A program made the translations under genes and the position numbers. From an uncultured Oscillospiraceae bacterium (GTDB lineage Bacteria; Bacillota; Clostridia; Oscillospirales; Oscillospiraceae), in the NCBI GenBank assembly GCA_944385535.1, contig CALWXR010000004.1, positions 1,140 to 65,139 on the forward strand: DNA of 64,000 bases, given 5' to 3'. Below are positions 1-64,000 of the stretch, piece by piece; positions within the stretch are counted from its first letter, which is position 1, and every line of letters starts with the position of its first letter. Under the pieces are notes generated by a model that made no database searches, was not told the origin of the DNA, and worked only from the letters and a program-made list of their open reading frames with translations.

Positions 1-308
1 ATACTGGACTTATCACAAATCTGCCGCGAGAGGCTTGCGTTGAAGTTCCCTGCTTTGTAAATTCAAAAGGAATTAATCCCTGCTTTGTAGGCAATTTGCC
101 GGTTCAATGCGCGGCAATGAATATGACAAATATAAATGTTCAGCTGCTAACAGTTGAGGCCGCAAGAACGAAAAAGCTTGTACACATTTATCAAGCTGCT
201 ATGTTAGATCCGCACACTTCCAGCGAGCTGGATATTGATACCATCAAAAAGATGGTAGATGAATTAATAGAAGCTCACGGAGATTATTTGCCCAAATATA
301 GCCAATAA
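1..308 (+). CDS. melA: 3' end (partial) of a family-4 glycoside hydrolase, alpha-galactosidase/alpha-glucosidase MelA-like
   Basis: Frame 3 is open from the window start: TGLITNLPREACVEVPCFV...NINVQLLTVEAA...IYQAAMLDPHTSSEL...MVDELIEAHGDYLPKY, the typical GH4 C-terminus. About 41% GC over 1-300 by hand count. Confidence 0.85.
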   Translation, partial: TGLITNLPREACVEVPCFVNSKGINPCFVGNLPVQCAAMNMTNINVQLLTVEAARTKKLVHIYQAAMLDPHTSSELDIDTIKKMVDELIEAHGDYLPKYSQ

Positions 309-358
309 CAGTCAGCACATCGCTGAAAATTGCAGGTATCTTTTTCGCGCCCACAGCT

Positions 359-400
359 CAAATAAAAATCGCTGCCCGAAAGGATGGCGATTTTTGTTTG
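359..400. terminator. Hairpin, likely bidirectional intrinsic terminator after the GH4 gene
   Basis: CAAATAAAAATCGC(359-372)...GCGATTTTTGTTTG(387-400) inverted repeat with A/T tails. Confidence 0.6.
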
Positions 401-465
401 GTGTAGGTACTGAAAGGACGGACAATCGCCCGCCGTGGCTGTCCCCCGGATCCGCCCATAGAGAA

Positions 466-502
466 ACCGCTCCCTGTGACGCAGGGAGCGGTCGGTTTTT
501 TT
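466..502. terminator. Intrinsic terminator of the surface-protein gene (bidirectional form)
   Basis: ACCGCTCCCTG-tgacg-CAGGGAGCGGT stem, T run on the plus strand, TTTCTCT on the minus strand. Confidence 0.75.
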
Positions 503-511
503 GAAAGAGGC

Positions 512-1675
512 TTATTTGTTGGCAATCTCGCTGGCGCCGTCTTTTTCAATGGTGATCAAAATATCCTTTTCTTCCTCGGCCAGCTCCGTCAATTCCTCCC
601 GGGAGATGGTCACATCCCCAAAGATGGTGGTGATGAGCACCTCCGCCTGGGTATCCTCTTCCAAGGAGGCCAGAACCGAGCCGGGGATGGTGACTTCGAT
701 CCGTTTGGCGCTCCACTTCTTTACAGTGGGGCTGATGCAGATCTGGGTGCTGTCCTCCTCCGCGGCCTGCTCTACGATTTTTTCCCCAATGGCTTCGGTA
801 ATGGCAACATCGGCCACATTGTTGGACAGGTTAACGTTGGGCTCTACGGTGGTGACGCCGTCTAAAGTGGAGATCAGGGCTTTTTCAACCTTGGCGGGCT
901 TGATGGCAGTGAAGGTATAGGTTTTCTTGGTGGTTTTGTCCTCGGCGGTGACGGTGATCTGGAAGGTGTTCTTACCCTCATGAATGGACAGGTCCTCGGG
1001 CAGCTCGATGGAAGCCAGGGCGTCAAAGGACCGGGCGGTGATCTTGGTTTCGGTGATATCCCGATAGGTGATGACCTGGCCGGTATACTCGGTGATGTCC
1101 TTTTGGAAGCGGACGTCCGGAGACACGCCGCGCAGCCACAGGGTAGTCAGATCCGCATTGCTGCTGAATTTATAGCCGCAGGTGCATACCTTGTCCTCGT
1201 CGGCGGCAGGGTCTACATGGGGCTCCTTGTCTTTTGTTTTGCCGCAGGCGCAGGCTTTCCAGTGGTTCAGCCGGTTGTGGGCGCTTTCATAGCTGTGGCT
1301 GTGGGGGACGAAAACCAGGGTGATGGCGTTTTCCCAGTTCTTTTGCCACTGCTCCGTGCCATCGCAGGCTGGGATGGTGAATGTGTTATGGAGTTTGCCG
1401 TCCTTATCCAGGAAGCCGGCGGCTTCGTAGGTTTTGCTGCCCACCTGAACATAGCCGCCCAACAGGTCTTTTTTCAGGGTGACGGCTTTGTCCGCCACTT
1501 CCACGGTTTGACTGCCATAGTACGTGCCGCCGTCGGACAGATCGGTTTTGCTGAAGTATTTGGCGGTGACCGTGATTTCCCCGGTGGGCGCCTCCGCGAA
1601 AGCGGCGGCGGGGAATATCCACAGGGCCGTCATCAGCGCAAGCAGCGTACATAACAATGTTCGGATCTGTTTCAT
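512..1675 (-). CDS. Secreted protein with a Cys/His motif and a cadherin-like beta-sandwich domain
   Basis: RBS AAGGAGG before ATG 1675. Signal peptide MKQIRTLLCTLLALMTALWIFPAAAFA. HWKACACG...CTCGY motif. SNADLTTL...KNTFQITVTAEDKTTKKTYTF matches the cadherin-like beta-sandwich pattern. Confidence 0.75.
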   Translation of the reverse strand: MKQIRTLLCTLLALMTALWIFPAAAFAEAPTGEITVTAKYFSKTDLSDGGTYYGSQTVEVADKAVTLKKDLLGGYVQVGSKTYEAAGFLDKDGKLHNTFTIPACDGTEQWQKNWENAITLVFVPHSHSYESAHNRLNHWKACACGKTKDKEPHVDPAADEDKVCTCGYKFSSNADLTTLWLRGVSPDVRFQKDITEYTGQVITYRDITETKITARSFDALASIELPEDLSIHEGKNTFQITVTAEDKTTKKTYTFTAIKPAKVEKALISTLDGVTTVEPNVNLSNNVADVAITEAIGEKIVEQAAEEDSTQICISPTVKKWSAKRIEVTIPGSVLASLEEDTQAEVLITTIFGDVTISREELTELAEEEKDILITIEKDGASEIANK

Positions 1676-1786
1676 TGCCAATTCCTCCTTGAGATCCAAA
1701 TGGTGATAATTCATAGGGCTGTGAAATGGGCCGGATGAATTGTGCGCGATTTCTCTCGACTCCGGAGAGGGTACCTTCACACTGTT

Positions 1787-1815
1787 ATCGTATACCATTG
1801 CTGTGTCGAAATCAA
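1787..1815 (-). promoter_or_regulatory. Putative sigma-A promoter for the surface-protein gene
   Basis: TTGATT-17 nt-TACGAT on the minus strand. Confidence 0.45.
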
Positions 1816-1840
1816 TTTAAATAATGTTTAAGGGAGTCTG

Positions 1841-1877
1841 AAAAAATGCCTGCCAACCTTAAGGCTGACAGGCATTT
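1841..1877 (-). terminator. Intrinsic terminator after ileS
   Basis: Minus strand AAATGCCTGTCAGCC-ttaa-GGTTGGCAGGCATTT followed by a T run. Confidence 0.8.
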
Positions 1878-1920
1878 CGTTTGAATTTATTAAAAGGGCA
1901 ACGCCGTAAAGCGGTGGTTA

Positions 1921-4713
1921 TTAGATCTCCACTTCCATTTTGGCGATGACAGCGGCGCACCGGGGGCACAGGCCGTTTTCGTCGGCCTGAAGGCTGTGCA
2001 TCCAGCAGCGGGGGCACTTGGTTCCCTTGGCTTCGCTGACGCCGATGGTCAGCTGGGGCAGATTGTCGCCCTGGGCAACCTCCGCGCCGTCTTCCGGCTG
2101 GGCCCAGTCGCAGGCGGAGACAATGCACACTTCCGCCAGATGAATGCCACGGCAGGCATCCAGAATGGTGGCATCGTTGGTTGCCAGGGTCACGCGGGCC
2201 TCCAGAGCCTTGCCGATCCGCTTGTCGGCACGGGCCTTTTCCAGCACGCCGTTCACGTCCTGGCGAAGCTTCATGATCAGCGCCCACTTTTCCATGGCGG
2301 CTTCATCCAGAGCGTAGGAAGCAAAGCCTTCGGGCATCTGGTTGAGCAGGATGTTCCGGCTGTCGTCCCCGTCCCGGTGGGGCATGGACTGCCAGATTTC
2401 ATCACAGGTGAAGGCCAGGATGGGAGCGAACAGCTTTGCCATGGCGTCCAGGATCAGATACAGGGCGCTCTGAGCGGAGCGGCGGCGCAGGCCGTTCTTC
2501 TCCTCGCAGTACAGCCGGTCCTTGATGATGTCCAGATAGAAGCTGGACAGCTCCACCACGCAGAAGTCGTTGATGGCGTGGGACACCACATGGAACTCGT
2601 AATTGTCATAGGCCTGGCGGCACTCCTTCACCAGGGCGTCCAGCTTGGTCAGAGCCCAGCGGTCCAGTTCCTCCATCTGCTCCGGGGAGACCAGGTGATT
2701 GGGATCAAACTGGTTCAGGTTGCCCAGGCAGTACCGGGCGGTGTTGCGGAACTTCAGGTAGTTCTGGCTCAGCTGCTTGAAGATCTCCTTGGAGCAGCGC
2801 ACATCCGCATGGTAATCGGCGGAACCGGCCCACAGCCGCAGGATATCCGCCCCGTATTCCTTAATGAGATCCGCGGGATCGATGCCGTTGCCCAGGGACT
2901 TGTGCATGGCCCGGCCCTGGCCGTCCACGGTCCAGCCGTGGGTCAGCACCTGGCGGAAGGGCGCGCCGTTGCCCAGAGCGCCTACGGAGGTCAGCAGGCT
3001 GGACTGGAACCAGCCACGGTACTGGTCGGCGCCTTCCAGGTACACGTCCGCGGGCCACAGCTCCGGGGTGTCTTTCATCAGAGAGGCGTAGTGGGTGGAG
3101 CCGGAGTCGAACCAGCCGTCCAGGGTGTCGGTCTCCTTCTCGAAGCCGGTGCTTCCGCCGCAGTGGGGACAGGTCAGACCCTGGGGGATCAGGTCGGCGG
3201 CGTCCTTTTCAAACCAGATATTGGAGCCGTACTGGTCAAAGAGCTGGGAAATATGCTCGATGGTTTCCGGCGTGCACACAGGCTTGCCGCAGTCTTTGCA
3301 GTAGAACACGGGGATGGGCAGACCCCAGCGGCGCTGACGGGAGATGCACCAGTCGGCCCGCTCCCGGATCATGCTTACCATCCGATCGCCGCCCCAGGCG
3401 GGCAGCCACCGTACATCCTCACAGGCGGCGGCAGCCTCGTCCTTGAAGGCGTCCACAGAGCAGAACCACTGGGGGGTAGCCCGGAAGATGATGGGGTTCT
3501 TGCACCGCCAGCAGTGGGGATAGGAGTGGGTGATCTCTTCCGAGGCGAAAAGCATGCCGCTTTCCTTCATATCCGCCAGGATGATGGGGTTGGATTCCTC
3601 GGTTTTCAGACCGGCGTACTTACCGGCGTACTCGGTGTGGCGGCCCTGGTCATTGACGGGAACCACCAAATCCATGCCGTAACGCATGCAGGTCTGGTAG
3701 TCGTCGGCGCCGAAGCCCGGGGCGGTGTGGACGCAGCCGGTACCGGAGTCCATGGTGACGTACTCCGCCAGCACCAGCCGGGAGGTCTTGGGGAGGAAGG
3801 GGTGCTGAGCCAGCATGTTCTCAAAGAAGGCGCCGGGGTAGGTGGCCAGCACTTCGTAATTTTCAAAGCCGCCTACGGCCATGACCTTTTCCATCAGAGC
3901 CTGGGCCATGATATAGGTCTCGCCGTTTTCCGCCTTCACCAGCACATAGCTGTCCCGGGGATGGAGGCAGATGCCCATGTTGCCGGGCAGGGTCCAGATG
4001 GTGGTGGTCCAAATGACAAAGTAGGTTTTGCTTAAGTCAAACTGGGAAAGCTTGCCCAGGTCATCGCACAGGGGGAACTTAACGTACACAGAGGTGCAGG
4101 GATCCTCCTGATACTCGATCTCCGCTTCCGCCAGGGCAGTCTCGTCCTTGGGGCACCAGTACACCGGCTTCAGGCCCTTGTAGATGTAGCCCTTTTCATA
4201 CATCTTGCCAAAGACCTTGACCTCCTGGGCCTCAAAGTGTTTATCCATGGTCCGGTAGGGGTGTTCCCAGTCGCCCACCACGCCCAGCCGCTGAAAGCCT
4301 TCCATCTGCCGCTGAATATAGTTTTCGGCAAAGGCTTCGCAGGCGGAGCGGAACTCGGGCACGGGCATGGTCTTGTGGTTCAGCTTGCTTTTTTTGATGA
4401 TGGCGGACTCAATGGGCATGCCGTGATTGTCCCAGCCGGGGACGTAGGGGGTGTAGCAGCCCATCATGGCGTGGCTGCGGACGATGAAGTCTTTCAGGGT
4501 CTTGTTCAAAGCGTGGCCCATGTGGATGTCGCCGTTGGAGAAGGGAGGGCCGTCGTGGAGAACGAACCGGGGGAGATCCTTGTTCTTTTCCAGCATGGCG
4601 TTGTACAGATCCTGCTCTTCCCAGCGCTTCAGCATACCCGGCTCCCGGGCGGGCAGACCGGCCTTCATGGGGAAGTCGGTTTTTGGGGTGATGATGGTGT
4701 TTTTGTATTCCAT
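1921..4713 (-). CDS. ileS: Isoleucine--tRNA ligase (type 1)
   Basis: LHDGPPFSNGDIHMGH (HIGH motif), WTTTIWTLPGN, WCISRQRRWG, AMHKS at the KMSKS position, C-terminal CPRC...CPRC zinc finger. Start placed at ATG 4713 behind GGAGG. Confidence 0.98.
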   Translation of the reverse strand: MEYKNTIITPKTDFPMKAGLPAREPGMLKRWEEQDLYNAMLEKNKDLPRFVLHDGPPFSNGDIHMGHALNKTLKDFIVRSHAMMGCYTPYVPGWDNHGMPIESAIIKKSKLNHKTMPVPEFRSACEAFAENYIQRQMEGFQRLGVVGDWEHPYRTMDKHFEAQEVKVFGKMYEKGYIYKGLKPVYWCPKDETALAEAEIEYQEDPCTSVYVKFPLCDDLGKLSQFDLSKTYFVIWTTTIWTLPGNMGICLHPRDSYVLVKAENGETYIMAQALMEKVMAVGGFENYEVLATYPGAFFENMLAQHPFLPKTSRLVLAEYVTMDSGTGCVHTAPGFGADDYQTCMRYGMDLVVPVNDQGRHTEYAGKYAGLKTEESNPIILADMKESGMLFASEEITHSYPHCWRCKNPIIFRATPQWFCSVDAFKDEAAAACEDVRWLPAWGGDRMVSMIRERADWCISRQRRWGLPIPVFYCKDCGKPVCTPETIEHISQLFDQYGSNIWFEKDAADLIPQGLTCPHCGGSTGFEKETDTLDGWFDSGSTHYASLMKDTPELWPADVYLEGADQYRGWFQSSLLTSVGALGNGAPFRQVLTHGWTVDGQGRAMHKSLGNGIDPADLIKEYGADILRLWAGSADYHADVRCSKEIFKQLSQNYLKFRNTARYCLGNLNQFDPNHLVSPEQMEELDRWALTKLDALVKECRQAYDNYEFHVVSHAINDFCVVELSSFYLDIIKDRLYCEEKNGLRRRSAQSALYLILDAMAKLFAPILAFTCDEIWQSMPHRDGDDSRNILLNQMPEGFASYALDEAAMEKWALIMKLRQDVNGVLEKARADKRIGKALEARVTLATNDATILDACRGIHLAEVCIVSACDWAQPEDGAEVAQGDNLPQLTIGVSEAKGTKCPRCWMHSLQADENGLCPRCAAVIAKMEVEI

Positions 4714-4749
4714 GGGAATCAATGCCTCCATTTGTGTAATCGGATTGGA

Positions 4750-4995
4750 TAAAAGGAAAGCGCCTTTGTCTCCATAAGAGACAAAGGCGCGTAAACCTCT
4801 GCGGTACCACTCTTGTTCCGGCTTTGTACCGGCACTCGTCGGCGCGATATCGGGCGCTCACCCGGCGCGGCCTACTTACCCAGGGCGTTCGGCGCGCTGC
4901 TCGGAGGGGATACGAACCTCTTTCCGCTTGCTGCCTTGCACCAAACCGGCAGCTCTCTGGAAGCGGGGGAAGGGGACGCCTGTCCTCGTCATAGC
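4750..4995 (-). promoter_or_regulatory. Ile-specific T-box riboswitch
   Basis: Minus strand: AGAGA and GGTGCAA stem-I motifs, specifier AUC (Ile) at 4911-4909, T-box AAGAGTGGTACCGC (4814-4801), terminator GCGCCTTTGTCTC-ttatg-GAGACAAAGGCGC (4760-4790) plus T run, directly upstream of ileS. Confidence 0.93.
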
Positions 4996-5013
4996 GTGAA
5001 AATATAAATGATC

Positions 5014-5718
5014 TTACTTGTGAAGCGGATCATAGTTCCGGCCGAACTGCAGGTTCAGGCTGGCGAATTTGCTGGTGGTGGAGTCGTTGGCGGTGGGGTG
5101 TTTGGGCGGGGCCTTGGGGGCGGTATCCACGGTGGAGCCAACGATGGCTTCGATGTTCTGAGAGATCTCCTCGGCCACGTCATCGCTGCTGACAGCGGGT
5201 GCGGCGGGGGCGGCAGGCGCTGCAGGCGCGGCGGGGGCGTTGGCGCCCTTGATCCGCTCCAGAGCGTTGATGCAGGAACGCATCTGCTCCTGGATCTCGT
5301 TGATGCGCGCCGCGGCGGTTCTCCGGGCTTCCTCTACCCGGGCGTTTTCAGCGGCGATCAGGGCGTCGTTTTCCCGGGTGTTCACTGCGGGAGCGGGGGC
5401 AGCCACAGCGGCATTGGCGGCAGCGGCGTTGGCATTGGCCAGTAGCTGAGCGGCCTTGGCTTCCGCCTCCCGAACCATCTTTTCGCTGGTTCTCTGGGCG
5501 TTGGCTACGGCTTCCTTCATGGCGGCCTCATTCTTGCGGTACTCTTCCAGCTTTCCTACCAGAACCCGCATCTTGCTCTTCAGCAGAGCGTTTTCCTTGT
5601 AAAGCGTAACATAATCTTCCGTCAAAGGCTCCAGAAACTCATCGACTTGCTGCATATCGTAGCCGCCGAAAGTTGCCCGACTGAAAGATATCTGATCGAT
5701 TTGCTGCGGTGTAAACAT
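5014..5718 (-). CDS. divIVA: DivIVA-domain cell division protein
   Basis: MFTPQQIDQISFSRATFGGYDMQQVDEFLE N-terminus, coiled coil, Ala/Pro-rich linkers. Lies between sepF and ileS. Start moved to ATG 5718 (RBS GGAAGGGG). Confidence 0.88.
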   Translation of the reverse strand: MFTPQQIDQISFSRATFGGYDMQQVDEFLEPLTEDYVTLYKENALLKSKMRVLVGKLEEYRKNEAAMKEAVANAQRTSEKMVREAEAKAAQLLANANAAAANAAVAAPAPAVNTRENDALIAAENARVEEARRTAAARINEIQEQMRSCINALERIKGANAPAAPAAPAAPAAPAVSSDDVAEEISQNIEAIVGSTVDTAPKAPPKHPTANDSTTSKFASLNLQFGRNYDPLHK

Positions 5719-5882
5719 GATGATGTTCCCCTTCCTGGAATAGTGTAATCTATCAAAAGCGCTTACGGATCCGCCGGGCAATGGCTTGTCGGAAGGGTCC
5801 GTAAGAATTTTAACCGGTTATAGGGCTTCTGTTAAAAAATGGAATCCACGTAAAAATTCTGCTGTTTTGCTGGGGAAAGGCA

Positions 5883-6452
5883 TTAAATGTAGCTTTCTAC
5901 CTCTGCCTGGAGGGTTTCCAGGTCGCCCACAATGTCTACGTTGTGGGGACAGAACAGATACGCAGACTGGGCGATCTTCTTTACGTCTCCATCCAGGGCG
6001 TATACACAGCCGGAGAGGAAGTCTACCACCCGGCGGGCCATGGCCTTGTCCACATTTTCCATATTGACAATGACGGCCTTCCGGTTGCGAAGATCATCGG
6101 CGGCCTTAGAGGTATCGTTAAAGCTGCCGGGACGGAACAGGACCACTTCCTGCTTGTTGGAAGAGTTCATGTTCAGAACCTGGCCGTTGAAGCCTGTAGC
6201 AGGTGCGGAAGAAACGCCGGAGGTGGTCAGAGGGCCAAAGCCGAAGCCGGAGTCGCCGCTGTCCTCGTCCTCCTCCTCGTCCATCACAGGAGCGGGAGCG
6301 GGCGCGCGGCGGGGGGCGCTGCGGCGGGGAGCGGGCTTTTCAGCGGGCTCTTCATAATCATCATCGAGGTAGTAATCATCCTCGTCATAATCATCATAAT
6401 CATCGTCAGAATAGGGTTGGGCAAATTTCTTTACACTATCCCAAATACTCAT
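5883..6452 (-). CDS. sepF: Cell division protein SepF
   Basis: Acidic N-terminal linker, then ADDLRNRKAVIVNMENVDKAMARRVVDFLSGCVYALDGDVKKIA. Confidence 0.93.
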   Translation of the reverse strand: MSIWDSVKKFAQPYSDDDYDDYDEDDYYLDDDYEEPAEKPAPRRSAPRRAPAPAPVMDEEEDEDSGDSGFGFGPLTTSGVSSAPATGFNGQVLNMNSSNKQEVVLFRPGSFNDTSKAADDLRNRKAVIVNMENVDKAMARRVVDFLSGCVYALDGDVKKIAQSAYLFCPHNVDIVGDLETLQAEVESYI

Positions 6453-6491
6453 TCTCTGTATCCTCCTAAATGTATCCTTACATCATATTTA

Positions 6492-7193
6492 TCAGGCTTT
6501 GACAGAATTGCGGACGCCGAAAATTCCGGTACCCACACGAATCATGGTGCTGCCGGAAGCGATCGCATCCGCAAAATCACCGGACATGCCCATAGATAAA
6601 CAGTCCACCTTGACATTATCGTATTTTTTTCCCGTTATGTCAACACTTATTTGGAACAATTTTTGAAAATAATTCAGATTTTCTCCCGAATTATGCGAAA
6701 TTGGGGGGATTGCCATCAGTCCTTTAATACATATGTTTGAAAATTGCCCTGCTTTTTCCACCATGGGAAGGATATCCCCGGCGGCAAAACCGGACTTGCT
6801 GGCCTCTTCACCGATGTTTACTTCCAGCAGAATGTCCTGCACGATGCCCTGCCGGGCGGCTTCTTTATCAATGGCCTGGAGCAGACGCAGGGAATCCACG
6901 CTTTGGATCAGATCCACCTTGCCTACCACCTGCCTGACTTTGTTGGTCTGCAAATGGCCGATAAAATGTACAGGCGCTCCCGCGTAGGCGTTTTGGGCAA
7001 GCTTGGCGGTCAGCTCCTGGACTCTGTTTTCGCCGCAGCAGTCCACGCCGGCGGCAATGGCCTGGCGGACGGCGTCGGCGTCGTTCATTTTGGTGGCGGC
7101 GCACAGCGCGATGGATTTCGGATCCCGTCCGCAGGCGATGGCCGCCTGCGCCATTTGTTCGCGGATCCGGGCTACATTTTCGGCAATACCCAT
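6492..7193 (-). CDS. yggS: YggS/PipY family PLP homeostasis protein
   Basis: ATK, GENRVQE, HFIGHLQTNKV, LSMGMSGDF, MIRVGTGIFG motifs. Confidence 0.95.
   Translation of the reverse strand: MGIAENVARIREQMAQAAIACGRDPKSIALCAATKMNDADAVRQAIAAGVDCCGENRVQELTAKLAQNAYAGAPVHFIGHLQTNKVRQVVGKVDLIQSVDSLRLLQAIDKEAARQGIVQDILLEVNIGEEASKSGFAAGDILPMVEKAGQFSNICIKGLMAIPPISHNSGENLNYFQKLFQISVDITGKKYDNVKVDCLSMGMSGDFADAIASGSTMIRVGTGIFGVRNSVKA
6615..6643 (-). promoter_or_regulatory. Putative internal promoter inside yggS pointing to sepF-divIVA
   Basis: TTGACA-17 nt-GATAAT in a locally AT-rich stretch. Confidence 0.5.
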
Positions 7194-7243
7194 GGTAAAG
7201 GCCTCTCTTTCTGAAAATTATAAGTCAACGAATATGGCGCATA

Positions 7244-7334
7244 AAAACCGGAGCACTTCCCTAGGATGTGTTCCGCTTTTTACGGGCCATACAGCAGAGA
7301 AAAGGGCGGCGGAAAAAGCTCCGTCGCCCTTTTG
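7244..7334 (-). terminator. Two tandem hairpin terminators after hfq
   Basis: AAAAGGGCG..CGGA-aaaagc-TCCG..CGCCCTTTT (7300-7334) and, on the minus strand, AAAAGCGGAACAC..GTGCTCCGGTTTTT (7247-7280). Confidence 0.6.
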
Positions 7335-7337
7335 CGT

Positions 7338-7568
7338 TTACGCAGTTGTTGCTGCGGCTTTCAGCGGCTTCATTGGGGCAAGGGTGGAGATGGCATGCTT
7401 GTAGATCATTTGCTGCTTGCCGTCGGACACCAATACCACCACGAAGCTGTCAAAGCCGGTGATGATCCCCCGGAGCTGGAAGCCGTTCATAAGAAACAAG
7501 GTCACGGGCACCTTGTCCCGGCGAACCTCCTTTAAAATGGCTTCCTGTAAATTTACTGCTTCAGACAT
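7338..7568 (-). CDS. hfq: RNA chaperone Hfq
   Basis: NLQEAIL...[23 protein letters not shown]...[21 protein letters not shown] before ATG 7568. Follows miaA. Confidence 0.96.
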
Positions 7569-7620
7569 ATGTACTCCTTCTTTCTTGTTTTGTTGAATGG
7601 TACACACATCCTAGCAGATT

Positions 7621-8556
7621 TCAGTTGTCAATTTCCCGCAAATGCTGTCGGGCGCGGATGAGAATTTCCTTCCCCTCATCCCCCGGCTCCCGGATGAGCC
7701 AGTGGATCCGTTTGTTCCTGCGGAACCAGGTCAGCTGGCGCTTGGCATAGTGGCGGGAGGCCTTTTTCACTTCCTCCGCGGCCTCCTCTATGGTACACCG
7801 CCCTTCCAAAGCGGCAACGAATTCCTTGTAGCCGATGGCCTGCATGGCGGTGCATTTTTCCGGGATTCCGCTGCTCAGCAGGGAGCGGATCTCTTCCAAC
7901 AGGCCTTGGGCAAGCATCCTGTCCACCCGCGTGTCAATGCGGCGATACAGTTCCTCCCGGGAGGCAAAGTCCAGACCCAGCCACAGGGGGCGGTATCTGG
8001 GGGGGATCTGCCTGGTCTTTAAATTGTGAGCGGTGATGGTTTCTCCGGTTTCCAGGTACACCTCCAGGGCCCGGAGGATCCGCTTCCGATCGGCCAGGTG
8101 GAGCCGTTGGGCGGACTCCGGATCCACATCCCCCAGCCAAGCAAGCATGTGCTCCATGCCCTCCAGGTCTGCCTGGGCCTCCAATCGTTCCCGCACCCCG
8201 GTGGAGGGGAAGGGGGCGAAGGCGTTGCCCTGGATGAGGGAATCCATATAAAGTCCGGTGCCGCCTGCGATGATGGCGGTTTTTCCCCGGGCGACAATGT
8301 CGTCCACAATGGGTGCGGCCAGGGAGCAATACCGGCTGACCGAGAAATCCTCCATAGGCTGGGCCACGTCCAGCATGTGGTGGACGATGCCCTGACGCTC
8401 TTCCAATGTGGGCTTGGCGGTGCCGATGTCCATGCCCTTGTATATCTGCATGGAATCGCAGGAGACGACCTCTCCGTTAAGTTCTTTGGCCAGCTCCACG
8501 GCCAGGGCGGTTTTTCCCGAGGCGGTAGGTCCGGCAATGCAGATGATGTTGTTCAT
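7621..8556 (-). CDS. miaA: tRNA dimethylallyltransferase
   Basis: GPTASGKT, DSMQIYKGMDIGTAKP, GGTGLY, QAIGYKE, YAKRQLTWFR. Confidence 0.97.
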   Translation of the reverse strand: MNNIICIAGPTASGKTALAVELAKELNGEVVSCDSMQIYKGMDIGTAKPTLEERQGIVHHMLDVAQPMEDFSVSRYCSLAAPIVDDIVARGKTAIIAGGTGLYMDSLIQGNAFAPFPSTGVRERLEAQADLEGMEHMLAWLGDVDPESAQRLHLADRKRILRALEVYLETGETITAHNLKTRQIPPRYRPLWLGLDFASREELYRRIDTRVDRMLAQGLLEEIRSLLSSGIPEKCTAMQAIGYKEFVAALEGRCTIEEAAEEVKKASRHYAKRQLTWFRRNKRIHWLIREPGDEGKEILIRARQHLREIDN

Positions 8557-8579
8557 AGGGCCTCCTTTTCAACAGAAGC

Positions 8580-10547
8580 TCAGGTCCGTTTGAACTGCTT
8601 TTCCAGCTGCTTTTTGCTTAAGCTGACGCAGATGGGGCGGCCGTGGGGGCAGTACTTCAGATCCTCCCGATCCATCACCGCCGAGGCGATCACCATAAGC
8701 TCTTTTTCATCGCTGACCCATCCGGCCTTAATGGCGGCTTTGCAGGCCACGGTGTGCAGAAGCTCGTCCCGGACGGTGTCCTTGCTTTCCCGGCGGCCCT
8801 TCAGCAGATCCTGCGCCATTGTTTCCAGCGCCTCGGCGGCGCTGTCCGGGCTTAGATCCATGGGAATCTGCCGCAGAAGCAGGGTGTTCTCGCCAAATTC
8901 GTCGATCTCGAAGCCCAGCTCATCCAACAAAGCCTGATTAGCCAGCAGCTCTCCCACGGCGGCGGAGCCCAGACGCACGGCAATGGGCTGCAGCAGGCTC
9001 TGGGCTGTGATGGCCTCCTGATGTTTCTTCAGCTTTTCAAAAAGGATCCGCTCGTGGGCGGCGTGCTTATCGATCAGGAAGGCGTTGTCTCCCTGCTCTA
9101 CAATAATATAAGTGTTGTAAAGCTCACCCACCATGCGCCAATCCTGTTCCGGCGGCATGTCCAGGGAGGTCTGCTCCATAGGCGCTTCCGGGGGAAGGGG
9201 TTCCTGCTTGGGAGGGCAGGGAGGCTGGGGCGGGGTGGAGGCCGGCTTCTCATGCACAATCGGGGGAAGGGGCTCTTGACGGGGCGGCGCTGATGCAGGC
9301 AGGATCACGCTGTCCCGCAAAGGCATATTGGCGGGCCGCTCCAGCTTGGATACCACGGCGGCGGCCGCCTCTTTTTTCGGTTGGGGAGGATCCGCCAGGG
9401 CGGCGGAAAAGGCTTTGTATTCCTCCGCCGTCATGGTGCGGTAGAAGTTCTCCTTTTTTCCGGGAGGGGCGGATTTCGCGGGAGCGGGAGCAGGCTCCTT
9501 TCCGGGGGCCGGTTCCGGGGGGGCGGATTCCTTTTGGGAAAACCGGATCTGAGGACGATCCTGCTGCTGATTCAAGGCGCTGAGCACCCCGTAGTGGACG
9601 CAGTCAAACACCGCCTTTTCCGAAAGGAATTTTACCTCCGTCTTGGCAGGATGGACATTCACATCCACCGCGTTGGCCGGGAGGGTCAGGTGCAGCACAC
9701 ATGCGGGGAACTTGCCCACCATAATCTGATTGCGGTAGGCTTCCTCCAGTGCGGAGATCAGCAGCTTGGATTTTACAGGACGGTTGTTTACGAAAAAGGT
9801 TTGCAGGGACCGGCTGGGCCGGGCGTCGGTGGGCTTTGAAACGTACCCGGTCAGGCTGTACTGCTCCCAGCGGCTGTTCACTGCCGTCATCTGGGCGCAT
9901 TCCCGGCCGTAGACGCAGTAGACCGCGGCCTGCAGTCCCCCGGTGCCTGGGGTGGACAGCACCTGCTTGCCGTCCCGGATGAATTGCACAGCCACTTCCG
10001 GGTGGGCCAGCGCCTGCAGCTGCACCGCCGCGGCCACCCGGCTGCCCTCTACCGTGTCGGATTTCATAAACTTCATCCGGGCCGGGGTGTTGAAAAACAG
10101 ATCCCGGATAAGGATGGTGGTGCCGTCGGGACAGCCCACCTCCGACTCTTCCAGGATGGTTCCCGCTTCCAGCTTCAGGCTGGTTCCGGACAGGGAGCCG
10201 GGCGTTTTGGTCAGAAGATCGATGCGGCTGACGGAGGCAATGGCGGCCAGAGCTTCCCCCCGGAAGCCCATGGTGCCGATGGCGGCCAGGTCATCCGCTG
10301 TGCGCAGCTTGCTGGTGGCATGGCGCAGGAAGGCTACGCGGGCGTCCTCAGGGGACATGCCGCAGCCGTTGTCGGTGACCCGAAGGAAGGTCATGCCCCC
10401 GTCCCGGATCTCCACCGTGACCTTGGAGGCCCCGGCGTCTACCGCGTTTTCCAGCAGCTCCTTTACCACGCTGGCAGGCCGCTCTACCACCTCGCCGGCG
10501 GCGATCAGGTTGGCGATATGGGGGGATAATTGGATGATTTTCGGCAT
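8580..10547 (-). CDS. mutL: DNA mismatch repair endonuclease MutL
   Basis: IAAGEVVERPASVVKELLENAVDA, GFRGEAL, DVNVHPAK, DKHAAHER, ACKAA, CPHGRP. Confidence 0.97.
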   Translation of the reverse strand: MPKIIQLSPHIANLIAAGEVVERPASVVKELLENAVDAGASKVTVEIRDGGMTFLRVTDNGCGMSPEDARVAFLRHATSKLRTADDLAAIGTMGFRGEALAAIASVSRIDLLTKTPGSLSGTSLKLEAGTILEESEVGCPDGTTILIRDLFFNTPARMKFMKSDTVEGSRVAAAVQLQALAHPEVAVQFIRDGKQVLSTPGTGGLQAAVYCVYGRECAQMTAVNSRWEQYSLTGYVSKPTDARPSRSLQTFFVNNRPVKSKLLISALEEAYRNQIMVGKFPACVLHLTLPANAVDVNVHPAKTEVKFLSEKAVFDCVHYGVLSALNQQQDRPQIRFSQKESAPPEPAPGKEPAPAPAKSAPPGKKENFYRTMTAEEYKAFSAALADPPQPKKEAAAAVVSKLERPANMPLRDSVILPASAPPRQEPLPPIVHEKPASTPPQPPCPPKQEPLPPEAPMEQTSLDMPPEQDWRMVGELYNTYIIVEQGDNAFLIDKHAAHERILFEKLKKHQEAITAQSLLQPIAVRLGSAAVGELLANQALLDELGFEIDEFGENTLLLRQIPMDLSPDSAAEALETMAQDLLKGRRESKDTVRDELLHTVACKAAIKAGWVSDEKELMVIASAVMDREDLKYCPHGRPICVSLSKKQLEKQFKRT

Positions 10548-10551
10548 AGAA

Positions 10552-11250
10552 TCACCTCAATGCGCCGATGGCGTTCATATTGATAAGGGCGTGGATCAAA
10601 ATGGGGGCGAAAATGGTATCCGCCTTGGTGTAGGCCCAGGCAAGGCAAAGTCCGGCGGGCAGATATTGGAGCAGGGCCATCAGCAGCTCCACAGGGGCGT
10701 AGGATCCGATGTAGCCTAAAATATGGATGGCGGCAAAGGCCAGCATGGACACAATATAGGCCGCCCACCGGGATCTGCCGTAGAGATTCCGGAAAATCAG
10801 CCCACGGAAGACGCACTCCTCCGCCGGGGGCACCAAAATGACGGTGCCGATGAACATAAGAAAGTAGTTTCCCCGGCTTAAATCGGCAATGGCCTGGTCA
10901 TTGTAGTTGGAAAAGCCGGGAACCAGAAGCCGGATACACCAGCTGACTGCATGGGAGCAGGCGTAATACGCCACAAAGCCCAGGACCACCGCCTGGCAAA
11001 AGTAAGCGGGATGCTGGGTCATCTGCCGGGCAGACCGGCCCAGATAGTCGTGGTAGATCAAAAGGCAGGCCAGAAAGTTCACCAGGTAGTATACGAAGTT
11101 CAGCTCGGTAGCATCCAGAGGATGGCTCAGCTGCCGGTTCAGCCAGGTCAGCAGGCTGCTCAGGGCTGCCAGCTGAAACAGGCAATACAGCGCGCCGGAG
11201 ATGGTCTCCTGGCTGGTCAGGTTTGTGGATAAACTGGGGTTTTTTCTCAT
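10552..11250 (-). CDS. CPBP/CAAX-family intramembrane metalloprotease
   Basis: Multiple TM segments with EECVFRG, FAAIH and HALIN motifs. Start uncertain, probably ATG 11250 just after the mutS stop. Confidence 0.85.
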   Translation of the reverse strand: MRKNPSLSTNLTSQETISGALYCLFQLAALSSLLTWLNRQLSHPLDATELNFVYYLVNFLACLLIYHDYLGRSARQMTQHPAYFCQAVVLGFVAYYACSHAVSWCIRLLVPGFSNYNDQAIADLSRGNYFLMFIGTVILVPPAEECVFRGLIFRNLYGRSRWAAYIVSMLAFAAIHILGYIGSYAPVELLMALLQYLPAGLCLAWAYTKADTIFAPILIHALINMNAIGALR

Positions 11251-11257
11251 AGATTTT

Positions 11258-13861
11258 TCAGTCCAATAGTTTTTTAAGCTGGTACAATTCATTCATGGCC
11301 TCAATGGGGGTGAGGGTTTCCACACTGATCTTCGACAGTGCGGCGATCACCTGCTGGCCGGTAAGATCCAGCATGCTCACCTGATCCTCCGGCTCCTTCC
11401 GGGTCACGGGGGCGGGGGCGGAGCCGGATTCTTCCAGCTCCTGAAGGATCTCTCTGGCCCGGGCGATCACGGGAGCGGGCAGACCCGCCAGCTTGGCCAC
11501 TTCAATGCCGTAGCTGTCGTCCGTGGCGCCGGGAACGATTTTTCGCAGGAAGATCATCTGCTCGCCCCGTTTTTTCACGGCGATGTTGTAGTTTTTTACG
11601 TTGGGGAGCTTTTCTTCCATGGTGGATAGCTCGTGGTAGTGGGTGGCAAACAGAGTCTTGGCCCCCAAACGCTTGGGACTGGCCACATATTCCAGTACAG
11701 ACCGGGCAATGGCCATGCCGTCATAGGTGGAGGTGCCCCGGCCGATCTCGTCCAGGATCAGAAGAGAACGGGCGGTGGCGTATTTTAGTATGGAGGCCAC
11801 CTCCGACATTTCCACCATGAAGGTGGACTGACCGGAGGCCAAGTCGTCGCTGGCGCCGATCCGGGTGAATACCCGGTCTACCAGGCCGATCCTGGCGGAG
11901 CGGGCGGGGACGAAGGAGCCCATCTGAGCCATGAGCACGATCAGGGCTACCTGGCGCATATAGGTGGATTTACCGGCCATGTTGGGGCCGGTGATGATGG
12001 CTACCTGGTTATCGTCAGATCCCAGCTGGGTGTCGTTGGGGACAAACAGGCTGTCCTTCGGCACCGCTTCCACCACCGGATGCCTTCCATCGGTGATGGA
12101 GATCTCCCGGCCCAGGGTAATCTCCGGGCGGCAGTAGCCCCGCTGAACCGCCACGGCGGCAAGGGAGCACAGCGCGTCCGCGGCTGCCACGGCGGCGGCT
12201 GTCTGCTGCACCCGGGCGGCCTGCTGGGCAAGGTGCTCCCGCAGCCGGATAAAAATCTGGTATTCCAGGGCGGTGAGCCGATCCTTGGCGGTAAGCACCT
12301 GGTTTTCCAGCTCCTTCAGTTCCTGGGTGATGTAGCGCTCGCAGTTGGCAAGGGTCTGCTTGCGGATATAGCTGTCCGGAACCTGATCCATAAAGGACTT
12401 GGATACTTCAATATAATAGCCGAATACCCGGTTGAAGCCCACTTTTAAGGTGCGGATGCCGGTTTTCTCCCGCTCGGAAGCTTCAATGGCGGCAATGGCG
12501 CCGCCGCCGCCTTCCATAATGTCCCGCAGCCTGTCCGCCTCTTCATCCGCGCCCTTGCGGATGATGCCGCCCTCCCGGATGGTTAGGGGCGGCTCGTCTA
12601 CAATGGTGTTTTCGATCAGGTCAGCGCAGTCGGTGAGAGAATCCATGGCCTGCTCCAGCTTTTGCAGCAGGGGGGAATCGCATTTGCTGAGCTGGGCTTT
12701 GACCTGGGGCAATGCCCGAAAGCCCCGGGCCAGTCCCAGCAGATCCCGGCAGTTGACGGTGCCGGTGACGATCCGGGTGGTGACCCGCTCCAGATCCGTC
12801 ACGTCCTTCAGGGCTTCTTCCAGCTCTCCCCGGATGATCACATTACCCACCAGTTCCTCTACCGCTCCATGGCGGCGGATGATCTCCGCCGGATCCAGCA
12901 GGGGCTTTTCCAGCCAGGAGCGGAGCATCCGGCCGCCCATGGCGGTGTGGGTCTTATCCAGCACCCATAAAAGGGTGCCCTTTTTGTCCTTGGAGCGGAG
13001 GGTTTCGGTCAGCTCCAGATTGCGCCGGGCGTCCATATCCAGCTCCATAAAGCGGCCGGTGGTGTAGTATTGCAGCTGGCGGATATGGGCTAAATCATTT
13101 TTTTGCAGGGTCAGGAGGGTTTGCAGCAGCGCGCCGCTGGCCGCGATGACCTCCGGCATACCGGCAATGCCCAGCTGGGAAAGGGTGGCGTGGAAGTGAT
13201 CTTCCAGCAGCTTTTCCGACGTTTCCAGAGAGAACTGTCCCTCTTTGCCCTCGTCTACGCAGCAGCTTAACCGGTGGAACAGGGCGTCGTTAAGCTGGTC
13301 GCAGTCCACATTGTTTCCGTAGCGCAGCACCTCGCTGGGGGCGAAGCGGCCCAGCTCCGAGGAAGCGCTCTGAGCGTCGGCGCAGACCGTGGCGAAAAAA
13401 GCGCCGGTGGATACATCGCAGAAGGCCAGGCCGAACCGGCTGCCGCTTCCGTAGATACAGCCCATGTAGTTGTTCTTATTTTCATCCAGCATGCAGCTGT
13501 CGGTAACGGTGCCCGGGGTGATGATCCGGGTGACCTCCCGCTCCACCAGTCCTTTTGCCAGGGCGGGATCCTCCATCTGCTCGCAAATGGCGATCTTGTA
13601 GCCCTTCTGCACAAGGCGGGCGATGTAGGAGTCCACGCTGTGGTAGGGCACGCCGCACATGGGGGTCTGCTCTTCCTTTGGCTTGCCCCGGTCCCGGGTG
13701 GTCAGAGTCAGATCCAGCTCCCGGGCGGCCACCTGAGCGTCCTCGTTGAACATCTCGTAGAAGTCGCCCAGACGGAAAAACAGAATGCAGTCCTGGTTCC
13801 GCTCCTTGATCTGCTGGTACTGCCGCTGCATGGGGGTCAATTCGTTTGCGGGTTTTGCCAT
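11258..13861 (-). CDS. mutS: DNA mismatch repair protein MutS
   Basis: TPMQRQY, FFRLGDFYEMF, GPNMAGKST, LILDEIGRGTST, SYGIEVAKLAG. Confidence 0.98.
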   Translation of the reverse strand: MAKPANELTPMQRQYQQIKERNQDCILFFRLGDFYEMFNEDAQVAARELDLTLTTRDRGKPKEEQTPMCGVPYHSVDSYIARLVQKGYKIAICEQMEDPALAKGLVEREVTRIITPGTVTDSCMLDENKNNYMGCIYGSGSRFGLAFCDVSTGAFFATVCADAQSASSELGRFAPSEVLRYGNNVDCDQLNDALFHRLSCCVDEGKEGQFSLETSEKLLEDHFHATLSQLGIAGMPEVIAASGALLQTLLTLQKNDLAHIRQLQYYTTGRFMELDMDARRNLELTETLRSKDKKGTLLWVLDKTHTAMGGRMLRSWLEKPLLDPAEIIRRHGAVEELVGNVIIRGELEEALKDVTDLERVTTRIVTGTVNCRDLLGLARGFRALPQVKAQLSKCDSPLLQKLEQAMDSLTDCADLIENTIVDEPPLTIREGGIIRKGADEEADRLRDIMEGGGGAIAAIEASEREKTGIRTLKVGFNRVFGYYIEVSKSFMDQVPDSYIRKQTLANCERYITQELKELENQVLTAKDRLTALEYQIFIRLREHLAQQAARVQQTAAAVAAADALCSLAAVAVQRGYCRPEITLGREISITDGRHPVVEAVPKDSLFVPNDTQLGSDDNQVAIITGPNMAGKSTYMRQVALIVLMAQMGSFVPARSARIGLVDRVFTRIGASDDLASGQSTFMVEMSEVASILKYATARSLLILDEIGRGTSTYDGMAIARSVLEYVASPKRLGAKTLFATHYHELSTMEEKLPNVKNYNIAVKKRGEQMIFLRKIVPGATDDSYGIEVAKLAGLPAPVIARAREILQELEESGSAPAPVTRKEPEDQVSMLDLTGQQVIAALSKISVETLTPIEAMNELYQLKKLLD

Positions 13862-13909
13862 GGCTGTAAAACCTCTTTCTATGAAATAGGCGGGAAAAGG
13901 CCGGTTTGA

Positions 13910-15322
13910 TCAGACGTTTTCCGCCAGAATGCCGGTAAGGCTCCAGGTGGTCGCCCCCTGGATGGTGATGTTCTGGTAGCTGCCGATGAGACTGTCGCAG
14001 CCGGGGAAGCGCACCAGCCGTCCCCCCTCCGTCCGGGCGGTAAGCAGATCCTTGTCTTTGCCGTCCACCAGGCAGCGCATGGTTTTGCCCACGTAGCTTA
14101 AGTGAATCTGCTCGGAAATGGCGTTCTGCACCGCGCAAAGCTTATCAAAGCGGCGGTTTTTCTCCTCCCTGGGAGTGAGATCCTCCATTTCGGCGGCGGG
14201 GGTGCCGGGCCGGGGGGAGAAGATGAAGGTAAACAGGCTGTCGTAATGGACCTGCTGAATCAGGGAAATGGTTTCCTCGAATTCTTCCTCGGTCTCGCCC
14301 GGAAAGCCCACGATCACATCGGAGGTGAGCACCAGATCCGGCATAACGCTTTTGGCATAGTTCACCTTTTTCAGGTAAGTCTCCCGGTCGTAGTGCCGGT
14401 TCATGGCCTTCAGCACCCGGGAGGAGCCGGACTGGAAGGGAAGATGAAGCTGCTTGGCGATCTTGGGATAGGCGGCCATGGTGTCAAAAAGCTTTTCGCT
14501 GGCGTCCCGGGGATGGCTGGTCATAAAGCGAATCAGGAAATCCCCGGGAAGCTGGGCGATGGCGGCAAGCAGATCGGCAAAATCCGTGCCGCTGTTTAAG
14601 TCCTTGCCGTAGGAGTTCACGTTCTGCCCCAGCAGGGTGATCTCCCTGGCACCGTCCCCGATGACCTGGCGGCATTCGTTGAGAATGTCCTCCGGCTTCC
14701 GGCTGCGCTCCCGGCCCCGCACATAGGGCACGATGCAGTAGGTGCAGAAATTGTTGCAGCCGTACATAATGGACACCCAGGCCTTCAGCTTGGAGTCCCG
14801 GGCCTGGGGGATTCCCTCGGCAATGGAGCCGGGCTCGTCGGTGATGTAGAACTGGCGCTTTTGTTTGCTTAGCACCTTCCACAGAATTTCCGGGAACTGC
14901 CACAGGTGGTGGGTGGAAAAGACCCCGTCCACATGGGGATAGCTGTGCTTGATTCGCTCGCTGACGTTGCGCTCGCCTGCCATACAGCCGCACAGGAAAA
15001 TCCTCTGCTCCGGATAGCGGCGCTTGGTGTGGGTCAGAGCGCCCAGGTTGCCGAAGACCCGCTGCTCCGCGTGCTCCCGGATGGCGCAGGTGTTCATAAT
15101 CACCACGTCCGCCCCCTCTGCCCGGCCCACAATGGCGTAGCCGCACTGGACAAGATATCCGCGAAGCTTTTCCGAGTCGGCCTCGTTTTGCTGACAGCCG
15201 TAGGTCTCCACATAGGCGGTGGGAGTGCGGCCCAGGGCGCTCCAGTGAGCGGCGATTTTATCACAGCAGGCGAACTGTTCATCCAGCTGCGCCTGAGAAA
15301 TGACGGTGGTTTTGGTATTCAT
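13910..15322 (-). CDS. miaB: tRNA 2-methylthio-i6A synthase (radical SAM)
   Basis: TYGCQQNEADSE, NTCAIRE, CNNFCTYC radical-SAM motif, HLPFQSGS, C-terminal TRAM-like region. Confidence 0.96.
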   Translation of the reverse strand: MNTKTTVISQAQLDEQFACCDKIAAHWSALGRTPTAYVETYGCQQNEADSEKLRGYLVQCGYAIVGRAEGADVVIMNTCAIREHAEQRVFGNLGALTHTKRRYPEQRIFLCGCMAGERNVSERIKHSYPHVDGVFSTHHLWQFPEILWKVLSKQKRQFYITDEPGSIAEGIPQARDSKLKAWVSIMYGCNNFCTYCIVPYVRGRERSRKPEDILNECRQVIGDGAREITLLGQNVNSYGKDLNSGTDFADLLAAIAQLPGDFLIRFMTSHPRDASEKLFDTMAAYPKIAKQLHLPFQSGSSRVLKAMNRHYDRETYLKKVNYAKSVMPDLVLTSDVIVGFPGETEEEFEETISLIQQVHYDSLFTFIFSPRPGTPAAEMEDLTPREEKNRRFDKLCAVQNAISEQIHLSYVGKTMRCLVDGKDKDLLTARTEGGRLVRFPGCDSLIGSYQNITIQGATTWSLTGILAENV

Positions 15323-15357
15323 GGGATGCTCCTTCGATTATGGGGTTTCAACTATAA

Positions 15358-15386
15358 ATAATAACATTTGTTCGGACATTTTGCAA
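15358..15386 (-). promoter_or_regulatory. Sigma-A promoter for miaB-mutS-mutL-miaA-hfq
   Basis: TTGCAA-17 nt-TATTAT with extended TG. Confidence 0.65.
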
Positions 15387-15390
15387 GGGT

Positions 15391-15440
15391 TTCCCCGGCC
15401 GGAAATGGGGAAAGATTCCCCGGCGGAAAATTGGGAAAAG
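15391..15440 (+). repeat. Imperfect 25-nt tandem repeat (two copies) in the miaB-ktrB spacer
   Basis: TTCCCCGGCCGGAAATGGGGAAAG (15391) and TTCCCCGGCGGAAAATTGGGAAAAG (15416). Confidence 0.55.
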
Positions 15441-15545
15441 AGCCGCTTCTGCTTCGGGCAGGCGGATCCCGGAAAAAGATCCGGAACTTTTCCGGAATCC
15501 GGGGAAGAAAGCCGGGTATTCCCGGAAAAGCTGCGGAATTCTCTC

Positions 15546-15573
15546 TTGCAAATGGAAACAAAGTTGTTATAAT
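15546..15573 (+). promoter_or_regulatory. Sigma-A promoter for the ktrBA operon
   Basis: TTGCAA-16 nt-TATAAT with extended TG. Confidence 0.7.
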
Positions 15574-15626
15574 AGGGTATATCTGTTTGTGGCGGAGGAT
15601 GCTCCGCCGGAAAGGAGAGGTTTTGC

Positions 15627-17006
15627 TTGCCTCTGCGTTTGCGGCTGTATGGGCTTTGGATGAAGCGCCGGCCCAAAAATTTAAGCGCCGCCAGGATCAT
15701 CGCCATTGCCTTTGGGATCATTATCCTCACCGGCACCCTGCTGCTGATGCTGCCTGGGGCGTCCCGAAGCGGGGAAAGCTGTGATTTTCTTTCTGCTTTG
15801 TTTACCGCTACCTCCGCCACCTGCGTTACGGGACTGGTTATGTTTGACACCTGGAGCCAGTGGAGCGGCTTTGGCCAGGTGGTGATCATCTGCCTGATCC
15901 AGATCGGCGGCCTGGGCTTTATGTCCGCCGCTACCTTGGTGGTATTCGTGCTGAGAAAAAAGATCGGCCTGAAGCAGCGGCTGGTTATGGCCCAGGCCCT
16001 GAGCCTGCCGGATATGGAGGGCGTGGTGCGGCTGCAAAAGACGGTGCTCATCGGAAGCCTTTCCGTGGAGGCTGTGGGCGCGCTGATCCTGTTTCTCCAC
16101 TTCCTGCCGGATTACGGCTTTTGGCAGGCCCTTCGATGGGGGATTTTCCACGCCATTTCCGCCTTCTGCAACGCGGGCTTTGACATTTTCGGATGTATCA
16201 CTCCGGGAGCCAGCCTGCTGGAATTTCAGTCGGATCCGGTGGTGCTGCTGACCCTGGGCGCTTTGGTGGTCATTGGCGGCTTGGGATTTCTGGTATGGCA
16301 GGAGATCTGGGAAAAACGCAGCTTTCATAAATTGAGCGTCTATGCCAAGTTGGTGCTGCTGACGACCCTGGCTCTGCTGGCGGCGGGATGGGCGCTGACC
16401 TGCATTCTGGAGTGGAATAACCCCCGGACGCTGGGGGTGCTGAATGTGGGGGACAAGCTCCTTAACGGCCTGTTTCAGGCCATCACCCTGCGTACCGCCG
16501 GGTTTGCCGCCATTGACCAGGCATATCTGACGGAGGCGGGAAAAGCGGTGTCTACTGTGCTGATGCTCATCGGCGGCTCCTCCGGCTCTACTGCCGGCGG
16601 CCTCAAAACCGTGACCTTTATGGTTTTGGCGTTGTTCTTGGCGGCCCGGGCCCGGGGAAGATCTACCGTGTGCGTGTTCAAGCGAACCATCCCCGCCGAT
16701 CAGGTGATGGACGCCATGACCATTGCGTTTATCATGGTCTTTCTGGCCCTCTTTGGCGGGACCATGATCAGCGCGACTTCCCCGGCAAGCTTTACCGACG
16801 GGCTGTTCGAAGCGGTGTCCGCCTTGGCTACCGTGGGCCTGACCGCCGGCGTGACCGGGAAACTGAGTACCCTGGCGAAAGTACTGATGATCGTATATAT
16901 GTACTTTGGACGTGTGGGCGTGCTGACCATCAGCCTGGGCTTCCTGACAGGAGACAAGGCCCAGGAGCGGTTCCGGTATGCCCGGACGACCTTACTCATT
17001 GGATAG
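15627..17006 (+). CDS. ktrB: Trk/Ktr potassium uptake membrane subunit
   Basis: ATSATCVTGL, SAFCNAGF, RTAGF, SALATVGL selectivity-filter repeats. TTG start 6 nt after AAAGGAGAGG. Confidence 0.93.
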   Translation: MPLRLRLYGLWMKRRPKNLSAARIIAIAFGIIILTGTLLLMLPGASRSGESCDFLSALFTATSATCVTGLVMFDTWSQWSGFGQVVIICLIQIGGLGFMSAATLVVFVLRKKIGLKQRLVMAQALSLPDMEGVVRLQKTVLIGSLSVEAVGALILFLHFLPDYGFWQALRWGIFHAISAFCNAGFDIFGCITPGASLLEFQSDPVVLLTLGALVVIGGLGFLVWQEIWEKRSFHKLSVYAKLVLLTTLALLAAGWALTCILEWNNPRTLGVLNVGDKLLNGLFQAITLRTAGFAAIDQAYLTEAGKAVSTVLMLIGGSSGSTAGGLKTVTFMVLALFLAARARGRSTVCVFKRTIPADQVMDAMTIAFIMVFLALFGGTMISATSPASFTDGLFEAVSALATVGLTAGVTGKLSTLAKVLMIVYMYFGRVGVLTISLGFLTGDKAQERFRYARTTLLIG

Positions 17007-17016
17007 GAGTGTGGAT

Positions 17017-17664
17017 ATGAAATCTTATATTGTGATCGGCCTGGGGCGGTTTGGTTCCTCCCTGGCCCGGCAGCTGTGCGAGCTTGGCGCCCAGGTGCTG
17101 GCTATGGACGTCCGGAGCGACCTGGTGCAGCAGCTGGCCAATGATGTGACCCACGCGGTGGTGGGAGACGCTCAGGATAAGGAGGTTCTCCGCTCCCTGG
17201 GCGCCCGGAATTTTGACTGCGCTGTTATTGCCATCGGCGATGATCTGGGGGCCTCCGTGCTGGTGACCATGAATTTACAGGAATTGGGCGTTCCTTATAT
17301 TGTGTGCAAGGCCCATGACGAGACTCACCGCCGGGTTTTGGAAAAGCTGGGGGTGAATCGGGTGGTCATCCCGGAGCAGGAGCATGCCCAGCGGCTGGCC
17401 CGGAGCTTAAGCAGCCACAATGTGCTGGACTACATCGAGCTTTCCCAGGACTACGGCATCCTGGAGGTTCCCGCTCCCGCCGGCTGGGTGGGAAAGACCC
17501 TGAAGGAACTGAATGTTCGGGCCAAGCTGGGGGTGAACATCATTGCCGTGGGAAACGGAAAGAAAATGAACGTCTCCCCCTCGGCGGATTACCGGATCCA
17601 AAGCGGCGACGTGCTGTCGGTGCTGGGGGATAACCTTGCTTTGAAGGCGGTGCAGCAGCTGTGA
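17017..17664 (+). CDS. ktrA: TrkA/KtrA RCK-domain subunit
   Basis: VIGLGRFG Rossmann motif, RCK_N plus RCK_C. Start moved to ATG 17017 (RBS AGGAG). Confidence 0.93.
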   Translation: MKSYIVIGLGRFGSSLARQLCELGAQVLAMDVRSDLVQQLANDVTHAVVGDAQDKEVLRSLGARNFDCAVIAIGDDLGASVLVTMNLQELGVPYIVCKAHDETHRRVLEKLGVNRVVIPEQEHAQRLARSLSSHNVLDYIELSQDYGILEVPAPAGWVGKTLKELNVRAKLGVNIIAVGNGKKMNVSPSADYRIQSGDVLSVLGDNLALKAVQQL

Positions 17665-18410
17665 CGGAAGAGAGAATCACCTCCCGAAAGAATCCGCTGC
17701 TGCAGCAGGTGAAAAAGCTGCTGTCCTCCCGGAAGGCCCGGGAGGAGGCGGGGCTGTTTGCCGCTGACGGCACCAAGCTGCTTTCCGAGGCGGTACGCTG
17801 GTATCCGGGGCTGGATACGGTGATCCTCTCCGACGGGGTGGAGGCGGAGCTTCCCTCCCGGGTGCGGCTGGTGCGGGTGCCGGGGGACGTGATGGCTTCT
17901 GTTTCTCCCATGGCGTCACCCCAGGGGGCACTCTTTCTGTGCCGCCTGCCGGAAAAGAAAGCCTTTGCCCCCCGGCCCGGCATGCTGCTGCTGGACGGCA
18001 TTCAGGATCCGGGGAATCTGGGCACCATTTTGCGCACGGCGGACGGCCTGGATATTCCCGTGGCGCTGCTGGAGGGCTGCGCCGATCCCTACAGCCACAA
18101 GGTTGTGCGCTCCAGCATGGGGGCGGTGTTTCGCAATCAGCCGGTGCAGTGCGATTGGGAAGGGGTCAAACGGGCCTGCGCTGAAAAAAAGATCCCCATT
18201 GGGGTGACGGCCCTCAGCCACCGGGCGGTGGATCTGCGCCGGGCGGATCTGAAGAATATGGCGGTGGTCATTGGCAGTGAAGGGCAGGGCGTCCGGCGGG
18301 AGATCCTGGAGGAGGCCGACAGGGAACTGATTATTCCCATGAACGAACGCTGCGAATCCCTGAACGCCGCCATCGCCGCCGCTATTGTTATGTGGCAGAT
18401 GAAGCAGTAG
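17661..18410 (+). CDS. TrmH/SpoU family RNA methyltransferase
   Basis: LDGIQDPGNLGTILRTA, IGSEGQGV, IPM..RCESLNAAIAAAI SPOUT motifs. GTG start overlapping the ktrA stop. Confidence 0.92.
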   Translation: MTEERITSRKNPLLQQVKKLLSSRKAREEAGLFAADGTKLLSEAVRWYPGLDTVILSDGVEAELPSRVRLVRVPGDVMASVSPMASPQGALFLCRLPEKKAFAPRPGMLLLDGIQDPGNLGTILRTADGLDIPVALLEGCADPYSHKVVRSSMGAVFRNQPVQCDWEGVKRACAEKKIPIGVTALSHRAVDLRRADLKNMAVVIGSEGQGVRREILEEADRELIIPMNERCESLNAAIAAAIVMWQMKQ

Positions 18411-18506
18411 AGGCTGCTTCGATCCCCGGAGAACGGACAGACGCCGGCTCTCTGCCGCGGCGTTTGGCATAGATGAAAATATACATAGAGAAAGAGGGAA
18501 CGGAAT

Positions 18507-19784
18507 ATGCTGCTGCACTGGATTTGGCTGGCCCATCGGCCGGGGGTAAGCGACTGGATGAAAGTGGGACTTATGCGGCATTTTCAGGATCCGGAGGATG
18601 TATACTATGCAGACGGGGAGGCTTATGACTATGTAGAAGGTCTGAGCAAGGAGGCCAGGGAAGGACTGCGGGATAAGAACCTGTCCAGGGCAGAGAAGAT
18701 TCTTGCCCAGTGCGGGGAGGAAAAGCTTCACCTGCTGACCATCCGGGACGGGGCGTATCCCGCCCGGCTGAAGAACATTGCGGATCCGCCCATCCTGCTG
18801 TACTACAAAGGACGGCTGCCGGATCTGGACGGCTGTCCCACCATTGGGGTGGTTGGCACCCGGCGGGCCTCGGCCTACGGTATGACCGCGGCCAAGCGCA
18901 TGGGTTATCAGATCGGAAAATGCGGCGGCATCGTGGTTTCCGGAATGGCCTTCGGCATCGACGGTCTGGCCATGGCGGGGGCGTTGAGCGCCGGACAGCC
19001 GGTGGTAGGCGTCCTGGGCTGCGGGGCGGATATTGTGTATCCGGCCTCCAACCGGGCGCTGTTTCAGGATGTGGAGGGGCACGGCTGCATTCTCAGCGAA
19101 TTCCCTCCGGGCACTCCGCCTATGAAACACAACTTCCCGAAGCGGAACCGGATCATCAGCGGCTTAAGCTGCGGCGTGCTGGTGGTGGAAGCGCCGGAAA
19201 AAAGCGGCGCCCTGATCACCGCCCATCAGGCGGCGGAGCAGGGAAGGGAGGTGTTTGTGGTACCGGGGAACATTGATGTGCCCAGCTTTGTAGGCAGCAA
19301 CCGGCTGCTCCGGGAGGGTGCGATCGCGGTTTCCTCCGGCTGGGACATTTTAAGCGAATACGCTGGCCAATTCCCGGACAAGATCCATAAGGATGAAACC
19401 CCGTCCAGCCAAACCGCCTATGCCGATGAAGTGCTGCGCCCGTCGGGGGAGGGAGAAGAACCCCTGGCAAAAGTGGCCCAAAAGCCGGATTTTCCCAAGG
19501 GAATGCCGGGCGTTAATAAAGAATTAAACAAAAAAAGCATTGACAAGGAGCCGCACGCGGCTTATATTGACTTCCATAAGCAAATCAATCAAGCAGCCAA
19601 AAAGCCGAAATTGTCCCGGGACGAGGAACGGATCGTGGAAGCTCTGGCCCAGGGACAGCGGCTGGTGGACGATGTGATCGCCGAAACCGGCATGACCACC
19701 GGGAAGATGCTTTCCGTGCTGACCATGCTGGAGCTGAAGGGCGTGATCAAACGGCTGCCTGGGAAACGGATCAGCTTAACGTAA
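18507..19784 (+). CDS. dprA: DNA-protecting protein DprA
   Basis: VVGTRRAS, VSGMAFGIDG, FPKRNRIISGLS, VVEAPEKSGALITA, C-terminal winged helix. Confidence 0.95.
   Translation: MLLHWIWLAHRPGVSDWMKVGLMRHFQDPEDVYYADGEAYDYVEGLSKEAREGLRDKNLSRAEKILAQCGEEKLHLLTIRDGAYPARLKNIADPPILLYYKGRLPDLDGCPTIGVVGTRRASAYGMTAAKRMGYQIGKCGGIVVSGMAFGIDGLAMAGALSAGQPVVGVLGCGADIVYPASNRALFQDVEGHGCILSEFPPGTPPMKHNFPKRNRIISGLSCGVLVVEAPEKSGALITAHQAAEQGREVFVVPGNIDVPSFVGSNRLLREGAIAVSSGWDILSEYAGQFPDKIHKDETPSSQTAYADEVLRPSGEGEEPLAKVAQKPDFPKGMPGVNKELNKKSIDKEPHAAYIDFHKQINQAAKKPKLSRDEERIVEALAQGQRLVDDVIAETGMTTGKMLSVLTMLELKGVIKRLPGKRISLT
19540..19568 (+). promoter_or_regulatory. Internal sigma-A promoter in dprA pointing to topA
   Basis: TTGACA-17 nt-TATATT preceded by an A-rich UP-like tract (19514-19537). 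Confidence 0.65.
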
Positions 19785-19805
19785 TGAAACGGAGAATCGT
19801 ATTTC

Positions 19806-22067
19806 ATGGGTAAAACCAGTAATCTTGTAATCGTGGAGTCGCCTTCCAAGGCAAAAACCATTGGTAAATATTTGGGGTCGGACTATACAGTAAAGGCCAG
19901 CATGGGCCATCTGCGGGATCTGCCCAAAAGCAAAATGGGCGTTGATTTGGAAAACGGCTTCACCCCCCAGTACATTCCTGTCCGGGGGAAGGAAGCCTTG
20001 ATTAAGGAACTGAAAACAGAGGCCGCCAAGGCCCAGACCGTCTATCTTGCCACCGACCCGGACCGGGAGGGAGAGGCCATCTCCTGGCATCTGAAAGAAC
20101 TGCTGAACCTTCCCGATGAGAAGGCTAAGCGGGTCACCTTTAACGAGATCACCCAGAAGGTGGTGAAAGAATCCATTCAGCACCCCCGGGACATTGACTA
20201 CGACCTGGTGAACGCCCAGCAGGCCCGCCGGATCCTGGATCGGATCGTGGGCTATCAGCTATCCCCCTTGCTGTGGAAGAAGGTTCGCCGGGGCCTTTCC
20301 GCCGGCCGTGTCCAAAGCGTTGCCACCCGCATGGTGGTGGATCGGGAGAATGAGATCCGGGCCTTTCAGCCCAAGGAATATTGGTCGCTGGATGTGACGC
20401 TGAACCGGGTGGATAAGCCCGGCTCCTTTGTGGCGCGCTATTGGGGCGAAGAGAAAAAGCGGGAACTGGAAAATGAAGAGCAGACCCAGGCGGTGATCGA
20501 CCACATTACCGGCCGGGAGTTTACCATTACCAATGTGAAGAAGGCGGAAAAGAAGCGCTCTGCCGCCCCTCCCTTTACCACCTCTACCTTACAGCAGGAG
20601 GCGTCCCGGAAGCTGGGCTTCACGCCTAAGAAAACCATGATGATTGCCCAGCAGCTGTATGAAGGTGTGGAGGTTGCCGGAGAAGGCACCACCGGCTTGA
20701 TTACCTATATGCGTACCGACTCCCTGCGTCTTTCCGAAGAGGCCATGGACGCCGCCGCGGCCTTCATCCGCAACCGCTATGGGGAAGATTATTATTATGG
20801 AAAGCACCATGTGTTCAAGACCAAGTCCGGAGCCCAGGATGCCCACGAAGCCATCCGGCCTTCTCATGTGGAGCTGGAGCCGGAGCAGATCAGAAGCAGC
20901 CTGACCACCGACCAGTATAAGCTGTATAAGCTGATCTGGAGCCGCTTTTTGGCAACCCAGATGGCAAACGCGGTATATGACACCGTATCCATTGACGCCA
21001 GCTGTGCCGGGCATGTGTTCCGGGCCAGCCACCAGAGCATGCGCTTCGCCGGTTTTATCTCCGTCTATGAGGAAGGCCGGGATGAGGAAGGGGAGGCTGT
21101 CGGTTCCCCCTTGCCGGATCTGACGATGGGGGAGCAGGCCACTTCTTCCAAAGTGGAAAAAGAGCAGCACTTTACCCAGCCCCCTGCCCGGTATACCGAG
21201 GCCACCCTGGTAAAGGCCATGGAGGAAAAGGGCGTTGGCAGACCTTCTACCTACGCCGCTACCATCGCCACCATTGAGGATCGGGAGTATGTGGTCAAGC
21301 AGGATAAGCGCCTGGCTCCCACTGCCCTGGGGGAGATTGTGACGGGGCTGATGATGGAGCGGTTCAACGACATCATCGACGTGGAATTCACCGCCAATAT
21401 GGAAAACCGCCTGGACGAAGTGGAGGCGGGGAACCAGCGCTGGCAGGAATTGCTGGCGGACTTTTACCAGGGCTTCCACAAGGAGCTTCAGGACGCGGAG
21501 GAAGCCCTGGAGGGGGTACGGCTGAAGGTTCCGGAAGAGGAAACCGACGAGGTCTGCGAGCTTTGCGGCCGGAAAATGGTAATTAAAACCGGCCGGTTCG
21601 GCAAATTCCTGGCCTGCCCCGGCTTCCCGGAGTGCCGCAATACCAAGCCCTTGGTGGAACGGATGCCGGGACGGTGCCCCAAGTGCGGCAGCGGCATGCT
21701 CAAGCGCAAGTCCAAGAAGGGCTATGCCTTCTACGCCTGTGAAAAGGGCGCGGAGTGCGGCTTTATGACCTGGGATGTGCCTACCGCCGAGGATTGCCCG
21801 GAGTGCGGACAGACGCTGTTCAAAAAGTCCGGCAAGGGCCGGATGAAGCCCTTCTGCATCAACGAACATTGCAGCCGCTTCCTTCCTGAGGATCAGCGGG
21901 GCTACTATAAGAAGAAAACCGCCGAAACAGAGACGGCGGAAGCGCCTTCCAAAAAGGAGGCTCCTTCCGAAAAGACCGGGGAAAAAACCACGGCCAAGAA
22001 AACCGCAGCTAAGAAAACCACGGTGAAAAAGACCGCGGTGAAAACCACCAAGAAAAAGGAGGCCTGA
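19806..22067 (+). CDS. topA: DNA topoisomerase I
   Basis: IVESPSKAKTI, ATDPDREGEAI, SAGRVQS, ITYMRTDS (catalytic Tyr), zinc ribbons, Lys-rich tail. Confidence 0.98.
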   Translation: MGKTSNLVIVESPSKAKTIGKYLGSDYTVKASMGHLRDLPKSKMGVDLENGFTPQYIPVRGKEALIKELKTEAAKAQTVYLATDPDREGEAISWHLKELLNLPDEKAKRVTFNEITQKVVKESIQHPRDIDYDLVNAQQARRILDRIVGYQLSPLLWKKVRRGLSAGRVQSVATRMVVDRENEIRAFQPKEYWSLDVTLNRVDKPGSFVARYWGEEKKRELENEEQTQAVIDHITGREFTITNVKKAEKKRSAAPPFTTSTLQQEASRKLGFTPKKTMMIAQQLYEGVEVAGEGTTGLITYMRTDSLRLSEEAMDAAAAFIRNRYGEDYYYGKHHVFKTKSGAQDAHEAIRPSHVELEPEQIRSSLTTDQYKLYKLIWSRFLATQMANAVYDTVSIDASCAGHVFRASHQSMRFAGFISVYEEGRDEEGEAVGSPLPDLTMGEQATSSKVEKEQHFTQPPARYTEATLVKAMEEKGVGRPSTYAATIATIEDREYVVKQDKRLAPTALGEIVTGLMMERFNDIIDVEFTANMENRLDEVEAGNQRWQELLADFYQGFHKELQDAEEALEGVRLKVPEEETDEVCELCGRKMVIKTGRFGKFLACPGFPECRNTKPLVERMPGRCPKCGSGMLKRKSKKGYAFYACEKGAECGFMTWDVPTAEDCPECGQTLFKKSGKGRMKPFCINEHCSRFLPEDQRGYYKKKTAETETAEAPSKKEAPSEKTGEKTTAKKTAAKKTTVKKTAVKTTKKKEA
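21984..22043 (+). repeat. Four degenerate 15-bp tandem repeats encoding the Lys-rich TopA tail
   Basis: AAAACCACGGCCAAG / AAAACCGCAGCTAAG / AAAACCACGGTGAAA / AAGACCGCGGTGAAA. Confidence 0.7.
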
Positions 22068-22069
22068 GC

Positions 22070-23374
22070 ATGGAGGTAAAAGTCATCGGCGCGGGCCTGG
22101 CAGGCTCGGAGGCGGCGTGGCAGCTGGCAAACCGGGGGATTTCCGTGGTGCTTTATGAAATGAAGCCGAAGAAAATGACCCCGGCCCACCACAGCCCGGA
22201 TTTTGCCGAACTGGTATGTTCCAACTCTTTTCGGGGCGACCGGCTTGAAAACGCGGTGGGACTTTTAAAAGAAGAGCTGCGCCGGTGCGGCAGTCTGATC
22301 CTGGAGTGCGCCGAAAAGACCCGGGTAGAGGCCGGCGGCTGTCTGGCAGTGGATCGGGGGGGCTTTTCCCGGATGGTCACGGAAAAAATCCGCAGCCATC
22401 CCAACATTCAGGTGATCGAAGAGGAGGTAACCCGGATTCCCCAGGGGCCGGTGATCATCGCTACCGGGCCGCTTACCTCTGACGCCCTGTCTCAGGCCAT
22501 TGGGGAGTACTTCGGACAGACGGAATACCTTCACTTCTTTGACGCGGCCGCCCCCCTGGTAACGGCGGAGTCCATTGATATGGAACTGGCCTGGTGGCAG
22601 TCCCGATATGACCGGGGCACCCCGGATTATATCAACTGCGCCATGGATAAAGAGCAGTACGAAGCCTTCGTTCGGGAGCTGGCCTCCGCCCAGGAGGCGG
22701 AGGTGCACGGCTTTGAAGATAAAAACGTATTTGAAGGCTGCATGCCCGTGGAGGTCATGGCCCGCCGGGGGATGGATACCCTGCGCTACGGCCCCTTAAA
22801 GCCGGTGGGGCTGATCGATCCCAAAACCGGCCGGGAACCCTACGCCGTTGTTCAGCTTCGTCAGGACAACGCGGCCAAGTCCGTTTACAATTTGGTGGGC
22901 TTCCAGACCCACCTGAAATTCGGGGAACAGAAGCGGGTGTTTTCCATGATCCCCGCCCTGCGGGATGCGGAATTTGTCCGCTATGGGGTCATGCACCGGA
23001 ATACCTTCCTGCAAAGCCCCAAGCTGCTGGACCGGTACTACGCCGACCGGCGGGATCCCATGGTGGCCTTTGCCGGACAGATGACCGGAGTGGAAGGATA
23101 TGTAGAGTCCACCGCCTCCGGATATCTGGCGGCGGTGGCCATGGCGGCAAAAGTGCAGGGTAGACAGCCGCCGGACTTCCCGAAAATTACTGCCATCGGC
23201 GCTTTGGGCGCCTATATCAGCGATGAAAGCATTGGGCATTTTCAGCCTATGAATGTGAATTTCAGCATCATTTCCCCGCTGGAACGGCGTGTTCGGAAAA
23301 AGGCGGAGAAAAATCTGGCCATTGCCAATCGGTCACTGGAGTGGATCGATGCTTTGACGGCCAAAGGCATTTAA
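22070..23374 (+). CDS. trmFO: tRNA U54 methyltransferase TrmFO (Gid)
   Basis: GAGLAGSEAAWQ, ELVCSNS, RYGVMHRN, GQMTGVEGY. Confidence 0.97.
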   Translation: MEVKVIGAGLAGSEAAWQLANRGISVVLYEMKPKKMTPAHHSPDFAELVCSNSFRGDRLENAVGLLKEELRRCGSLILECAEKTRVEAGGCLAVDRGGFSRMVTEKIRSHPNIQVIEEEVTRIPQGPVIIATGPLTSDALSQAIGEYFGQTEYLHFFDAAAPLVTAESIDMELAWWQSRYDRGTPDYINCAMDKEQYEAFVRELASAQEAEVHGFEDKNVFEGCMPVEVMARRGMDTLRYGPLKPVGLIDPKTGREPYAVVQLRQDNAAKSVYNLVGFQTHLKFGEQKRVFSMIPALRDAEFVRYGVMHRNTFLQSPKLLDRYYADRRDPMVAFAGQMTGVEGYVESTASGYLAAVAMAAKVQGRQPPDFPKITAIGALGAYISDESIGHFQPMNVNFSIISPLERRVRKKAEKNLAIANRSLEWIDALTAKGI

Positions 23375-23392
23375 ATGAAAGAGGTGGAACAG

Positions 23393-24430
23393 TTGAAGAT
23401 CATTCTTGACGCCATGGGCGGAGACAATGCCCCGGAGGCTCCCGTACTGGGCGCAGTTGAAGCGGCAAAAACATTTGATGTGGAAATTACCCTGGTGGGC
23501 CGGGGAGAAGAGATTCTGGAGGTTCTGAAAAAACACAATATAGACAATCTCCCGGAAAAGCTGGAGATCGCCCATGCGGAGGATGTGGTGGACATGCACG
23601 ATGATCCTGGCTCCGTCATTCACAAGCGGAAGAATTCCTCCATGGTGATGGGCCTGAAGATGCTGGCGGAGGGCCAGGGGGACGCCTTTGTCTCCGCCGG
23701 TTCCACCGGCGCTCTGCTCACCGGGGCTACCCTGATCGTCAAGCGGGTGAAGGGCATCCGCCGGGCGGCCATGGGGCCTGCCATGCCCAATAAGGCGGGG
23801 GGAAAAACGGTGATTGTGGACTGCGGCGCCAATGCGGAGTGCACCCCGGAATTTTTGCTGCAATTCGGCCTGGTGGGCGCGGTCTACGCCAAAAAGCAGC
23901 TGGGGATAGAAAACCCCAGGGTGGGCCTTCTGAACATCGGCACCGAGGACAGCAAGGGCACCCAGCTGCAAAAGGACGCCTACGCCCTTCTGAAGGATGC
24001 GGATGAGAAGGGGCTGATCCGCTTCGTCGGCAATGTGGAAGGCCGGGACGTGCCCCTTGGGGCGGTAGATGTGGTGGTCTGCGACGGTTTTTCCGGCAAT
24101 GTATTGCTCAAATCCATTGAAGGCACCGCCATGTTCATGGGCAGCCTGATGAAAAAGATGTTCAAGAAGAATCTGCTGAGCAAGCTGGGGTACTTACTGT
24201 GCGCTTCCGGTGTGAAGGATCTGATGAAGATGCTGGACTACCGGGAGATCGGCGGCACCCCCTTCCTGGGGATCAAGAAGCCGGTGATCAAGGCCCACGG
24301 CTCTTCTGATGCTCTGGCCTTCCGGAACGCCATCCGTCAGGCGGCGGACGCTGCCGCTGCCGACATGGCAAAAGATCTGGAGCGGAGCTTGCAGGCATGG
24401 AATCAGGCGAAGGAGAGCGGCAATGATTAA
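23393..24430 (+). CDS. plsX: Phosphate acyltransferase PlsX
   Basis: DAMGGDNAP, SAGSTGA, DCGANAEC, DVVVCDGFSGN, KAHGSS. TTG 23393 follows GAGGTG; ATG 23375 is an alternative start. Confidence 0.96.
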   Translation: MKIILDAMGGDNAPEAPVLGAVEAAKTFDVEITLVGRGEEILEVLKKHNIDNLPEKLEIAHAEDVVDMHDDPGSVIHKRKNSSMVMGLKMLAEGQGDAFVSAGSTGALLTGATLIVKRVKGIRRAAMGPAMPNKAGGKTVIVDCGANAECTPEFLLQFGLVGAVYAKKQLGIENPRVGLLNIGTEDSKGTQLQKDAYALLKDADEKGLIRFVGNVEGRDVPLGAVDVVVCDGFSGNVLLKSIEGTAMFMGSLMKKMFKKNLLSKLGYLLCASGVKDLMKMLDYREIGGTPFLGIKKPVIKAHGSSDALAFRNAIRQAADAAAADMAKDLERSLQAWNQAKESGND

Positions 24431-25109
24431 AGACCTGGAAAACGCCATTGGCTACCGGTTTGAAAACATTCAGCTTCTGCAAAACGCCCTGACCCATTCC
24501 TCCTATGCCAATGAGCGCTGGCACAACAGCTTGCTCAGCAATGAGCGGCTGGAATTCTTAGGAGACAGCGTGCTGGGGATGCTGGTGGCGGAATATCTGT
24601 TTCGTACCTTTCCCCACCGGCCGGAGGGCGAGCTGACCCGGATGCGGGCGGACATGGTATGTGAAAAGACCCTGGCGGCAGCGGCCAACCGCATCGGCCT
24701 GGGCAGCCATCTGCTGCTGGGCCACGGCGAGGAGCAGGGAGGCGGACGGAATCGGGAGTCCATTTTGGCGGACGCCATGGAGTCGATGATCGCCGCCTGC
24801 TTTCTGGACGGCGGCCTGGACGCGGCCCTGGAAGTGGTGCGGCGGTTCATTCTGGTAGAGGTTCCGGTGACCCAAATGCACAACGCCGACTACAAGACCC
24901 AGCTTCAGGAACTGGTGCAGCAGAAGAAAAACCAGGTTCTAAGCTACACCCTGGCAGGCCAGTCCGGCCCGGATCACGATAAGAAGTTTGAGGTGGAGGT
25001 ATCTCTCAACGGCAGCGTGGTAGGCCGGGGGCGGGGAAGCAGCAAGAAGCGGGCGGAGCAGGACGCCGCCCGGGCTGCCATTGCCCAGCTGTTTCCCAAT
25101 AAAGCCTGA
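24423..25109 (+). CDS. rnc: Ribonuclease III
   Basis: ALTHSS, NERLEFLGDSVL, DYKTQLQE, dsRBD GRGSSKKRAEQDAA. ATG 24423 overlaps the plsX end. Confidence 0.97.
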   Translation: MIKDLENAIGYRFENIQLLQNALTHSSYANERWHNSLLSNERLEFLGDSVLGMLVAEYLFRTFPHRPEGELTRMRADMVCEKTLAAAANRIGLGSHLLLGHGEEQGGGRNRESILADAMESMIAACFLDGGLDAALEVVRRFILVEVPVTQMHNADYKTQLQELVQQKKNQVLSYTLAGQSGPDHDKKFEVEVSLNGSVVGRGRGSSKKRAEQDAARAAIAQLFPNKA

Positions 25110-25129
25110 GGGTTTTCAGAGACGGAAGG

Positions 25130-25162
25130 ATTCTCCCGGCGATGCCAGCCGGGAGAATTTTG
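25130..25162 (+). terminator. Intrinsic terminator after rnc
   Basis: ATTCTCCCGGC-gatgcca-GCCGGGAGAAT followed by TTTG. Confidence 0.75.
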
Positions 25163-25182
25163 TTGCCGTTTGCCGGGATTTG

Positions 25183-25211
25183 TTGACAAAACGGGGAAAG
25201 TAGGGTAGAAT
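25183..25211 (+). promoter_or_regulatory. Sigma-A promoter for the phosphotransferase gene
   Basis: TTGACA-17 nt-TAGAAT. Confidence 0.75.
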
Positions 25212-25266
25212 CAAAAGGCTGGCCGGAAGAGCCGGAGCATGAAAGCGAAAGAAAGGAATCTTTCTC

Positions 25267-26358
25267 ATGGATTTATATGAAAAGCTGCTGGAGGTTTCCA
25301 GACTTTTTCGGATCGAATATGATTATTTAGGCTACGAAACCATTCAGATGGGCAACGTAAACCGTACCTATAAAGTGAACTTCATGCTGCCGGAGGGGAA
25401 ACCCAAGTCTTTCCTGGTGCAGAATGTGAATACCTACGCCTTCCGCAACCCGGTAGGTCTGATGGAAAACATTGACAAGGTCACCGAGCACATCCGCCGG
25501 AAGAAGCCGGGACAGACCGCGCTGCATTTTCACCATACCGCCGACCGAAAGACGTATGTGATCGACGGGGAGAATTTCTGGCGGATGACCAATTACGTGC
25601 CTTCCGTTACCTACAATGTGGTGAAGGATCTGGACATTGTCCGCAACGCGGGCATGGCCTTCGGTGAATTCCAGACGGAGCTGATGGACTTTGATATCCA
25701 TGAGCTCATTGAGACCATCCCCGGCTTCCACAACACCCGCAAGCGGTATGAAAGCTTGGGGGAGGCCATCCGGCTGGATCCGGTGGGCCGGGTGGCTCAG
25801 GTGGGGCCGGAGATCCGGTGGCTGATGGAGGTTCAGGATCTGGCCTGTAAGCTGACGGATTTGCAGATGGCCGGGGAGCTTCCCCTGCGGGTAACCCACA
25901 ACGATACCAAGATCAACAATGTGCTTTTCGACCCTCAGACCAATCAGGGCATGGTGGTCATTGACTTGGATACGGTCATGCCCGGCCTCATGGGCCACGA
26001 TTTTGGCGACGCCATCCGCTTCGCAGGCAACTTTGTGGAAGAGGACTGCCCGGATTATGAAAAAGCCGGCGTGGATCTGGAGGTGTTCCGGGCCTTTGCC
26101 CAGGGCTTCCTGTCCCAAACCGCGCAGTCCATGACCCGGAAGGAACTGGATACCCTCTCCCTAAGCTGCTTCGCTCTGACCGCGGAGCTCTGCGTCCGAT
26201 TCCTGGACGACTATATTCGGGGGGATAAGTACTTTAAGATCAATTCTCCCGACCACAACCTGGTGCGTACCCGCTGCCAGATCGCCCTGGCAAAGGATAT
26301 GCTGGAGAAGATGGCGCGGATGGAGCAAATCGTCCGGGAATGCGCCGCTCAGCTATGA
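25267..26358 (+). CDS. APH-fold phosphotransferase, N-acetylhexosamine 1-kinase-like
   Basis: GNVNRTY, RVTHNDTKINNVLFD (HxDxxxxN), VIDLDTVMPG, DFGDAIR. Confidence 0.8.
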   Translation: MDLYEKLLEVSRLFRIEYDYLGYETIQMGNVNRTYKVNFMLPEGKPKSFLVQNVNTYAFRNPVGLMENIDKVTEHIRRKKPGQTALHFHHTADRKTYVIDGENFWRMTNYVPSVTYNVVKDLDIVRNAGMAFGEFQTELMDFDIHELIETIPGFHNTRKRYESLGEAIRLDPVGRVAQVGPEIRWLMEVQDLACKLTDLQMAGELPLRVTHNDTKINNVLFDPQTNQGMVVIDLDTVMPGLMGHDFGDAIRFAGNFVEEDCPDYEKAGVDLEVFRAFAQGFLSQTAQSMTRKELDTLSLSCFALTAELCVRFLDDYIRGDKYFKINSPDHNLVRTRCQIALAKDMLEKMARMEQIVRECAAQL

Positions 26359-26359
26359 C

Positions 26360-26403
26360 AAAATTCAACACGGCGAGGCAACGCTGCCTCGCCGTGATTT
26401 TAT
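26360..26403. terminator. Bidirectional terminator between convergent genes
   Basis: CACGGCGAGGCA-acgc-TGCCTCGCCGTG flanked by AAAAT and ATTTT. Confidence 0.8.
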
Positions 26404-27212
26404 ATCAGCCGCTTTCCCTGCTTGCGGAACTGCTTCGCCTGTTCCACTGTAGGCCAGGTGAAGTAGCGGCCCTTTTCCGTTTCGTTTTTCCGGGGGCTCA
26501 AAGTGCCGTCGGTCACTTGCCGGATGGCTTCCACCATGGCTTCGCCGCCGGCCTGCTTTGTTTTCTTCATCAGCTGGAACATGGTCTTGCAGTCGGAGAT
26601 ATCCACGGCCTTTTGCACACAGATGTCTCCGTCGTCAATGGCCTTGCTCATGTAATGCACCGTGGCGCCGCCTAAGCTTTCGTCGTTATACAGATACCAG
26701 AAGGAGGGCAGGCACCCCCGGTAGTCCGGAAGGAGCGCGCCGTGCACGTTGAGAATGCCGTGCTTGGGAATGCTCAGAAGCTCCTGCTTGATTACCTGGG
26801 GAGCGGAGAAGGAGACGATCAGATCCGGGGCAAGGGCGCGTACATGCTCTATGTAGGTATCGCCGTTTACATTGGGAACCACCCGGAAGTCGCAGCCGAT
26901 CTTCTTGGCGGCGGACTGAATGGAGCAGGTACCGCCGGACAGTCGCAGACCGGACAGATTGTCCAGGACGTTCTGAAGCTTCCTGGCGAAGGAGACCAGA
27001 CCCATCTTGCCGCACTGGAACAGGCCGAACCAGCGGAGCATATCCGACAGCTTATTGTCCAGGGAATGCTTGGAGCGGTTGTCCACCACTTCCACCACAT
27101 TGCACACTTGGGAGACTTTCAGAATATTCGCGGGGATAAAGAAGGCGTCCCGCTGGGTGATGACGATCACATTCAGCTTCTTCGCTTCCTTAACAGAGTT
27201 ATCAGCAGCCAT
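26400..27212 (-). CDS. Formyltransferase (Fmt/GART fold), probable sugar N-formyltransferase
   Basis: ILNVHGALLPDYRG and ATVHYMSKAIDDGDI catalytic motifs. Short, lacking the usual Fmt C-terminal domain. RBS AAAGGAG before ATG 27212. Confidence 0.85.
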   Translation of the reverse strand: MAADNSVKEAKKLNVIVITQRDAFFIPANILKVSQVCNVVEVVDNRSKHSLDNKLSDMLRWFGLFQCGKMGLVSFARKLQNVLDNLSGLRLSGGTCSIQSAAKKIGCDFRVVPNVNGDTYIEHVRALAPDLIVSFSAPQVIKQELLSIPKHGILNVHGALLPDYRGCLPSFWYLYNDESLGGATVHYMSKAIDDGDICVQKAVDISDCKTMFQLMKKTKQAGGEAMVEAIRQVTDGTLSPRKNETEKGRYFTWPTVEQAKQFRKQGKRLI

Positions 27213-27225
27213 GGGCAATTCTCCT

Positions 27226-27891
27226 TTACAGCCCGGCGGCGCCGGTGCGGCTTGCGTATTCCAAAAGCCGGGCGTAGATTTTTTTAGGTTCTTTCCCGAA
27301 AAGACGGGAGAGGATGCACACCACCGTCCACCAGATCATACGAAGATCCACACTGGGACTGATGTGGGATACATACCACAGATCCAGATCCAGCCGTGTG
27401 GGCAGCACATTTTCTTCATAAGCCTGCTCATCGGTAACGGTATCGCCGTAGATATAGTCATACAGGGCAGATGGGCCGGACAAGCCGGGGGTCACACTGG
27501 AAACCTTGGCGTATTTCCCGGCACGGACGATGGCGGTTTGATCCACGCTGGCGGGCCGGGGGCCGATGATGGACATATCCCCCACCAGACAGTTTATAAG
27601 CTGGGGCAGCTCGTCAATTTTGGTATCCCGGATGAACTGGCCAAAGGGAAAGATCCGGTGCTCGTCTCCCCGGAATACAGACTCATTGGCCTTACCCTGA
27701 CGCATGGAGCGGAACTTGAACATACGAAAGGTTTTGTCATCCTTTCCTACCCGGTTCGCCATGTAGAATACCGGGCCGGGATCGGACAGCTGAATCCCCA
27801 CAATGGCGACGAGCCAAAGGGGGGAGGTGATCACGATGCCGAGAAAAGACGCCGCGATGCAGAAGGCACGTTTCACAAGAGGATAAATCAT
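27226..27891 (-). CDS. Small phosphoglycosyl transferase (Bac_transf, PglC/CapM-like initiating transferase)
   Basis: KRAFCI...GPVFY...RVGK...FKFRSM...IRDTKIDELPQLINCLVGDMSIIGPRP...PGLSG...LDLWY. RBS GGAG before ATG 27891. Confidence 0.9.
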   Translation of the reverse strand: MIYPLVKRAFCIAASFLGIVITSPLWLVAIVGIQLSDPGPVFYMANRVGKDDKTFRMFKFRSMRQGKANESVFRGDEHRIFPFGQFIRDTKIDELPQLINCLVGDMSIIGPRPASVDQTAIVRAGKYAKVSSVTPGLSGPSALYDYIYGDTVTDEQAYEENVLPTRLDLDLWYVSHISPSVDLRMIWWTVVCILSRLFGKEPKKIYARLLEYASRTGAAGL

Positions 27892-28571
27892 AAGATAACT
27901 CTCCTGAAAGCGCATTCGAAGGCCTCGGCATAGCAGCAGCCGGATTGGGCGCCCCGGTAGGCGGCCAGTCCGGTGATGGCTTCGGCGCTTCTGGGATGGG
28001 GATAGGGCCGCATAACTCCCCGATACATGGACAGGGCTTCCACTTTCATGTCCACAGCCTCCTTGCCGGTCTCCACAAAGACATTGGGCATAAAGCGGTT
28101 CATGGCGGTGTTGACAGACCATTCCGTAGAGGACAGAACCTCCATATACCAAAGCTCGCCGATGGGCCTGACGTCCGTCCTGCGCTGGAACAGCCGGATG
28201 GCCGCCTGACAGGCCAGGGAGGTGTGCATATGATCGTTATTGGTGTCGGAAGGATGGTGGGTGATGACAATATCCGGCTGGGCCTGAAGAATTGCTTTTT
28301 CAATAAACTGCACCAGATGCAGATGGGAAACGTTGTTTAATTCAATATTTGGGAATGCGCCCAAAAACTTGCCGTGAATGCCCAGATGCTGGGCGCTGGC
28401 GTCCAGATCCTTTTTCAGGGCCTCATCCTCCGGACGGAAGGCCCGGGCCTTTGCCTCGGCGGACAAAATGCACACGTCTACCTGAGCACCCTGCTGTGCG
28501 TATTTGCGGATGGTTGCCCCCGCCCCCAGAACCTCATCGTCCGGATGGGCCACGACCAGCAGAATATTCAT
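27888..28571 (-). CDS. PIG-L/LmbE family N-acetyl deacetylase
   Basis: VVAHPDDEVLG and THHPSDTNNDH metal motifs. Its stop overlaps the next ATG (ATGA). Confidence 0.9.
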   Translation of the reverse strand: MNILLVVAHPDDEVLGAGATIRKYAQQGAQVDVCILSAEAKARAFRPEDEALKKDLDASAQHLGIHGKFLGAFPNIELNNVSHLHLVQFIEKAILQAQPDIVITHHPSDTNNDHMHTSLACQAAIRLFQRRTDVRPIGELWYMEVLSSTEWSVNTAMNRFMPNVFVETGKEAVDMKVEALSMYRGVMRPYPHPRSAEAITGLAAYRGAQSGCCYAEAFECAFRRVIL

Positions 28572-28654
28572 ATTCCCATCAACTCCCTGTACAGCGTTGG
28601 AGCCGGCCCCTTTCCAGAACTGTGGAGTGGGCATTTCCCCTGTTTTTCCTGACA

Positions 28655-28683
28655 ATCTTACCATATTCTCAAAAGGCTGTCAA
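28655..28683 (-). promoter_or_regulatory. Sigma-A promoter for the deacetylase-PGT-formyltransferase operon
   Basis: TTGACA-17 nt-TAAGAT with extended TG. Confidence 0.75.
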
Positions 28684-28730
28684 GGCCGCCGCCGGCCGGG
28701 AAGAATGGCGTTCTCGGGGGAAACTCACTC

Positions 28731-28759
28731 TTGCTGAATTGGTATGCTTGTGCTATAAT
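28731..28759 (+). promoter_or_regulatory. Sigma-A promoter for the main glycan operon
   Basis: TTGCTG-17 nt-TATAAT with extended TG. Confidence 0.7.
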
Positions 28760-28828
28760 GTGACTAAGTATGCGGACAGGAGCGCTTTTTTGACTGCTTC
28801 TGTTACAGTATTTTTAGGACGTGAGCAA

Positions 28829-30715
28829 ATGATGCTATCCCCCAAAAAAAACAAAATAAGTATGAGCGTGGTCTCTAAGGTTGTGGTTATCATGGCGCTG
28901 GATATTCTGGCGACTGTGATCTGCTTCTTTTTAGGCTTGTGGTTTCGCTATGATTTTTCTTTTGCCGCCATCCGGGAGGTACATTTGACAGGCTATCTTT
29001 CTGCCATTGGCCCCTGGTGCGGCATTACCATTGTGGTATTCTGCTGTTTCCGGCTGTACAGTTCCATATGGGCCTTTGTCAGCACCTCTGAGGTGTTTCG
29101 GATTCTGGGCGCCTATGCTGTGCTGGGTGTGATCGGCGTGCTGCTGTTTCACTTTGATGGGCTGGTCATGCCCCGCTCCAGTATGATGGTGGGCTTTGTG
29201 TTCAGCTTCTGCTGCACCGTGGCCATCCGGTTTTCTTACCGGCTGATTCGAACCGCCCAGAGAAAGTTCAGCCATCTGGCCCATGCCAGAGGGGTGAAAA
29301 ATGTTATGCTCATCGGCGCGGGAGACGCCGGACGGGCGCTGGCTTTGGAATTCAACAACAGCGACTACATTCGGGACAACCTGGTATGCGTGATCGACGA
29401 CAATCCGGTGAAGTGGAATAAGCAGCTTTGCGGTGTTCCCATTGTGGGCGGACGGCAGGACATTGCCAAGGCGGTGGAGCAGTATAAGATCAGCAAGATC
29501 ATTTTTGCCATTCCCAGCTGTTCCGCCCAAACTCGGAAGGAGATTCTGGACATCTGCTCCACCACCGGCTGTGAGGTGCAGCTGCTTCCCGGCATCTTCC
29601 AGATGGTCAACGGAGAGGTCAGCGTCAGCAAGCTGCGCAACGTGGATCCCCAGGACCTGCTGGGCCGGGATCCCATTAAGGTGAACTTTGACGAGATCGT
29701 TGGGTATGTTTCCGGCAAGGTGGTGCTGGTCACCGGCGGCGGCGGAAGCATCGGAAGCGAATTGTGCCGCCAGATCGCCAAGGCGCACCCCAAACAGCTG
29801 ATCATTTTTGAGATTTATGAAAACAGCGCCTATGAGATCCAGATGGAGCTCCAGCGTACCCACCCGGAACTGAATCTGAAGGTGCTCATTGGCTCTGTCC
29901 GCAACACCAACCGGGTGAATTACCTGATGGAGACCTACCACCCGGAACTGGTATTCCACGCGGCGGCCCATAAGCATGTGCCTTTGATGGAGGACAGCCC
30001 CAACGAGGCCATCAAAAACAATGTGATCGGCACCTACAAAATGGCGAAAGCCGCCGCCGCCTTTGGGGTGAAGCGGTTTGTGATGATCTCCACCGACAAG
30101 GCGGTGAATCCCACCAACATTATGGGCGCGTCCAAGCGGCTGTGCGAAATGGTGGTGCAGATGATGAACCGGGAGTCGGATACGGAGTTTGTGGCGGTGC
30201 GCTTCGGCAATGTGCTGGGCAGCAACGGCAGCGTGATCCCTCTGTTTAAAAGGCAGATCGAGGCGGGCGGCCCGGTGACCGTGACCCATCCTGACATCAT
30301 TCGTTATTTCATGACCATCCCCGAGGCGGTGAGCCTGGTGCTCCAGGCGGGGTCGTATGCCAAAGGCGGAGAGATCTTCGTGCTGGATATGGGCGAGCCG
30401 GTGAAGATCGATACCATGGCCCGGAATATGATCCGCCTCAGCGGCTACGAGCCGGATGTGGATATCAAGGTGGTCTACACCGGTCTGCGGCCGGGAGAAA
30501 AGCTTTATGAGGAACTGCTGATGAAGGAAGAGGGAATGCAGGAAACTGCCAACCGGATGATCCACATTGGCAAGCCCATTGAAATGGACGACGAGCTGTT
30601 TAAGAAGCAGCTTCAGCGGCTGGATGAAGCCAGCCGGGCGGAGGCCTGCAATATGAAGCAGATTGTGGCGGAGATCGTGCCTACTTACCAATGTCAGGAA
30701 AAGGCTCGGGTATGA
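28829..30715 (+). CDS. capD: Membrane-bound UDP-GlcNAc 4,6-dehydratase (CapD/PglF/WbpM family)
   Basis: N-terminal TM segments, IGAGDAG, TGGGGSIGSELCRQ, HAAAHKHVP, STDKAVNPTNIMGASKR, RFGNVLGSNGSVIP, GLRPGEKL. Start is 28829 or 28862. Confidence 0.93.
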   Translation: MMLSPKKNKISMSVVSKVVVIMALDILATVICFFLGLWFRYDFSFAAIREVHLTGYLSAIGPWCGITIVVFCCFRLYSSIWAFVSTSEVFRILGAYAVLGVIGVLLFHFDGLVMPRSSMMVGFVFSFCCTVAIRFSYRLIRTAQRKFSHLAHARGVKNVMLIGAGDAGRALALEFNNSDYIRDNLVCVIDDNPVKWNKQLCGVPIVGGRQDIAKAVEQYKISKIIFAIPSCSAQTRKEILDICSTTGCEVQLLPGIFQMVNGEVSVSKLRNVDPQDLLGRDPIKVNFDEIVGYVSGKVVLVTGGGGSIGSELCRQIAKAHPKQLIIFEIYENSAYEIQMELQRTHPELNLKVLIGSVRNTNRVNYLMETYHPELVFHAAAHKHVPLMEDSPNEAIKNNVIGTYKMAKAAAAFGVKRFVMISTDKAVNPTNIMGASKRLCEMVVQMMNRESDTEFVAVRFGNVLGSNGSVIPLFKRQIEAGGPVTVTHPDIIRYFMTIPEAVSLVLQAGSYAKGGEIFVLDMGEPVKIDTMARNMIRLSGYEPDVDIKVVYTGLRPGEKLYEELLMKEEGMQETANRMIHIGKPIEMDDELFKKQLQRLDEASRAEACNMKQIVAEIVPTYQCQEKARV

Positions 30716-30750
30716 CGCCGGCTGGAGACGGAAAAGGAAAGGAAAACCAT

Positions 30751-31626
30751 ATGAAGCGGATACTGATTACCGGCGCCAACAGCTATATCGGCCTGTCGGT
30801 GGAAAACTACCTGAAGCAGTGGCCGGATCGGTATCAGGTGGATACCCGGGATATGATCGGCGATGGCTGGAGGACATGCTCGTTCCAAGGGTATGATGCG
30901 ATCCTGCATGTGGCCGGACTGGTTCATCAGCCGAAGAGCAAGGAGGATCCCGGCCAGGCGGAAGTCTATGAGCGGGTCAATACCACTTTGGCGGTGGAGA
31001 CTGCCCAAAAGGCCAAGACCGACGGGGTAAAGCAGTTCCTGTTTATGAGTACCGTGGGAGTTTACGGCTTGGACTCCCCGGTGGGACAGGTGGTGACCAT
31101 TACCAAGGACACCCCCCTGAATCCCAGGGACAACTATGGGATCAGCAAGGCCAAAGCGGAAGCGCTGCTGCAAGATCTGGCGGATGAGACGTTCGAGCTG
31201 GCCATCCTGCGGCCGCCGATGATTTACGGCCCCGGCTGCAAGGGCAATTACGTCACCCTTTCCAAGCTGGCAAGGAAGCTTCCGGTGTTTCCCTGGGTGG
31301 ACAATCAGCGCTCTATGCTGTATATCGATAATTTCTGTGAATTTGTCCGGCTCCTGGTGGATGACCGGGCGGAAGGGATCTTCTGCCCCCAGGACGGGGA
31401 ATATGTAAACACCAGCCAAATGGTGAATCTTATTGCCCATGCCAACGGAAAAAACATTCTGACGGTCAAGGGCTTCGGCTGGGCCTTGAAGCTTCTGGGG
31501 AAATTTACACCCCTGGCTGGCAAGGCCTTCGGGAGTTTGTGCTACGACATGGAGCTGAGCCGGTATTCCCGGGATTACCGGGTCAAGGATCTGACCCAAG
31601 CCGTGATGGAGACGGAGAGCAAGTAA
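30751..31626 (+). CDS. NAD-dependent epimerase/4-reductase (CapN/WbpV-like)
   Basis: ITGANSYIG, YGISK (YxxxK), LRPPMIYGPGCKGN, NQRSMLYIDN. Confidence 0.85.
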   Translation: MKRILITGANSYIGLSVENYLKQWPDRYQVDTRDMIGDGWRTCSFQGYDAILHVAGLVHQPKSKEDPGQAEVYERVNTTLAVETAQKAKTDGVKQFLFMSTVGVYGLDSPVGQVVTITKDTPLNPRDNYGISKAKAEALLQDLADETFELAILRPPMIYGPGCKGNYVTLSKLARKLPVFPWVDNQRSMLYIDNFCEFVRLLVDDRAEGIFCPQDGEYVNTSQMVNLIAHANGKNILTVKGFGWALKLLGKFTPLAGKAFGSLCYDMELSRYSRDYRVKDLTQAVMETESK

Positions 31627-31646
31627 CCGCGCAAGGAGGAAGGGGT

Positions 31647-32870
31647 TTGAAAAAGAAAAAGGACATCCTGTTTCTGTGCCAGTTTTTTTATCCGGAATAC
31701 ATTTCCTCCGCCCAGCTTCCCTATGATACGGCCCTGGCCCTGACAAAGGCCGGGTTTTCCGTAGGCGCCCTGTGCGGCTATCCCAGGGAATACGCCGAAG
31801 GCGGCCATGTTCCCAAGCGAGAAACGGTCAACGGCATTTCCATCCACCGGCTGAAGTATCTCCAGCTGGATCGAAGGGGATTTTTGGGGCGGCTGGTGAA
31901 TTATTTTTCCTTCACCTTTATGGTGACGCTCCGCCTGAAGGAGATTTCCCAATACAAGGCGGTGGTGGTCTACTCCAACCCGCCCATCCTGCCCTGGATC
32001 GCCTCCTGGGCCAAAGGGCTTTTTGGAACCAAGCTGATTTTTGTGTCCTATGACCTGTATCCCGAGGTGGCCGTGGTAACCAACACTCTCCGACAGGGGA
32101 ATATGATCTGCCGGCTCATGGAGCACATCAACAAAGTGGTATACCGCCGGGCAGATCATGTGGTATCCCTGAGCTCCGAGCAGCGGGAATACATCTTGGG
32201 CCACCGGGACATCCTCCCGGATCGGGTGAGCGTGATCCCCAACTGGTTTGCCGGCCAGGGGCAGGCTCCCTATGACCGGGAACGCAATGAATTCCGGGAT
32301 GTGGTCGGGGACCGGTTTGTGGTTTCCTATTTTGGCAATATGGGGACCCTTCAGGATATGGAAACCATCCTGGAGGCGGTTCGGGAACTAAAAGCGGAAA
32401 AGGATGTGCTTTTCTTCTTTGCCGGTCACGGCAATAAGCAGGAAGCCATAAAGCGGGTTCTGGAAGAAGAAAAGCTGGAAAACGCGGTCATGTATCCCTT
32501 CCTTCACGGCCAGCGGTTCCGGGACGCGCTGGCAGTCAGCGGCTGCGCCCTGGTCTCTTTGGAAAAGGGGATCACGGGACTGTGCGTTCCCAGCAAGACC
32601 TATACCTATATGATGCAGGGACTTCCCCTGCTGGCCGTTATGGATGAAAACGACATTGTGAAAGACGTGGAACAGGGCGCGGGACTTTGGGTAAGAAACG
32701 GAAACGGCAAGGGCTTGGCCCAGGCCGTCCGCACCCTTCGGGACGATCCTGAAAGGCGGGAACAGATGGGAAGCATCTGCCGCCGGATCTATCTGGAAAA
32801 ATATACGACGGAAATCTGTACGAAAAAATATGTGGAGCTGTTTCGGAAATTGCTGCCGGAGCAGGATTAA
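31647..32870 (+). CDS. GT4 glycosyltransferase (WbuB/CapL-like L-FucNAc transferase)
   Basis: LCQFFYPEYISSAQL, YSNPP, YDLYPE, YFGNMG, CVPSKTY. TTG 31647 after AAGGAGG. Confidence 0.85.
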   Translation: MKKKKDILFLCQFFYPEYISSAQLPYDTALALTKAGFSVGALCGYPREYAEGGHVPKRETVNGISIHRLKYLQLDRRGFLGRLVNYFSFTFMVTLRLKEISQYKAVVVYSNPPILPWIASWAKGLFGTKLIFVSYDLYPEVAVVTNTLRQGNMICRLMEHINKVVYRRADHVVSLSSEQREYILGHRDILPDRVSVIPNWFAGQGQAPYDRERNEFRDVVGDRFVVSYFGNMGTLQDMETILEAVRELKAEKDVLFFFAGHGNKQEAIKRVLEEEKLENAVMYPFLHGQRFRDALAVSGCALVSLEKGITGLCVPSKTYTYMMQGLPLLAVMDENDIVKDVEQGAGLWVRNGNGKGLAQAVRTLRDDPERREQMGSICRRIYLEKYTTEICTKKYVELFRKLLPEQD

Positions 32871-32882
32871 GGAGATAAAAAC

Positions 32883-33938
32883 ATGAGTATTTTCACCGAC
32901 AAAACCCTGATGATCACCGGCGGCACCGGTTCTTTCGGCAACGCGGTGCTCAACCGCTTTTTGGAAACGGATATCCGGGAGATCCGGATTTTTTCCCGGG
33001 ATGAAAAGAAGCAGGACGACATGCGTCACGAATTTCAGGCCAAAATGCCCCAGGCGGCCAATAAGATCAAGTTCTTTATCGGCGATGTCCGGGACTTATC
33101 TTCCGTGAAAAACGCCATGCACAATGTGGACTATATTTTCCATGCCGCGGCTCTCAAGCAGGTGCCCTCCTGTGAGTTTTTCCCGTTGGAGGCAGTAAAG
33201 ACAAACGTCATCGGCACGGACAATGTGCTCACCGCCGCCATTGATGCGGGGGTAAAGACGGTGATCTGCCTGTCTACGGACAAGGCCGCCTACCCGGTGA
33301 ACGCCATGGGCACCTCCAAGGCCATGATGGAGAAGGTGATCGTTGCCAAATCCCGCACCGTTTCCCCGGAAAAGACCAAGATCTGCTGCACCCGCTACGG
33401 AAACGTGATGTGCTCCCGGGGAAGCGTCATCCCCTTGTGGATCGATCAGATTAAGGCGGGCAATCCCATCACCATCACCGAGCCCAGTATGACCCGGTTC
33501 ATCATGTCTCTGGAGGAGGCGGTGGATCTGGTGCTCTTTGCCTTTGAAAACGGCGCCAGCGGCGATATTCTGGTTCAAAAGGCCCCTGCCTGCACCATTG
33601 AGACTTTGGCCCAGGCGGTTACCGGACTGTTCAGCCCCAACCATGAGATCAAGGTGATCGGCATCCGCCACGGGGAAAAGATGTATGAAACCCTGCTCAC
33701 CAACGAAGAGTGCGCCAACGCCCTGGATCTGGGCAGCTTCTACCGGGTGCCCTGCGACAAGCGGGATTTGAACTATGACAAGTACTTTAAGGTAGGAGAC
33801 AAGGAGCGCAATGTGCTCACCGAGTTCAACAGCAGCAACACCCAGCTGCTGGACGTGGCCCAGGTGCAGGAAAAGCTGCTGAGCCTTGCCTACATCCGGG
33901 AAGAACTGGAAGCCTGGAACAAGAAAAAAGGAAAATAA
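32883..33938 (+). CDS. fnlA: UDP-GlcNAc 4,6-dehydratase/5-epimerase (FnlA/Cap5E/WbjB)
   Basis: TGGTGSFGNAV, FSRDEKKQDDMR, AALKQVPSCEFFP, RYGNVMCSRGSVIP, EFNSSNT. Confidence 0.92.
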   Translation: MSIFTDKTLMITGGTGSFGNAVLNRFLETDIREIRIFSRDEKKQDDMRHEFQAKMPQAANKIKFFIGDVRDLSSVKNAMHNVDYIFHAAALKQVPSCEFFPLEAVKTNVIGTDNVLTAAIDAGVKTVICLSTDKAAYPVNAMGTSKAMMEKVIVAKSRTVSPEKTKICCTRYGNVMCSRGSVIPLWIDQIKAGNPITITEPSMTRFIMSLEEAVDLVLFAFENGASGDILVQKAPACTIETLAQAVTGLFSPNHEIKVIGIRHGEKMYETLLTNEECANALDLGSFYRVPCDKRDLNYDKYFKVGDKERNVLTEFNSSNTQLLDVAQVQEKLLSLAYIREELEAWNKKKGK

Positions 33939-33948
33939 GGGGCTTGCC

Positions 33949-34662
33949 ATGAATAAAAAAGAGTTGGTGATTCGATACCGGGCGTTGGTACAACTGGCCT
34001 GCCGGGCCTATAATCTGACGAATGTATTCCGAATCAAGGGTAAGGGTCGGAGCAATCAGCTGATTGCTCCCTGCGCCTTGCTGAAAAAATGCCGCATCTG
34101 CTTCGGCGGCAAAAACAACAAGGTGATTGTGGAAGATTTTTCTACTCTGAAGGGCGTGGAAATGTATATCTACGGCGACAACAACACTGTGCATATCGGT
34201 CCCTGGTGTACTCTGCTGAAAACCGAAATCTGCACTGAAAATTCCGCGAATCAAATCAAGATCGGAGAGCATACCAAAATTCTTGGAAAGACCCATCTGG
34301 CTGCCATCGAGGGTACTCAGATCCGTATTGGCAGGGACTGCTTGTTTTCCAGCGATGTGCATATACGGACCGGAGACTCGCACAGCGTTTTGGACATGCA
34401 GGGCCGCCGCATCAACGCTTCCCGGGACATCTCCTTTGGCGATCATGTATGGGTAGGGACCAAGGTCACCTGCCTGAAAGGGGCTGAGGTGCCGGATCAC
34501 TGTATTCTGGGAGCCTGTGCTTTGGTGACGGGAAAGTTTACCCAGCCCAATTGCGTCCTGGCGGGGGTGCCGGCGAAGGTAGTCAAGGAAAATGTGGACT
34601 GGTCCCTGAAGCGAATCGGCCTGGGCCAAACGGCGGCGGATTTTCAGCCCCGATCAGAATAA
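33949..34662 (+). CDS. Hexapeptide-repeat (LbH) acyltransferase, probable O-acetyltransferase
   Basis: IGRDCLFSSDVHIRTGDSH...FGDHVWVG...LKGAEV...VLAGVPAKVVK. Confidence 0.85.
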   Translation: MNKKELVIRYRALVQLACRAYNLTNVFRIKGKGRSNQLIAPCALLKKCRICFGGKNNKVIVEDFSTLKGVEMYIYGDNNTVHIGPWCTLLKTEICTENSANQIKIGEHTKILGKTHLAAIEGTQIRIGRDCLFSSDVHIRTGDSHSVLDMQGRRINASRDISFGDHVWVGTKVTCLKGAEVPDHCILGACALVTGKFTQPNCVLAGVPAKVVKENVDWSLKRIGLGQTAADFQPRSE

Positions 34663-34681
34663 CAGCAAGGAGACGGAAGCC

Positions 34682-35881
34682 ATGAACATTCTAATCACCG
34701 GCGCAGCCGGATTTGTAGGGAAAAACCTAAGCCTGGCTCTGCAATGTATCCGGGATGGCCGGGACCGGCGTTTTCCGGATTTGCAGATCGGTTCCCTTTA
34801 CTTATATGACATCGATTCTCCTGTCGAGCTTTTGGAGCAGGGCTGCCGTGAGGCGGATTTTGTATTCAACCTGGCGGGGGTGAACCGTCCCAAGAATCCG
34901 GAAGCGTTTATGCAGGGAAACTTTGGCTTTGCCTCCCAGCTCCTGAACACCCTGAAAAAGTATGGAAACACCTGCCCGGTGATGCTGTCCTCCTCCATCC
35001 AGGCTACGTTAATTGGCCGTTACGCCAACGGAGAGTACGGAAAAAGCAAAAAGGCCGGGGAGGAGCTGTTCTTCCAATACGGCCGGGAGACCGGGGCCAA
35101 GGTGCTGATCTACCGGTTCCCCAATCTGTTCGGCAAGTGGTGCCGGCCCAACTACAACTCCGCCGTGGCCACCTTCTGCCATAACTATGCCCATGATCTG
35201 CCCATCACCGTCAGCGACCCCAAGGTGGAGCTGGAGCTTCTTTACATCGACGATCTGGTGCGGGAAATGATCGACGCCCTTCGGGGGAAGGAGCACCGGT
35301 GTGAATTTGACGGGGTGAACACGGTGCTGACGGAAAACGGCCGGTACTGCGCCGCCCCGGTGACCCACCGGGCCACCCTGGGGGAAATTGTGGCGCTGCT
35401 GGAGGATTTCAAGAACCAGCCGAAAAGCCTGATGATGCCCAGTATTCCCAAGGGAAGCCTTGCCAGCAAGCTGTACGCAACCTATCTTTCCTATCTGCCA
35501 AAGGAAAAAGCCGCCTTTCCTCTGAAAATGAATCAGGACGCCCGGGGCAGCTTTACGGAACTGCTGCGCACGGAAAACTGCGGTCAGTTCAGCGTGAACA
35601 TCAGCAGACCCGGCGTTACCAAGGGCCAGCATTTTCACCACAGCAAGTGGGAATTCTTCATTGTGGTATCCGGCCGGGGCCTGATTCAGCAGCGAAAGAT
35701 CGGCACGGAGGAAGTATTGGAATTTGAGGTCTCCGGGGAGGAGATCCGGGCGGTGCACATGCTGCCGGGATATACCCATAACATCATCAATCTTTCGGAA
35801 ACGGAAAATCTGGTCACGGTGATGTGGGCAAACGAGTGCTTTGACCCGGAAAAGCCGGATACTTTTTTTGAGGTGGTATAA
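34682..35881 (+). CDS. fnlB: Bifunctional reductase/epimerase (FnlB/Cap5F/WbjC)
   Basis: ITGAAGFVGKNL, NLAGVNRP, YGKSK, GKWCRPNYNSAVATFC, C-terminal cupin GVTKGQHFHHSKWE. Confidence 0.92.
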   Translation: MNILITGAAGFVGKNLSLALQCIRDGRDRRFPDLQIGSLYLYDIDSPVELLEQGCREADFVFNLAGVNRPKNPEAFMQGNFGFASQLLNTLKKYGNTCPVMLSSSIQATLIGRYANGEYGKSKKAGEELFFQYGRETGAKVLIYRFPNLFGKWCRPNYNSAVATFCHNYAHDLPITVSDPKVELELLYIDDLVREMIDALRGKEHRCEFDGVNTVLTENGRYCAAPVTHRATLGEIVALLEDFKNQPKSLMMPSIPKGSLASKLYATYLSYLPKEKAAFPLKMNQDARGSFTELLRTENCGQFSVNISRPGVTKGQHFHHSKWEFFIVVSGRGLIQQRKIGTEEVLEFEVSGEEIRAVHMLPGYTHNIINLSETENLVTVMWANECFDPEKPDTFFEVV

Positions 35882-35884
35882 GTC

Positions 35885-37069
35885 ATGGAAATGAAGCTGG
35901 ATTATTCCGATATTTCCTTTCAGAATAACGGCAAATTAAAGCTTTTGATCATAGTAGGCACCCGGCCGGAGATCATCCGGCTGGCGGCGGTGATCAAAAA
36001 GTGCCGCAAATACTTTGACTGCATCCTGGCCCATACGGGACAGAACTATGACTACAACTTAAACGGGATCTTTTTCCGGGACTTAGGGCTGGAAAATCCC
36101 GATGTGTATATGAACGCGGTGGGCGACGACCTGGGCGCCACCGTGGGCAACATCATCAACTGCGCCTATAAGCTGATGGCGGCAACTGGGCCGGACGCTG
36201 TGCTGATCCTGGGGGACACCAACTCCTGTCTGTCCGCCATTCCCGCCAAGCGGCTGCATATTCCCATTTTCCATATGGAGGCGGGCAACCGGTGCAAGGA
36301 CGAGTGCCTGCCGGAGGAGACCAACCGGCGGATCGTGGACATCATCTCCGATGTGAACCTGGCCTATTCCGAGCATGCCCGGAAGTACCTCCATGACTGC
36401 GGCCTGCCCAAGGAGCGAACCTACGTCACCGGCTCTCCCATGGCGGAGGTGCTGCACAGCAACTTGCAGAGCATCCTGGCCTCCGATATCCACCGGCGGC
36501 TGGGGCTGACCAAGGGGAAGTACATTCTTTTGTCCGCCCACCGGGAGGAGAACATCGACACGGAGAAAAACTTTCTGTCTCTGTTCACCGCCGTCAACGC
36601 CATGGCGGAAAAGTACGATATGCCCATCCTCTATTCCTGCCATCCCCGCTCCCGGAAGCGGCTGGAGGAAAGCGGCTTTATTCTGGACAAGCGGGTCATT
36701 CAGCACGCGCCTCTGGGCTTCCACGATTATAATTGTTTGCAGATGAACGCCTTTGCGGTGGTGTCCGACTCCGGCACCTTGCCGGAGGAATCCAGCTTCT
36801 TTACCAGCATCGGCCATCCCTTCCCGGCGGTTTGCATCCGTACCTCCACCGAGCGGCCGGAGGCCCTGGACAAGGGCTGCTTTATTTTGGCGGGCATTGA
36901 CGAAGGACATCTGCTTCAGGCTGTGGACACCGCCGTGGAGATGAATCTTCAGGGAGACCTTGGCATTCCCGTGCCGGATTACGTGGAAGAAAACGTATCC
37001 ACCAAGGTGGTGAAGATCATCCAGTCCTACACCGGCGTGGTGGACAAAATGGTCTGGAGAAAATATTAA
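35885..37069 (+). CDS. fnlC: Non-hydrolysing UDP-sugar 2-epimerase (FnlC/Cap5G/WbjD)
   Basis: GTRPEIIRL, HTGQNYDY, LGDTNSCL, HMEAGNRC, SDSGTLPEES. Confidence 0.92.
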   Translation: MEMKLDYSDISFQNNGKLKLLIIVGTRPEIIRLAAVIKKCRKYFDCILAHTGQNYDYNLNGIFFRDLGLENPDVYMNAVGDDLGATVGNIINCAYKLMAATGPDAVLILGDTNSCLSAIPAKRLHIPIFHMEAGNRCKDECLPEETNRRIVDIISDVNLAYSEHARKYLHDCGLPKERTYVTGSPMAEVLHSNLQSILASDIHRRLGLTKGKYILLSAHREENIDTEKNFLSLFTAVNAMAEKYDMPILYSCHPRSRKRLEESGFILDKRVIQHAPLGFHDYNCLQMNAFAVVSDSGTLPEESSFFTSIGHPFPAVCIRTSTERPEALDKGCFILAGIDEGHLLQAVDTAVEMNLQGDLGIPVPDYVEENVSTKVVKIIQSYTGVVDKMVWRKY

Positions 37070-37085
37070 AGAATTGAGGCCGTGT

Positions 37086-38192
37086 ATGAAATACCTCTTT
37101 ATCAATTCCACAGCGGGCCGGGGCAGCACCGGGCGTCTGGCGGCGGAAAAATGCCGGGAGCTGATGGGGAAAGGCCATGAATGCCGCCTGGCCTACGGCC
37201 GGGAAAAGGTTGGCTGTGACCACATTCCCACCATCCAAATCGGCACTGCCTGGGACTATCGGCTCCACGCCGGTATGGCCCGGCTGCTGGATAACCAAGG
37301 GTTCTGCTCCAAGGCCGCTACCCGGCGGTTTCTGGAACAGGTGAAGCAGTATGACCCGGATGTGATCTGGCTGCACAACATCCACGGCTATTATTTGCAT
37401 ATGGGGCTGCTGTTTGCCTACCTGAAAACCTGCGGCAAGAAGATCTATTGGACCCTTCACGACTGCTGGAGCTTTACGGGGCACTGCGCCTACTTCGATT
37501 TCGCGGGCTGCGACCGGTGGAAAACCGGCTGCCATCACTGCCCCCAAAAGAACACCTACCCCAAAAGCCTGCTGCTGGACAGAAGCCGCCGGAACTTTGA
37601 AGCCAAACGGGAGATTTTTACCGGAGTGCCAAATCTGACGCTGATTACCCCCTCCCAATGGCTGGCGGATCTGGTGAAGGAAAGCTATCTCCGGGACTAT
37701 CCGATGGAGGTGGTATACAATACCATCGACCGGAATGTTTTCAAGCCTACGCCCGGGGACTTCCGGGAGAAGCATGGGCTGGAAAGCAAGCACTTGATCC
37801 TGGGCGTTGCCAGTGTGTGGGAGCCCCGGAAGGGACTGCGGGACTTTGTGGCCATTTCCCAATGCCTGGGAGACGACTACCGGATCGTGTTGGTAGGCTT
37901 GCCCCCGGAGCAGATCAAGCAGATGCCTGAAAATATTCTGGCTTTGCCCAGAACCAATTCTCCCCGGGAGTTGGCGGAAATCTACTCCGCCGCGGATGTG
38001 TTCGTCAATCCTACCTATGAAGAAAACTATCCCACGGTGAACCTGGAGGCCCGGGCCTGCGGTACGGCAGTGGTATGCTATGATACCGGGGGCAGCAAAG
38101 AGACGCTGGGGCAAGGGGACGCTTTGGTTCCCAAAGGGGATCTGGAAGCATTGACCCGACAGATCAAGCGGATATGTAAGGAGCGGTTATGA
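37086..38192 (+). CDS. GT4 glycosyltransferase (WcaC-like)
   Basis: GSTG, LHNIHGYY, WTLHDCWSFTGHC, NPTYEENYPTVNLEA. Confidence 0.87.
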   Translation: MKYLFINSTAGRGSTGRLAAEKCRELMGKGHECRLAYGREKVGCDHIPTIQIGTAWDYRLHAGMARLLDNQGFCSKAATRRFLEQVKQYDPDVIWLHNIHGYYLHMGLLFAYLKTCGKKIYWTLHDCWSFTGHCAYFDFAGCDRWKTGCHHCPQKNTYPKSLLLDRSRRNFEAKREIFTGVPNLTLITPSQWLADLVKESYLRDYPMEVVYNTIDRNVFKPTPGDFREKHGLESKHLILGVASVWEPRKGLRDFVAISQCLGDDYRIVLVGLPPEQIKQMPENILALPRTNSPRELAEIYSAADVFVNPTYEENYPTVNLEARACGTAVVCYDTGGSKETLGQGDALVPKGDLEALTRQIKRICKERL

Positions 38193-39430
38193 AGCAATAC
38201 AGCTTTCCGGATTCCAAACCATGGAAAATCGCCTTTGGCCTGTTCCTGACCGCCATGCTGTTTCTGGCCAGGGACAGCATGTTTACCATGGGGGTCATCG
38301 GCTTTTACAAGGCCCAGTTTTTGATGCTGGGCCTGATGGGCGGAGCCCTGGCGGTGTTCCTGGTCGTTCACCGCCGCCGGTGGAAGGAGATCCTGACAGA
38401 CCGGCGGATTGCTGTAGCGCTGATTATGACAGCTGTGATCCTGCTTCCTATGCTGGTGAAGCGGGACTGGCAGCTGATGTATTTCAGCGTGCTGCTCTGC
38501 CTGTATTTTGCCGTTTTCATGAGCTATTTTATTTCTCTGAAGGACCTGGCCAAGTACTACGTGGCGATTCTTACGGTCTTGGGAGCCTACTCTGTGCTGG
38601 CGGCCTATGTGCTGCGGCTGGGGGTGGACGGGGGATTGTACGCTGTCCCTGTGTTTTATAATGCCAACGATATCCGGTTTTACAACTTTTTCCTGTCCGT
38701 AGTACCGGATACTTATGTCAAGTACCGGAACTTTGGCATCTTCCGGGAGCCGGGGGTGTACCAGTTCTTTTTGATTACCGCATTGTATCTAAACAACTAT
38801 GCGGTCAGCTGGCACAGGCCCTGGAAGCTGTGGGTGGTGAACGGCATCCTGGCGCTGACCATGGTATCCACCTTTGCCACCGGCGGCATGGCGGAAATGG
38901 CCTTGCTGGCGGTTGTGGTGTTCTTTGATAAGAAGTACTACCGGGACAGGCGACTGCGAACCGCGGCCTTGATTCTGGCGGCGCTTGCAGTAGGCGTGCT
39001 GGCGGTTTCCGCCATCCTGGAAAACCAGCTGTATTTGCAGCTATATGATATGGTGATCGGGAAATTTCAGGGCGGTGAGTCGGGAACGGACCGGATTTTC
39101 TCCGTTCTTGTGAACCTTCAGACCTTTTTGAAAAATCCCCTTTTCGGTGAGGATTTGGCCACAGTGCTCCACGCCGGAGAAAACAACACTTCATCCACCC
39201 TGATCCTGCTTGCGGGCTTCGGCATTCTGGCAGGAGCGCTCCATGTGGCCGGATGGGTGGCGCTGGTGTGGAAGAAGGAGCAGGGGATTCTTACCAACCT
39301 GGCGCTGGCGGGGATCGTGTTTTTGTCATTCAATACCCAAAACCTGATTGCGGATGTGTTCTTCTGGCTGTTTCCTACCATGGCTTTGATGGAGCGGGGG
39401 GCATTCCCATTGGGAAAGAAAAGAGGATGA
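38189..39430 (+). CDS. wzy: Wzy polymerase / O-antigen-ligase-like membrane protein
   Basis: About 10-12 hydrophobic segments, RNFGIFREPG and SGTDR...NPLFG loop motifs, location inside the glycan locus. Confidence 0.7.
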   Translation: MKQYSFPDSKPWKIAFGLFLTAMLFLARDSMFTMGVIGFYKAQFLMLGLMGGALAVFLVVHRRRWKEILTDRRIAVALIMTAVILLPMLVKRDWQLMYFSVLLCLYFAVFMSYFISLKDLAKYYVAILTVLGAYSVLAAYVLRLGVDGGLYAVPVFYNANDIRFYNFFLSVVPDTYVKYRNFGIFREPGVYQFFLITALYLNNYAVSWHRPWKLWVVNGILALTMVSTFATGGMAEMALLAVVVFFDKKYYRDRRLRTAALILAALAVGVLAVSAILENQLYLQLYDMVIGKFQGGESGTDRIFSVLVNLQTFLKNPLFGEDLATVLHAGENNTSSTLILLAGFGILAGALHVAGWVALVWKKEQGILTNLALAGIVFLSFNTQNLIADVFFWLFPTMALMERGAFPLGKKRG

Positions 39431-39437
39431 GATATAT

Positions 39438-40259
39438 ATGGAAAAGGAATTGCTTAGAAAAGTACAGATGACCCAGCTGGAAATCGCCAAGGAACTGAAG
39501 CGGGTCTGCGACGAAAACAACATCCGCTATTTCTTGAACTGGGGAAGCTACCTGGGCGCTGTGCGGCATAAAGGCTTCATTCCCTGGGATGATGATATGG
39601 ACTTCGGCATGCTCCGGGAGGACTACGAGAAGTTCCGCCGCATTGTAACCCAGAAGCTGGACCCGGCGTACTGCTTTCAGGACTGGTACATCGATGAAAA
39701 CTATGCCCTGCCCTACGGAAAAATCCGAAAGCGCAACACGCTTTTTGTGGAGGCCAAGTCTCCACGGCTGGAAGAGAATGGTGTATATATCGATGTCTTT
39801 CCCATGGACTATGCCCCTCAGCCCCAAAAGGAGCGGAATGCCATGAACCAAAAGCTGCTGCATCTGTTTCGGCTTAAGCTGATGAAATGCGGCTACACCC
39901 CCTGGATGGAAGAGGATCGGGTGGTATGGAAGAAATGGATCGGCTATCTTTTTTACCGGTTTGCGGCTCTGTTCATCAGCCAAAGGGCCATACGGGACAA
40001 ATTTGACGGCTTGATCCAAAGCGTACCCAAAAGCGATGTTTTGTACGATCAGCAGGCTCGTTCCTACGGGGTTTATCTGGACGAAAAGTGGTATAGGGAT
40101 TTGGCGGAATATTCCTTTGAGGACACCACCTTTGTCGGAGGAAAAGAGTACGACGAAATTCTGACAAGAATGTATGGCGATTACATGCAGCCGCCACCGG
40201 AGAACCAGCGGGAAAACAGACACCAGATCATGGAACTGGATCTGGGGGAGGAGCCCTGA
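39438..40259 (+). CDS. LicD family phosphotransferase
   Basis: WGSYLGAVRHKGFIPWDDDMD, YIDVFPMD, LTRMYGDYMQPPP. Confidence 0.92.
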   Translation: MEKELLRKVQMTQLEIAKELKRVCDENNIRYFLNWGSYLGAVRHKGFIPWDDDMDFGMLREDYEKFRRIVTQKLDPAYCFQDWYIDENYALPYGKIRKRNTLFVEAKSPRLEENGVYIDVFPMDYAPQPQKERNAMNQKLLHLFRLKLMKCGYTPWMEEDRVVWKKWIGYLFYRFAALFISQRAIRDKFDGLIQSVPKSDVLYDQQARSYGVYLDEKWYRDLAEYSFEDTTFVGGKEYDEILTRMYGDYMQPPPENQRENRHQIMELDLGEEP

Positions 40260-40318
40260 ACAAACCGGAACCGCCAGGGGATGCGGTTTGGGAATGAACA
40301 AGGAAAGGATGACCTGAT

Positions 40319-41419
40319 TTGAAACGGGTGCTGTTTTTGACCAATTATCCCGCTCCTTACCGGGTAAGTTTTTTTGACGAGCTGGGGAAATCTGCGGATG
40401 TGACGGTATTGTATTCTGTCCGTACAGAGGATATGACCCACCGGGATCCCGATTGGTTCATTTCCGGAGAGGGCCGGTTTCGGTCGGTACAGCTGAAACC
40501 CTGGATTTCCAGGGGGAAGGATCCGCTGTGCCTGGATGTGCTGCATTGGCTCAGGAAGGACTATGACGCCATCGTGATCTGCGGCTATTCCGAGCCGACG
40601 GTGATGCTGGCAATGGCTTGGCTGCGGCTGCGCCGCATTCCTTTTTACATAGAAGTAGACGGGGGCCTGATCCGGCCGGACAGCAAACTGAAATACCGGT
40701 TTAAGCGTCTGCTTGTCAGCGGGGCCGACAGCTGGCTCAGCAGTGGCGATGAAACCAGCCGGTATCTGACCCATTACGGGGCCAAGCCGGAGAAGATATA
40801 CACCTATCCCTTCAGCTCCCTGTGGGAGAAAGACATCCTGCCCCGGCCGCCCGGCCGGGAGGAAAAGCTGGCTCTGCGCCGGGAGCTGGGCATGAGGGAA
40901 GAAAAGATCCTGCTCTATGTGGGCAGATTTTCCAAGCCCAAGGGAATGGATGATCTGCTGGAAGCGGCTTCGGAACTGGAGGAAAACGTGGGCGTCTATT
41001 TTATCGGCGGACAGCCGGAGCAGACCCATCTGGACTTTTGCCGGGAGCACAAGCTAGACCATGTCCACTTTGTGGGATTTCAGAAACGGGATCAGCTCCG
41101 CCGGTACTATCTGGCGGCGGACGCTCTGGCGCTGCCTACCTGGAGCGATGTATGGGGACTGGTCATCAACGAGGCCATGGCCTGCGCTCTGCCGGTGATC
41201 ACCACAGACCGGTGTGTGGCCGGACTGGAGCTGATCGAAAACGGAATCAACGGCTACGTGGTTCCGGTCCGGGACATCAAAGCCTTGGCAGAGAAGATCA
41301 ATCTTCTGCTGTCCGGCGATTATTCCGGGATGGGGGCGGCGGCGCTGGAAACCATTCGGCCTTACACCATTGAAAATATGGCCCGGCGGCATGTGGAGAT
41401 TTTTGCCCAGGAGGGTTGA
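40319..41419 (+). CDS. GT4 glycosyltransferase
   Basis: TNYPAPYR, LYVGRF, DVWGLVINEAMA. Confidence 0.88.
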   Translation: MKRVLFLTNYPAPYRVSFFDELGKSADVTVLYSVRTEDMTHRDPDWFISGEGRFRSVQLKPWISRGKDPLCLDVLHWLRKDYDAIVICGYSEPTVMLAMAWLRLRRIPFYIEVDGGLIRPDSKLKYRFKRLLVSGADSWLSSGDETSRYLTHYGAKPEKIYTYPFSSLWEKDILPRPPGREEKLALRRELGMREEKILLYVGRFSKPKGMDDLLEAASELEENVGVYFIGGQPEQTHLDFCREHKLDHVHFVGFQKRDQLRRYYLAADALALPTWSDVWGLVINEAMACALPVITTDRCVAGLELIENGINGYVVPVRDIKALAEKINLLLSGDYSGMGAAALETIRPYTIENMARRHVEIFAQEG

Positions 41420-41422
41420 ACG

Positions 41423-42412
41423 ATGAAAGACAGGGAAGCAAAGCCTTTGATCAGTGTGATTATCCCCGCCTACAATGCCGAGGCCACTTTCGCCCGGGCC
41501 TGCCGGTCGGTGCTGGCCCAAAGCTATCCCAATGTGGAGCTGGTGGCGGTAAACGACGGCTCCCGGGATTCCACCCCCCGGATCATGGAGGATCTGGCCG
41601 GGGAGCATAAAAACATAACCTGCATCCACCAGGAAAACGGGGGCGTGAGCCGGGCCAGAAACGCCGGTCTGGACGCCGCCTCCGGGGAGCTTGTCTGTTT
41701 TTTGGATGCGGATGATGAACTGGAGCCGGACGCGCTGACCGCCCTTTCCACCATCCTGGAGGAAACCGGCGCCGATCTGGTTGCCGGCTGCTGTCTGCGG
41801 GTAAGACCGGACGGAAGCAGCTTCGCAACCAGATACGATATTTCCGGCACCACATTATGGCATGGAATGGAGCCGCTGGAAAACGCCCTGAAGGATCACC
41901 CGGCGACCTACGCGGTGTGGGGAAAGCTATACCGCAAATCGGTAACGGAGGGCGTGCGGTTCGCGGAAGGGAAGCGGATCCATGAGGACAGCCTGTTCTT
42001 ATTTGAGCTGTTTCAGAAGCCGGTGAAGATGGCCCTGACCAATGATGTGGCCGTGCGCTACCATATGACCGAGAACAGCGCTTCCCGAGCCGGCTTTTCG
42101 GATAAATTCCTGGATATATTATACTGCGCCCAAAGAAAGCAGGCGCTCATTGAACAAAATCACCCTCAGTACCTGGATCTTGCCAAAAATGTTCAGGTGA
42201 AAGCCAGCCTTTCTCTGCTGAACAACATGCGAAAAGGCTATGATCCCAAATATGAAGCGGTGAAACGGGCGTGCATTGCCACCGTCCATAAAAACGCCAG
42301 GTACTTTGTTCCCGCCATTGGGTTGGACAGGGTGCTGTTTTGGATCGTCAGGCTCAGGCTGTATACGCCCCTTACCAGGGCGGAGAACATCATCAGACAC
42401 ATTCGGAAGTGA
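41423..42412 (+). CDS. GT2 glycosyltransferase
   Basis: SVIIPAYN, NDGSRD, GVSRARN, FLDADD. Confidence 0.9.
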   Translation: MKDREAKPLISVIIPAYNAEATFARACRSVLAQSYPNVELVAVNDGSRDSTPRIMEDLAGEHKNITCIHQENGGVSRARNAGLDAASGELVCFLDADDELEPDALTALSTILEETGADLVAGCCLRVRPDGSSFATRYDISGTTLWHGMEPLENALKDHPATYAVWGKLYRKSVTEGVRFAEGKRIHEDSLFLFELFQKPVKMALTNDVAVRYHMTENSASRAGFSDKFLDILYCAQRKQALIEQNHPQYLDLAKNVQVKASLSLLNNMRKGYDPKYEAVKRACIATVHKNARYFVPAIGLDRVLFWIVRLRLYTPLTRAENIIRHIRK

Positions 42413-42418
42413 ATCAAT

Positions 42419-43573
42419 ATGCACATTCTTTACGCGGTTTCCTCCTGCTCCAACCGGGTCTACCGGCAGCTGTTTACCCATGTGGAAAAGAAGCCGGCTT
42501 ATCATATTCAAAAGTATCACCGCCTGCTGATTGAGGGACTGGCCGTCCATGCCAAGGTGGACGTGATTGCCACGCCGCCGGTAAACCGGTCTGTGATGGA
42601 TCGGGCCTTTTTGGCGCTTCCGGAGGAAGAAGAGGGGGGCGCCCGGTATATCTACCTTCCGGTGACCCGGAACCGGCTGGGAAAGCTGGTGTCCATGGCG
42701 GTGGGCACCTTCTTCCAGGTGCTGTGCCGGGGGGATCGGGATACCGTGGTGGTGGTGGACTGCCTGAACCGGACGGTGGGCCTGTTTGCCGCCCTGGCCG
42801 CCCGCCTCCGGGGCAGAAAATGCGTGGGCATCGTCACCGATCTGCCGGATATGCTCCACAAAGAGGGCATGCCTACCAAGGTTTCCAACTTCATCATCCG
42901 CCGGTGCACCCACTACATCCTGCTGACCGAAGCCATGGCGGAGTATTTGAAGGTGGGGAACAAGCCCTATGTGGTGCTGGAAGGTCAGGCGGATATTCAA
43001 ATGGAGGAAAAAACGCCCTCTCTGGCAGGGAAAGCCCAGCCCCGGATCTGCATGTATGCCGGGTGCATCAGCAAGTTTTACGGCCTGGGAAATCTGATCG
43101 AAGGCTTCCAAAAGGCGAACCTGGAAAATGTCCGGCTGCATCTGTACGGCCCCTGCGATTTTGAAGAGGAGCTGAAGGAGATCGCCGCCCGGGATCCCCG
43201 GATTTACTACGGCGGGATGCTGCTGAATACAGAGGTGGTGGACAAGGAGATGGAGGCGAGCCTCTTGGTCAACCCCCGGCCCACCGGGGAGGAATATGTG
43301 AAATACTCCTTCCCATCCAAGACCATGGAGTACATGTCCACCGGCACCCCGGTGCTGACCACGGTTTTGCCGGGAATGCCCAGGGAGTATCACCCCCATG
43401 TGTACCTGCTGGAAGAGGAAAGCGCCGACGGGATCGCCAGGAAGCTGAAGCAGCTGTTCTCCCTGACCGATGAAGAGCTGTTTGAAAAGGGCCGGGAGGC
43501 CCGGGAATTCATTTTAAAGGAAAAGAACAACGTATCTCAAGCGAAGAAGATCGTAGCAATGCTGGAAAAGTAA
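42419..43573 (+). CDS. GT4 glycosyltransferase
   Basis: VTDLP, MYAG, YSFPSKTMEYMSTGTPV. Confidence 0.85.
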   Translation: MHILYAVSSCSNRVYRQLFTHVEKKPAYHIQKYHRLLIEGLAVHAKVDVIATPPVNRSVMDRAFLALPEEEEGGARYIYLPVTRNRLGKLVSMAVGTFFQVLCRGDRDTVVVVDCLNRTVGLFAALAARLRGRKCVGIVTDLPDMLHKEGMPTKVSNFIIRRCTHYILLTEAMAEYLKVGNKPYVVLEGQADIQMEEKTPSLAGKAQPRICMYAGCISKFYGLGNLIEGFQKANLENVRLHLYGPCDFEEELKEIAARDPRIYYGGMLLNTEVVDKEMEASLLVNPRPTGEEYVKYSFPSKTMEYMSTGTPVLTTVLPGMPREYHPHVYLLEEESADGIARKLKQLFSLTDEELFEKGREAREFILKEKNNVSQAKKIVAMLEK

Positions 43574-43585
43574 GGAAGTGAAGGG

Positions 43586-44812
43586 ATGAAGCTGTTGTGG
43601 TTGTGTAATATGATGCCCGGCGCCGTAAAGAATCAGGAAGGCGGCGGCCTTTGGATGGATGACGCTCTGGCCCGGCTGCGGCGGAGGGAGGATCTTTCCA
43701 TCCATATTCTCTTCCCCGGAAACGGGGAGCGGGGGTGCGTGGAGGAAGGATGCAGCTATGGTTCCTTCGTGGAGACGCTGCCATACCGATATTTTCCCCA
43801 ACTGGAAGAGACCTTTCAACGGGAGCTGAAGGCGTTCCAGCCGGATGTGATCCACATTTGGGGCGCGGAATACGGTCATACGCTGGCTATGATCAACGCC
43901 GCGGAAAGCCTGGGACTTCTCCAGCGGGTGGTGGTGAGTATCCAGGGCCTTTGCACGTTCATTGCCCGGCACTATACTGAGGGGATTCCGGAACGGGTGC
44001 AGCGTGGCGTCACCTTCCGGGATCTGATCCGCCGGGATAACATTGCCCAGCAGCGGAAGAAATTCGAAAAGCGGGGGGCGCTGGAAATTCAGGCCCTGAA
44101 AAAAGTGGAGCACGTCATTGGCCGTACCGATTGGGACAGGGCCTGCGTGGGGCAGATCAATCCAGAGGCGCGGTACCATTTTTGCAACGAGACTATGCGG
44201 CCTGCCTTTTATGAAAGCAGATGGCGCTACCATGAGTGTGTCAAGCACCGGATTTTCGCGTCCAGCTGCGTCTACCCGGTGAAGGGATTCCATTATCTTC
44301 TGGAAGCCTTTGCCCAGGTTCTGAAACAATATCCCGATGCAACCCTGGCGGTGCCGGGACGGAGTTTTCTGTCTGTGAACCGATTCCGCCGCAGCGGCTA
44401 CCAGAAATATCTGGCGGATCTGGCGGTCAGATTGGGGGCAGCGGACCGGATCCTCTTCCTGGGAGGACTGGGCCCAAAGGCTATGGCGGAGGCCTATTTG
44501 CAGGCAAACGTGTTTGTCCTGCCCTCCACTGTTGAAAATTCCCCCAATTCCCTGGCGGAGGCCATGCTGCTGGGGGTGCCCTGCGTGGCAAGCCATGTAG
44601 GCGGCGTCACAACCATGCTGAAGGACGGGGAAGAGGGCCTTGTATATCCGGCCTCCGCCCCCTATATGCTGGCGAGCTATGTAGAGCGGATCTTCGCCAT
44701 GGAGGAAAAGGCGGAAGCCCTGGGGGATGCGGCAGCCCGCCATGCCGCCAAAACCCATGATCCGGAAAAAAATTTACAAACCTTGGAAGAAATCTACAGC
44801 GCGCTGCTGTAG
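43586..44812 (+). CDS. GT4 glycosyltransferase
   Basis: HIWGAE, SIQG, ENSPNSLAEAMLLGVP. Confidence 0.87.
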   Translation: MKLLWLCNMMPGAVKNQEGGGLWMDDALARLRRREDLSIHILFPGNGERGCVEEGCSYGSFVETLPYRYFPQLEETFQRELKAFQPDVIHIWGAEYGHTLAMINAAESLGLLQRVVVSIQGLCTFIARHYTEGIPERVQRGVTFRDLIRRDNIAQQRKKFEKRGALEIQALKKVEHVIGRTDWDRACVGQINPEARYHFCNETMRPAFYESRWRYHECVKHRIFASSCVYPVKGFHYLLEAFAQVLKQYPDATLAVPGRSFLSVNRFRRSGYQKYLADLAVRLGAADRILFLGGLGPKAMAEAYLQANVFVLPSTVENSPNSLAEAMLLGVPCVASHVGGVTTMLKDGEEGLVYPASAPYMLASYVERIFAMEEKAEALGDAAARHAAKTHDPEKNLQTLEEIYSALL

Positions 44813-44832
44813 AATGGAAAGCGGGTGCTTTG

Positions 44833-45834
44833 ATGGAGTCCAATGTGCTGATCAGCGTCATTGTTCCGGTTTATAACGTAGAAGCGTATCTTGGCCGGTG
44901 TGTGGATTCGCTCCTGGCCCAGACCTATGAAAACCTGGAGATCATTTTGGTGGACGACGGGGCGAAGGACTGGTCCGGGAAGATCTGCGACGAATATGCC
45001 GCCAAAGATCCCCGGATTCGAGTGATTCACAAGGAAAACGGGGGCTTAAGCAGCGCCCGGAACGCGGGGCTGGACGTGGCCCGGGGAGAATACCTGGCCT
45101 TTGCGGACAGCGACGACTGGGTGGAGCCGGGAGCCTATGAAGCCATGCTGAAGCTGGCTCTGGAAAGGGATGTAAAGCTGGTTTGCGCCGGACGGTATGA
45201 CGTGGAAAGCGCCACCGGAGAAAAGCGGAAAGGACTGTGCCCTCCTGAGACAGAGGTGATCTCCGGTCAGGAGCTGGTTCACAGGATCTTTCTGTGGGAC
45301 AACGTGGATTCCGCCGCTTGGGACAAGCTGTACCATCGCAGCCTGTTCCGGCAGATTCGCTACCCTTTGGGCAAGATTGTGGAGGACGTGCCGGTGACCT
45401 ACCGGATTGCCCTGGACGCGGGGAAGGCTGCCATGCTGGATATGCCTGTTTACAACTACTTCCACCGCCCGGGCAGCATCACCGCCGCCCCGGTATCGGA
45501 GAAAACCTTCCACTTCTCCCAGCATACGGAGCAGATCTATAATCAAATCCGGCAAAGCTGCCCGGAACTGACGGAGGAAGCCCGGTATCTGCGGGTCCGC
45601 TCCCTGGTTCATAATCTCTGGTCGCTGGATATGGCGGGAAAAGAAGCCAAAGCGGTCTATGGGGATGAATACCGATCCTCCCGGAAAGCCTTGAGAAAAC
45701 ATATGGGTTTTCTCCTGACCAGCCGGTATTTAAAGAAGCAGGAACGGCTGACGGATATTCTGCTGGCGCTGGGGATCTACTGGCCGCTGCGCAGGCTGTA
45801 CCATACACTGAAATCATTGCGGAGCAAAGCATGA
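44833..45834 (+). CDS. GT2 glycosyltransferase
   Basis: SVIVPVYNVE, VDDG, GLSSARNAG, FADSDD, WDKLY. Confidence 0.9.
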   Translation: MESNVLISVIVPVYNVEAYLGRCVDSLLAQTYENLEIILVDDGAKDWSGKICDEYAAKDPRIRVIHKENGGLSSARNAGLDVARGEYLAFADSDDWVEPGAYEAMLKLALERDVKLVCAGRYDVESATGEKRKGLCPPETEVISGQELVHRIFLWDNVDSAAWDKLYHRSLFRQIRYPLGKIVEDVPVTYRIALDAGKAAMLDMPVYNYFHRPGSITAAPVSEKTFHFSQHTEQIYNQIRQSCPELTEEARYLRVRSLVHNLWSLDMAGKEAKAVYGDEYRSSRKALRKHMGFLLTSRYLKKQERLTDILLALGIYWPLRRLYHTLKSLRSKA

Positions 45835-47219
45835 AACGAAGAAATCGTGTCGTCTTTTTTAATATTCTCAGCACGGTGCTGCTCAGGGGCATCTCCATAT
45901 TCACAGCGCCTTTGTTCTCCAGACTTTTAGGAGACAGCGGCTACGGCGGATTGCAGATGTATAACATCTGGACCAGCGCGGCAGCCATCATCTTTCCCCT
46001 GCAAACCCAGGGAACCCTGGTCAATGCCCGGGTAGAGTATCCTGAGGAGGAACAGCAAAGGTATCAATCCTCGGTCATGACGCTGTCGGTGCTGTCCTTC
46101 CTGATCTGCGCGGCTGTGGTGCTGATCTTTATCAGGCCCGTCTCAGCGTTTTTTGAGATGGAGTATTTTCTGATCTATCTGATGCTTTTGCAGGCATTCG
46201 GCACCTTCTGCGTCAGCTTTTTGAGCACCAAATTCACCTATGAGTTCAAGGCCGGGCGGAACATGATGATCTCCCTGGGGATCACCATTTTTTCTCTGAT
46301 CCTGGCTCTGGTGCTGGTGCTGCGGCTTCCGAAAGAGATCAACTATTACGGCCGGGTGGTGGCCAACGCGTCCACCTACGCCCTGGTGGGTATTCCCGCC
46401 TGCGTTTACATTCTGGCAAAGGGAAAGTCCTTTGTAAACCGGAAATACTGGAAATTCTGCTTGCTGCTGGCCATTCCCACAGTGTTCTATAACCTGTCGG
46501 ATCTGATCCTGGGTCAGATCGACCGGGTGATGCTGCAAAAGATGCTCAGCGAGGCGGCGGTAGGCCAGTACTCCCTGGCGCTGAATTTCGGAGGCATCAT
46601 GTTCACCATTTTCGGCGCGCTGAACAACAGCTGGTGTCCCTTCTTTTTCGAGGATATGAAGCTTGGGAATGCCCGGGCCCTGAAGGAGCGCTCGGACAAT
46701 TACCTGGAGCTGTACACCGTGCTCTCCGTGGGCTTCATCCTGCTGACCGAAGAGGTCTATCACGTTTTCGCCAGCCAGGAATTCTGGACAGGCACCTCCC
46801 TGATCCCCATTTTTGTATCCAGCTATTACATCAACTTCCTTTGCACCTTCCCGGTGAATTACGAATACTACTATAAAAAGACCAAGGTGGTGGCGGTGAT
46901 TACCATTGCCTCCTCCTTGTCCAATATGGTGCTCAATTACATCCTGATCCAGCGCTTGGGCATAGGGGGCGCGGCTGTCGCCACCTTCTTTTCCCACTGC
47001 CTGCAGCTGCTGATGCACTATGTATACTGCCGGTACATTCTGAAAAAGGGAGATTATCCCTTCGGCCTGGGCCGCTGGCTGGGGTATGCGCTGGCTTACT
47101 TTGCCGTTGTGGCTCTGACCGGCCTGATACAGCTGCCTTGGCTGGTGCGCTGGGGCCTGGGCGCCCTGGTGGGGCTGTGGGAGCTTTGGCGGATCAAGAA
47201 GAGAAAAGTGCTGATTTAA
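45831..47219 (+). CDS. wzx: Wzx oligosaccharide flippase
   Basis: MOP-family pattern with about 12-14 TM segments, DRVMLQKM...VGQYSLA, GAAVAT. Confidence 0.85.
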   Translation: MKRRNRVVFFNILSTVLLRGISIFTAPLFSRLLGDSGYGGLQMYNIWTSAAAIIFPLQTQGTLVNARVEYPEEEQQRYQSSVMTLSVLSFLICAAVVLIFIRPVSAFFEMEYFLIYLMLLQAFGTFCVSFLSTKFTYEFKAGRNMMISLGITIFSLILALVLVLRLPKEINYYGRVVANASTYALVGIPACVYILAKGKSFVNRKYWKFCLLLAIPTVFYNLSDLILGQIDRVMLQKMLSEAAVGQYSLALNFGGIMFTIFGALNNSWCPFFFEDMKLGNARALKERSDNYLELYTVLSVGFILLTEEVYHVFASQEFWTGTSLIPIFVSSYYINFLCTFPVNYEYYYKKTKVVAVITIASSLSNMVLNYILIQRLGIGGAAVATFFSHCLQLLMHYVYCRYILKKGDYPFGLGRWLGYALAYFAVVALTGLIQLPWLVRWGLGALVGLWELWRIKKRKVLI

Positions 47220-47232
47220 CAGTTCTGGCTTT

Positions 47233-47261
47233 AAAACCTCCGACTTCGTGCCGGAGGTTTT
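47233..47261 (+). terminator. Hairpin terminator after wzx
   Basis: AAAACCTCCG-acttcgtgc-CGGAGGTTTT. Confidence 0.7.
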
Positions 47262-47283
47262 GCCTTTCCCGGGTGAATGTCGG

Positions 47284-47312
47284 TTGAAATTACAGGGAAA
47301 GTGGTGTATACT
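47284..47312 (+). promoter_or_regulatory. Sigma-A promoter for the second glycosyltransferase operon
   Basis: TTGAAA-17 nt-TATACT. Confidence 0.7.
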
Positions 47313-47344
47313 GAAAAGCAAAGAAAAACAGGTATTGGAGAGAA

Positions 47345-48484
47345 ATGTGCGTGAAAAAGGTTTTGTTTGTGGCCACGGTGGTCAAGACCCATATTATGGA
47401 ATTTCACATTCCCTATCTGAAAATGCTCCAGGACATGGGCTGGGAAACGGCGGTGGCGGCGAAGAACGATTATGAAGATCCCAAAGACTGCCGGATCCCT
47501 TACTGCGACCATTACTATGACATTCCCTTCGCCCGAATCCCTTGGAAGCCGGAAAACGTGACCGCTTACCGGATGCTGAAAACCATCATCCGTGAGGGGA
47601 ACTACGACCTGATCCACTGTCACACCCCGGTGGGGGCCATGATCGCCCGGCTGGCGGCTGCTTCCGCCCGGAAAGAGGGAACCAAGGTGATCTACACCGC
47701 CCATGGGTTCCACTTCTTCCGGGGCGCGCCGGTGATCAACTGGCTGATGTATTTTCCTGTGGAGTGGCTGCTGGCCCATCTGACCGATGTGCTGGTGACC
47801 ATCAACCAGGAGGATTACGCCTTCGCCCAAAAGCACATTCACGCAAAGCGCGTGGAATACGTACCCGGCGTGGGGGTGGATCGGGAGCGGTTTCAGGCCC
47901 CCGATTTTGACCGGGAGGAAAAACGCCGGGAGCTGGGACGAAACAATGGGGATTTTCTCATTCTCACCGTGGCGGAGATGACGAAAAACAAAAACCATTC
48001 CACGGTGCTCAAGGCCCTGGCGCTTCTGAAGGACAAGCCGGGATTTGAGAATATGTACTACCTGATCTGCGGCCGGGGGGAACAGAAGCAGGCGCTGGAA
48101 CAGGAAGCCGGGGATTTGGGCATCGGGGAACATGTGATCTTCCTGGGTTACCGGCAGGACGTGCCGGAGATTTGCCGGTGCAGCGATGTGTTTGCCTTTC
48201 TATCCTTCCGGGAGGGAATGCCGGTGGCCCTGATGGAGGCCATGTGCTGCGGACTTCCGGCGGTGTGCTCTCAGATCCGGGGCAATACCGATCTGATCGA
48301 TGATGGGATCAGCGGCCTGTTCGCGGAGAATACCCCTCAGGCAGTGGCGGAGGCCATTTGGATGCTGTACCGGGACCCGGAACTGAGAACCAGGCTGGGA
48401 AACGCCGCGAAAGAAAAGGTTGCCCAATTTGACGCGGAGCATGTCCACCAGCGAATGAGCGAAATTTACCGGAGCCTTGGGTAA
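47345..48484 (+). CDS. GT4 glycosyltransferase (EpsD-like)
   Basis: FHIPY, HCHTPVG, YTAHGFHF, REGMPVALMEAM. Confidence 0.9.
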   Translation: MCVKKVLFVATVVKTHIMEFHIPYLKMLQDMGWETAVAAKNDYEDPKDCRIPYCDHYYDIPFARIPWKPENVTAYRMLKTIIREGNYDLIHCHTPVGAMIARLAAASARKEGTKVIYTAHGFHFFRGAPVINWLMYFPVEWLLAHLTDVLVTINQEDYAFAQKHIHAKRVEYVPGVGVDRERFQAPDFDREEKRRELGRNNGDFLILTVAEMTKNKNHSTVLKALALLKDKPGFENMYYLICGRGEQKQALEQEAGDLGIGEHVIFLGYRQDVPEICRCSDVFAFLSFREGMPVALMEAMCCGLPAVCSQIRGNTDLIDDGISGLFAENTPQAVAEAIWMLYRDPELRTRLGNAAKEKVAQFDAEHVHQRMSEIYRSLG

Positions 48485-48497
48485 GGAGAGAAAAACC

Positions 48498-49469
48498 ATG
48501 AACGGAACACTGATCGTATCCCTGGATTTTGAACTGTTCTGGGGCATGCTGGATTGCTGCGCCTTGGAGGATTACCGGGATCATGTGCTGGGGGGCAGGC
48601 AGGCCATCCCGGAGCTGCTGAAGCTGTTTGAACAATATGGGATCCACGCCACCTGGGCCACGGTGGGCTTTCAGTTCGCGGAAGGCAGCCGGGAGGCGGC
48701 CGCCTATTTCCCGGAAAGCTCCCTGCGGCCAAGCTATGGGGACAAAGCCCTGGATCCCTATGGATGGTTCGAGAAAATCGGCGCCACAGAGGCGGAAGCC
48801 CCATGCTTTTTTGCCCCGGGGCTGATCCGGCAGATCGCCCGGGTTCCCGGTCAGGAGATTGGCAGTCATACCTTCTGCCACTACTACTGCCGGGAGAAGG
48901 GGCAGACCGTAGAACAATTTGCCGCGGATATGGCGGCGGCCAAGAGGATCGCCTCTGACCGGGGGTATGAGCTGACCTCGGTGGTGCTGCCCCGGAATCA
49001 GTGCAAAAAGGAATATACCGGGGTATTGGAGCAGCTGGGCTTTACCGCCTACCGGGATGAGGAAAACGACTGGATCCACAAGCGGATCAAATTCCGCCCG
49101 CTGCTGCGGCTGCTGCGGCTGGCGGATGTATATGTTCCCCTCACCGGCCAGGGGGGCTATATCCCCAAAAAGGAAGGCGGGATCTGGAACCTTACCGGTT
49201 CCCGGATGTATAAGCCGATCTTCCGGCCCCTGGAATTTCTGGAGGGCTGGAAGATACGCCGTATCAAAAAGCAGATGCTCCACGCGGCAAAGGAAGGGCT
49301 GACCTTCCACCTGTGGTGGCATCCCCACAACATCGGCGTGAGAACCCGGGAGCATCTAAAGCAGCTGGAGGATATTTTTTCCTATTATCAGCAGCTTCAG
49401 AAAACCTATGGCATGGAAAGCTTGAATATGAAAGAAGCGGTGGAGAAATACACCCGGACAGGAGCCTGA
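48498..49469 (+). CDS. CE4-like polysaccharide deacetylase
   Basis: SLDFELFWG, HATWATVG, EIGSHTFCH, LPRNQ, FHLWWHPHN. Confidence 0.82.
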   Translation: MNGTLIVSLDFELFWGMLDCCALEDYRDHVLGGRQAIPELLKLFEQYGIHATWATVGFQFAEGSREAAAYFPESSLRPSYGDKALDPYGWFEKIGATEAEAPCFFAPGLIRQIARVPGQEIGSHTFCHYYCREKGQTVEQFAADMAAAKRIASDRGYELTSVVLPRNQCKKEYTGVLEQLGFTAYRDEENDWIHKRIKFRPLLRLLRLADVYVPLTGQGGYIPKKEGGIWNLTGSRMYKPIFRPLEFLEGWKIRRIKKQMLHAAKEGLTFHLWWHPHNIGVRTREHLKQLEDIFSYYQQLQKTYGMESLNMKEAVEKYTRTGA

Positions 49470-49471
49470 GC

Positions 49472-50509
49472 ATGAAGGTATTGCACGTATTAAATTCCCG
49501 GGTTTATTCCGGCGCGGAAAAAGTGGTGAGCCAGATTATCCATTCCTTTGAAGAAACGGATGTGCGGATGGTCTATTGCAGTCCGGAAAGCGATATGGTC
49601 CGGGAAATGCTGGCCCGGCAGAATATCCGCTACCACAGCATCCCCAGCCTGACGCCCCAAAACCTGAAGGCGGTGATCCGGGAAGAGCAGCCGGATCTGA
49701 TCCATGCCCATGATATGCGGGCAGGCTTTGTGTCCGCCCTGTGCTGCGGAAGGATCCCGATGGTATCCCATATCCATAACAACGCCTTTGACGCCCGGGG
49801 CCTTTCGGTAAAATCCATCGCCTATCTGCTGGCGGGATGGAAGGCCAGGCACATTCTCTGGGTTTCCCAAAGCGCCTATGAAGGGTATGTATTTCACAAG
49901 CTGTTTGAAAAGAAAAGCAGCGTCCTTCGGAACATCATCGACGTTCGGGAGGTTCAGGAAAAGAAGGAACAGGATTCCAATACTTACCATTACGACCTGA
50001 TCTACGTCGGACGGCTGACCCAGGAAAAGAATCCCCAGCGGCTGATGAGGCTGTGCGCCCAAATGAAGCAGCGGCGGAAAAACCTGAAGGCGGCGGTTGT
50101 TGGCTCCGGGGAACTGGAAGGGGAGCTGAAGGCCCTTTGCCGGGAGCTGGACATTGTGGACAACGTGGACTTTTTGGGCTTTCAGAGCAATCCCATGAAG
50201 ATGATCCACGACAGCAAGGTGCTGATCCTCACCTCCTACTGGGAGGGCACCCCCATGTGCGTGCTGGAAGCCATGGCCCTGGGAACCCCGGTGGTGAGTA
50301 CCTCCTCCGATGGGATGCAGGATTTGATTACAAACGGGGTCAACGGGTATTTGAGCAATGAAGACCGGGAGCTGGCGGAGTATGTGCTGCGCATTGTGGA
50401 GGACGGGGATCTTCGCCGCCGTCTTTCCGCCAATGCCTTGAAAAGAGCCGCCGCCGACAATGACCCGGAGAACTATCAAAACGCCATTCGGGCAGTATAC
50501 CATATCTGA
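49472..50509 (+). CDS. GT4 glycosyltransferase
   Basis: SGAEKV, HAHD, YVGRL, WEGTPMCVLEAMALG. Start ATG 49472 behind GGAG. Confidence 0.88.
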   Translation: MKVLHVLNSRVYSGAEKVVSQIIHSFEETDVRMVYCSPESDMVREMLARQNIRYHSIPSLTPQNLKAVIREEQPDLIHAHDMRAGFVSALCCGRIPMVSHIHNNAFDARGLSVKSIAYLLAGWKARHILWVSQSAYEGYVFHKLFEKKSSVLRNIIDVREVQEKKEQDSNTYHYDLIYVGRLTQEKNPQRLMRLCAQMKQRRKNLKAAVVGSGELEGELKALCRELDIVDNVDFLGFQSNPMKMIHDSKVLILTSYWEGTPMCVLEAMALGTPVVSTSSDGMQDLITNGVNGYLSNEDRELAEYVLRIVEDGDLRRRLSANALKRAAADNDPENYQNAIRAVYHI

Positions 50510-50531
50510 CGATGGAGAAAGGGAGACGGCA

Positions 50532-51518
50532 ATGGAACAAGCTAAGATCTCGGTAGTGGTACCGGCCTACAATACTGCCCAATGGCTGCCCCGGTGCCTG
50601 GACAGCATTTTGGCCCAGACCTATGAGAATCTGGAAGTGATTGTAGTGGATGACGGGTCTGTGGACGATACCCCTCGGGTTTTGCGGGAGTATGCCCATC
50701 GGGACAGCAGGATCGTGCCCATTATTCAGAAAAACGGTGGTGAGACTGCCGCACGCTTGCGGGGCGTGGCAGAGGCGACTGGGGAATGGATCGGCTTTGT
50801 AGACAGCGATGATGAAATTGAGCCGGAGATGTATGAGCGGCTGCTGGGCAATGCCCTGAAGTATAACGCGGACATTTCCAACTGCGGTCACCAGATGGTT
50901 TACGCGGACGGAGAACGGGTTTACTACTACAACACCGGACTGCTGAAGGAACAGGAGCATTTCACCGCCTTGCGGGATCTGCTGGAAGAGAAGATCATGG
51001 AGCCGGGCGTTTGCAACAAGCTGTACAAAAGGCGGCTGTTTGAAGGCGTAGAGAAGCAGATGGACTATTCGATCAAGAATAACTGCGACCTTCTGCTTAA
51101 CTACTATCTGTTTACCAAATCCCAAAAAGCGGTTCTGGAGGACGTGTGCCCCTACCATTACCGGATCCTCCAAACCTCGGTGTCCAACCGGAAGAGCAAT
51201 CTCAACCGGATCTATGATCCAATTCAGGTCAAAAAGATCATTTTGGGGATCTGCCCGGAGGAACTGAAAGAGGATGTCCGCCGGGCTATGGTGGAAACCT
51301 GCCTATTTTCCTATGCCCAGCTGACCCGGGATATGAGCGGGGAATACCATATTCACCGGGAAAATGTGCGCAATGAGATCAAGGCGCAAAAACCATACCG
51401 GAAGCTGCTGCCTCTGCGCAGTGTGCTGTTGGTGTATATCATCAGCGACGCCCCTTGGATCTTCCATCTGGTATACGGCGTTTATTACCGCTTTAAGAAG
51501 AAAAAGCAGCTGTTCTGA
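50532..51518 (+). CDS. GT2 glycosyltransferase
   Basis: SVVVPAYN, VDDGSVD, FVDSDD, CNKLY. Confidence 0.9.
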   Translation: MEQAKISVVVPAYNTAQWLPRCLDSILAQTYENLEVIVVDDGSVDDTPRVLREYAHRDSRIVPIIQKNGGETAARLRGVAEATGEWIGFVDSDDEIEPEMYERLLGNALKYNADISNCGHQMVYADGERVYYYNTGLLKEQEHFTALRDLLEEKIMEPGVCNKLYKRRLFEGVEKQMDYSIKNNCDLLLNYYLFTKSQKAVLEDVCPYHYRILQTSVSNRKSNLNRIYDPIQVKKIILGICPEELKEDVRRAMVETCLFSYAQLTRDMSGEYHIHRENVRNEIKAQKPYRKLLPLRSVLLVYIISDAPWIFHLVYGVYYRFKKKKQLF

Positions 51519-51531
51519 AAGGGGAGACAGG

Positions 51532-52563
51532 ATGCGATTCAGTATTATTATTCCCGTCTACAACGTGGAAGCGTATATCCGCAAGTGCATGGAAACCGTG
51601 ATGAACCAAACCTTCCGGGACTATGAGGTGATCGTGGTGGATGACGAGTCCCCGGACAACAGCATGGCCATTGTGGAGGAATTCGCCCAGGCGTATCCCG
51701 GGATGATTCGCATGATCCACCAGAAGAACACCCGCCAGGGCGGCGCCCGGAACCGGGGAGTCGGAGAGGCACGGGGAGAATACCTGCTGTTTGTGGACAG
51801 CGACGACTATGTCAGCCCCTGCCTTTTGGAAACCGTGGACTGGCGGCTGAAGGAGACCCCCTGTGACATCCTGGTGTTCCGATATGCCCAGGTGACCCAA
51901 GGGGGAAAGCAGATTGCTTTGGAAACCTTAAGCAATTGGAAGCCCGGCGTCCACCGCCCGGAAGAGGACCGGTCTGTGGTGACCATGCCCAGTGCTCCCT
52001 GGAACAAAGCATACCGCCGGGCCTTTTATATGGAAAGCGGCGTCAGCTTCCCGGAAAAGCTTTTGTATGAGGACGCGGTGGGCCGGTGGCTGTATGCCAA
52101 GGCGCGGACCATTTCCTTCTGCCAGGACTGCCTGTATTACTACGTCCAAAGCCCCAATTCCTCCATGCGGCGGAAGAACTCGGAGAAGATGCTGGATATC
52201 CTGAAGGTTTCCGATATTATTTTGGAGGGCTTCCGGAAGGATGGCCTGTACCAGGCGTTTCAGACGGAACTGGAAGCCTCCCTGGTGGACACCGTTCTGT
52301 TTGTGCTGGAGCTGATCAACGCAAGCGAGCCGGACAGCCCGCTCCAGCGGCCGCTGGTGGACTATATCCGGGATCATTTCCCCGGGTACGCCGAAAACCC
52401 GCGGATCAGCCCGGAGATGAAAAAGGGATTGGATTGTCTCCTGGATTATGATTTTGCCAGATATCACAGCCGGTTTCTGAAGTGGAAACAGTTTAAGGAA
52501 TGGCTGGCGGGCAATCCGGTGATATCCCGACTCAATCAGTGGCGGAAACGGGGGCGTGTATGA
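51532..52563 (+). CDS. GT2 glycosyltransferase
   Basis: SIIIPVYNVE, VDDESPD, GGARN, FVDSDD, YED. Confidence 0.9.
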   Translation: MRFSIIIPVYNVEAYIRKCMETVMNQTFRDYEVIVVDDESPDNSMAIVEEFAQAYPGMIRMIHQKNTRQGGARNRGVGEARGEYLLFVDSDDYVSPCLLETVDWRLKETPCDILVFRYAQVTQGGKQIALETLSNWKPGVHRPEEDRSVVTMPSAPWNKAYRRAFYMESGVSFPEKLLYEDAVGRWLYAKARTISFCQDCLYYYVQSPNSSMRRKNSEKMLDILKVSDIILEGFRKDGLYQAFQTELEASLVDTVLFVLELINASEPDSPLQRPLVDYIRDHFPGYAENPRISPEMKKGLDCLLDYDFARYHSRFLKWKQFKEWLAGNPVISRLNQWRKRGRV

Positions 52564-53534
52564 GTAAGATCACGGTAATTGTCCCGGTATACCGGGTGGA
52601 GCCCTATTTGAAGCGATGCGTGGACAGCATTCTGGGCCAGACGGAGCAGGACATTCAGATCCTTTTGGTAGACGACGGCAGTCCTGACAACTGTGGAAAG
52701 ATCTGTGACGAATACGCCGCTCAGGACAGCCGGATTCATGTAATCCACCAGGAGAACGCCGGGCTTTCCGCCGCCAGAAATACCGGCATCCAATGGATGC
52801 TGGCCCATAGCCACAGCCAGTGGCTGACCTTTGTGGACAGCGACGACTGGCTGGAAAAAGACTGCCTGAAGGAGCTGTACCAGGCGGCAGAGCGGCTGGA
52901 ATGCCTGCTCAGCGCCTGCGGGCTTTACCGGACCCGGGGAGAGTCTCTGAAAGAACAGGCGGAGCCGGCGGTGCTGTGCCAGTCCGCGGACGAGTACTAT
53001 TGCCGCAATGATTTTGAGGGGGCCTCTTCCTCAGTGGCCTGGGGGAAGCTGTACCACCGCTCCCTGTTTGAACATCTGCGATTCCCGGTGGGGAAGTATC
53101 ATGAAGATGAGTTTACCACCTACCGGGCGGTCTATCAGGCGGGCCGGGTGGCGGTAACGGATGCCCGACTGTACGCCTATTTTCAGAACGATTCCGGCAT
53201 CACCGGCGGGGCCTGGAAGCCGAAACGGCTGGATGTTTTGGAAGCCTTTGCACAGCAAATGGCCTTTGCCCGGGAAACGGGCAATGAACGGCTTTTGTCC
53301 TGCGTCCGGGAACGGTATCTGTGGAGCCTTTTGGAGCACCTGAAACAGGCAGAGGCTGACCCGGCCTATAAAACCTACGCAAAGCCCTTGCGGAAACAGC
53401 TGCGGCAGGGGATGACGGAAAGCGGCATTGCCTTCAATCGGGAGAATCTGGAATTTTACGAAGCGGCCTACCCGGTCAAGCCTGTGTGGGGTCTGGCCCA
53501 TTGGGTTTACGACCGGATCCGAAAAAAGACATAA
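52560..53534 (+). CDS. GT2 glycosyltransferase
   Basis: TVIVPVYRVE, VDDGSPD, GLSAARN, FVDSDD, GKYHEDEF. Confidence 0.9.
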   Translation: MSKITVIVPVYRVEPYLKRCVDSILGQTEQDIQILLVDDGSPDNCGKICDEYAAQDSRIHVIHQENAGLSAARNTGIQWMLAHSHSQWLTFVDSDDWLEKDCLKELYQAAERLECLLSACGLYRTRGESLKEQAEPAVLCQSADEYYCRNDFEGASSSVAWGKLYHRSLFEHLRFPVGKYHEDEFTTYRAVYQAGRVAVTDARLYAYFQNDSGITGGAWKPKRLDVLEAFAQQMAFARETGNERLLSCVRERYLWSLLEHLKQAEADPAYKTYAKPLRKQLRQGMTESGIAFNRENLEFYEAAYPVKPVWGLAHWVYDRIRKKT

Positions 53535-53552
53535 GGAAAGGGAAGGTGGGCA

Positions 53553-54533
53553 ATGAATCAAACCATCTCGGTGATTGTGCCGGTTTACAATGTGGCGGCC
53601 TACCTGAGCCAATGCGTAGAAAGCATTCTCAGCCAGGAGGATTCACAGCTGGAAGTGATCCTGATCGACGACGGCTCCACCGATGATTCCGGCGCCATCT
53701 GTGACCGGTACGCCCGGCAGGACAGCCGGGTTCAGGTGATCCATCAGAAAAACGGCGGCGCCGCGGCGGCAAAAAACGCGGGACTGCGGGCGGCTTCCGG
53801 GGAATACCTGGCCTTTGTGGACAGCGATGATTATCTTTCTCCCGGGGCCTACCGACATATGCGCTCCCTGCTGGAGAGTGAGCAGGCGGATGTGGTGCAG
53901 TGCGCCTTTCGGAATGTATACACCACCCGGCAGGAAGATCAAATCGTGAAGCCGGGCCGACATACCTATGACCCGGCGGAATATCTGAAGCTGTTTGTTA
54001 CCGATGATTGGACATGCAGCCTGCTGTGGGACAAGCTGTACCGGCGGAAGCTGTTTGAGGGGATCTTCTTTGAAGAGGGTCATAAGATCGATGATGAATA
54101 CTTTGTCTATCAGGGCATTATGAACGCCGGGAAGATCATCTGTGATGACCGGATCGTATATCATTACCGTCAGCGAGCTTCCAGCGTGATGCAGTCCCCC
54201 AAGGCGAAGCGGCAGATCGTTCTGGATCGGATCGATTATCTGACCAAACGGCGAAAGGCGGTTTCCGCCCGATTCCCTCAGCTGAAAAAAGCCTTCGACC
54301 GCCATTACACAAGTTATCTTATCTACCTGTCCCGGGACCCCGGGAACACGGCGGAAAGCCTTGGCCTGATTCAGCGGAGGCTGAACGACTACCTCCGGGA
54401 GGAAGGCAGCACGCCCGCCAAGCTCCATCACCGGCCGGTCCTCTGGCTGATCCGCAGCCTGCCGCCCCAAAGACTGCTGAAGCTGGTTAGAAAAGACCGG
54501 CACTCGGCAGATGCCGGGGAATTGTTCCCCTGA
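53553..54533 (+). CDS. GT2 glycosyltransferase
   Basis: SVIVPVYNV, IDDGSTD, FVDSDD, WDKLY, IDDEYF. Confidence 0.9.
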   Translation: MNQTISVIVPVYNVAAYLSQCVESILSQEDSQLEVILIDDGSTDDSGAICDRYARQDSRVQVIHQKNGGAAAAKNAGLRAASGEYLAFVDSDDYLSPGAYRHMRSLLESEQADVVQCAFRNVYTTRQEDQIVKPGRHTYDPAEYLKLFVTDDWTCSLLWDKLYRRKLFEGIFFEEGHKIDDEYFVYQGIMNAGKIICDDRIVYHYRQRASSVMQSPKAKRQIVLDRIDYLTKRRKAVSARFPQLKKAFDRHYTSYLIYLSRDPGNTAESLGLIQRRLNDYLREEGSTPAKLHHRPVLWLIRSLPPQRLLKLVRKDRHSADAGELFP

Positions 54534-54543
54534 CCATACTTTG

Positions 54544-54573
54544 AATCCCTCCGAACCTTCGGAGGGATTTTCT
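54544..54573 (+). terminator. Intrinsic terminator ending the glycan locus
   Basis: AATCCCTCCGAA-cc-TTCGGAGGGATT followed by TTCTT. Confidence 0.8.
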
Positions 54574-54595
54574 TGTGGGGAAACAAAAGAAATCC

Positions 54596-54624
54596 TTGCA
54601 TTTGCTTACCTTTTCGAATATAAT
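54596..54624 (+). promoter_or_regulatory. Sigma-A promoter for the smc-ftsY operon
   Basis: TTGCAT-17 nt-TATAAT. Confidence 0.75.
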
Positions 54625-54661
54625 AAAATGAATTATCATCATTTTCACAAGAGGTTGTCAC

Positions 54662-57600
54662 GTGAATTTAAAATCATTGGAATTACAGGGATTTAAGTCC
54701 TTCCCGGATAAGACGCTGATTCGATTCGGCGATGATATCACCGCTATCGTGGGCCCCAACGGTTCCGGCAAGTCGAATATTTCCGACGCTATTTTGTGGG
54801 TCATGGGCGAGCAGAGCACCAAGACCCTTCGGGGCGCCAAGATGGAGGACGTGATTTTCGGCGGCACCCAGAAGCGTTCCGCCGTGGGCTTCGCGGAAGC
54901 CACCCTGACATTGGACAATTCTGACCGGGCGCTTCCCTATGATGCGGACGAGGTCATGATTACCCGCCGGTTCTACCGCTCCGGCGACAGTGAATTCTAT
55001 ATTAACAAGCAGTCCGCCCGCCTGCGGGACATCCATGAACTGTTTATGGACACCGGCTTGGGCCGGGAGGGCTATTCCAACATCGGCCAGGGTCGAATTG
55101 ACGAGATCCTGTCCTTAAAAAGCGGCGACCGCCGGGAGATCTTCGAAGAGGCGGCGGGCATCTCCAAATACCGCCACCGGAAAGAGGAAACCGAGCGGAA
55201 GCTGGAGCATACCGAGGATAATCTTTTGCGCATCGGCGACAAGGTTTCGGAACTGGAATTGCAGCTGGAGCCTTTGAAGGTTCAATCTGAGAAGGCGAAA
55301 AAGTATCTGGAGCTGAAGGATGAACTGAAGGGTGTGGAAGTGGCCGTTTGGCTGGATACCCTGGATAAGCTGTCCGCCGCCGCCAAGAAGGCCGAGGAAG
55401 ATTACGCTTCCGCCTCTTTCGTCTTGCAGCAGGCCCATGAGGATCTGGACGCCCTCTACCGCCAGGCGGAGGAACTGGGGAAGTCTCTGCGCGGCCGGGA
55501 CGAAGAGCTGGAGACTGTGCGGCTGAAGGTGAATATGCTCACCAGCACCCACCAGCAGCTGGACGGCCAGATGGCGGTGCTTCGGGGCAATGTGGAAAAC
55601 AATAACCAAAACATCGACCGGATTGAAGAGGAACTGAAGGGGGAAGAGGATCGCTCCGGCGGAATCGTCACCCAGATCCGGCAGACGGAAGCCCGAGTGG
55701 AGGAAATCGAGACCGCCCTGACCCAGAAGCGGCAGGCGCTGGATCAGCTGCAGCAGCAGTTGGCGGCTATGACCGCCAATGCCCAGGGGCTGACCAAACA
55801 GTTTTTGCAGCTGCGCAGCGAGGAATCCTCCCTGGCGGCGGACATTGCCGGCCGTCAGGCGGACGTCCGGGGTCTGGAAGAAAGCATGGTTCAGACCCGG
55901 GAGCGGCTGGAACAGCTGAGCAGCGACCTTTCCTCCGGGGCGGCCCGGCATCACGAGGCCCAGACCAATCTGGACAACTGCAGCAGTCAGCTGCAAAAGG
56001 CCCAGGAGGAGGTCACTGCGGCGAACAATACCATTTCCGGCTATACCCTCCGGGCCAACAACCGGATCAAGCGTCGGGACGAGCTGCAGCAGAAGCAGCG
56101 GGAACTGAATCAAAAGCTGGATTCCGTTGCTGCCAAAGCAAAGGTGTTCCGGGCCATGGAACGGGACTTTGAAAGCTATAATAAAGCGGTGCGAATGGTG
56201 ATGCAGGAGGCCCAGCGGGGCGCCCTGCGGAATGTCCATGGGCCGGTGTCCCGGCTGATCCGCACGGAGGACAGCTATACCGTAGCCATTGAGATTGCCC
56301 TGGGGGCCGCCATGCAGCAGATTGTGGTGGGCAGCGAAGCTGACGGCAAGGCCGCCATTTCTTACCTTAAGCGCATCGGCGGAGGCCGGGCCACTTTCCT
56401 GCCCATGAGCAGCATTCAGGGAAGGTCTTTGCAGGAGACGGGACTGGAAGCCTGTCGGGGATTTGTGGGAATCGCCTCCCAGCTGGTGACCGCCGAACAG
56501 CAATATCGGGGCATTGTGGACAATCTGCTGGCCAGGACGGTGATCGTATCCGACATGGACGCTGCCATTGCCATGGCTCAGAAGTACCGTAATCGCTTTA
56601 AGATCGTCACCCTGGACGGCCAGGTTATGAACCCCGGCGGCTCCATGACCGGCGGTTCTGTGAATAAGGATGCGGGCATTCTGTCCCGGGCCAACGAGCT
56701 GGAAAAGCTCACTGCCCAGGAAAAGCAGCTGCAGCAGGACAAGCTGGTTTGCCAGGCGGAATTGCAGGAGGCCCAGCGGCAGTGCGACCAGGTGGAATTC
56801 CAGATCAGCGCCGCCCGGGATCAGCTTCGGGAGGCGGAGGATCAGGTTCTCCGGCTCCAGGGCCAGCAGAAGCAGTACGAGGTTCTCCTGGAGGCCATTG
56901 TGGAGGCGGAGAATTCCGCCCGCCGGGAGCGGGACGCCCTGAACCAGCGGGATCGCTCGGATCGGGAGCGTTATACCGCCCAGCAGGCCAAGATTCAGGT
57001 GTACACCCGGCAGCTGGCCGATATCCGGGAGAAGCTTACCCAGCTGGAGGGAAGCCAGAGCGAGGCGTCGGAAGCCACCGCCGCCATCACCGAGCAGGCA
57101 ATGGGTTTGAAAACCGAGGAAGCGGCCCTGGAAGCGGAGCGCTCCACCGCCCTTGCCCACATGGAGGATCTGAAAAACCTCCGGGCCGCTATGGCCGGGG
57201 ATCGGGAAAAGAAGATCGCCCTGAAGGACGCCATTTCCCAGGATAATATCCGCCTGGCGGGGGAAATCGCCGACCTGGAAAAGCGGCGGCAGGAAAACGA
57301 ACAGGAAACCGGGATCATGAAGGGCCAGATGGATGAAGTTCTGGCCCGTCGGGCAGAGGCGGAGGCCGGCAAGACCCGGGCGGAGCGGGAGGCCCAGGAG
57401 AAGAACAAGGATATTTTGAATATGGAGCGGGCCTGCGCTCTGCTGGAGCAGAAGAAAGTGACCTCCGGCATGGAAGAGCGGCAGATCATTGATAAATTGT
57501 GGGACTCCTACGGCCTGACCCCCGGCACCGCCGGAGAGCACCGGGGCGAAATTGAAAACGTGGCCGCGGGCAACCGGCGCGCTTCCGAGCTGAAGCGGAA

Positions 57601-58234
57601 GATCGCCGCCCTGGGCACCCCAAACCTGGGGGCCATTGAGGAATATGCCCGGGTGAACGAGCGCTATACCTATCTTGCGGAACAGCGGGACGATGTGCTC
57701 ACCTCCAAGCGGGAGCTGGAAAGCGTGATCCGGGACATTACCAAGGAAATGACCACCATTTTTGTAACGGAATTCCAAAGAATCGACCACTATTTCGGCC
57801 AGACCTTTACGGAAATGTTCGGCGGCGGCCGGGGACAGCTGATCCTGGAGGATCCGGAGAACCCCCTGACCTGCGGCATTGAGATTCAGGTCCAGCCCCC
57901 CGGAAAGCAGGTCAAGACCATCACATTGCTCTCCGGCGGCGAGAAGGCCTTTGTGGCAACGGCCCTGTACTTCGCTATTTTGAAGGTTCGGCCCACCCCC
58001 TTCTGCATTCTGGACGAGATCGACGCGGCGCTGGATGACCGGAACGTGGAACGGTTTGCCAGCTATCTGCACAACCTGAGCAAGAATACCCAGTTTATCG
58101 TCATCACCCACCGGCGGGGCACCATGGAAGCGGCGGATGTGCTCTATGGCGTGACCATGCAGGAGCAGGGCGTCAGCAAGCTGCTGCGGCTGGACCTGAA
58201 CCAGATGGAAGAGTACTTAGGGATTGTGGAATAA
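54662..58234 (+). CDS. smc: Chromosome segregation protein SMC
   Basis: GPNGSGKSN, coiled coils with hinge (GRATFLP, GGSMTGG), LSGGEK, LDEIDAALD. GTG start. Confidence 0.98.
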   Translation: MNLKSLELQGFKSFPDKTLIRFGDDITAIVGPNGSGKSNISDAILWVMGEQSTKTLRGAKMEDVIFGGTQKRSAVGFAEATLTLDNSDRALPYDADEVMITRRFYRSGDSEFYINKQSARLRDIHELFMDTGLGREGYSNIGQGRIDEILSLKSGDRREIFEEAAGISKYRHRKEETERKLEHTEDNLLRIGDKVSELELQLEPLKVQSEKAKKYLELKDELKGVEVAVWLDTLDKLSAAAKKAEEDYASASFVLQQAHEDLDALYRQAEELGKSLRGRDEELETVRLKVNMLTSTHQQLDGQMAVLRGNVENNNQNIDRIEEELKGEEDRSGGIVTQIRQTEARVEEIETALTQKRQALDQLQQQLAAMTANAQGLTKQFLQLRSEESSLAADIAGRQADVRGLEESMVQTRERLEQLSSDLSSGAARHHEAQTNLDNCSSQLQKAQEEVTAANNTISGYTLRANNRIKRRDELQQKQRELNQKLDSVAAKAKVFRAMERDFESYNKAVRMVMQEAQRGALRNVHGPVSRLIRTEDSYTVAIEIALGAAMQQIVVGSEADGKAAISYLKRIGGGRATFLPMSSIQGRSLQETGLEACRGFVGIASQLVTAEQQYRGIVDNLLARTVIVSDMDAAIAMAQKYRNRFKIVTLDGQVMNPGGSMTGGSVNKDAGILSRANELEKLTAQEKQLQQDKLVCQAELQEAQRQCDQVEFQISAARDQLREAEDQVLRLQGQQKQYEVLLEAIVEAENSARRERDALNQRDRSDRERYTAQQAKIQVYTRQLADIREKLTQLEGSQSEASEATAAITEQAMGLKTEEAALEAERSTALAHMEDLKNLRAAMAGDREKKIALKDAISQDNIRLAGEIADLEKRRQENEQETGIMKGQMDEVLARRAEAEAGKTRAEREAQEKNKDILNMERACALLEQKKVTSGMEERQIIDKLWDSYGLTPGTAGEHRGEIENVAAGNRRASELKRKIAALGTPNLGAIEEYARVNERYTYLAEQRDDVLTSKRELESVIRDITKEMTTIFVTEFQRIDHYFGQTFTEMFGGGRGQLILEDPENPLTCGIEIQVQPPGKQVKTITLLSGGEKAFVATALYFAILKVRPTPFCILDEIDAALDDRNVERFASYLHNLSKNTQFIVITHRRGTMEAADVLYGVTMQEQGVSKLLRLDLNQMEEYLGIVE

Positions 58235-58253
58235 ATAGAAAGGAATATGCAAC

Positions 58254-59159
58254 ATGGGTTTTTTTGATAAAATCAAAGCCGGCCTGACCAAGACCCGGGA
58301 CGCGCTGAGCAGCACCTTGGGCGGGGTGTTTACCGGCTTTTCCGAAATTGACGACGACTTTTATGACGAGCTGGAAGAATGCCTGATCCTGGCGGATCTG
58401 GGCGTGGAGACTTCCGGAAAGGCGGTGGAACGTCTGCGCAAGGCCGTCCGGGAGCAACACCTGAAAACCACGGAAGAAGCGAAAGACGCGCTGAAAGACA
58501 TTTTGGTGGACATGCTGAACGTGGGAGACACTCAGCTGAACCTTTCCACCCATCCCAGCGTGATCCTGGTCATCGGCGTCAACGGCGTGGGCAAGACCAC
58601 CACCATTGGCAAGATCGCCAAGCAGCAGGTGGATCAGGGGAAAAAGGTGCTGCTGGTGGCGGGCGATACCTTCCGGGCAGCGGCTGCTGACCAGCTGGAG
58701 ATCTGGGCGGATCGCAGCGGAGCCGCCATTGTCCGCCAGCACGAGGGGGCGGATCCGGCTTCCGTGGTGTACGACGGCATCCAGTCCGCCAAGGCCAAGG
58801 ATGTGGATGTAATCATCATCGACACCGCCGGACGGCTCCACAACAAGGCCAATCTGATGAACGAACTGAACAAGATCAGCCGGATCGTGAACCGGGAGCT
58901 GCCGGAGGCCGCCAAGGAGGTGCTGCTGGTTCTGGACGGCACCACCGGCCAGAACGGTCTGATCCAGGCCAAGCAGTTTAAGGAGATTGCCGGCGTTACC
59001 GCCATCGCCCTGACCAAGCTGGACGGCACCGCCAAGGGCGGCATTGTAGTGGCTGTGGCGGACGCCCTGCAGATCCCGGTGAAATTTGTGGGCGTAGGCG
59101 AACAGGCGGACGATCTCATGCCCTTTGAGGCCCAGGGCTTTGTGGACGCTCTGTTTTGA
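58254..59159 (+). CDS. ftsY: SRP receptor FtsY
   Basis: GVNGVGKTTTIGK, DTFRAAA, DTAGR, TKLDGTAKGG. Confidence 0.98.
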   Translation: MGFFDKIKAGLTKTRDALSSTLGGVFTGFSEIDDDFYDELEECLILADLGVETSGKAVERLRKAVREQHLKTTEEAKDALKDILVDMLNVGDTQLNLSTHPSVILVIGVNGVGKTTTIGKIAKQQVDQGKKVLLVAGDTFRAAAADQLEIWADRSGAAIVRQHEGADPASVVYDGIQSAKAKDVDVIIIDTAGRLHNKANLMNELNKISRIVNRELPEAAKEVLLVLDGTTGQNGLIQAKQFKEIAGVTAIALTKLDGTAKGGIVVAVADALQIPVKFVGVGEQADDLMPFEAQGFVDALF

Positions 59160-59179
59160 TAAAAGGACAGGTGAAGCGT

Positions 59180-59785
59180 ATGAAAGTGGTATTGGCAAGC
59201 CATAATCCCCATAAACTGGTGGAGATCAGCCGGATTACCGAGAAATTCGGCATGGAGCTTCTGCTCCAGTCCCAGCTGGGGGTGGACATTGACGTGGAAG
59301 AGACGGGAACCACCTTTGAAGAAAATTCCTATCTGAAGGCCAAAGCGGTGATGGAGGCCACCGGCCTGCCCGCTTTGGCGGACGACTCCGGCATCGCTGT
59401 GGACGCCCTGAACGGAGAGCCGGGGGTGTATTCCGCCCGGTACGGATTCGACGATACTCTGGACGACTGGGGCAGGCTGTTGCTGCTGCTGAAAAATACG
59501 GAGCATGTCCCCGACGGCCAGCGGCAGGCGAAATTCGTCTGCGTCATTACCATGGTCACCCCGGAAGGCCAAACCATTCAGGCCCGGGGGGAGATTCACG
59601 GCGAGCTGCTCCGCTCTCCCGTCGGGGAGAACGGCTTCGGCTACGATCCCATTTTTTACTATCCCCCCATGGGTAAATCCACGGCGGAAATGAGTCCGGA
59701 GGAAAAGAATCAGGTTTCCCACCGGGCAAACGCCTTAAACGTGTTTTATGAGAAGTTAAAGGAGGCAGGTTATGCTGACAAGTAA
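59180..59785 (+). CDS. rdgB: Non-canonical purine NTP pyrophosphatase (RdgB/HAM1)
   Basis: ETGTTFEEN, ADDSGI, PGVYSARY, GFGYDPIF, KNQVSHR. Confidence 0.95.
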   Translation: MKVVLASHNPHKLVEISRITEKFGMELLLQSQLGVDIDVEETGTTFEENSYLKAKAVMEATGLPALADDSGIAVDALNGEPGVYSARYGFDDTLDDWGRLLLLLKNTEHVPDGQRQAKFVCVITMVTPEGQTIQARGEIHGELLRSPVGENGFGYDPIFYYPPMGKSTAEMSPEEKNQVSHRANALNVFYEKLKEAGYADK

Positions 59786-60242
59786 ACAGCGCGCTGAGCT
59801 TCGCGCCCAGGCCAACGGGCTGGAAACCACCCTGATGGTGGGCAAGGACGGCGTTACCCAGGCGGTGATCGAGGAAGCGGACCGGCTGCTCACTGCCCGG
59901 GAGTTGGTGAAGGGAAAGGTGCTGGAATCCGCCCTTATGAGCGCCCGGGAGGTGTCTGACGCCATTTGTCAGGCCACCGGCGCCGGCGGAATCTCCTGCG
60001 TGGGCTCCAAATTCGTCATCTGGCGCTTCAGTGAAAAGTGCCAGGCAGAGCGTAATCAAACCGGCCGGGCCAAGCGGAAGGAAGTGCCCAAAAGTAAGGC
60101 GGATCCTGTGGGCAAGGGCGCCCGGGCTCGTCGGGCCGCCGCTCGGAAGGTCCGGGAGCAGCGCAACGCCTACTTCAAGGAAATGGCCATTGAAAAGGCC
60201 ATCGAGCGGGATCGGGAAAAGCAGCTGCGCAGCCGGGACTGA
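59772..60242 (+). CDS. yhbY: YhbY/CRM-domain RNA-binding protein with a C-terminal extension
   Basis: MLTSKQRAELRAQAN...VGKDG...ELVKGKVL CRM pattern plus about 60 extra basic residues. Confidence 0.88.
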   Translation: MLTSKQRAELRAQANGLETTLMVGKDGVTQAVIEEADRLLTARELVKGKVLESALMSAREVSDAICQATGAGGISCVGSKFVIWRFSEKCQAERNQTGRAKRKEVPKSKADPVGKGARARRAAARKVREQRNAYFKEMAIEKAIERDREKQLRSRD

Positions 60243-60409
60243 GAAAAAGGCGTTTCACGACCACGGGCAGGGTAGGCCCTCATAGGAAAGGCGGAGGAGG
60301 GCGGAAAGATCCGCCCTTGTCTGGCGAGAGTTTCAGTTGTATCAGGCCAAGCCGGACTTTACATGACCGCGAGCGTTCGCGATGAAAAGATAATGGCAGG
60401 GGGATCACT

Positions 60410-61591
60410 ATGGAACGAATCGGCATTTACGGCGGGACGTTTAACCCGCCCCATTTGGGACATTTTCAGGCGGCCAACCAGGCGGTGGAGGCGTTGGGAC
60501 TGAAGGAGCTTCTGGTCATTCCCGACCGGATCGCCCCTCATAAGACCATGCCTGAAAACACACCGTTACCCCAGCAGCGGCTGGACATGCTTCGCCTGGC
60601 ATTCACAGGCTGCGATAAGATCCGGGTCTCGGATCTGGAGCTGCGCCGGGAGGGTCCCAGCTATACCTGTGAGACCCTGGCCCAGATGAAAGAAGCCTAT
60701 CCAAAGGCGGAACTGGTGCTACTGATGGGCACGGATATGTTTTTGTCCATAGAGCAGTGGAAGAACGCCTCCCGGATCCTGCAAGACGCCACATTGGGGG
60801 TATTCCACCGGGGAGACAAGCACGAGCAGACCGCCGTTGAGAAAAAGAAAAAGGATCTGGAAGCCCGGGGAGCGAAGGTGGAGCTGGTTCACAATGCGGT
60901 GGTGAACATCTCCTCCACCCAGATGCGCCGGTTGCTTGCCTTCCGTTGCGCAGGAGAGCTGCTGCCCCCCGGCGTTCTGGAGTACATCCGGGAGCACCGG
61001 CTGTATCATACCCGGGCAAACTGGAAACAGCTGCCTATGGAGCAGCTGGAGCAGGTGGTCACAGGGCTGCTGAATCCCAACCGGGTGGCCCATGTGCTGG
61101 GCTGCCGGGATACGGCGGTGGAGCTGGCAAACCATTGGGGAGCGGATGTCACCGACGCCGCCCGGGCGGGAATCCTCCACGATGTGACCAAGGCCATCGA
61201 CGGGCCGCTCCAATTGACATTGTGCAAGGCCTATGGTAAAATATTGGATGACTTTTCTGTTCGATATCCCAAAACCCTCCATGCCCTGACAGGCAGTATG
61301 GTGGCCCGGCGGATCTTCGGGGAGAACGACGCGGTGGTCTCCGCCATTGAATCCCACACCACCGGAAAGGCCAATATGAATCTGCTGGAGAAGATCATCT
61401 ATCTGGCGGATTACATCGAGCCCAACCGGGATATGGAGGGCATAGAAACCCTGCGCCGCCTGGCCTTTCAGGATCTGAACGCCGCTATGAAGCTGGGGCT
61501 GGAAATGACCCTGGAATATTTACATCACCAGGGCAGCGAAGTCTCCCCGGCATCCCGGGAGGCCCTGGCCTGGCTGAATGCCATCACTTAG
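60410..61591 (+). CDS. nadD: Fused nicotinate-nucleotide adenylyltransferase NadD and YqeK-type HD hydrolase
   Basis: GGTFNPPHLGH, SYT, ISST (NadD), then RVAHVLG, ILHDVTK, HTTG, YLADYIEP (YqeK HD domain) in one ORF. Confidence 0.93.
   Translation: MERIGIYGGTFNPPHLGHFQAANQAVEALGLKELLVIPDRIAPHKTMPENTPLPQQRLDMLRLAFTGCDKIRVSDLELRREGPSYTCETLAQMKEAYPKAELVLLMGTDMFLSIEQWKNASRILQDATLGVFHRGDKHEQTAVEKKKKDLEARGAKVELVHNAVVNISSTQMRRLLAFRCAGELLPPGVLEYIREHRLYHTRANWKQLPMEQLEQVVTGLLNPNRVAHVLGCRDTAVELANHWGADVTDAARAGILHDVTKAIDGPLQLTLCKAYGKILDDFSVRYPKTLHALTGSMVARRIFGENDAVVSAIESHTTGKANMNLLEKIIYLADYIEPNRDMEGIETLRRLAFQDLNAAMKLGLEMTLEYLHHQGSEVSPASREALAWLNAIT
61214..61242 (+). promoter_or_regulatory. Internal sigma-A promoter in the yqeK half pointing to rsfS-leuS
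   Basis: TTGACA-17 nt-TAAAAT with extended TG. Confidence 0.7.
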
Positions 61592-61645
61592 AATATAGGG
61601 CGGGGCGGTCCCGCCAAAAGATAGATTCCCGGAAAGGAAGATGTT

Positions 61646-62008
61646 ATGTTAACTCCTAAAGAAATCGCCTACGAAGTGACCAAAGCCCTGGACGCCAAGA
61701 AAGGTCTGGACATCAAACTGCTGAAGATCGATCATATCAGCTCCCTGGCAGACTACTTCCTCATCTGCACCGGCACCTCCAATACCCATGTCAAGACCCT
61801 GTGCGACTACGCTGAGTACACCCTGGAGCAGCTGGGGGAGCAGATGATCAGCCGGGAGGGCCACCGGGGAAATTCCTGGGAACTGCTGGACTACGGCACC
61901 ATTGTGGTTCATGTGTTTACCGAGGAAGCCCGGCAGTTTTACGATCTGGAGCGGCTGTGGGCCGACGCGGAGCAGATCAATATCAGCGACATTGTGATTG
62001 CTGAGTAA
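61646..62008 (+). CDS. rsfS: Ribosome silencing factor RsfS
   Basis: DAKKGLDI, ADYFLICTGTSNTHV, WELLDYG, RQFYDLERLW. Confidence 0.96.
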   Translation: MLTPKEIAYEVTKALDAKKGLDIKLLKIDHISSLADYFLICTGTSNTHVKTLCDYAEYTLEQLGEQMISREGHRGNSWELLDYGTIVVHVFTEEARQFYDLERLWADAEQINISDIVIAE

Positions 62009-62026
62009 ATAAAAGAGGTAGAGAGT

Positions 62027-64000
62027 ATGCATTACGATTATTCCGCCATTGAGAAAAAATGGCAAAAATACTGGGAGGAAAACAAGACCTTCCACACCGA
62101 TGTTTGGGACTTTTCCAAGCCCAAGTATTACGTGCTGGATATGTTCCCCTATCCCTCCGGCGTAGGGCTCCACGCGGGCCATCCCGAGGGCTATACCGCC
62201 ACCGACATCATGTCCCGGATGAAGCGGATGCAGGGCTACAATGTGCTGCACCCCATGGGCTATGACTCCTTCGGCCTGCCTGCGGAGCAGTACGCGGTCT
62301 CCACCGGCAACCATCCCAACGGCTTTACCCAGGAAAATATCAAGACCTTCTCCAAGCAGCTGAAGGAGCTGGGCTTTGACTACGACTGGTCCAAGATGGT
62401 GGCCACCTCCGACCCCTCTTTCTACAAGTGGACCCAGTGGATCTTCAAGAAGCTGTATGAGGCGGGCTATGCCAAGCGGGTGGAAATGCCTGTGAACTGG
62501 TGCGAGGAGCTGGGCACGGTGCTGTCCAACGACGAGGTTATCGACGGCAAATCCGAGCGGGGCGGCTATCCGGTGGTGAAGAAGAATATGATGCAGTGGG
62601 TCATCGACCAGCCTGCCTTTGCCGAAAAGCTGCTGGAGGGCCTGGAAGAAATCGACTGGCCGGAATCCACCAAGGAGATCCAGCGCAACTGGATCGGCAA
62701 GTCCACCGGTGTGGAAGTGGACTTCCAGCTCTTAGGCGGCGGCTCCTTCTCCATCTACACCACCTGTATCGAGACCATCTACGGCATTACCTTTATGGTT
62801 CTGGCGCCCGACGGAAAGATCGTCCAGTCTCTCATGGATCGGATCCAGAACAAGGAGCAGGTCCAGGCTTATATTGATGAAACTGTCAAAAAAAGCGACA
62901 TGGACCGGACCGAGCTGAACAAGACCAAGTCCGGCTGCCCCCTGGAGGGGGTGTACGCCATTAACCCGGTGAACGGCAAGCAGGTGCCTGTATTCATCGG
63001 CGACTTCGTGCTGGCCAACTACGGCACCGGCGCGGTCATGGCGGTTCCCAGCCACGACCAGCGGGACTTTGAGTACGCCCAGGTTCATAACATTCCCATG
63101 ATCCAGGTCATTGAGGGCCGGGACGTGTCCGAATGCGCTTTTGAAAAGCAGGATTACCTGGGCAAGGGCTGCAAGCTGATGAACTCCGAGGAATTCACCG
63201 GCCTGACGGTGGAGGAGGCCAAGGAGGCCATTACCGTTAAGCTGGAGAAGATGGGGGTTGCCCGGAGAAAGAACAACTACCACTTTAGAGAGTGGATTTT
63301 CGCCCGTCAGCGCTACTGGGGCGAGCCGGTGCCCTGCGTCTATACGGATGATGGGGAAACCGTGTTCCTGCCGGACGAAGAACTGCCTCTGATCCTGCCT
63401 GTGCTGGAGGACTATAAGGGCCGGAACGGCAAGGCCCCCCTGGAGAACGCCACCGAATGGAAGCAGTATGACCGCAACGGCATCCACGGCGTCCGGGAGA
63501 CCTCTACCATGCCCGGCTCCGCCGGTTCCTCCTGGTACTACATGCGCTATATCGACCCCAATAACGATAAGGAATTCTGCGATCCCAAGCTGCTGGAGCA
63601 CTGGATGCCGGTGGATCTGTACATCGGCGGCCCCGAGCACGCGGTGGGCCATTTGATCTACTCCCGGATCTGGAACCGCTTTTTGTACGATCAGGGCCTG
63701 TCTCCCGTGAAGGAGCCTTTTCAGAAGCTGGTCCACCAGGGCATGATCCTGGGGGAGAACGGCATTAAGATGGGCAAGCGGTACCCGGAATTTGTGGTGA
63801 ATCCCAGCGATGTGGTGCGGGAGTACGGCGCGGACACCCTGCGGCTGTATGAGATGTTCATGGGCCCCCTGGAGGTTTCCAAGCCCTGGAGCACTACCGG
63901 CGTGGCCGGCGCTAAGAAGTTTATCAACCGGGTGTGGAACTTCTTTACCGAGACAGGCAACCTGACGGAGGCCGACGACGGCAAGCTGACCAAGATCTAC
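62027..64000 (+). CDS. leuS: Leucine--tRNA ligase (partial, runs off the window; absent from the ORF track)
   Basis: Own translation: MHYDYSAIEKKWQKYW...LDMFPYPSGVGLHAGH...FARQRYWGEP...DLYIGGPEHAVGHL...KMGKR...YGADTLRLYEMFMGP. Confidence 0.97.
   Translation, partial: MHYDYSAIEKKWQKYWEENKTFHTDVWDFSKPKYYVLDMFPYPSGVGLHAGHPEGYTATDIMSRMKRMQGYNVLHPMGYDSFGLPAEQYAVSTGNHPNGFTQENIKTFSKQLKELGFDYDWSKMVATSDPSFYKWTQWIFKKLYEAGYAKRVEMPVNWCEELGTVLSNDEVIDGKSERGGYPVVKKNMMQWVIDQPAFAEKLLEGLEEIDWPESTKEIQRNWIGKSTGVEVDFQLLGGGSFSIYTTCIETIYGITFMVLAPDGKIVQSLMDRIQNKEQVQAYIDETVKKSDMDRTELNKTKSGCPLEGVYAINPVNGKQVPVFIGDFVLANYGTGAVMAVPSHDQRDFEYAQVHNIPMIQVIEGRDVSECAFEKQDYLGKGCKLMNSEEFTGLTVEEAKEAITVKLEKMGVARRKNNYHFREWIFARQRYWGEPVPCVYTDDGETVFLPDEELPLILPVLEDYKGRNGKAPLENATEWKQYDRNGIHGVRETSTMPGSAGSSWYYMRYIDPNNDKEFCDPKLLEHWMPVDLYIGGPEHAVGHLIYSRIWNRFLYDQGLSPVKEPFQKLVHQGMILGENGIKMGKRYPEFVVNPSDVVREYGADTLRLYEMFMGPLEVSKPWSTTGVAGAKKFINRVWNFFTETGNLTEADDGKLTKIY

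Follow-up and report, generated by a model that had tools for sequence, protein, structure and literature searches.

A PIG-L deacetylase, a phosphoglycosyl transferase and a formyltransferase-fold protein form a conserved gene trio proposed to exchange N-acetyl for N-formyl on the initiating sugar of a surface polysaccharide

We propose, at a probability of about 0.6, that three neighbouring minus-strand genes of a 64-kb stretch of DNA (the whole stretch that was analysed, hereafter the window) form an initiation module that swaps N-acetyl for N-formyl on the sugar with which a Wzx/Wzy-type surface polysaccharide begins. In 5' to 3' order, the genes encode a PIG-L deacetylase, a small phosphoglycosyl transferase (PGT) and a formyltransferase-fold protein (FMT1). 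From how the genes are arranged, the domain families and folds of their products, catalytic residues that are all intact, synteny that is conserved and the lack of an aminotransferase, we infer substrates, an order of steps and a formyl product as follows. A CapD 4,6-dehydratase and the adjacent SDR reductase would convert UDP-GlcNAc to UDP-D-QuiNAc or UDP-D-FucNAc, the PIG-L zinc amidase would take off the 2-N-acetyl group, and FMT1 would re-acylate the free 2-amine with formate from N10-formyl-tetrahydrofolate. The small PGT would then move the 2-formamido-2,6-dideoxyhexose-1-phosphate onto undecaprenyl phosphate, for extension by a GT4 glycosyltransferase and the L-FucNAc (CapEFG) machinery.

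Anatomy of the trio and its neighbours

Gene and domain calls place the three genes exactly where a previous sequence-only reading of this DNA had put them, with all catalytic motifs intact. The tight coupling claimed by that reading is also borne out by the letters: the PGT ATG and the PIG-L TGA share an ATGA overlap (27891-27888), and a 13-nt spacer between PGT and FMT1, AGGAGAATTGCCC (27225-27213, minus strand), contains an AGGAG ribosome-binding site. FMT1 ends at a bidirectional intrinsic terminator hairpin rated as strong (26369-26396, both strands; 12-pair stem with 9 GC pairs, T-rich tails), which it has in common with a convergent APH-like gene. As for a promoter of the trio's own, one sigma-70-like candidate was found (TTGACA-17-TAAGAT with an extended-10 TG, 28683-28655, minus strand; 10/12 positions match), a weak case given that the region holds 3 promoter-type matches vs 1.9 expected. 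The divergent-operon layout turned out to be a local inversion, the commoner order being CapD-PIGL-PGT-FMT-reductase. The host is a chicken-gut bacterium. Contigs from faecal metatranscriptomes span FMT1, the FMT1/PGT junction and PIG-L, suggesting that the trio is expressed and co-transcribed, these contigs being short, shallow, unstranded and possibly inclusive of DNA.

The first gene (28571-27888, minus strand) encodes a 227-aa PIG-L/LmbE-family zinc de-N-acetylase (PF02585, E 1e-21; 78.1 bits, cutoff 28.2) with the motifs AHPDDE and HHPSDTNNDH; AHPDDE and NNDH, and the residues H9, D11, D12, H105, H106, D113, H114 and H116, are invariant when 22 homologues are aligned. Public gene calls take an upstream ATG (28634) as the start; the homologue alignment favours 28571. 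Its sequence relatives include BC1534 (2ixd), TT1542 and MshB, and homologues number more than 7900, many at 70-77% identity. It scores below the NCBIfam cutoffs for BshB1 (52 vs 182 bits), BshB2 (38 vs 195) and MshB (34 vs 224), and none of the three trio proteins reaches an NCBIfam equivalog cutoff. By sequence, it is a subfamily distinct from the BshB1, BshB2 and MshB equivalogs, and its proposed role is N-acetyl removal from the initiating 2-acetamido sugar.

The second gene (27891-27226, minus strand) encodes a small monotopic PGT of the PglC/CapM-like kind (221 aa; PF02397, E 5e-48, 163 bits) with the motif IDELPQL. The closest solved structure is PglC (8g1n, E 9e-21), with which the TSP re-entrant helix motif and the DE dyad in DELPQL align. 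We propose that this enzyme transfers the modified sugar-1-phosphate to undecaprenyl phosphate.

FMT1 (27212-26400, minus strand; 270 aa) matches PF00551 (E 8e-24; 84.8 bits, cutoff 26.1) over profile positions 71-181 only. It carries the motifs LNVHGALLPDYRG...IDDGD and the (S/A)LLP-x-x-RG loop; its Asn-His-Asp triad (N154/H156/D192) is invariant across 24 aligned sequences, and the triad and ALLP loop motifs occur in 40/40 family members. By sequence it is related to Met-tRNA formyltransferase (4iqf, E 1.5e-20) and to the ArnA formyltransferase domain (~1e-17), ArnA-type formyltransferases being among its nearest NCBIfam and PDB relatives, and it matches characterised sugar N-formyltransferases in the PDB at E 1e-13 to 1e-5. 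When its AF2 model (pLDDT 82.8) was searched with Foldseek, 4iqf, 1fmt, 2bln and 5vyu (FMT, ArnA and WbkC folds) were recovered with a probability of 1.0 and TMq of 0.60-0.64. A family-specific insertion of ~50 residues (~residues 45-95) holds a conserved hydrophobic stretch, MLRWFGLFQCGKMGLVSF, of moderate hydrophobicity. We propose that FMT1 is an N10-formyl-THF-dependent 2-N-formyltransferase. A point against the swap is that, to our knowledge, every sugar N-formyltransferase characterised so far takes a 3- or 4-amino sugar produced by an aminotransferase, and none is known to use a 2-amine.

The plus strand carries genes that could supply and extend the sugar. A CapD/PglF/WbpM-type membrane UDP-GlcNAc 4,6-dehydratase (28790-30715, the start being that of public gene calls; PF02719, E 5e-124, plus CoA_binding_3) is proposed to produce UDP-4-keto-6-deoxy-GlcNAc, and a CapN/WbpV/WreQ-like SDR 4-ketoreductase (30712-31626; PF01370, E 1.6e-20) is proposed to set the D-QuiNAc or D-FucNAc configuration. 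A GT4 glycosyltransferase (31647-32870, plus strand; Pfam GT4 and GT1 domains) probably adds the second sugar to the modified primer. L-FucNAc genes (CapEFG/FnlABC) also lie in the window.

Conservation of the trio and variation of its acylating enzyme

A search of genomes for the three-gene cassette, as the sequence-only reading had suggested, finds PIG-L and PGT genes adjoining FMT1 in 29/30 species genomes that encode the FMT1 family, so the arrangement goes beyond chance. These genomes span Bacillota, Bacteroidota and Ignavibacteriota, two of them with a permuted gene order. The trio is surrounded by CapD and the 4-ketoreductase, by a PglE-like aminotransferase or by unrelated genes. Sister loci have the order CapD-PIGL-PGT-FMT1-reductase: CapD is directly upstream of PIG-L in L009, L011, L014 and L037, and the 4-ketoreductase is directly downstream of FMT1 in L010, L011, L014 and L037. 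Elsewhere the trio forms free-standing operons between unrelated genes (MoxR/VWA, LuxS, GntR, DUF362), and the three genes thus appear sufficient as a unit. In one genome, from Desulfosporosinus, a CE4 deacetylase (CE4+DUF3473) takes the place of PIG-L beside the FMT1-like formyltransferase, and a deacetylase is found next to FMT1 in 30/30 species genomes. On plasmids no close FMT1 homologue was found (best 33% identity); pairs from Haloarcula, where a CE4 gene overlaps an FMT1-like gene, and from Synechococcus, where an LmbE-formyltransferase pair lies in a Pse-like cluster, came up. A CE4 enzyme with a formyltransferase is also the ArnD/ArnA pairing, in which the esterase takes the formyl group off, and this too is a point against the swap.

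The window was said to lack a PLP aminotransferase, and indeed the six-frame translation of all 64 kb contained no DegT-type match at E<=10, whether it was searched with three DegT sequences or with an HMM derived from these, and none emerged when the genes from 19.8 to 54.5 kb were scanned with Pfam. The search covered 64 kb, and other parts of the genome could still hold an aminotransferase gene. Among related loci, DegT occurs in only 5/122. Five FMT1 loci have a PglE-like DegT gene directly before the trio (DegT-PIGL-PGT-FMT1), and a 4-amine would therefore be available there.

The PIG-L-PGT pair is far commoner than FMT1, and PGT adjoins PIG-L in 108/122 related loci. Where an alternative acylating enzyme lies beside the pair, the PIG-L homologues are 62-77% identical. 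Across ~120 loci, the slot beside the pair is filled by FMT1, by a second formyltransferase family (FMT2), by an ATP-grasp ligase alongside an OrnDC-like PLP decarboxylase, by WbqC-like proteins, by long hexapeptide acyltransferases or by unknowns (379-aa and 420-aa proteins, two families without Pfam matches); some loci have an SDR and DUF6016 only, with no recognisable acylating enzyme. The gene orders PIGL-FMT2-PGT, PGT-PIGL-FMT and FMT-PGT-PIGL were all seen. In FMT2 loci the 4-ketoreductase directly follows the PGT, and the same GT4 (~500 bits) comes after the reductase in L088, L104 and L110. FMT2 had been considered as an independent confirmation of formyl chemistry and was downgraded: Gly replaces the catalytic Asn, and its support for formyl transfer is weak for that reason. 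PIG-L is 55-78% identical across slot types, with a mean identity of 59% between types and 58% within, and for the PGT the corresponding means are 39% (32-45%) and 55%. The PGT tracks the acylating enzyme whereas PIG-L does not, and the variety of the slot fits constant deacetylation followed by variable re-acylation. More tentatively, and at slightly under even odds, PIG-L-PGT may be a fixed, plug-and-play core, widespread among Bacillota and Bacteroidota of the gut and the environment, through which surface glycans vary in the C2 N-acyl group of their reducing-end sugar, with at least seven slot enzyme sets and a PGT tuned to each acyl group; the window would hold the version that yields a 2-formamido-2,6-dideoxyhexose.

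Altogether, the comparative data (the conserved trio, the CapD and reductase flanks, the rarity of DegT, the varied acylating partners and the CE4 replacement) support the central idea of the sequence-only reading, namely that the amine would come from a de-N-acetylated initiating 6-deoxy-HexNAc. Several of its sub-claims found no support, among them the divergent layout, the lipid-linked stage taken up below, and L-FucNAc as a substrate; the last is unlikely, since the cassette either is accompanied by CapD and the reductase or occurs by itself, and CapEFG is not among its companions.

The stage of the exchange and alternative readings

The swap may take place on the UDP-sugar before the PGT acts or on the Und-PP-linked sugar, and we modestly favour the former because gene order varies and because the sequence of the PGT, unlike that of PIG-L, changes along with the acylating enzyme. 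This choice between UDP and lipid rests on sequence co-variation. The sequence-only reading had chosen the lipid from the central position of the PGT gene: the PGT would load (4-keto-)6-deoxy-GlcNAc-1-P on Und-P, PIG-L would then deacetylate the Und-PP-sugar, and FMT1 would formylate the lipid-linked amine. We consider this version the less likely of the two; its probability is a share of that given above for the swap and does not add to it. In its favour, a PGT gene lies alongside in every case, with translational coupling, and the namesake eukaryotic PIG-L acts on lipid-linked GlcNAc (GlcNAc-PI). Tailoring of a QuiNAc-type primer after lipid transfer is moreover documented (WreU then WreQ), with further cases suspected (PMC11626204). 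However, a PGT with a constant N-acetyl substrate should match PIG-L in conservation, which the slot-dependent identities given above contradict. The FMT1 insertion tells in both directions, as its hydrophobic stretch could sit at the membrane, but the low hydrophobic moment and invariant polar residues of this segment point more to a binding site than to an anchor. Finally, the LmbE-formyltransferase pair of Synechococcus belongs to a Pse-like pathway without a lipid step; intermediates of the Pse pathway are all nucleotide-linked, and such pairs would thus be able to work on UDP-sugars.

An Arn-like transient formylation is improbable. Here, FMT1 would N-formylate the amino sugar of an unlinked aminotransferase, the PGT would transfer it, and PIG-L would then deformylate it as ArnD does, leaving a free amine in the glycan. 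The kinship of FMT1 with ArnA-type formyltransferases agrees with this scheme, the five DegT-PIGL-PGT-FMT1 loci hold the same enzyme set as arnB/C/A/D, and the CE4 genes that adjoin FMT1-like genes in Desulfosporosinus and Haloarcula are of the ArnD family. Nevertheless, DegT is lacking from the window and from 117/122 related loci, the trio also stands alone, and the same PIG-L (62-78% identity) pairs with ATP-grasp, WbqC-like and hexapeptide enzymes, where a deformylase would be without a substrate.

Least probable, if only by a little, is a linked but non-sequential action in which PIG-L would leave a free 2-amine on the primer for charge or linkage (compare PplD of streptococci) and FMT1 would formylate another acceptor or transfer no formyl group: de-N-acetylated linkage sugars are known (PMC8807736), FMT2 lacks the catalytic Asn and some PIG-L-PGT loci lack a recognisable acylating enzyme, but FMT1 keeps both its full catalytic triad and its place beside a deacetylase in every one of the 30 species genomes, and free-standing trios have no other candidate acceptor pathway nearby. 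PplD itself was ruled out as a PIG-L enzyme and is a functional analogue only, because it is CE4 and extracellular (PMC8807736); BoPDA, a Bacteroides deacetylase, is also CE4 and not relevant (PMC11713874).

Relation to known systems and significance

The proposed exchange of acetyl for formyl follows a known logic (MshB/MshC, LpxC/LpxD), and the trio is probably one version of a widespread, undescribed acyl-varying cassette. We found no description of the cassette, or of 2-N-formyl sugar biosynthesis via deacetylation, in the open-access full-text literature searched, an absence that is not proof. Mycothiol and bacillithiol are made in a comparable way: once a PIG-L/LmbE amidase (MshB or BshB) has deacetylated a GlcNAc conjugate, another enzyme (MshC or BshC, respectively) re-acylates the 2-amine; BshB1, BshB2 and MshB are also the best, if sub-cutoff, NCBIfam matches of the window PIG-L. 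Those pathways, however, start from GlcNAc-inositol or GlcNAc-malate and attach cysteine, and neither a lipid carrier nor a polysaccharide takes part, whereas the partners of the window PIG-L are a PGT and a formyltransferase. In lipid A synthesis (LpxC/LpxD) and in the teicoplanin deacetylase and acyltransferase, a GlcNAc derivative is likewise de-N-acetylated and then N-acylated differently, with other enzyme families, acyl donors and pathways.

The Arn system (ArnA/ArnC/ArnD, and stand-alone ArnA-like enzymes) resembles the trio in its enzyme types, combining a metal amidase with a polyprenyl-phosphate sugar transferase and a formyltransferase whose fold is that of FMT1, but there ArnB makes a C4 amine, the formyl group is later removed, and a GT2 transferase and a CE4 deformylase are used. 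Next to the trio, the window has no ArnB, ArnA decarboxylase domain, GT2 ArnC or CE4 ArnD, and its PIG-L amidase is common to non-formyl systems. FMT1 shares with WlaRD, VioF, WbkC, FdtF, QdtF, WbtJ and PseJ the PF00551 core, the Asn-His-Asp triad and, as proposed, the N10-formyl-THF chemistry. Their acceptors are 3- or 4-amino sugars, linked to dTDP, GDP or UDP, that DegT-type enzymes have made; the 64-kb window offers FMT1 no linked DegT source of a C3 or C4 amine, and FMT1 differs further by its ~50-residue insertion, the lack of a C-terminal domain, its deacetylase companion and its proposed 2-amine acceptor. The membrane 4,6-dehydratase, SDR 4-reductase and small PGT are those of CapD/CapN/CapM (S. 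aureus CP5/8) and WreV/WreQ/WreU (R. etli), and L-FucNAc genes are present as well, but these systems retain the N-acetyl group and the window adds PIG-L and FMT1.

If the swap is real, the window would yield 2-formamido-2,6-dideoxyhexose, a sugar without described biosynthesis, and sugar N-formyltransferases would gain a new class of acceptor. Variants of the 2-N-acyl QuiN/FucN type would be explained without an aminotransferase, and a PIG-L gene beside a small PGT could be annotated as the mark of an N-acyl-modified primer sugar. Antibodies and phage receptor-binding proteins recognise the reducing-end sugar with its N-acyl group, as do the polymerase, the ligase and the glycosyltransferase that acts next, and a cassette that puts formyl (or amino-acyl and other groups) in place of acetyl would give gut commensals a simple means of varying their surface antigens.

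The trio and its conservation as a unit

The three genes at 26400-28571 on the minus strand are tightly coupled and encode a PIG-L/LmbE deacetylase (28571-27888, 227 aa; PF02585, E 1e-21), a small Bac_transf phosphoglycosyl transferase (PGT; 27891-27226, 221 aa; PF02397, E 5e-48) and FMT1, a protein of the formyltransferase fold (27212-26400, 270 aa; PF00551, E 8e-24). The PIG-L stop overlaps the PGT start (ATGA) and 13 nt with AGGAG separate the PGT stop from the FMT1 start, as the sequence-only reading had it; every motif it quoted was also found, AHPDDE and NNDH in PIG-L, IDELPQL in PGT and LNVHGALLPDYRG...IDDGD in FMT1. Its claim of a dedicated promoter stands less firmly: one sigma-70-like match lies upstream (28683-28655), but the region contains 3 such matches vs 1.9 expected, hardly an enrichment, which makes this candidate no more than plausible. 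A terminator hairpin on both strands (26369-26396, 12-bp GC-rich stem with T tails on each side) closes the operon.

All three proteins score below the NCBIfam equivalog cutoffs and would therefore be annotated in genomes under generic names. By sequence, the closest solved relative of FMT1 is the Met-tRNA formyltransferase 4iqf (E 1.5e-20), followed by the ArnA formyltransferase domain (about 1e-17) and then WbkC and other sugar N-formyltransferases. An AlphaFold model (mean pLDDT 82.8, 24 homologues as input) matched 4iqf/ArnA/WbkC-type structures in Foldseek with a probability of 1.0 and a TM of about 0.62. The Asn-His-Asp triad is invariant across the family. FMT1 differs from known formyltransferases by an insertion of ~50 residues (roughly 45-95) forming a long helix in which D56, W60, F61, G62, Q65, C66, M69 and G70 are invariant, and by the missing C-terminal domain. 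PIG-L is similar to BC1534, TT1542 and MshB (top NCBIfam matches BshB1, BshB2 and MshB, each far under cutoff), and the alignment of PGT to PglC (8g1n) spans the Ser-Pro re-entrant helix and the Asp-Glu dyad.

Species-representative genomes were scanned with an FMT1 alignment and the neighbours mapped by phmmer, yielding 30 loci with FMT1 at least 49% identical (L009-L038) and two distant formyltransferase relatives (L039, L040). The three-gene cassette was present in 29 of the 30, with PIG-L and PGT adjoining FMT1, and in the order PIG-L-PGT-FMT1 in 27; two Bacteroidaceae genomes have a permuted order. Carriers include Oscillospiraceae, Ruminococcaceae, other Clostridia, Bacteroides, Fumia xinanensis and an Ignavibacteriaceae MAG. 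In the exception, Desulfosporosinus lacus (L036:9926-11672), PIG-L is missing and a CE4 deacetylase gene (Polysacc_deac_1 + DUF3473) immediately follows FMT1. Three contexts were distinguished: CapD-PIGL-PGT-FMT1-reductase, often followed by GT4 and acetyltransferase genes (group A); a PglE/EpsN-like DegT gene directly upstream of the trio, with much more divergent PIG-L and PGT and an FMT1 still about 60% identical (group B); and the trio alone amid MoxR/VWA, LuxS, GntR-type and DUF362 genes in rumen Ruminococcaceae (group C). Since the unit holds together in all three, gene neighbourhood indicates that the trio is functionally coupled. The window layout is an inverted form of group A, so that the weight formerly given to divergent transcription is not borne out.

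The glycan island around the trio

Diverging from the trio, a CapD/PglF-type membrane 4,6-dehydratase gene (about 28790-30715) opens a plus-strand glycan gene run that reaches about 54.5 kb, continuing with an SDR reductase (30712-31626), GT4, FnlA/CapE, a WbbJ-like acetyltransferase, CapF, the 2-epimerase CapG, a second GT4, a weak Wzy candidate, LicD, many GT2/GT4 and a Wzx flippase. As the remaining window genes are housekeeping (IleRS, DivIVA, MiaA, MutL, MutS, MiaB, TrkH, DprA, TopA, TrmFO, PlsX, RNase III, SMC), we place a ~29-kb glycan island (25267-54533) between rnc (RNase III) and smc, which are adjacent in many Firmicutes. Since it comprises 13 or more glycosyltransferases besides a single Wzx, one weak candidate for Wzy and LicD, the island may specify two or more repeat units or one very large unit. 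Consistent with the earlier statement that the window lacks a PLP aminotransferase, neither phmmer runs with three DegT sequences nor an HMM made from these gave a DegT-type match at E<=10 across all frames of the 64-kb window.

The WbbJ-like hexapeptide O-acetyltransferase gene (33886-34662, between capE/fnlA and capF) is missing from otherwise near-identical loci of other samples (L126-L128) and is thus a strain-variable insertion; capF of L126 is apparently truncated (163 aa). An APH-family kinase-like gene (25267-26358) is convergent with FMT1, shares its terminator and stays beside the trio in L126-L129; as LicD is also encoded in the island, this gene might specify a LicA-like kinase acting in a phospho-alcohol decoration. 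The arrangement PIG-L-GT4-ATP-grasp-APH occurs on a Priestia megaterium plasmid (L132). Within the glycosyltransferase run, ~830 nt (48485-49312) hold no ORF with coding-like GC3.

The window sequence was detected in chicken and bird gut metagenomes, and the same locus is present in several samples. Faecal metatranscriptome assemblies contain short contigs at 95% identity or more to FMT1 (26452-26653, 26682-26832, 26945-27101, 27044-27224), the FMT1/PGT junction (27183-27353) and PIG-L (28007-28168), at low depth, with no strand information and with DNA carry-over possible.

A constant core beside a variable slot

FMT1 has 431 homologues at E<=1e-5 in a large protein collection; the window PIG-L has over 7900, and many of these are 70-77% identical to it. 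In wider contexts, taken from PIG-L homologue genes and 80 metagenome loci, the constant core is PIG-L plus the small PGT, which adjoins PIG-L in 108 of 122 loci; those without an adjacent PGT lie mostly on truncated contigs. The gene position beside this pair, the slot, holds FMT1; FMT2 (PF00551 + PF02911, order PIG-L-FMT2-PGT-reductase); a PylC-like ATP-grasp ligase together with a PLP enzyme resembling Orn/DAP decarboxylases; a WbqC-like protein; hexapeptide-repeat acyltransferases of a long type (about 300 aa); proteins without Pfam match, 379 aa or 420 aa in length; or, in some loci, an SDR and a DUF6016 cupin and nothing else. CapD is often found upstream and an SDR reductase downstream; a DegT aminotransferase is present in just 5 of the 122 loci, always in FMT1 group B. 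The simplest reading of these arrangements is an acylation logic whose first step stays constant while the second varies.

FMT2, which most resembles ArnA, occupies the position between PIG-L and PGT in 16 loci (including L088:7694-8533 and L110:777-1631), several of which match the window downstream (same GT4, about 500 bits, then CapE, CapF and CapG). In 15 of the 16 members Gly-Met-His stands at the position of the catalytic Asn-x-His (the motif was not located in the remaining one), so that FMT2 does not firmly and independently support formyl transfer; it may have altered chemistry or a different donor. The order PIG-L-PGT-decarboxylase-like enzyme-ATP-grasp ligase occurs in L042-L045 (e.g. 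L042:8001-11606), L048, L051, L057, L059, L083, L085, L086, L089 and L100, with Tidjanibacter sp. among the carriers; from it, a primer sugar bearing an amino-acyl or amine-derived N-acyl group is predicted.

A proposed acetyl-to-formyl swap and its stage

Altogether, the conserved trio, the constant core and the variable slot support the core of the sequence-only reading: that the initiating 6-deoxy-HexNAc undergoes an acetyl-to-formyl swap, to which we give a probability of about 0.6 and for which we infer the sugar configuration (QuiN or FucN), step order and product. PIG-L would take the N-acetyl group off the sugar, the slot enzyme would re-acylate the freed amine with a different acyl group, and PGT would commit the product as primer sugar. 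The same logic operates in mycothiol and bacillithiol synthesis, where PIG-L-family MshB or BshB precedes a ligase, and in LpxC/LpxD.

The sequence-only reading placed the swap on the lipid-linked sugar, after the PGT step. Across 72 loci with full-length PIG-L and PGT, mean identity within slot types is 58% for PIG-L and 55% for PGT; between types PIG-L holds at 59% (55-78% by type pair) and PGT drops to 39% (32-51% by type pair, or 32-45% except for FMT1 vs the SDR/DUF6016-only type). PIG-L thus behaves as if it always saw the same substrate, whereas PGT divergence tracks the acylating enzyme, which fits a PGT reading the new acyl group and hence a swap first on the UDP-sugar. A Synechococcus sp. 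NIES-970 plasmid (L130:7306-8687) carries a short formyltransferase gene overlapping that of an LmbE-like deacetylase (42% identical to the window PIG-L) in a pseudaminic-acid-type cluster; since that pathway runs on nucleotide sugars, the pair also supports the UDP level and suggests that the swap extends to nonulosonic acid synthesis. Within the swap model we therefore favour, with some reserve, the UDP-level order. The lipid-level order is not borne out by this co-variation yet keeps a substantial share, because protein-protein co-adaptation could also account for the co-variation and because a QuiNAc primer is completed on the lipid by WreU then WreQ, with similar cases suspected (PMC11626204).

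The gene set of group B and CE4 neighbours of FMT1-like genes, in Desulfosporosinus and on a Haloarcula plasmid, suggest instead an Arn-like route, in which formylation of the sugar precedes its transfer and PIG-L finally takes the formyl group off again. This would leave unexplained the nearly identical PIG-L of the ATP-grasp, WbqC-like and hexapeptide systems, the missing aminotransferases and the free-standing trios. The Haloarcula halobia set (L131:7159-8783), in which the FMT1-like gene overlaps a CE4 deacetylase gene with a GT2 adjacent, is Arn-like, with no aminotransferase in view at that locus. That PIG-L merely makes a free amine while FMT1 works on an unrelated acceptor is hard to square with FMT1 adjoining a deacetylase in all 30 species genomes.

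Open-access full text gave no description of the cassette or of a deacetylation-derived 2-N-formyl sugar, and the 2024 monotopic PGT survey mentions neither formyl groups nor deacetylases (PMC11626204). Neither the enzyme families nor the deacetylate-then-acylate logic is new in itself; what would be new is that they are combined with an initiating PGT, that a formyltransferase has a 2-amine as its acceptor and that the slot is interchangeable. The predicted swap is specific, widespread and easily tested.
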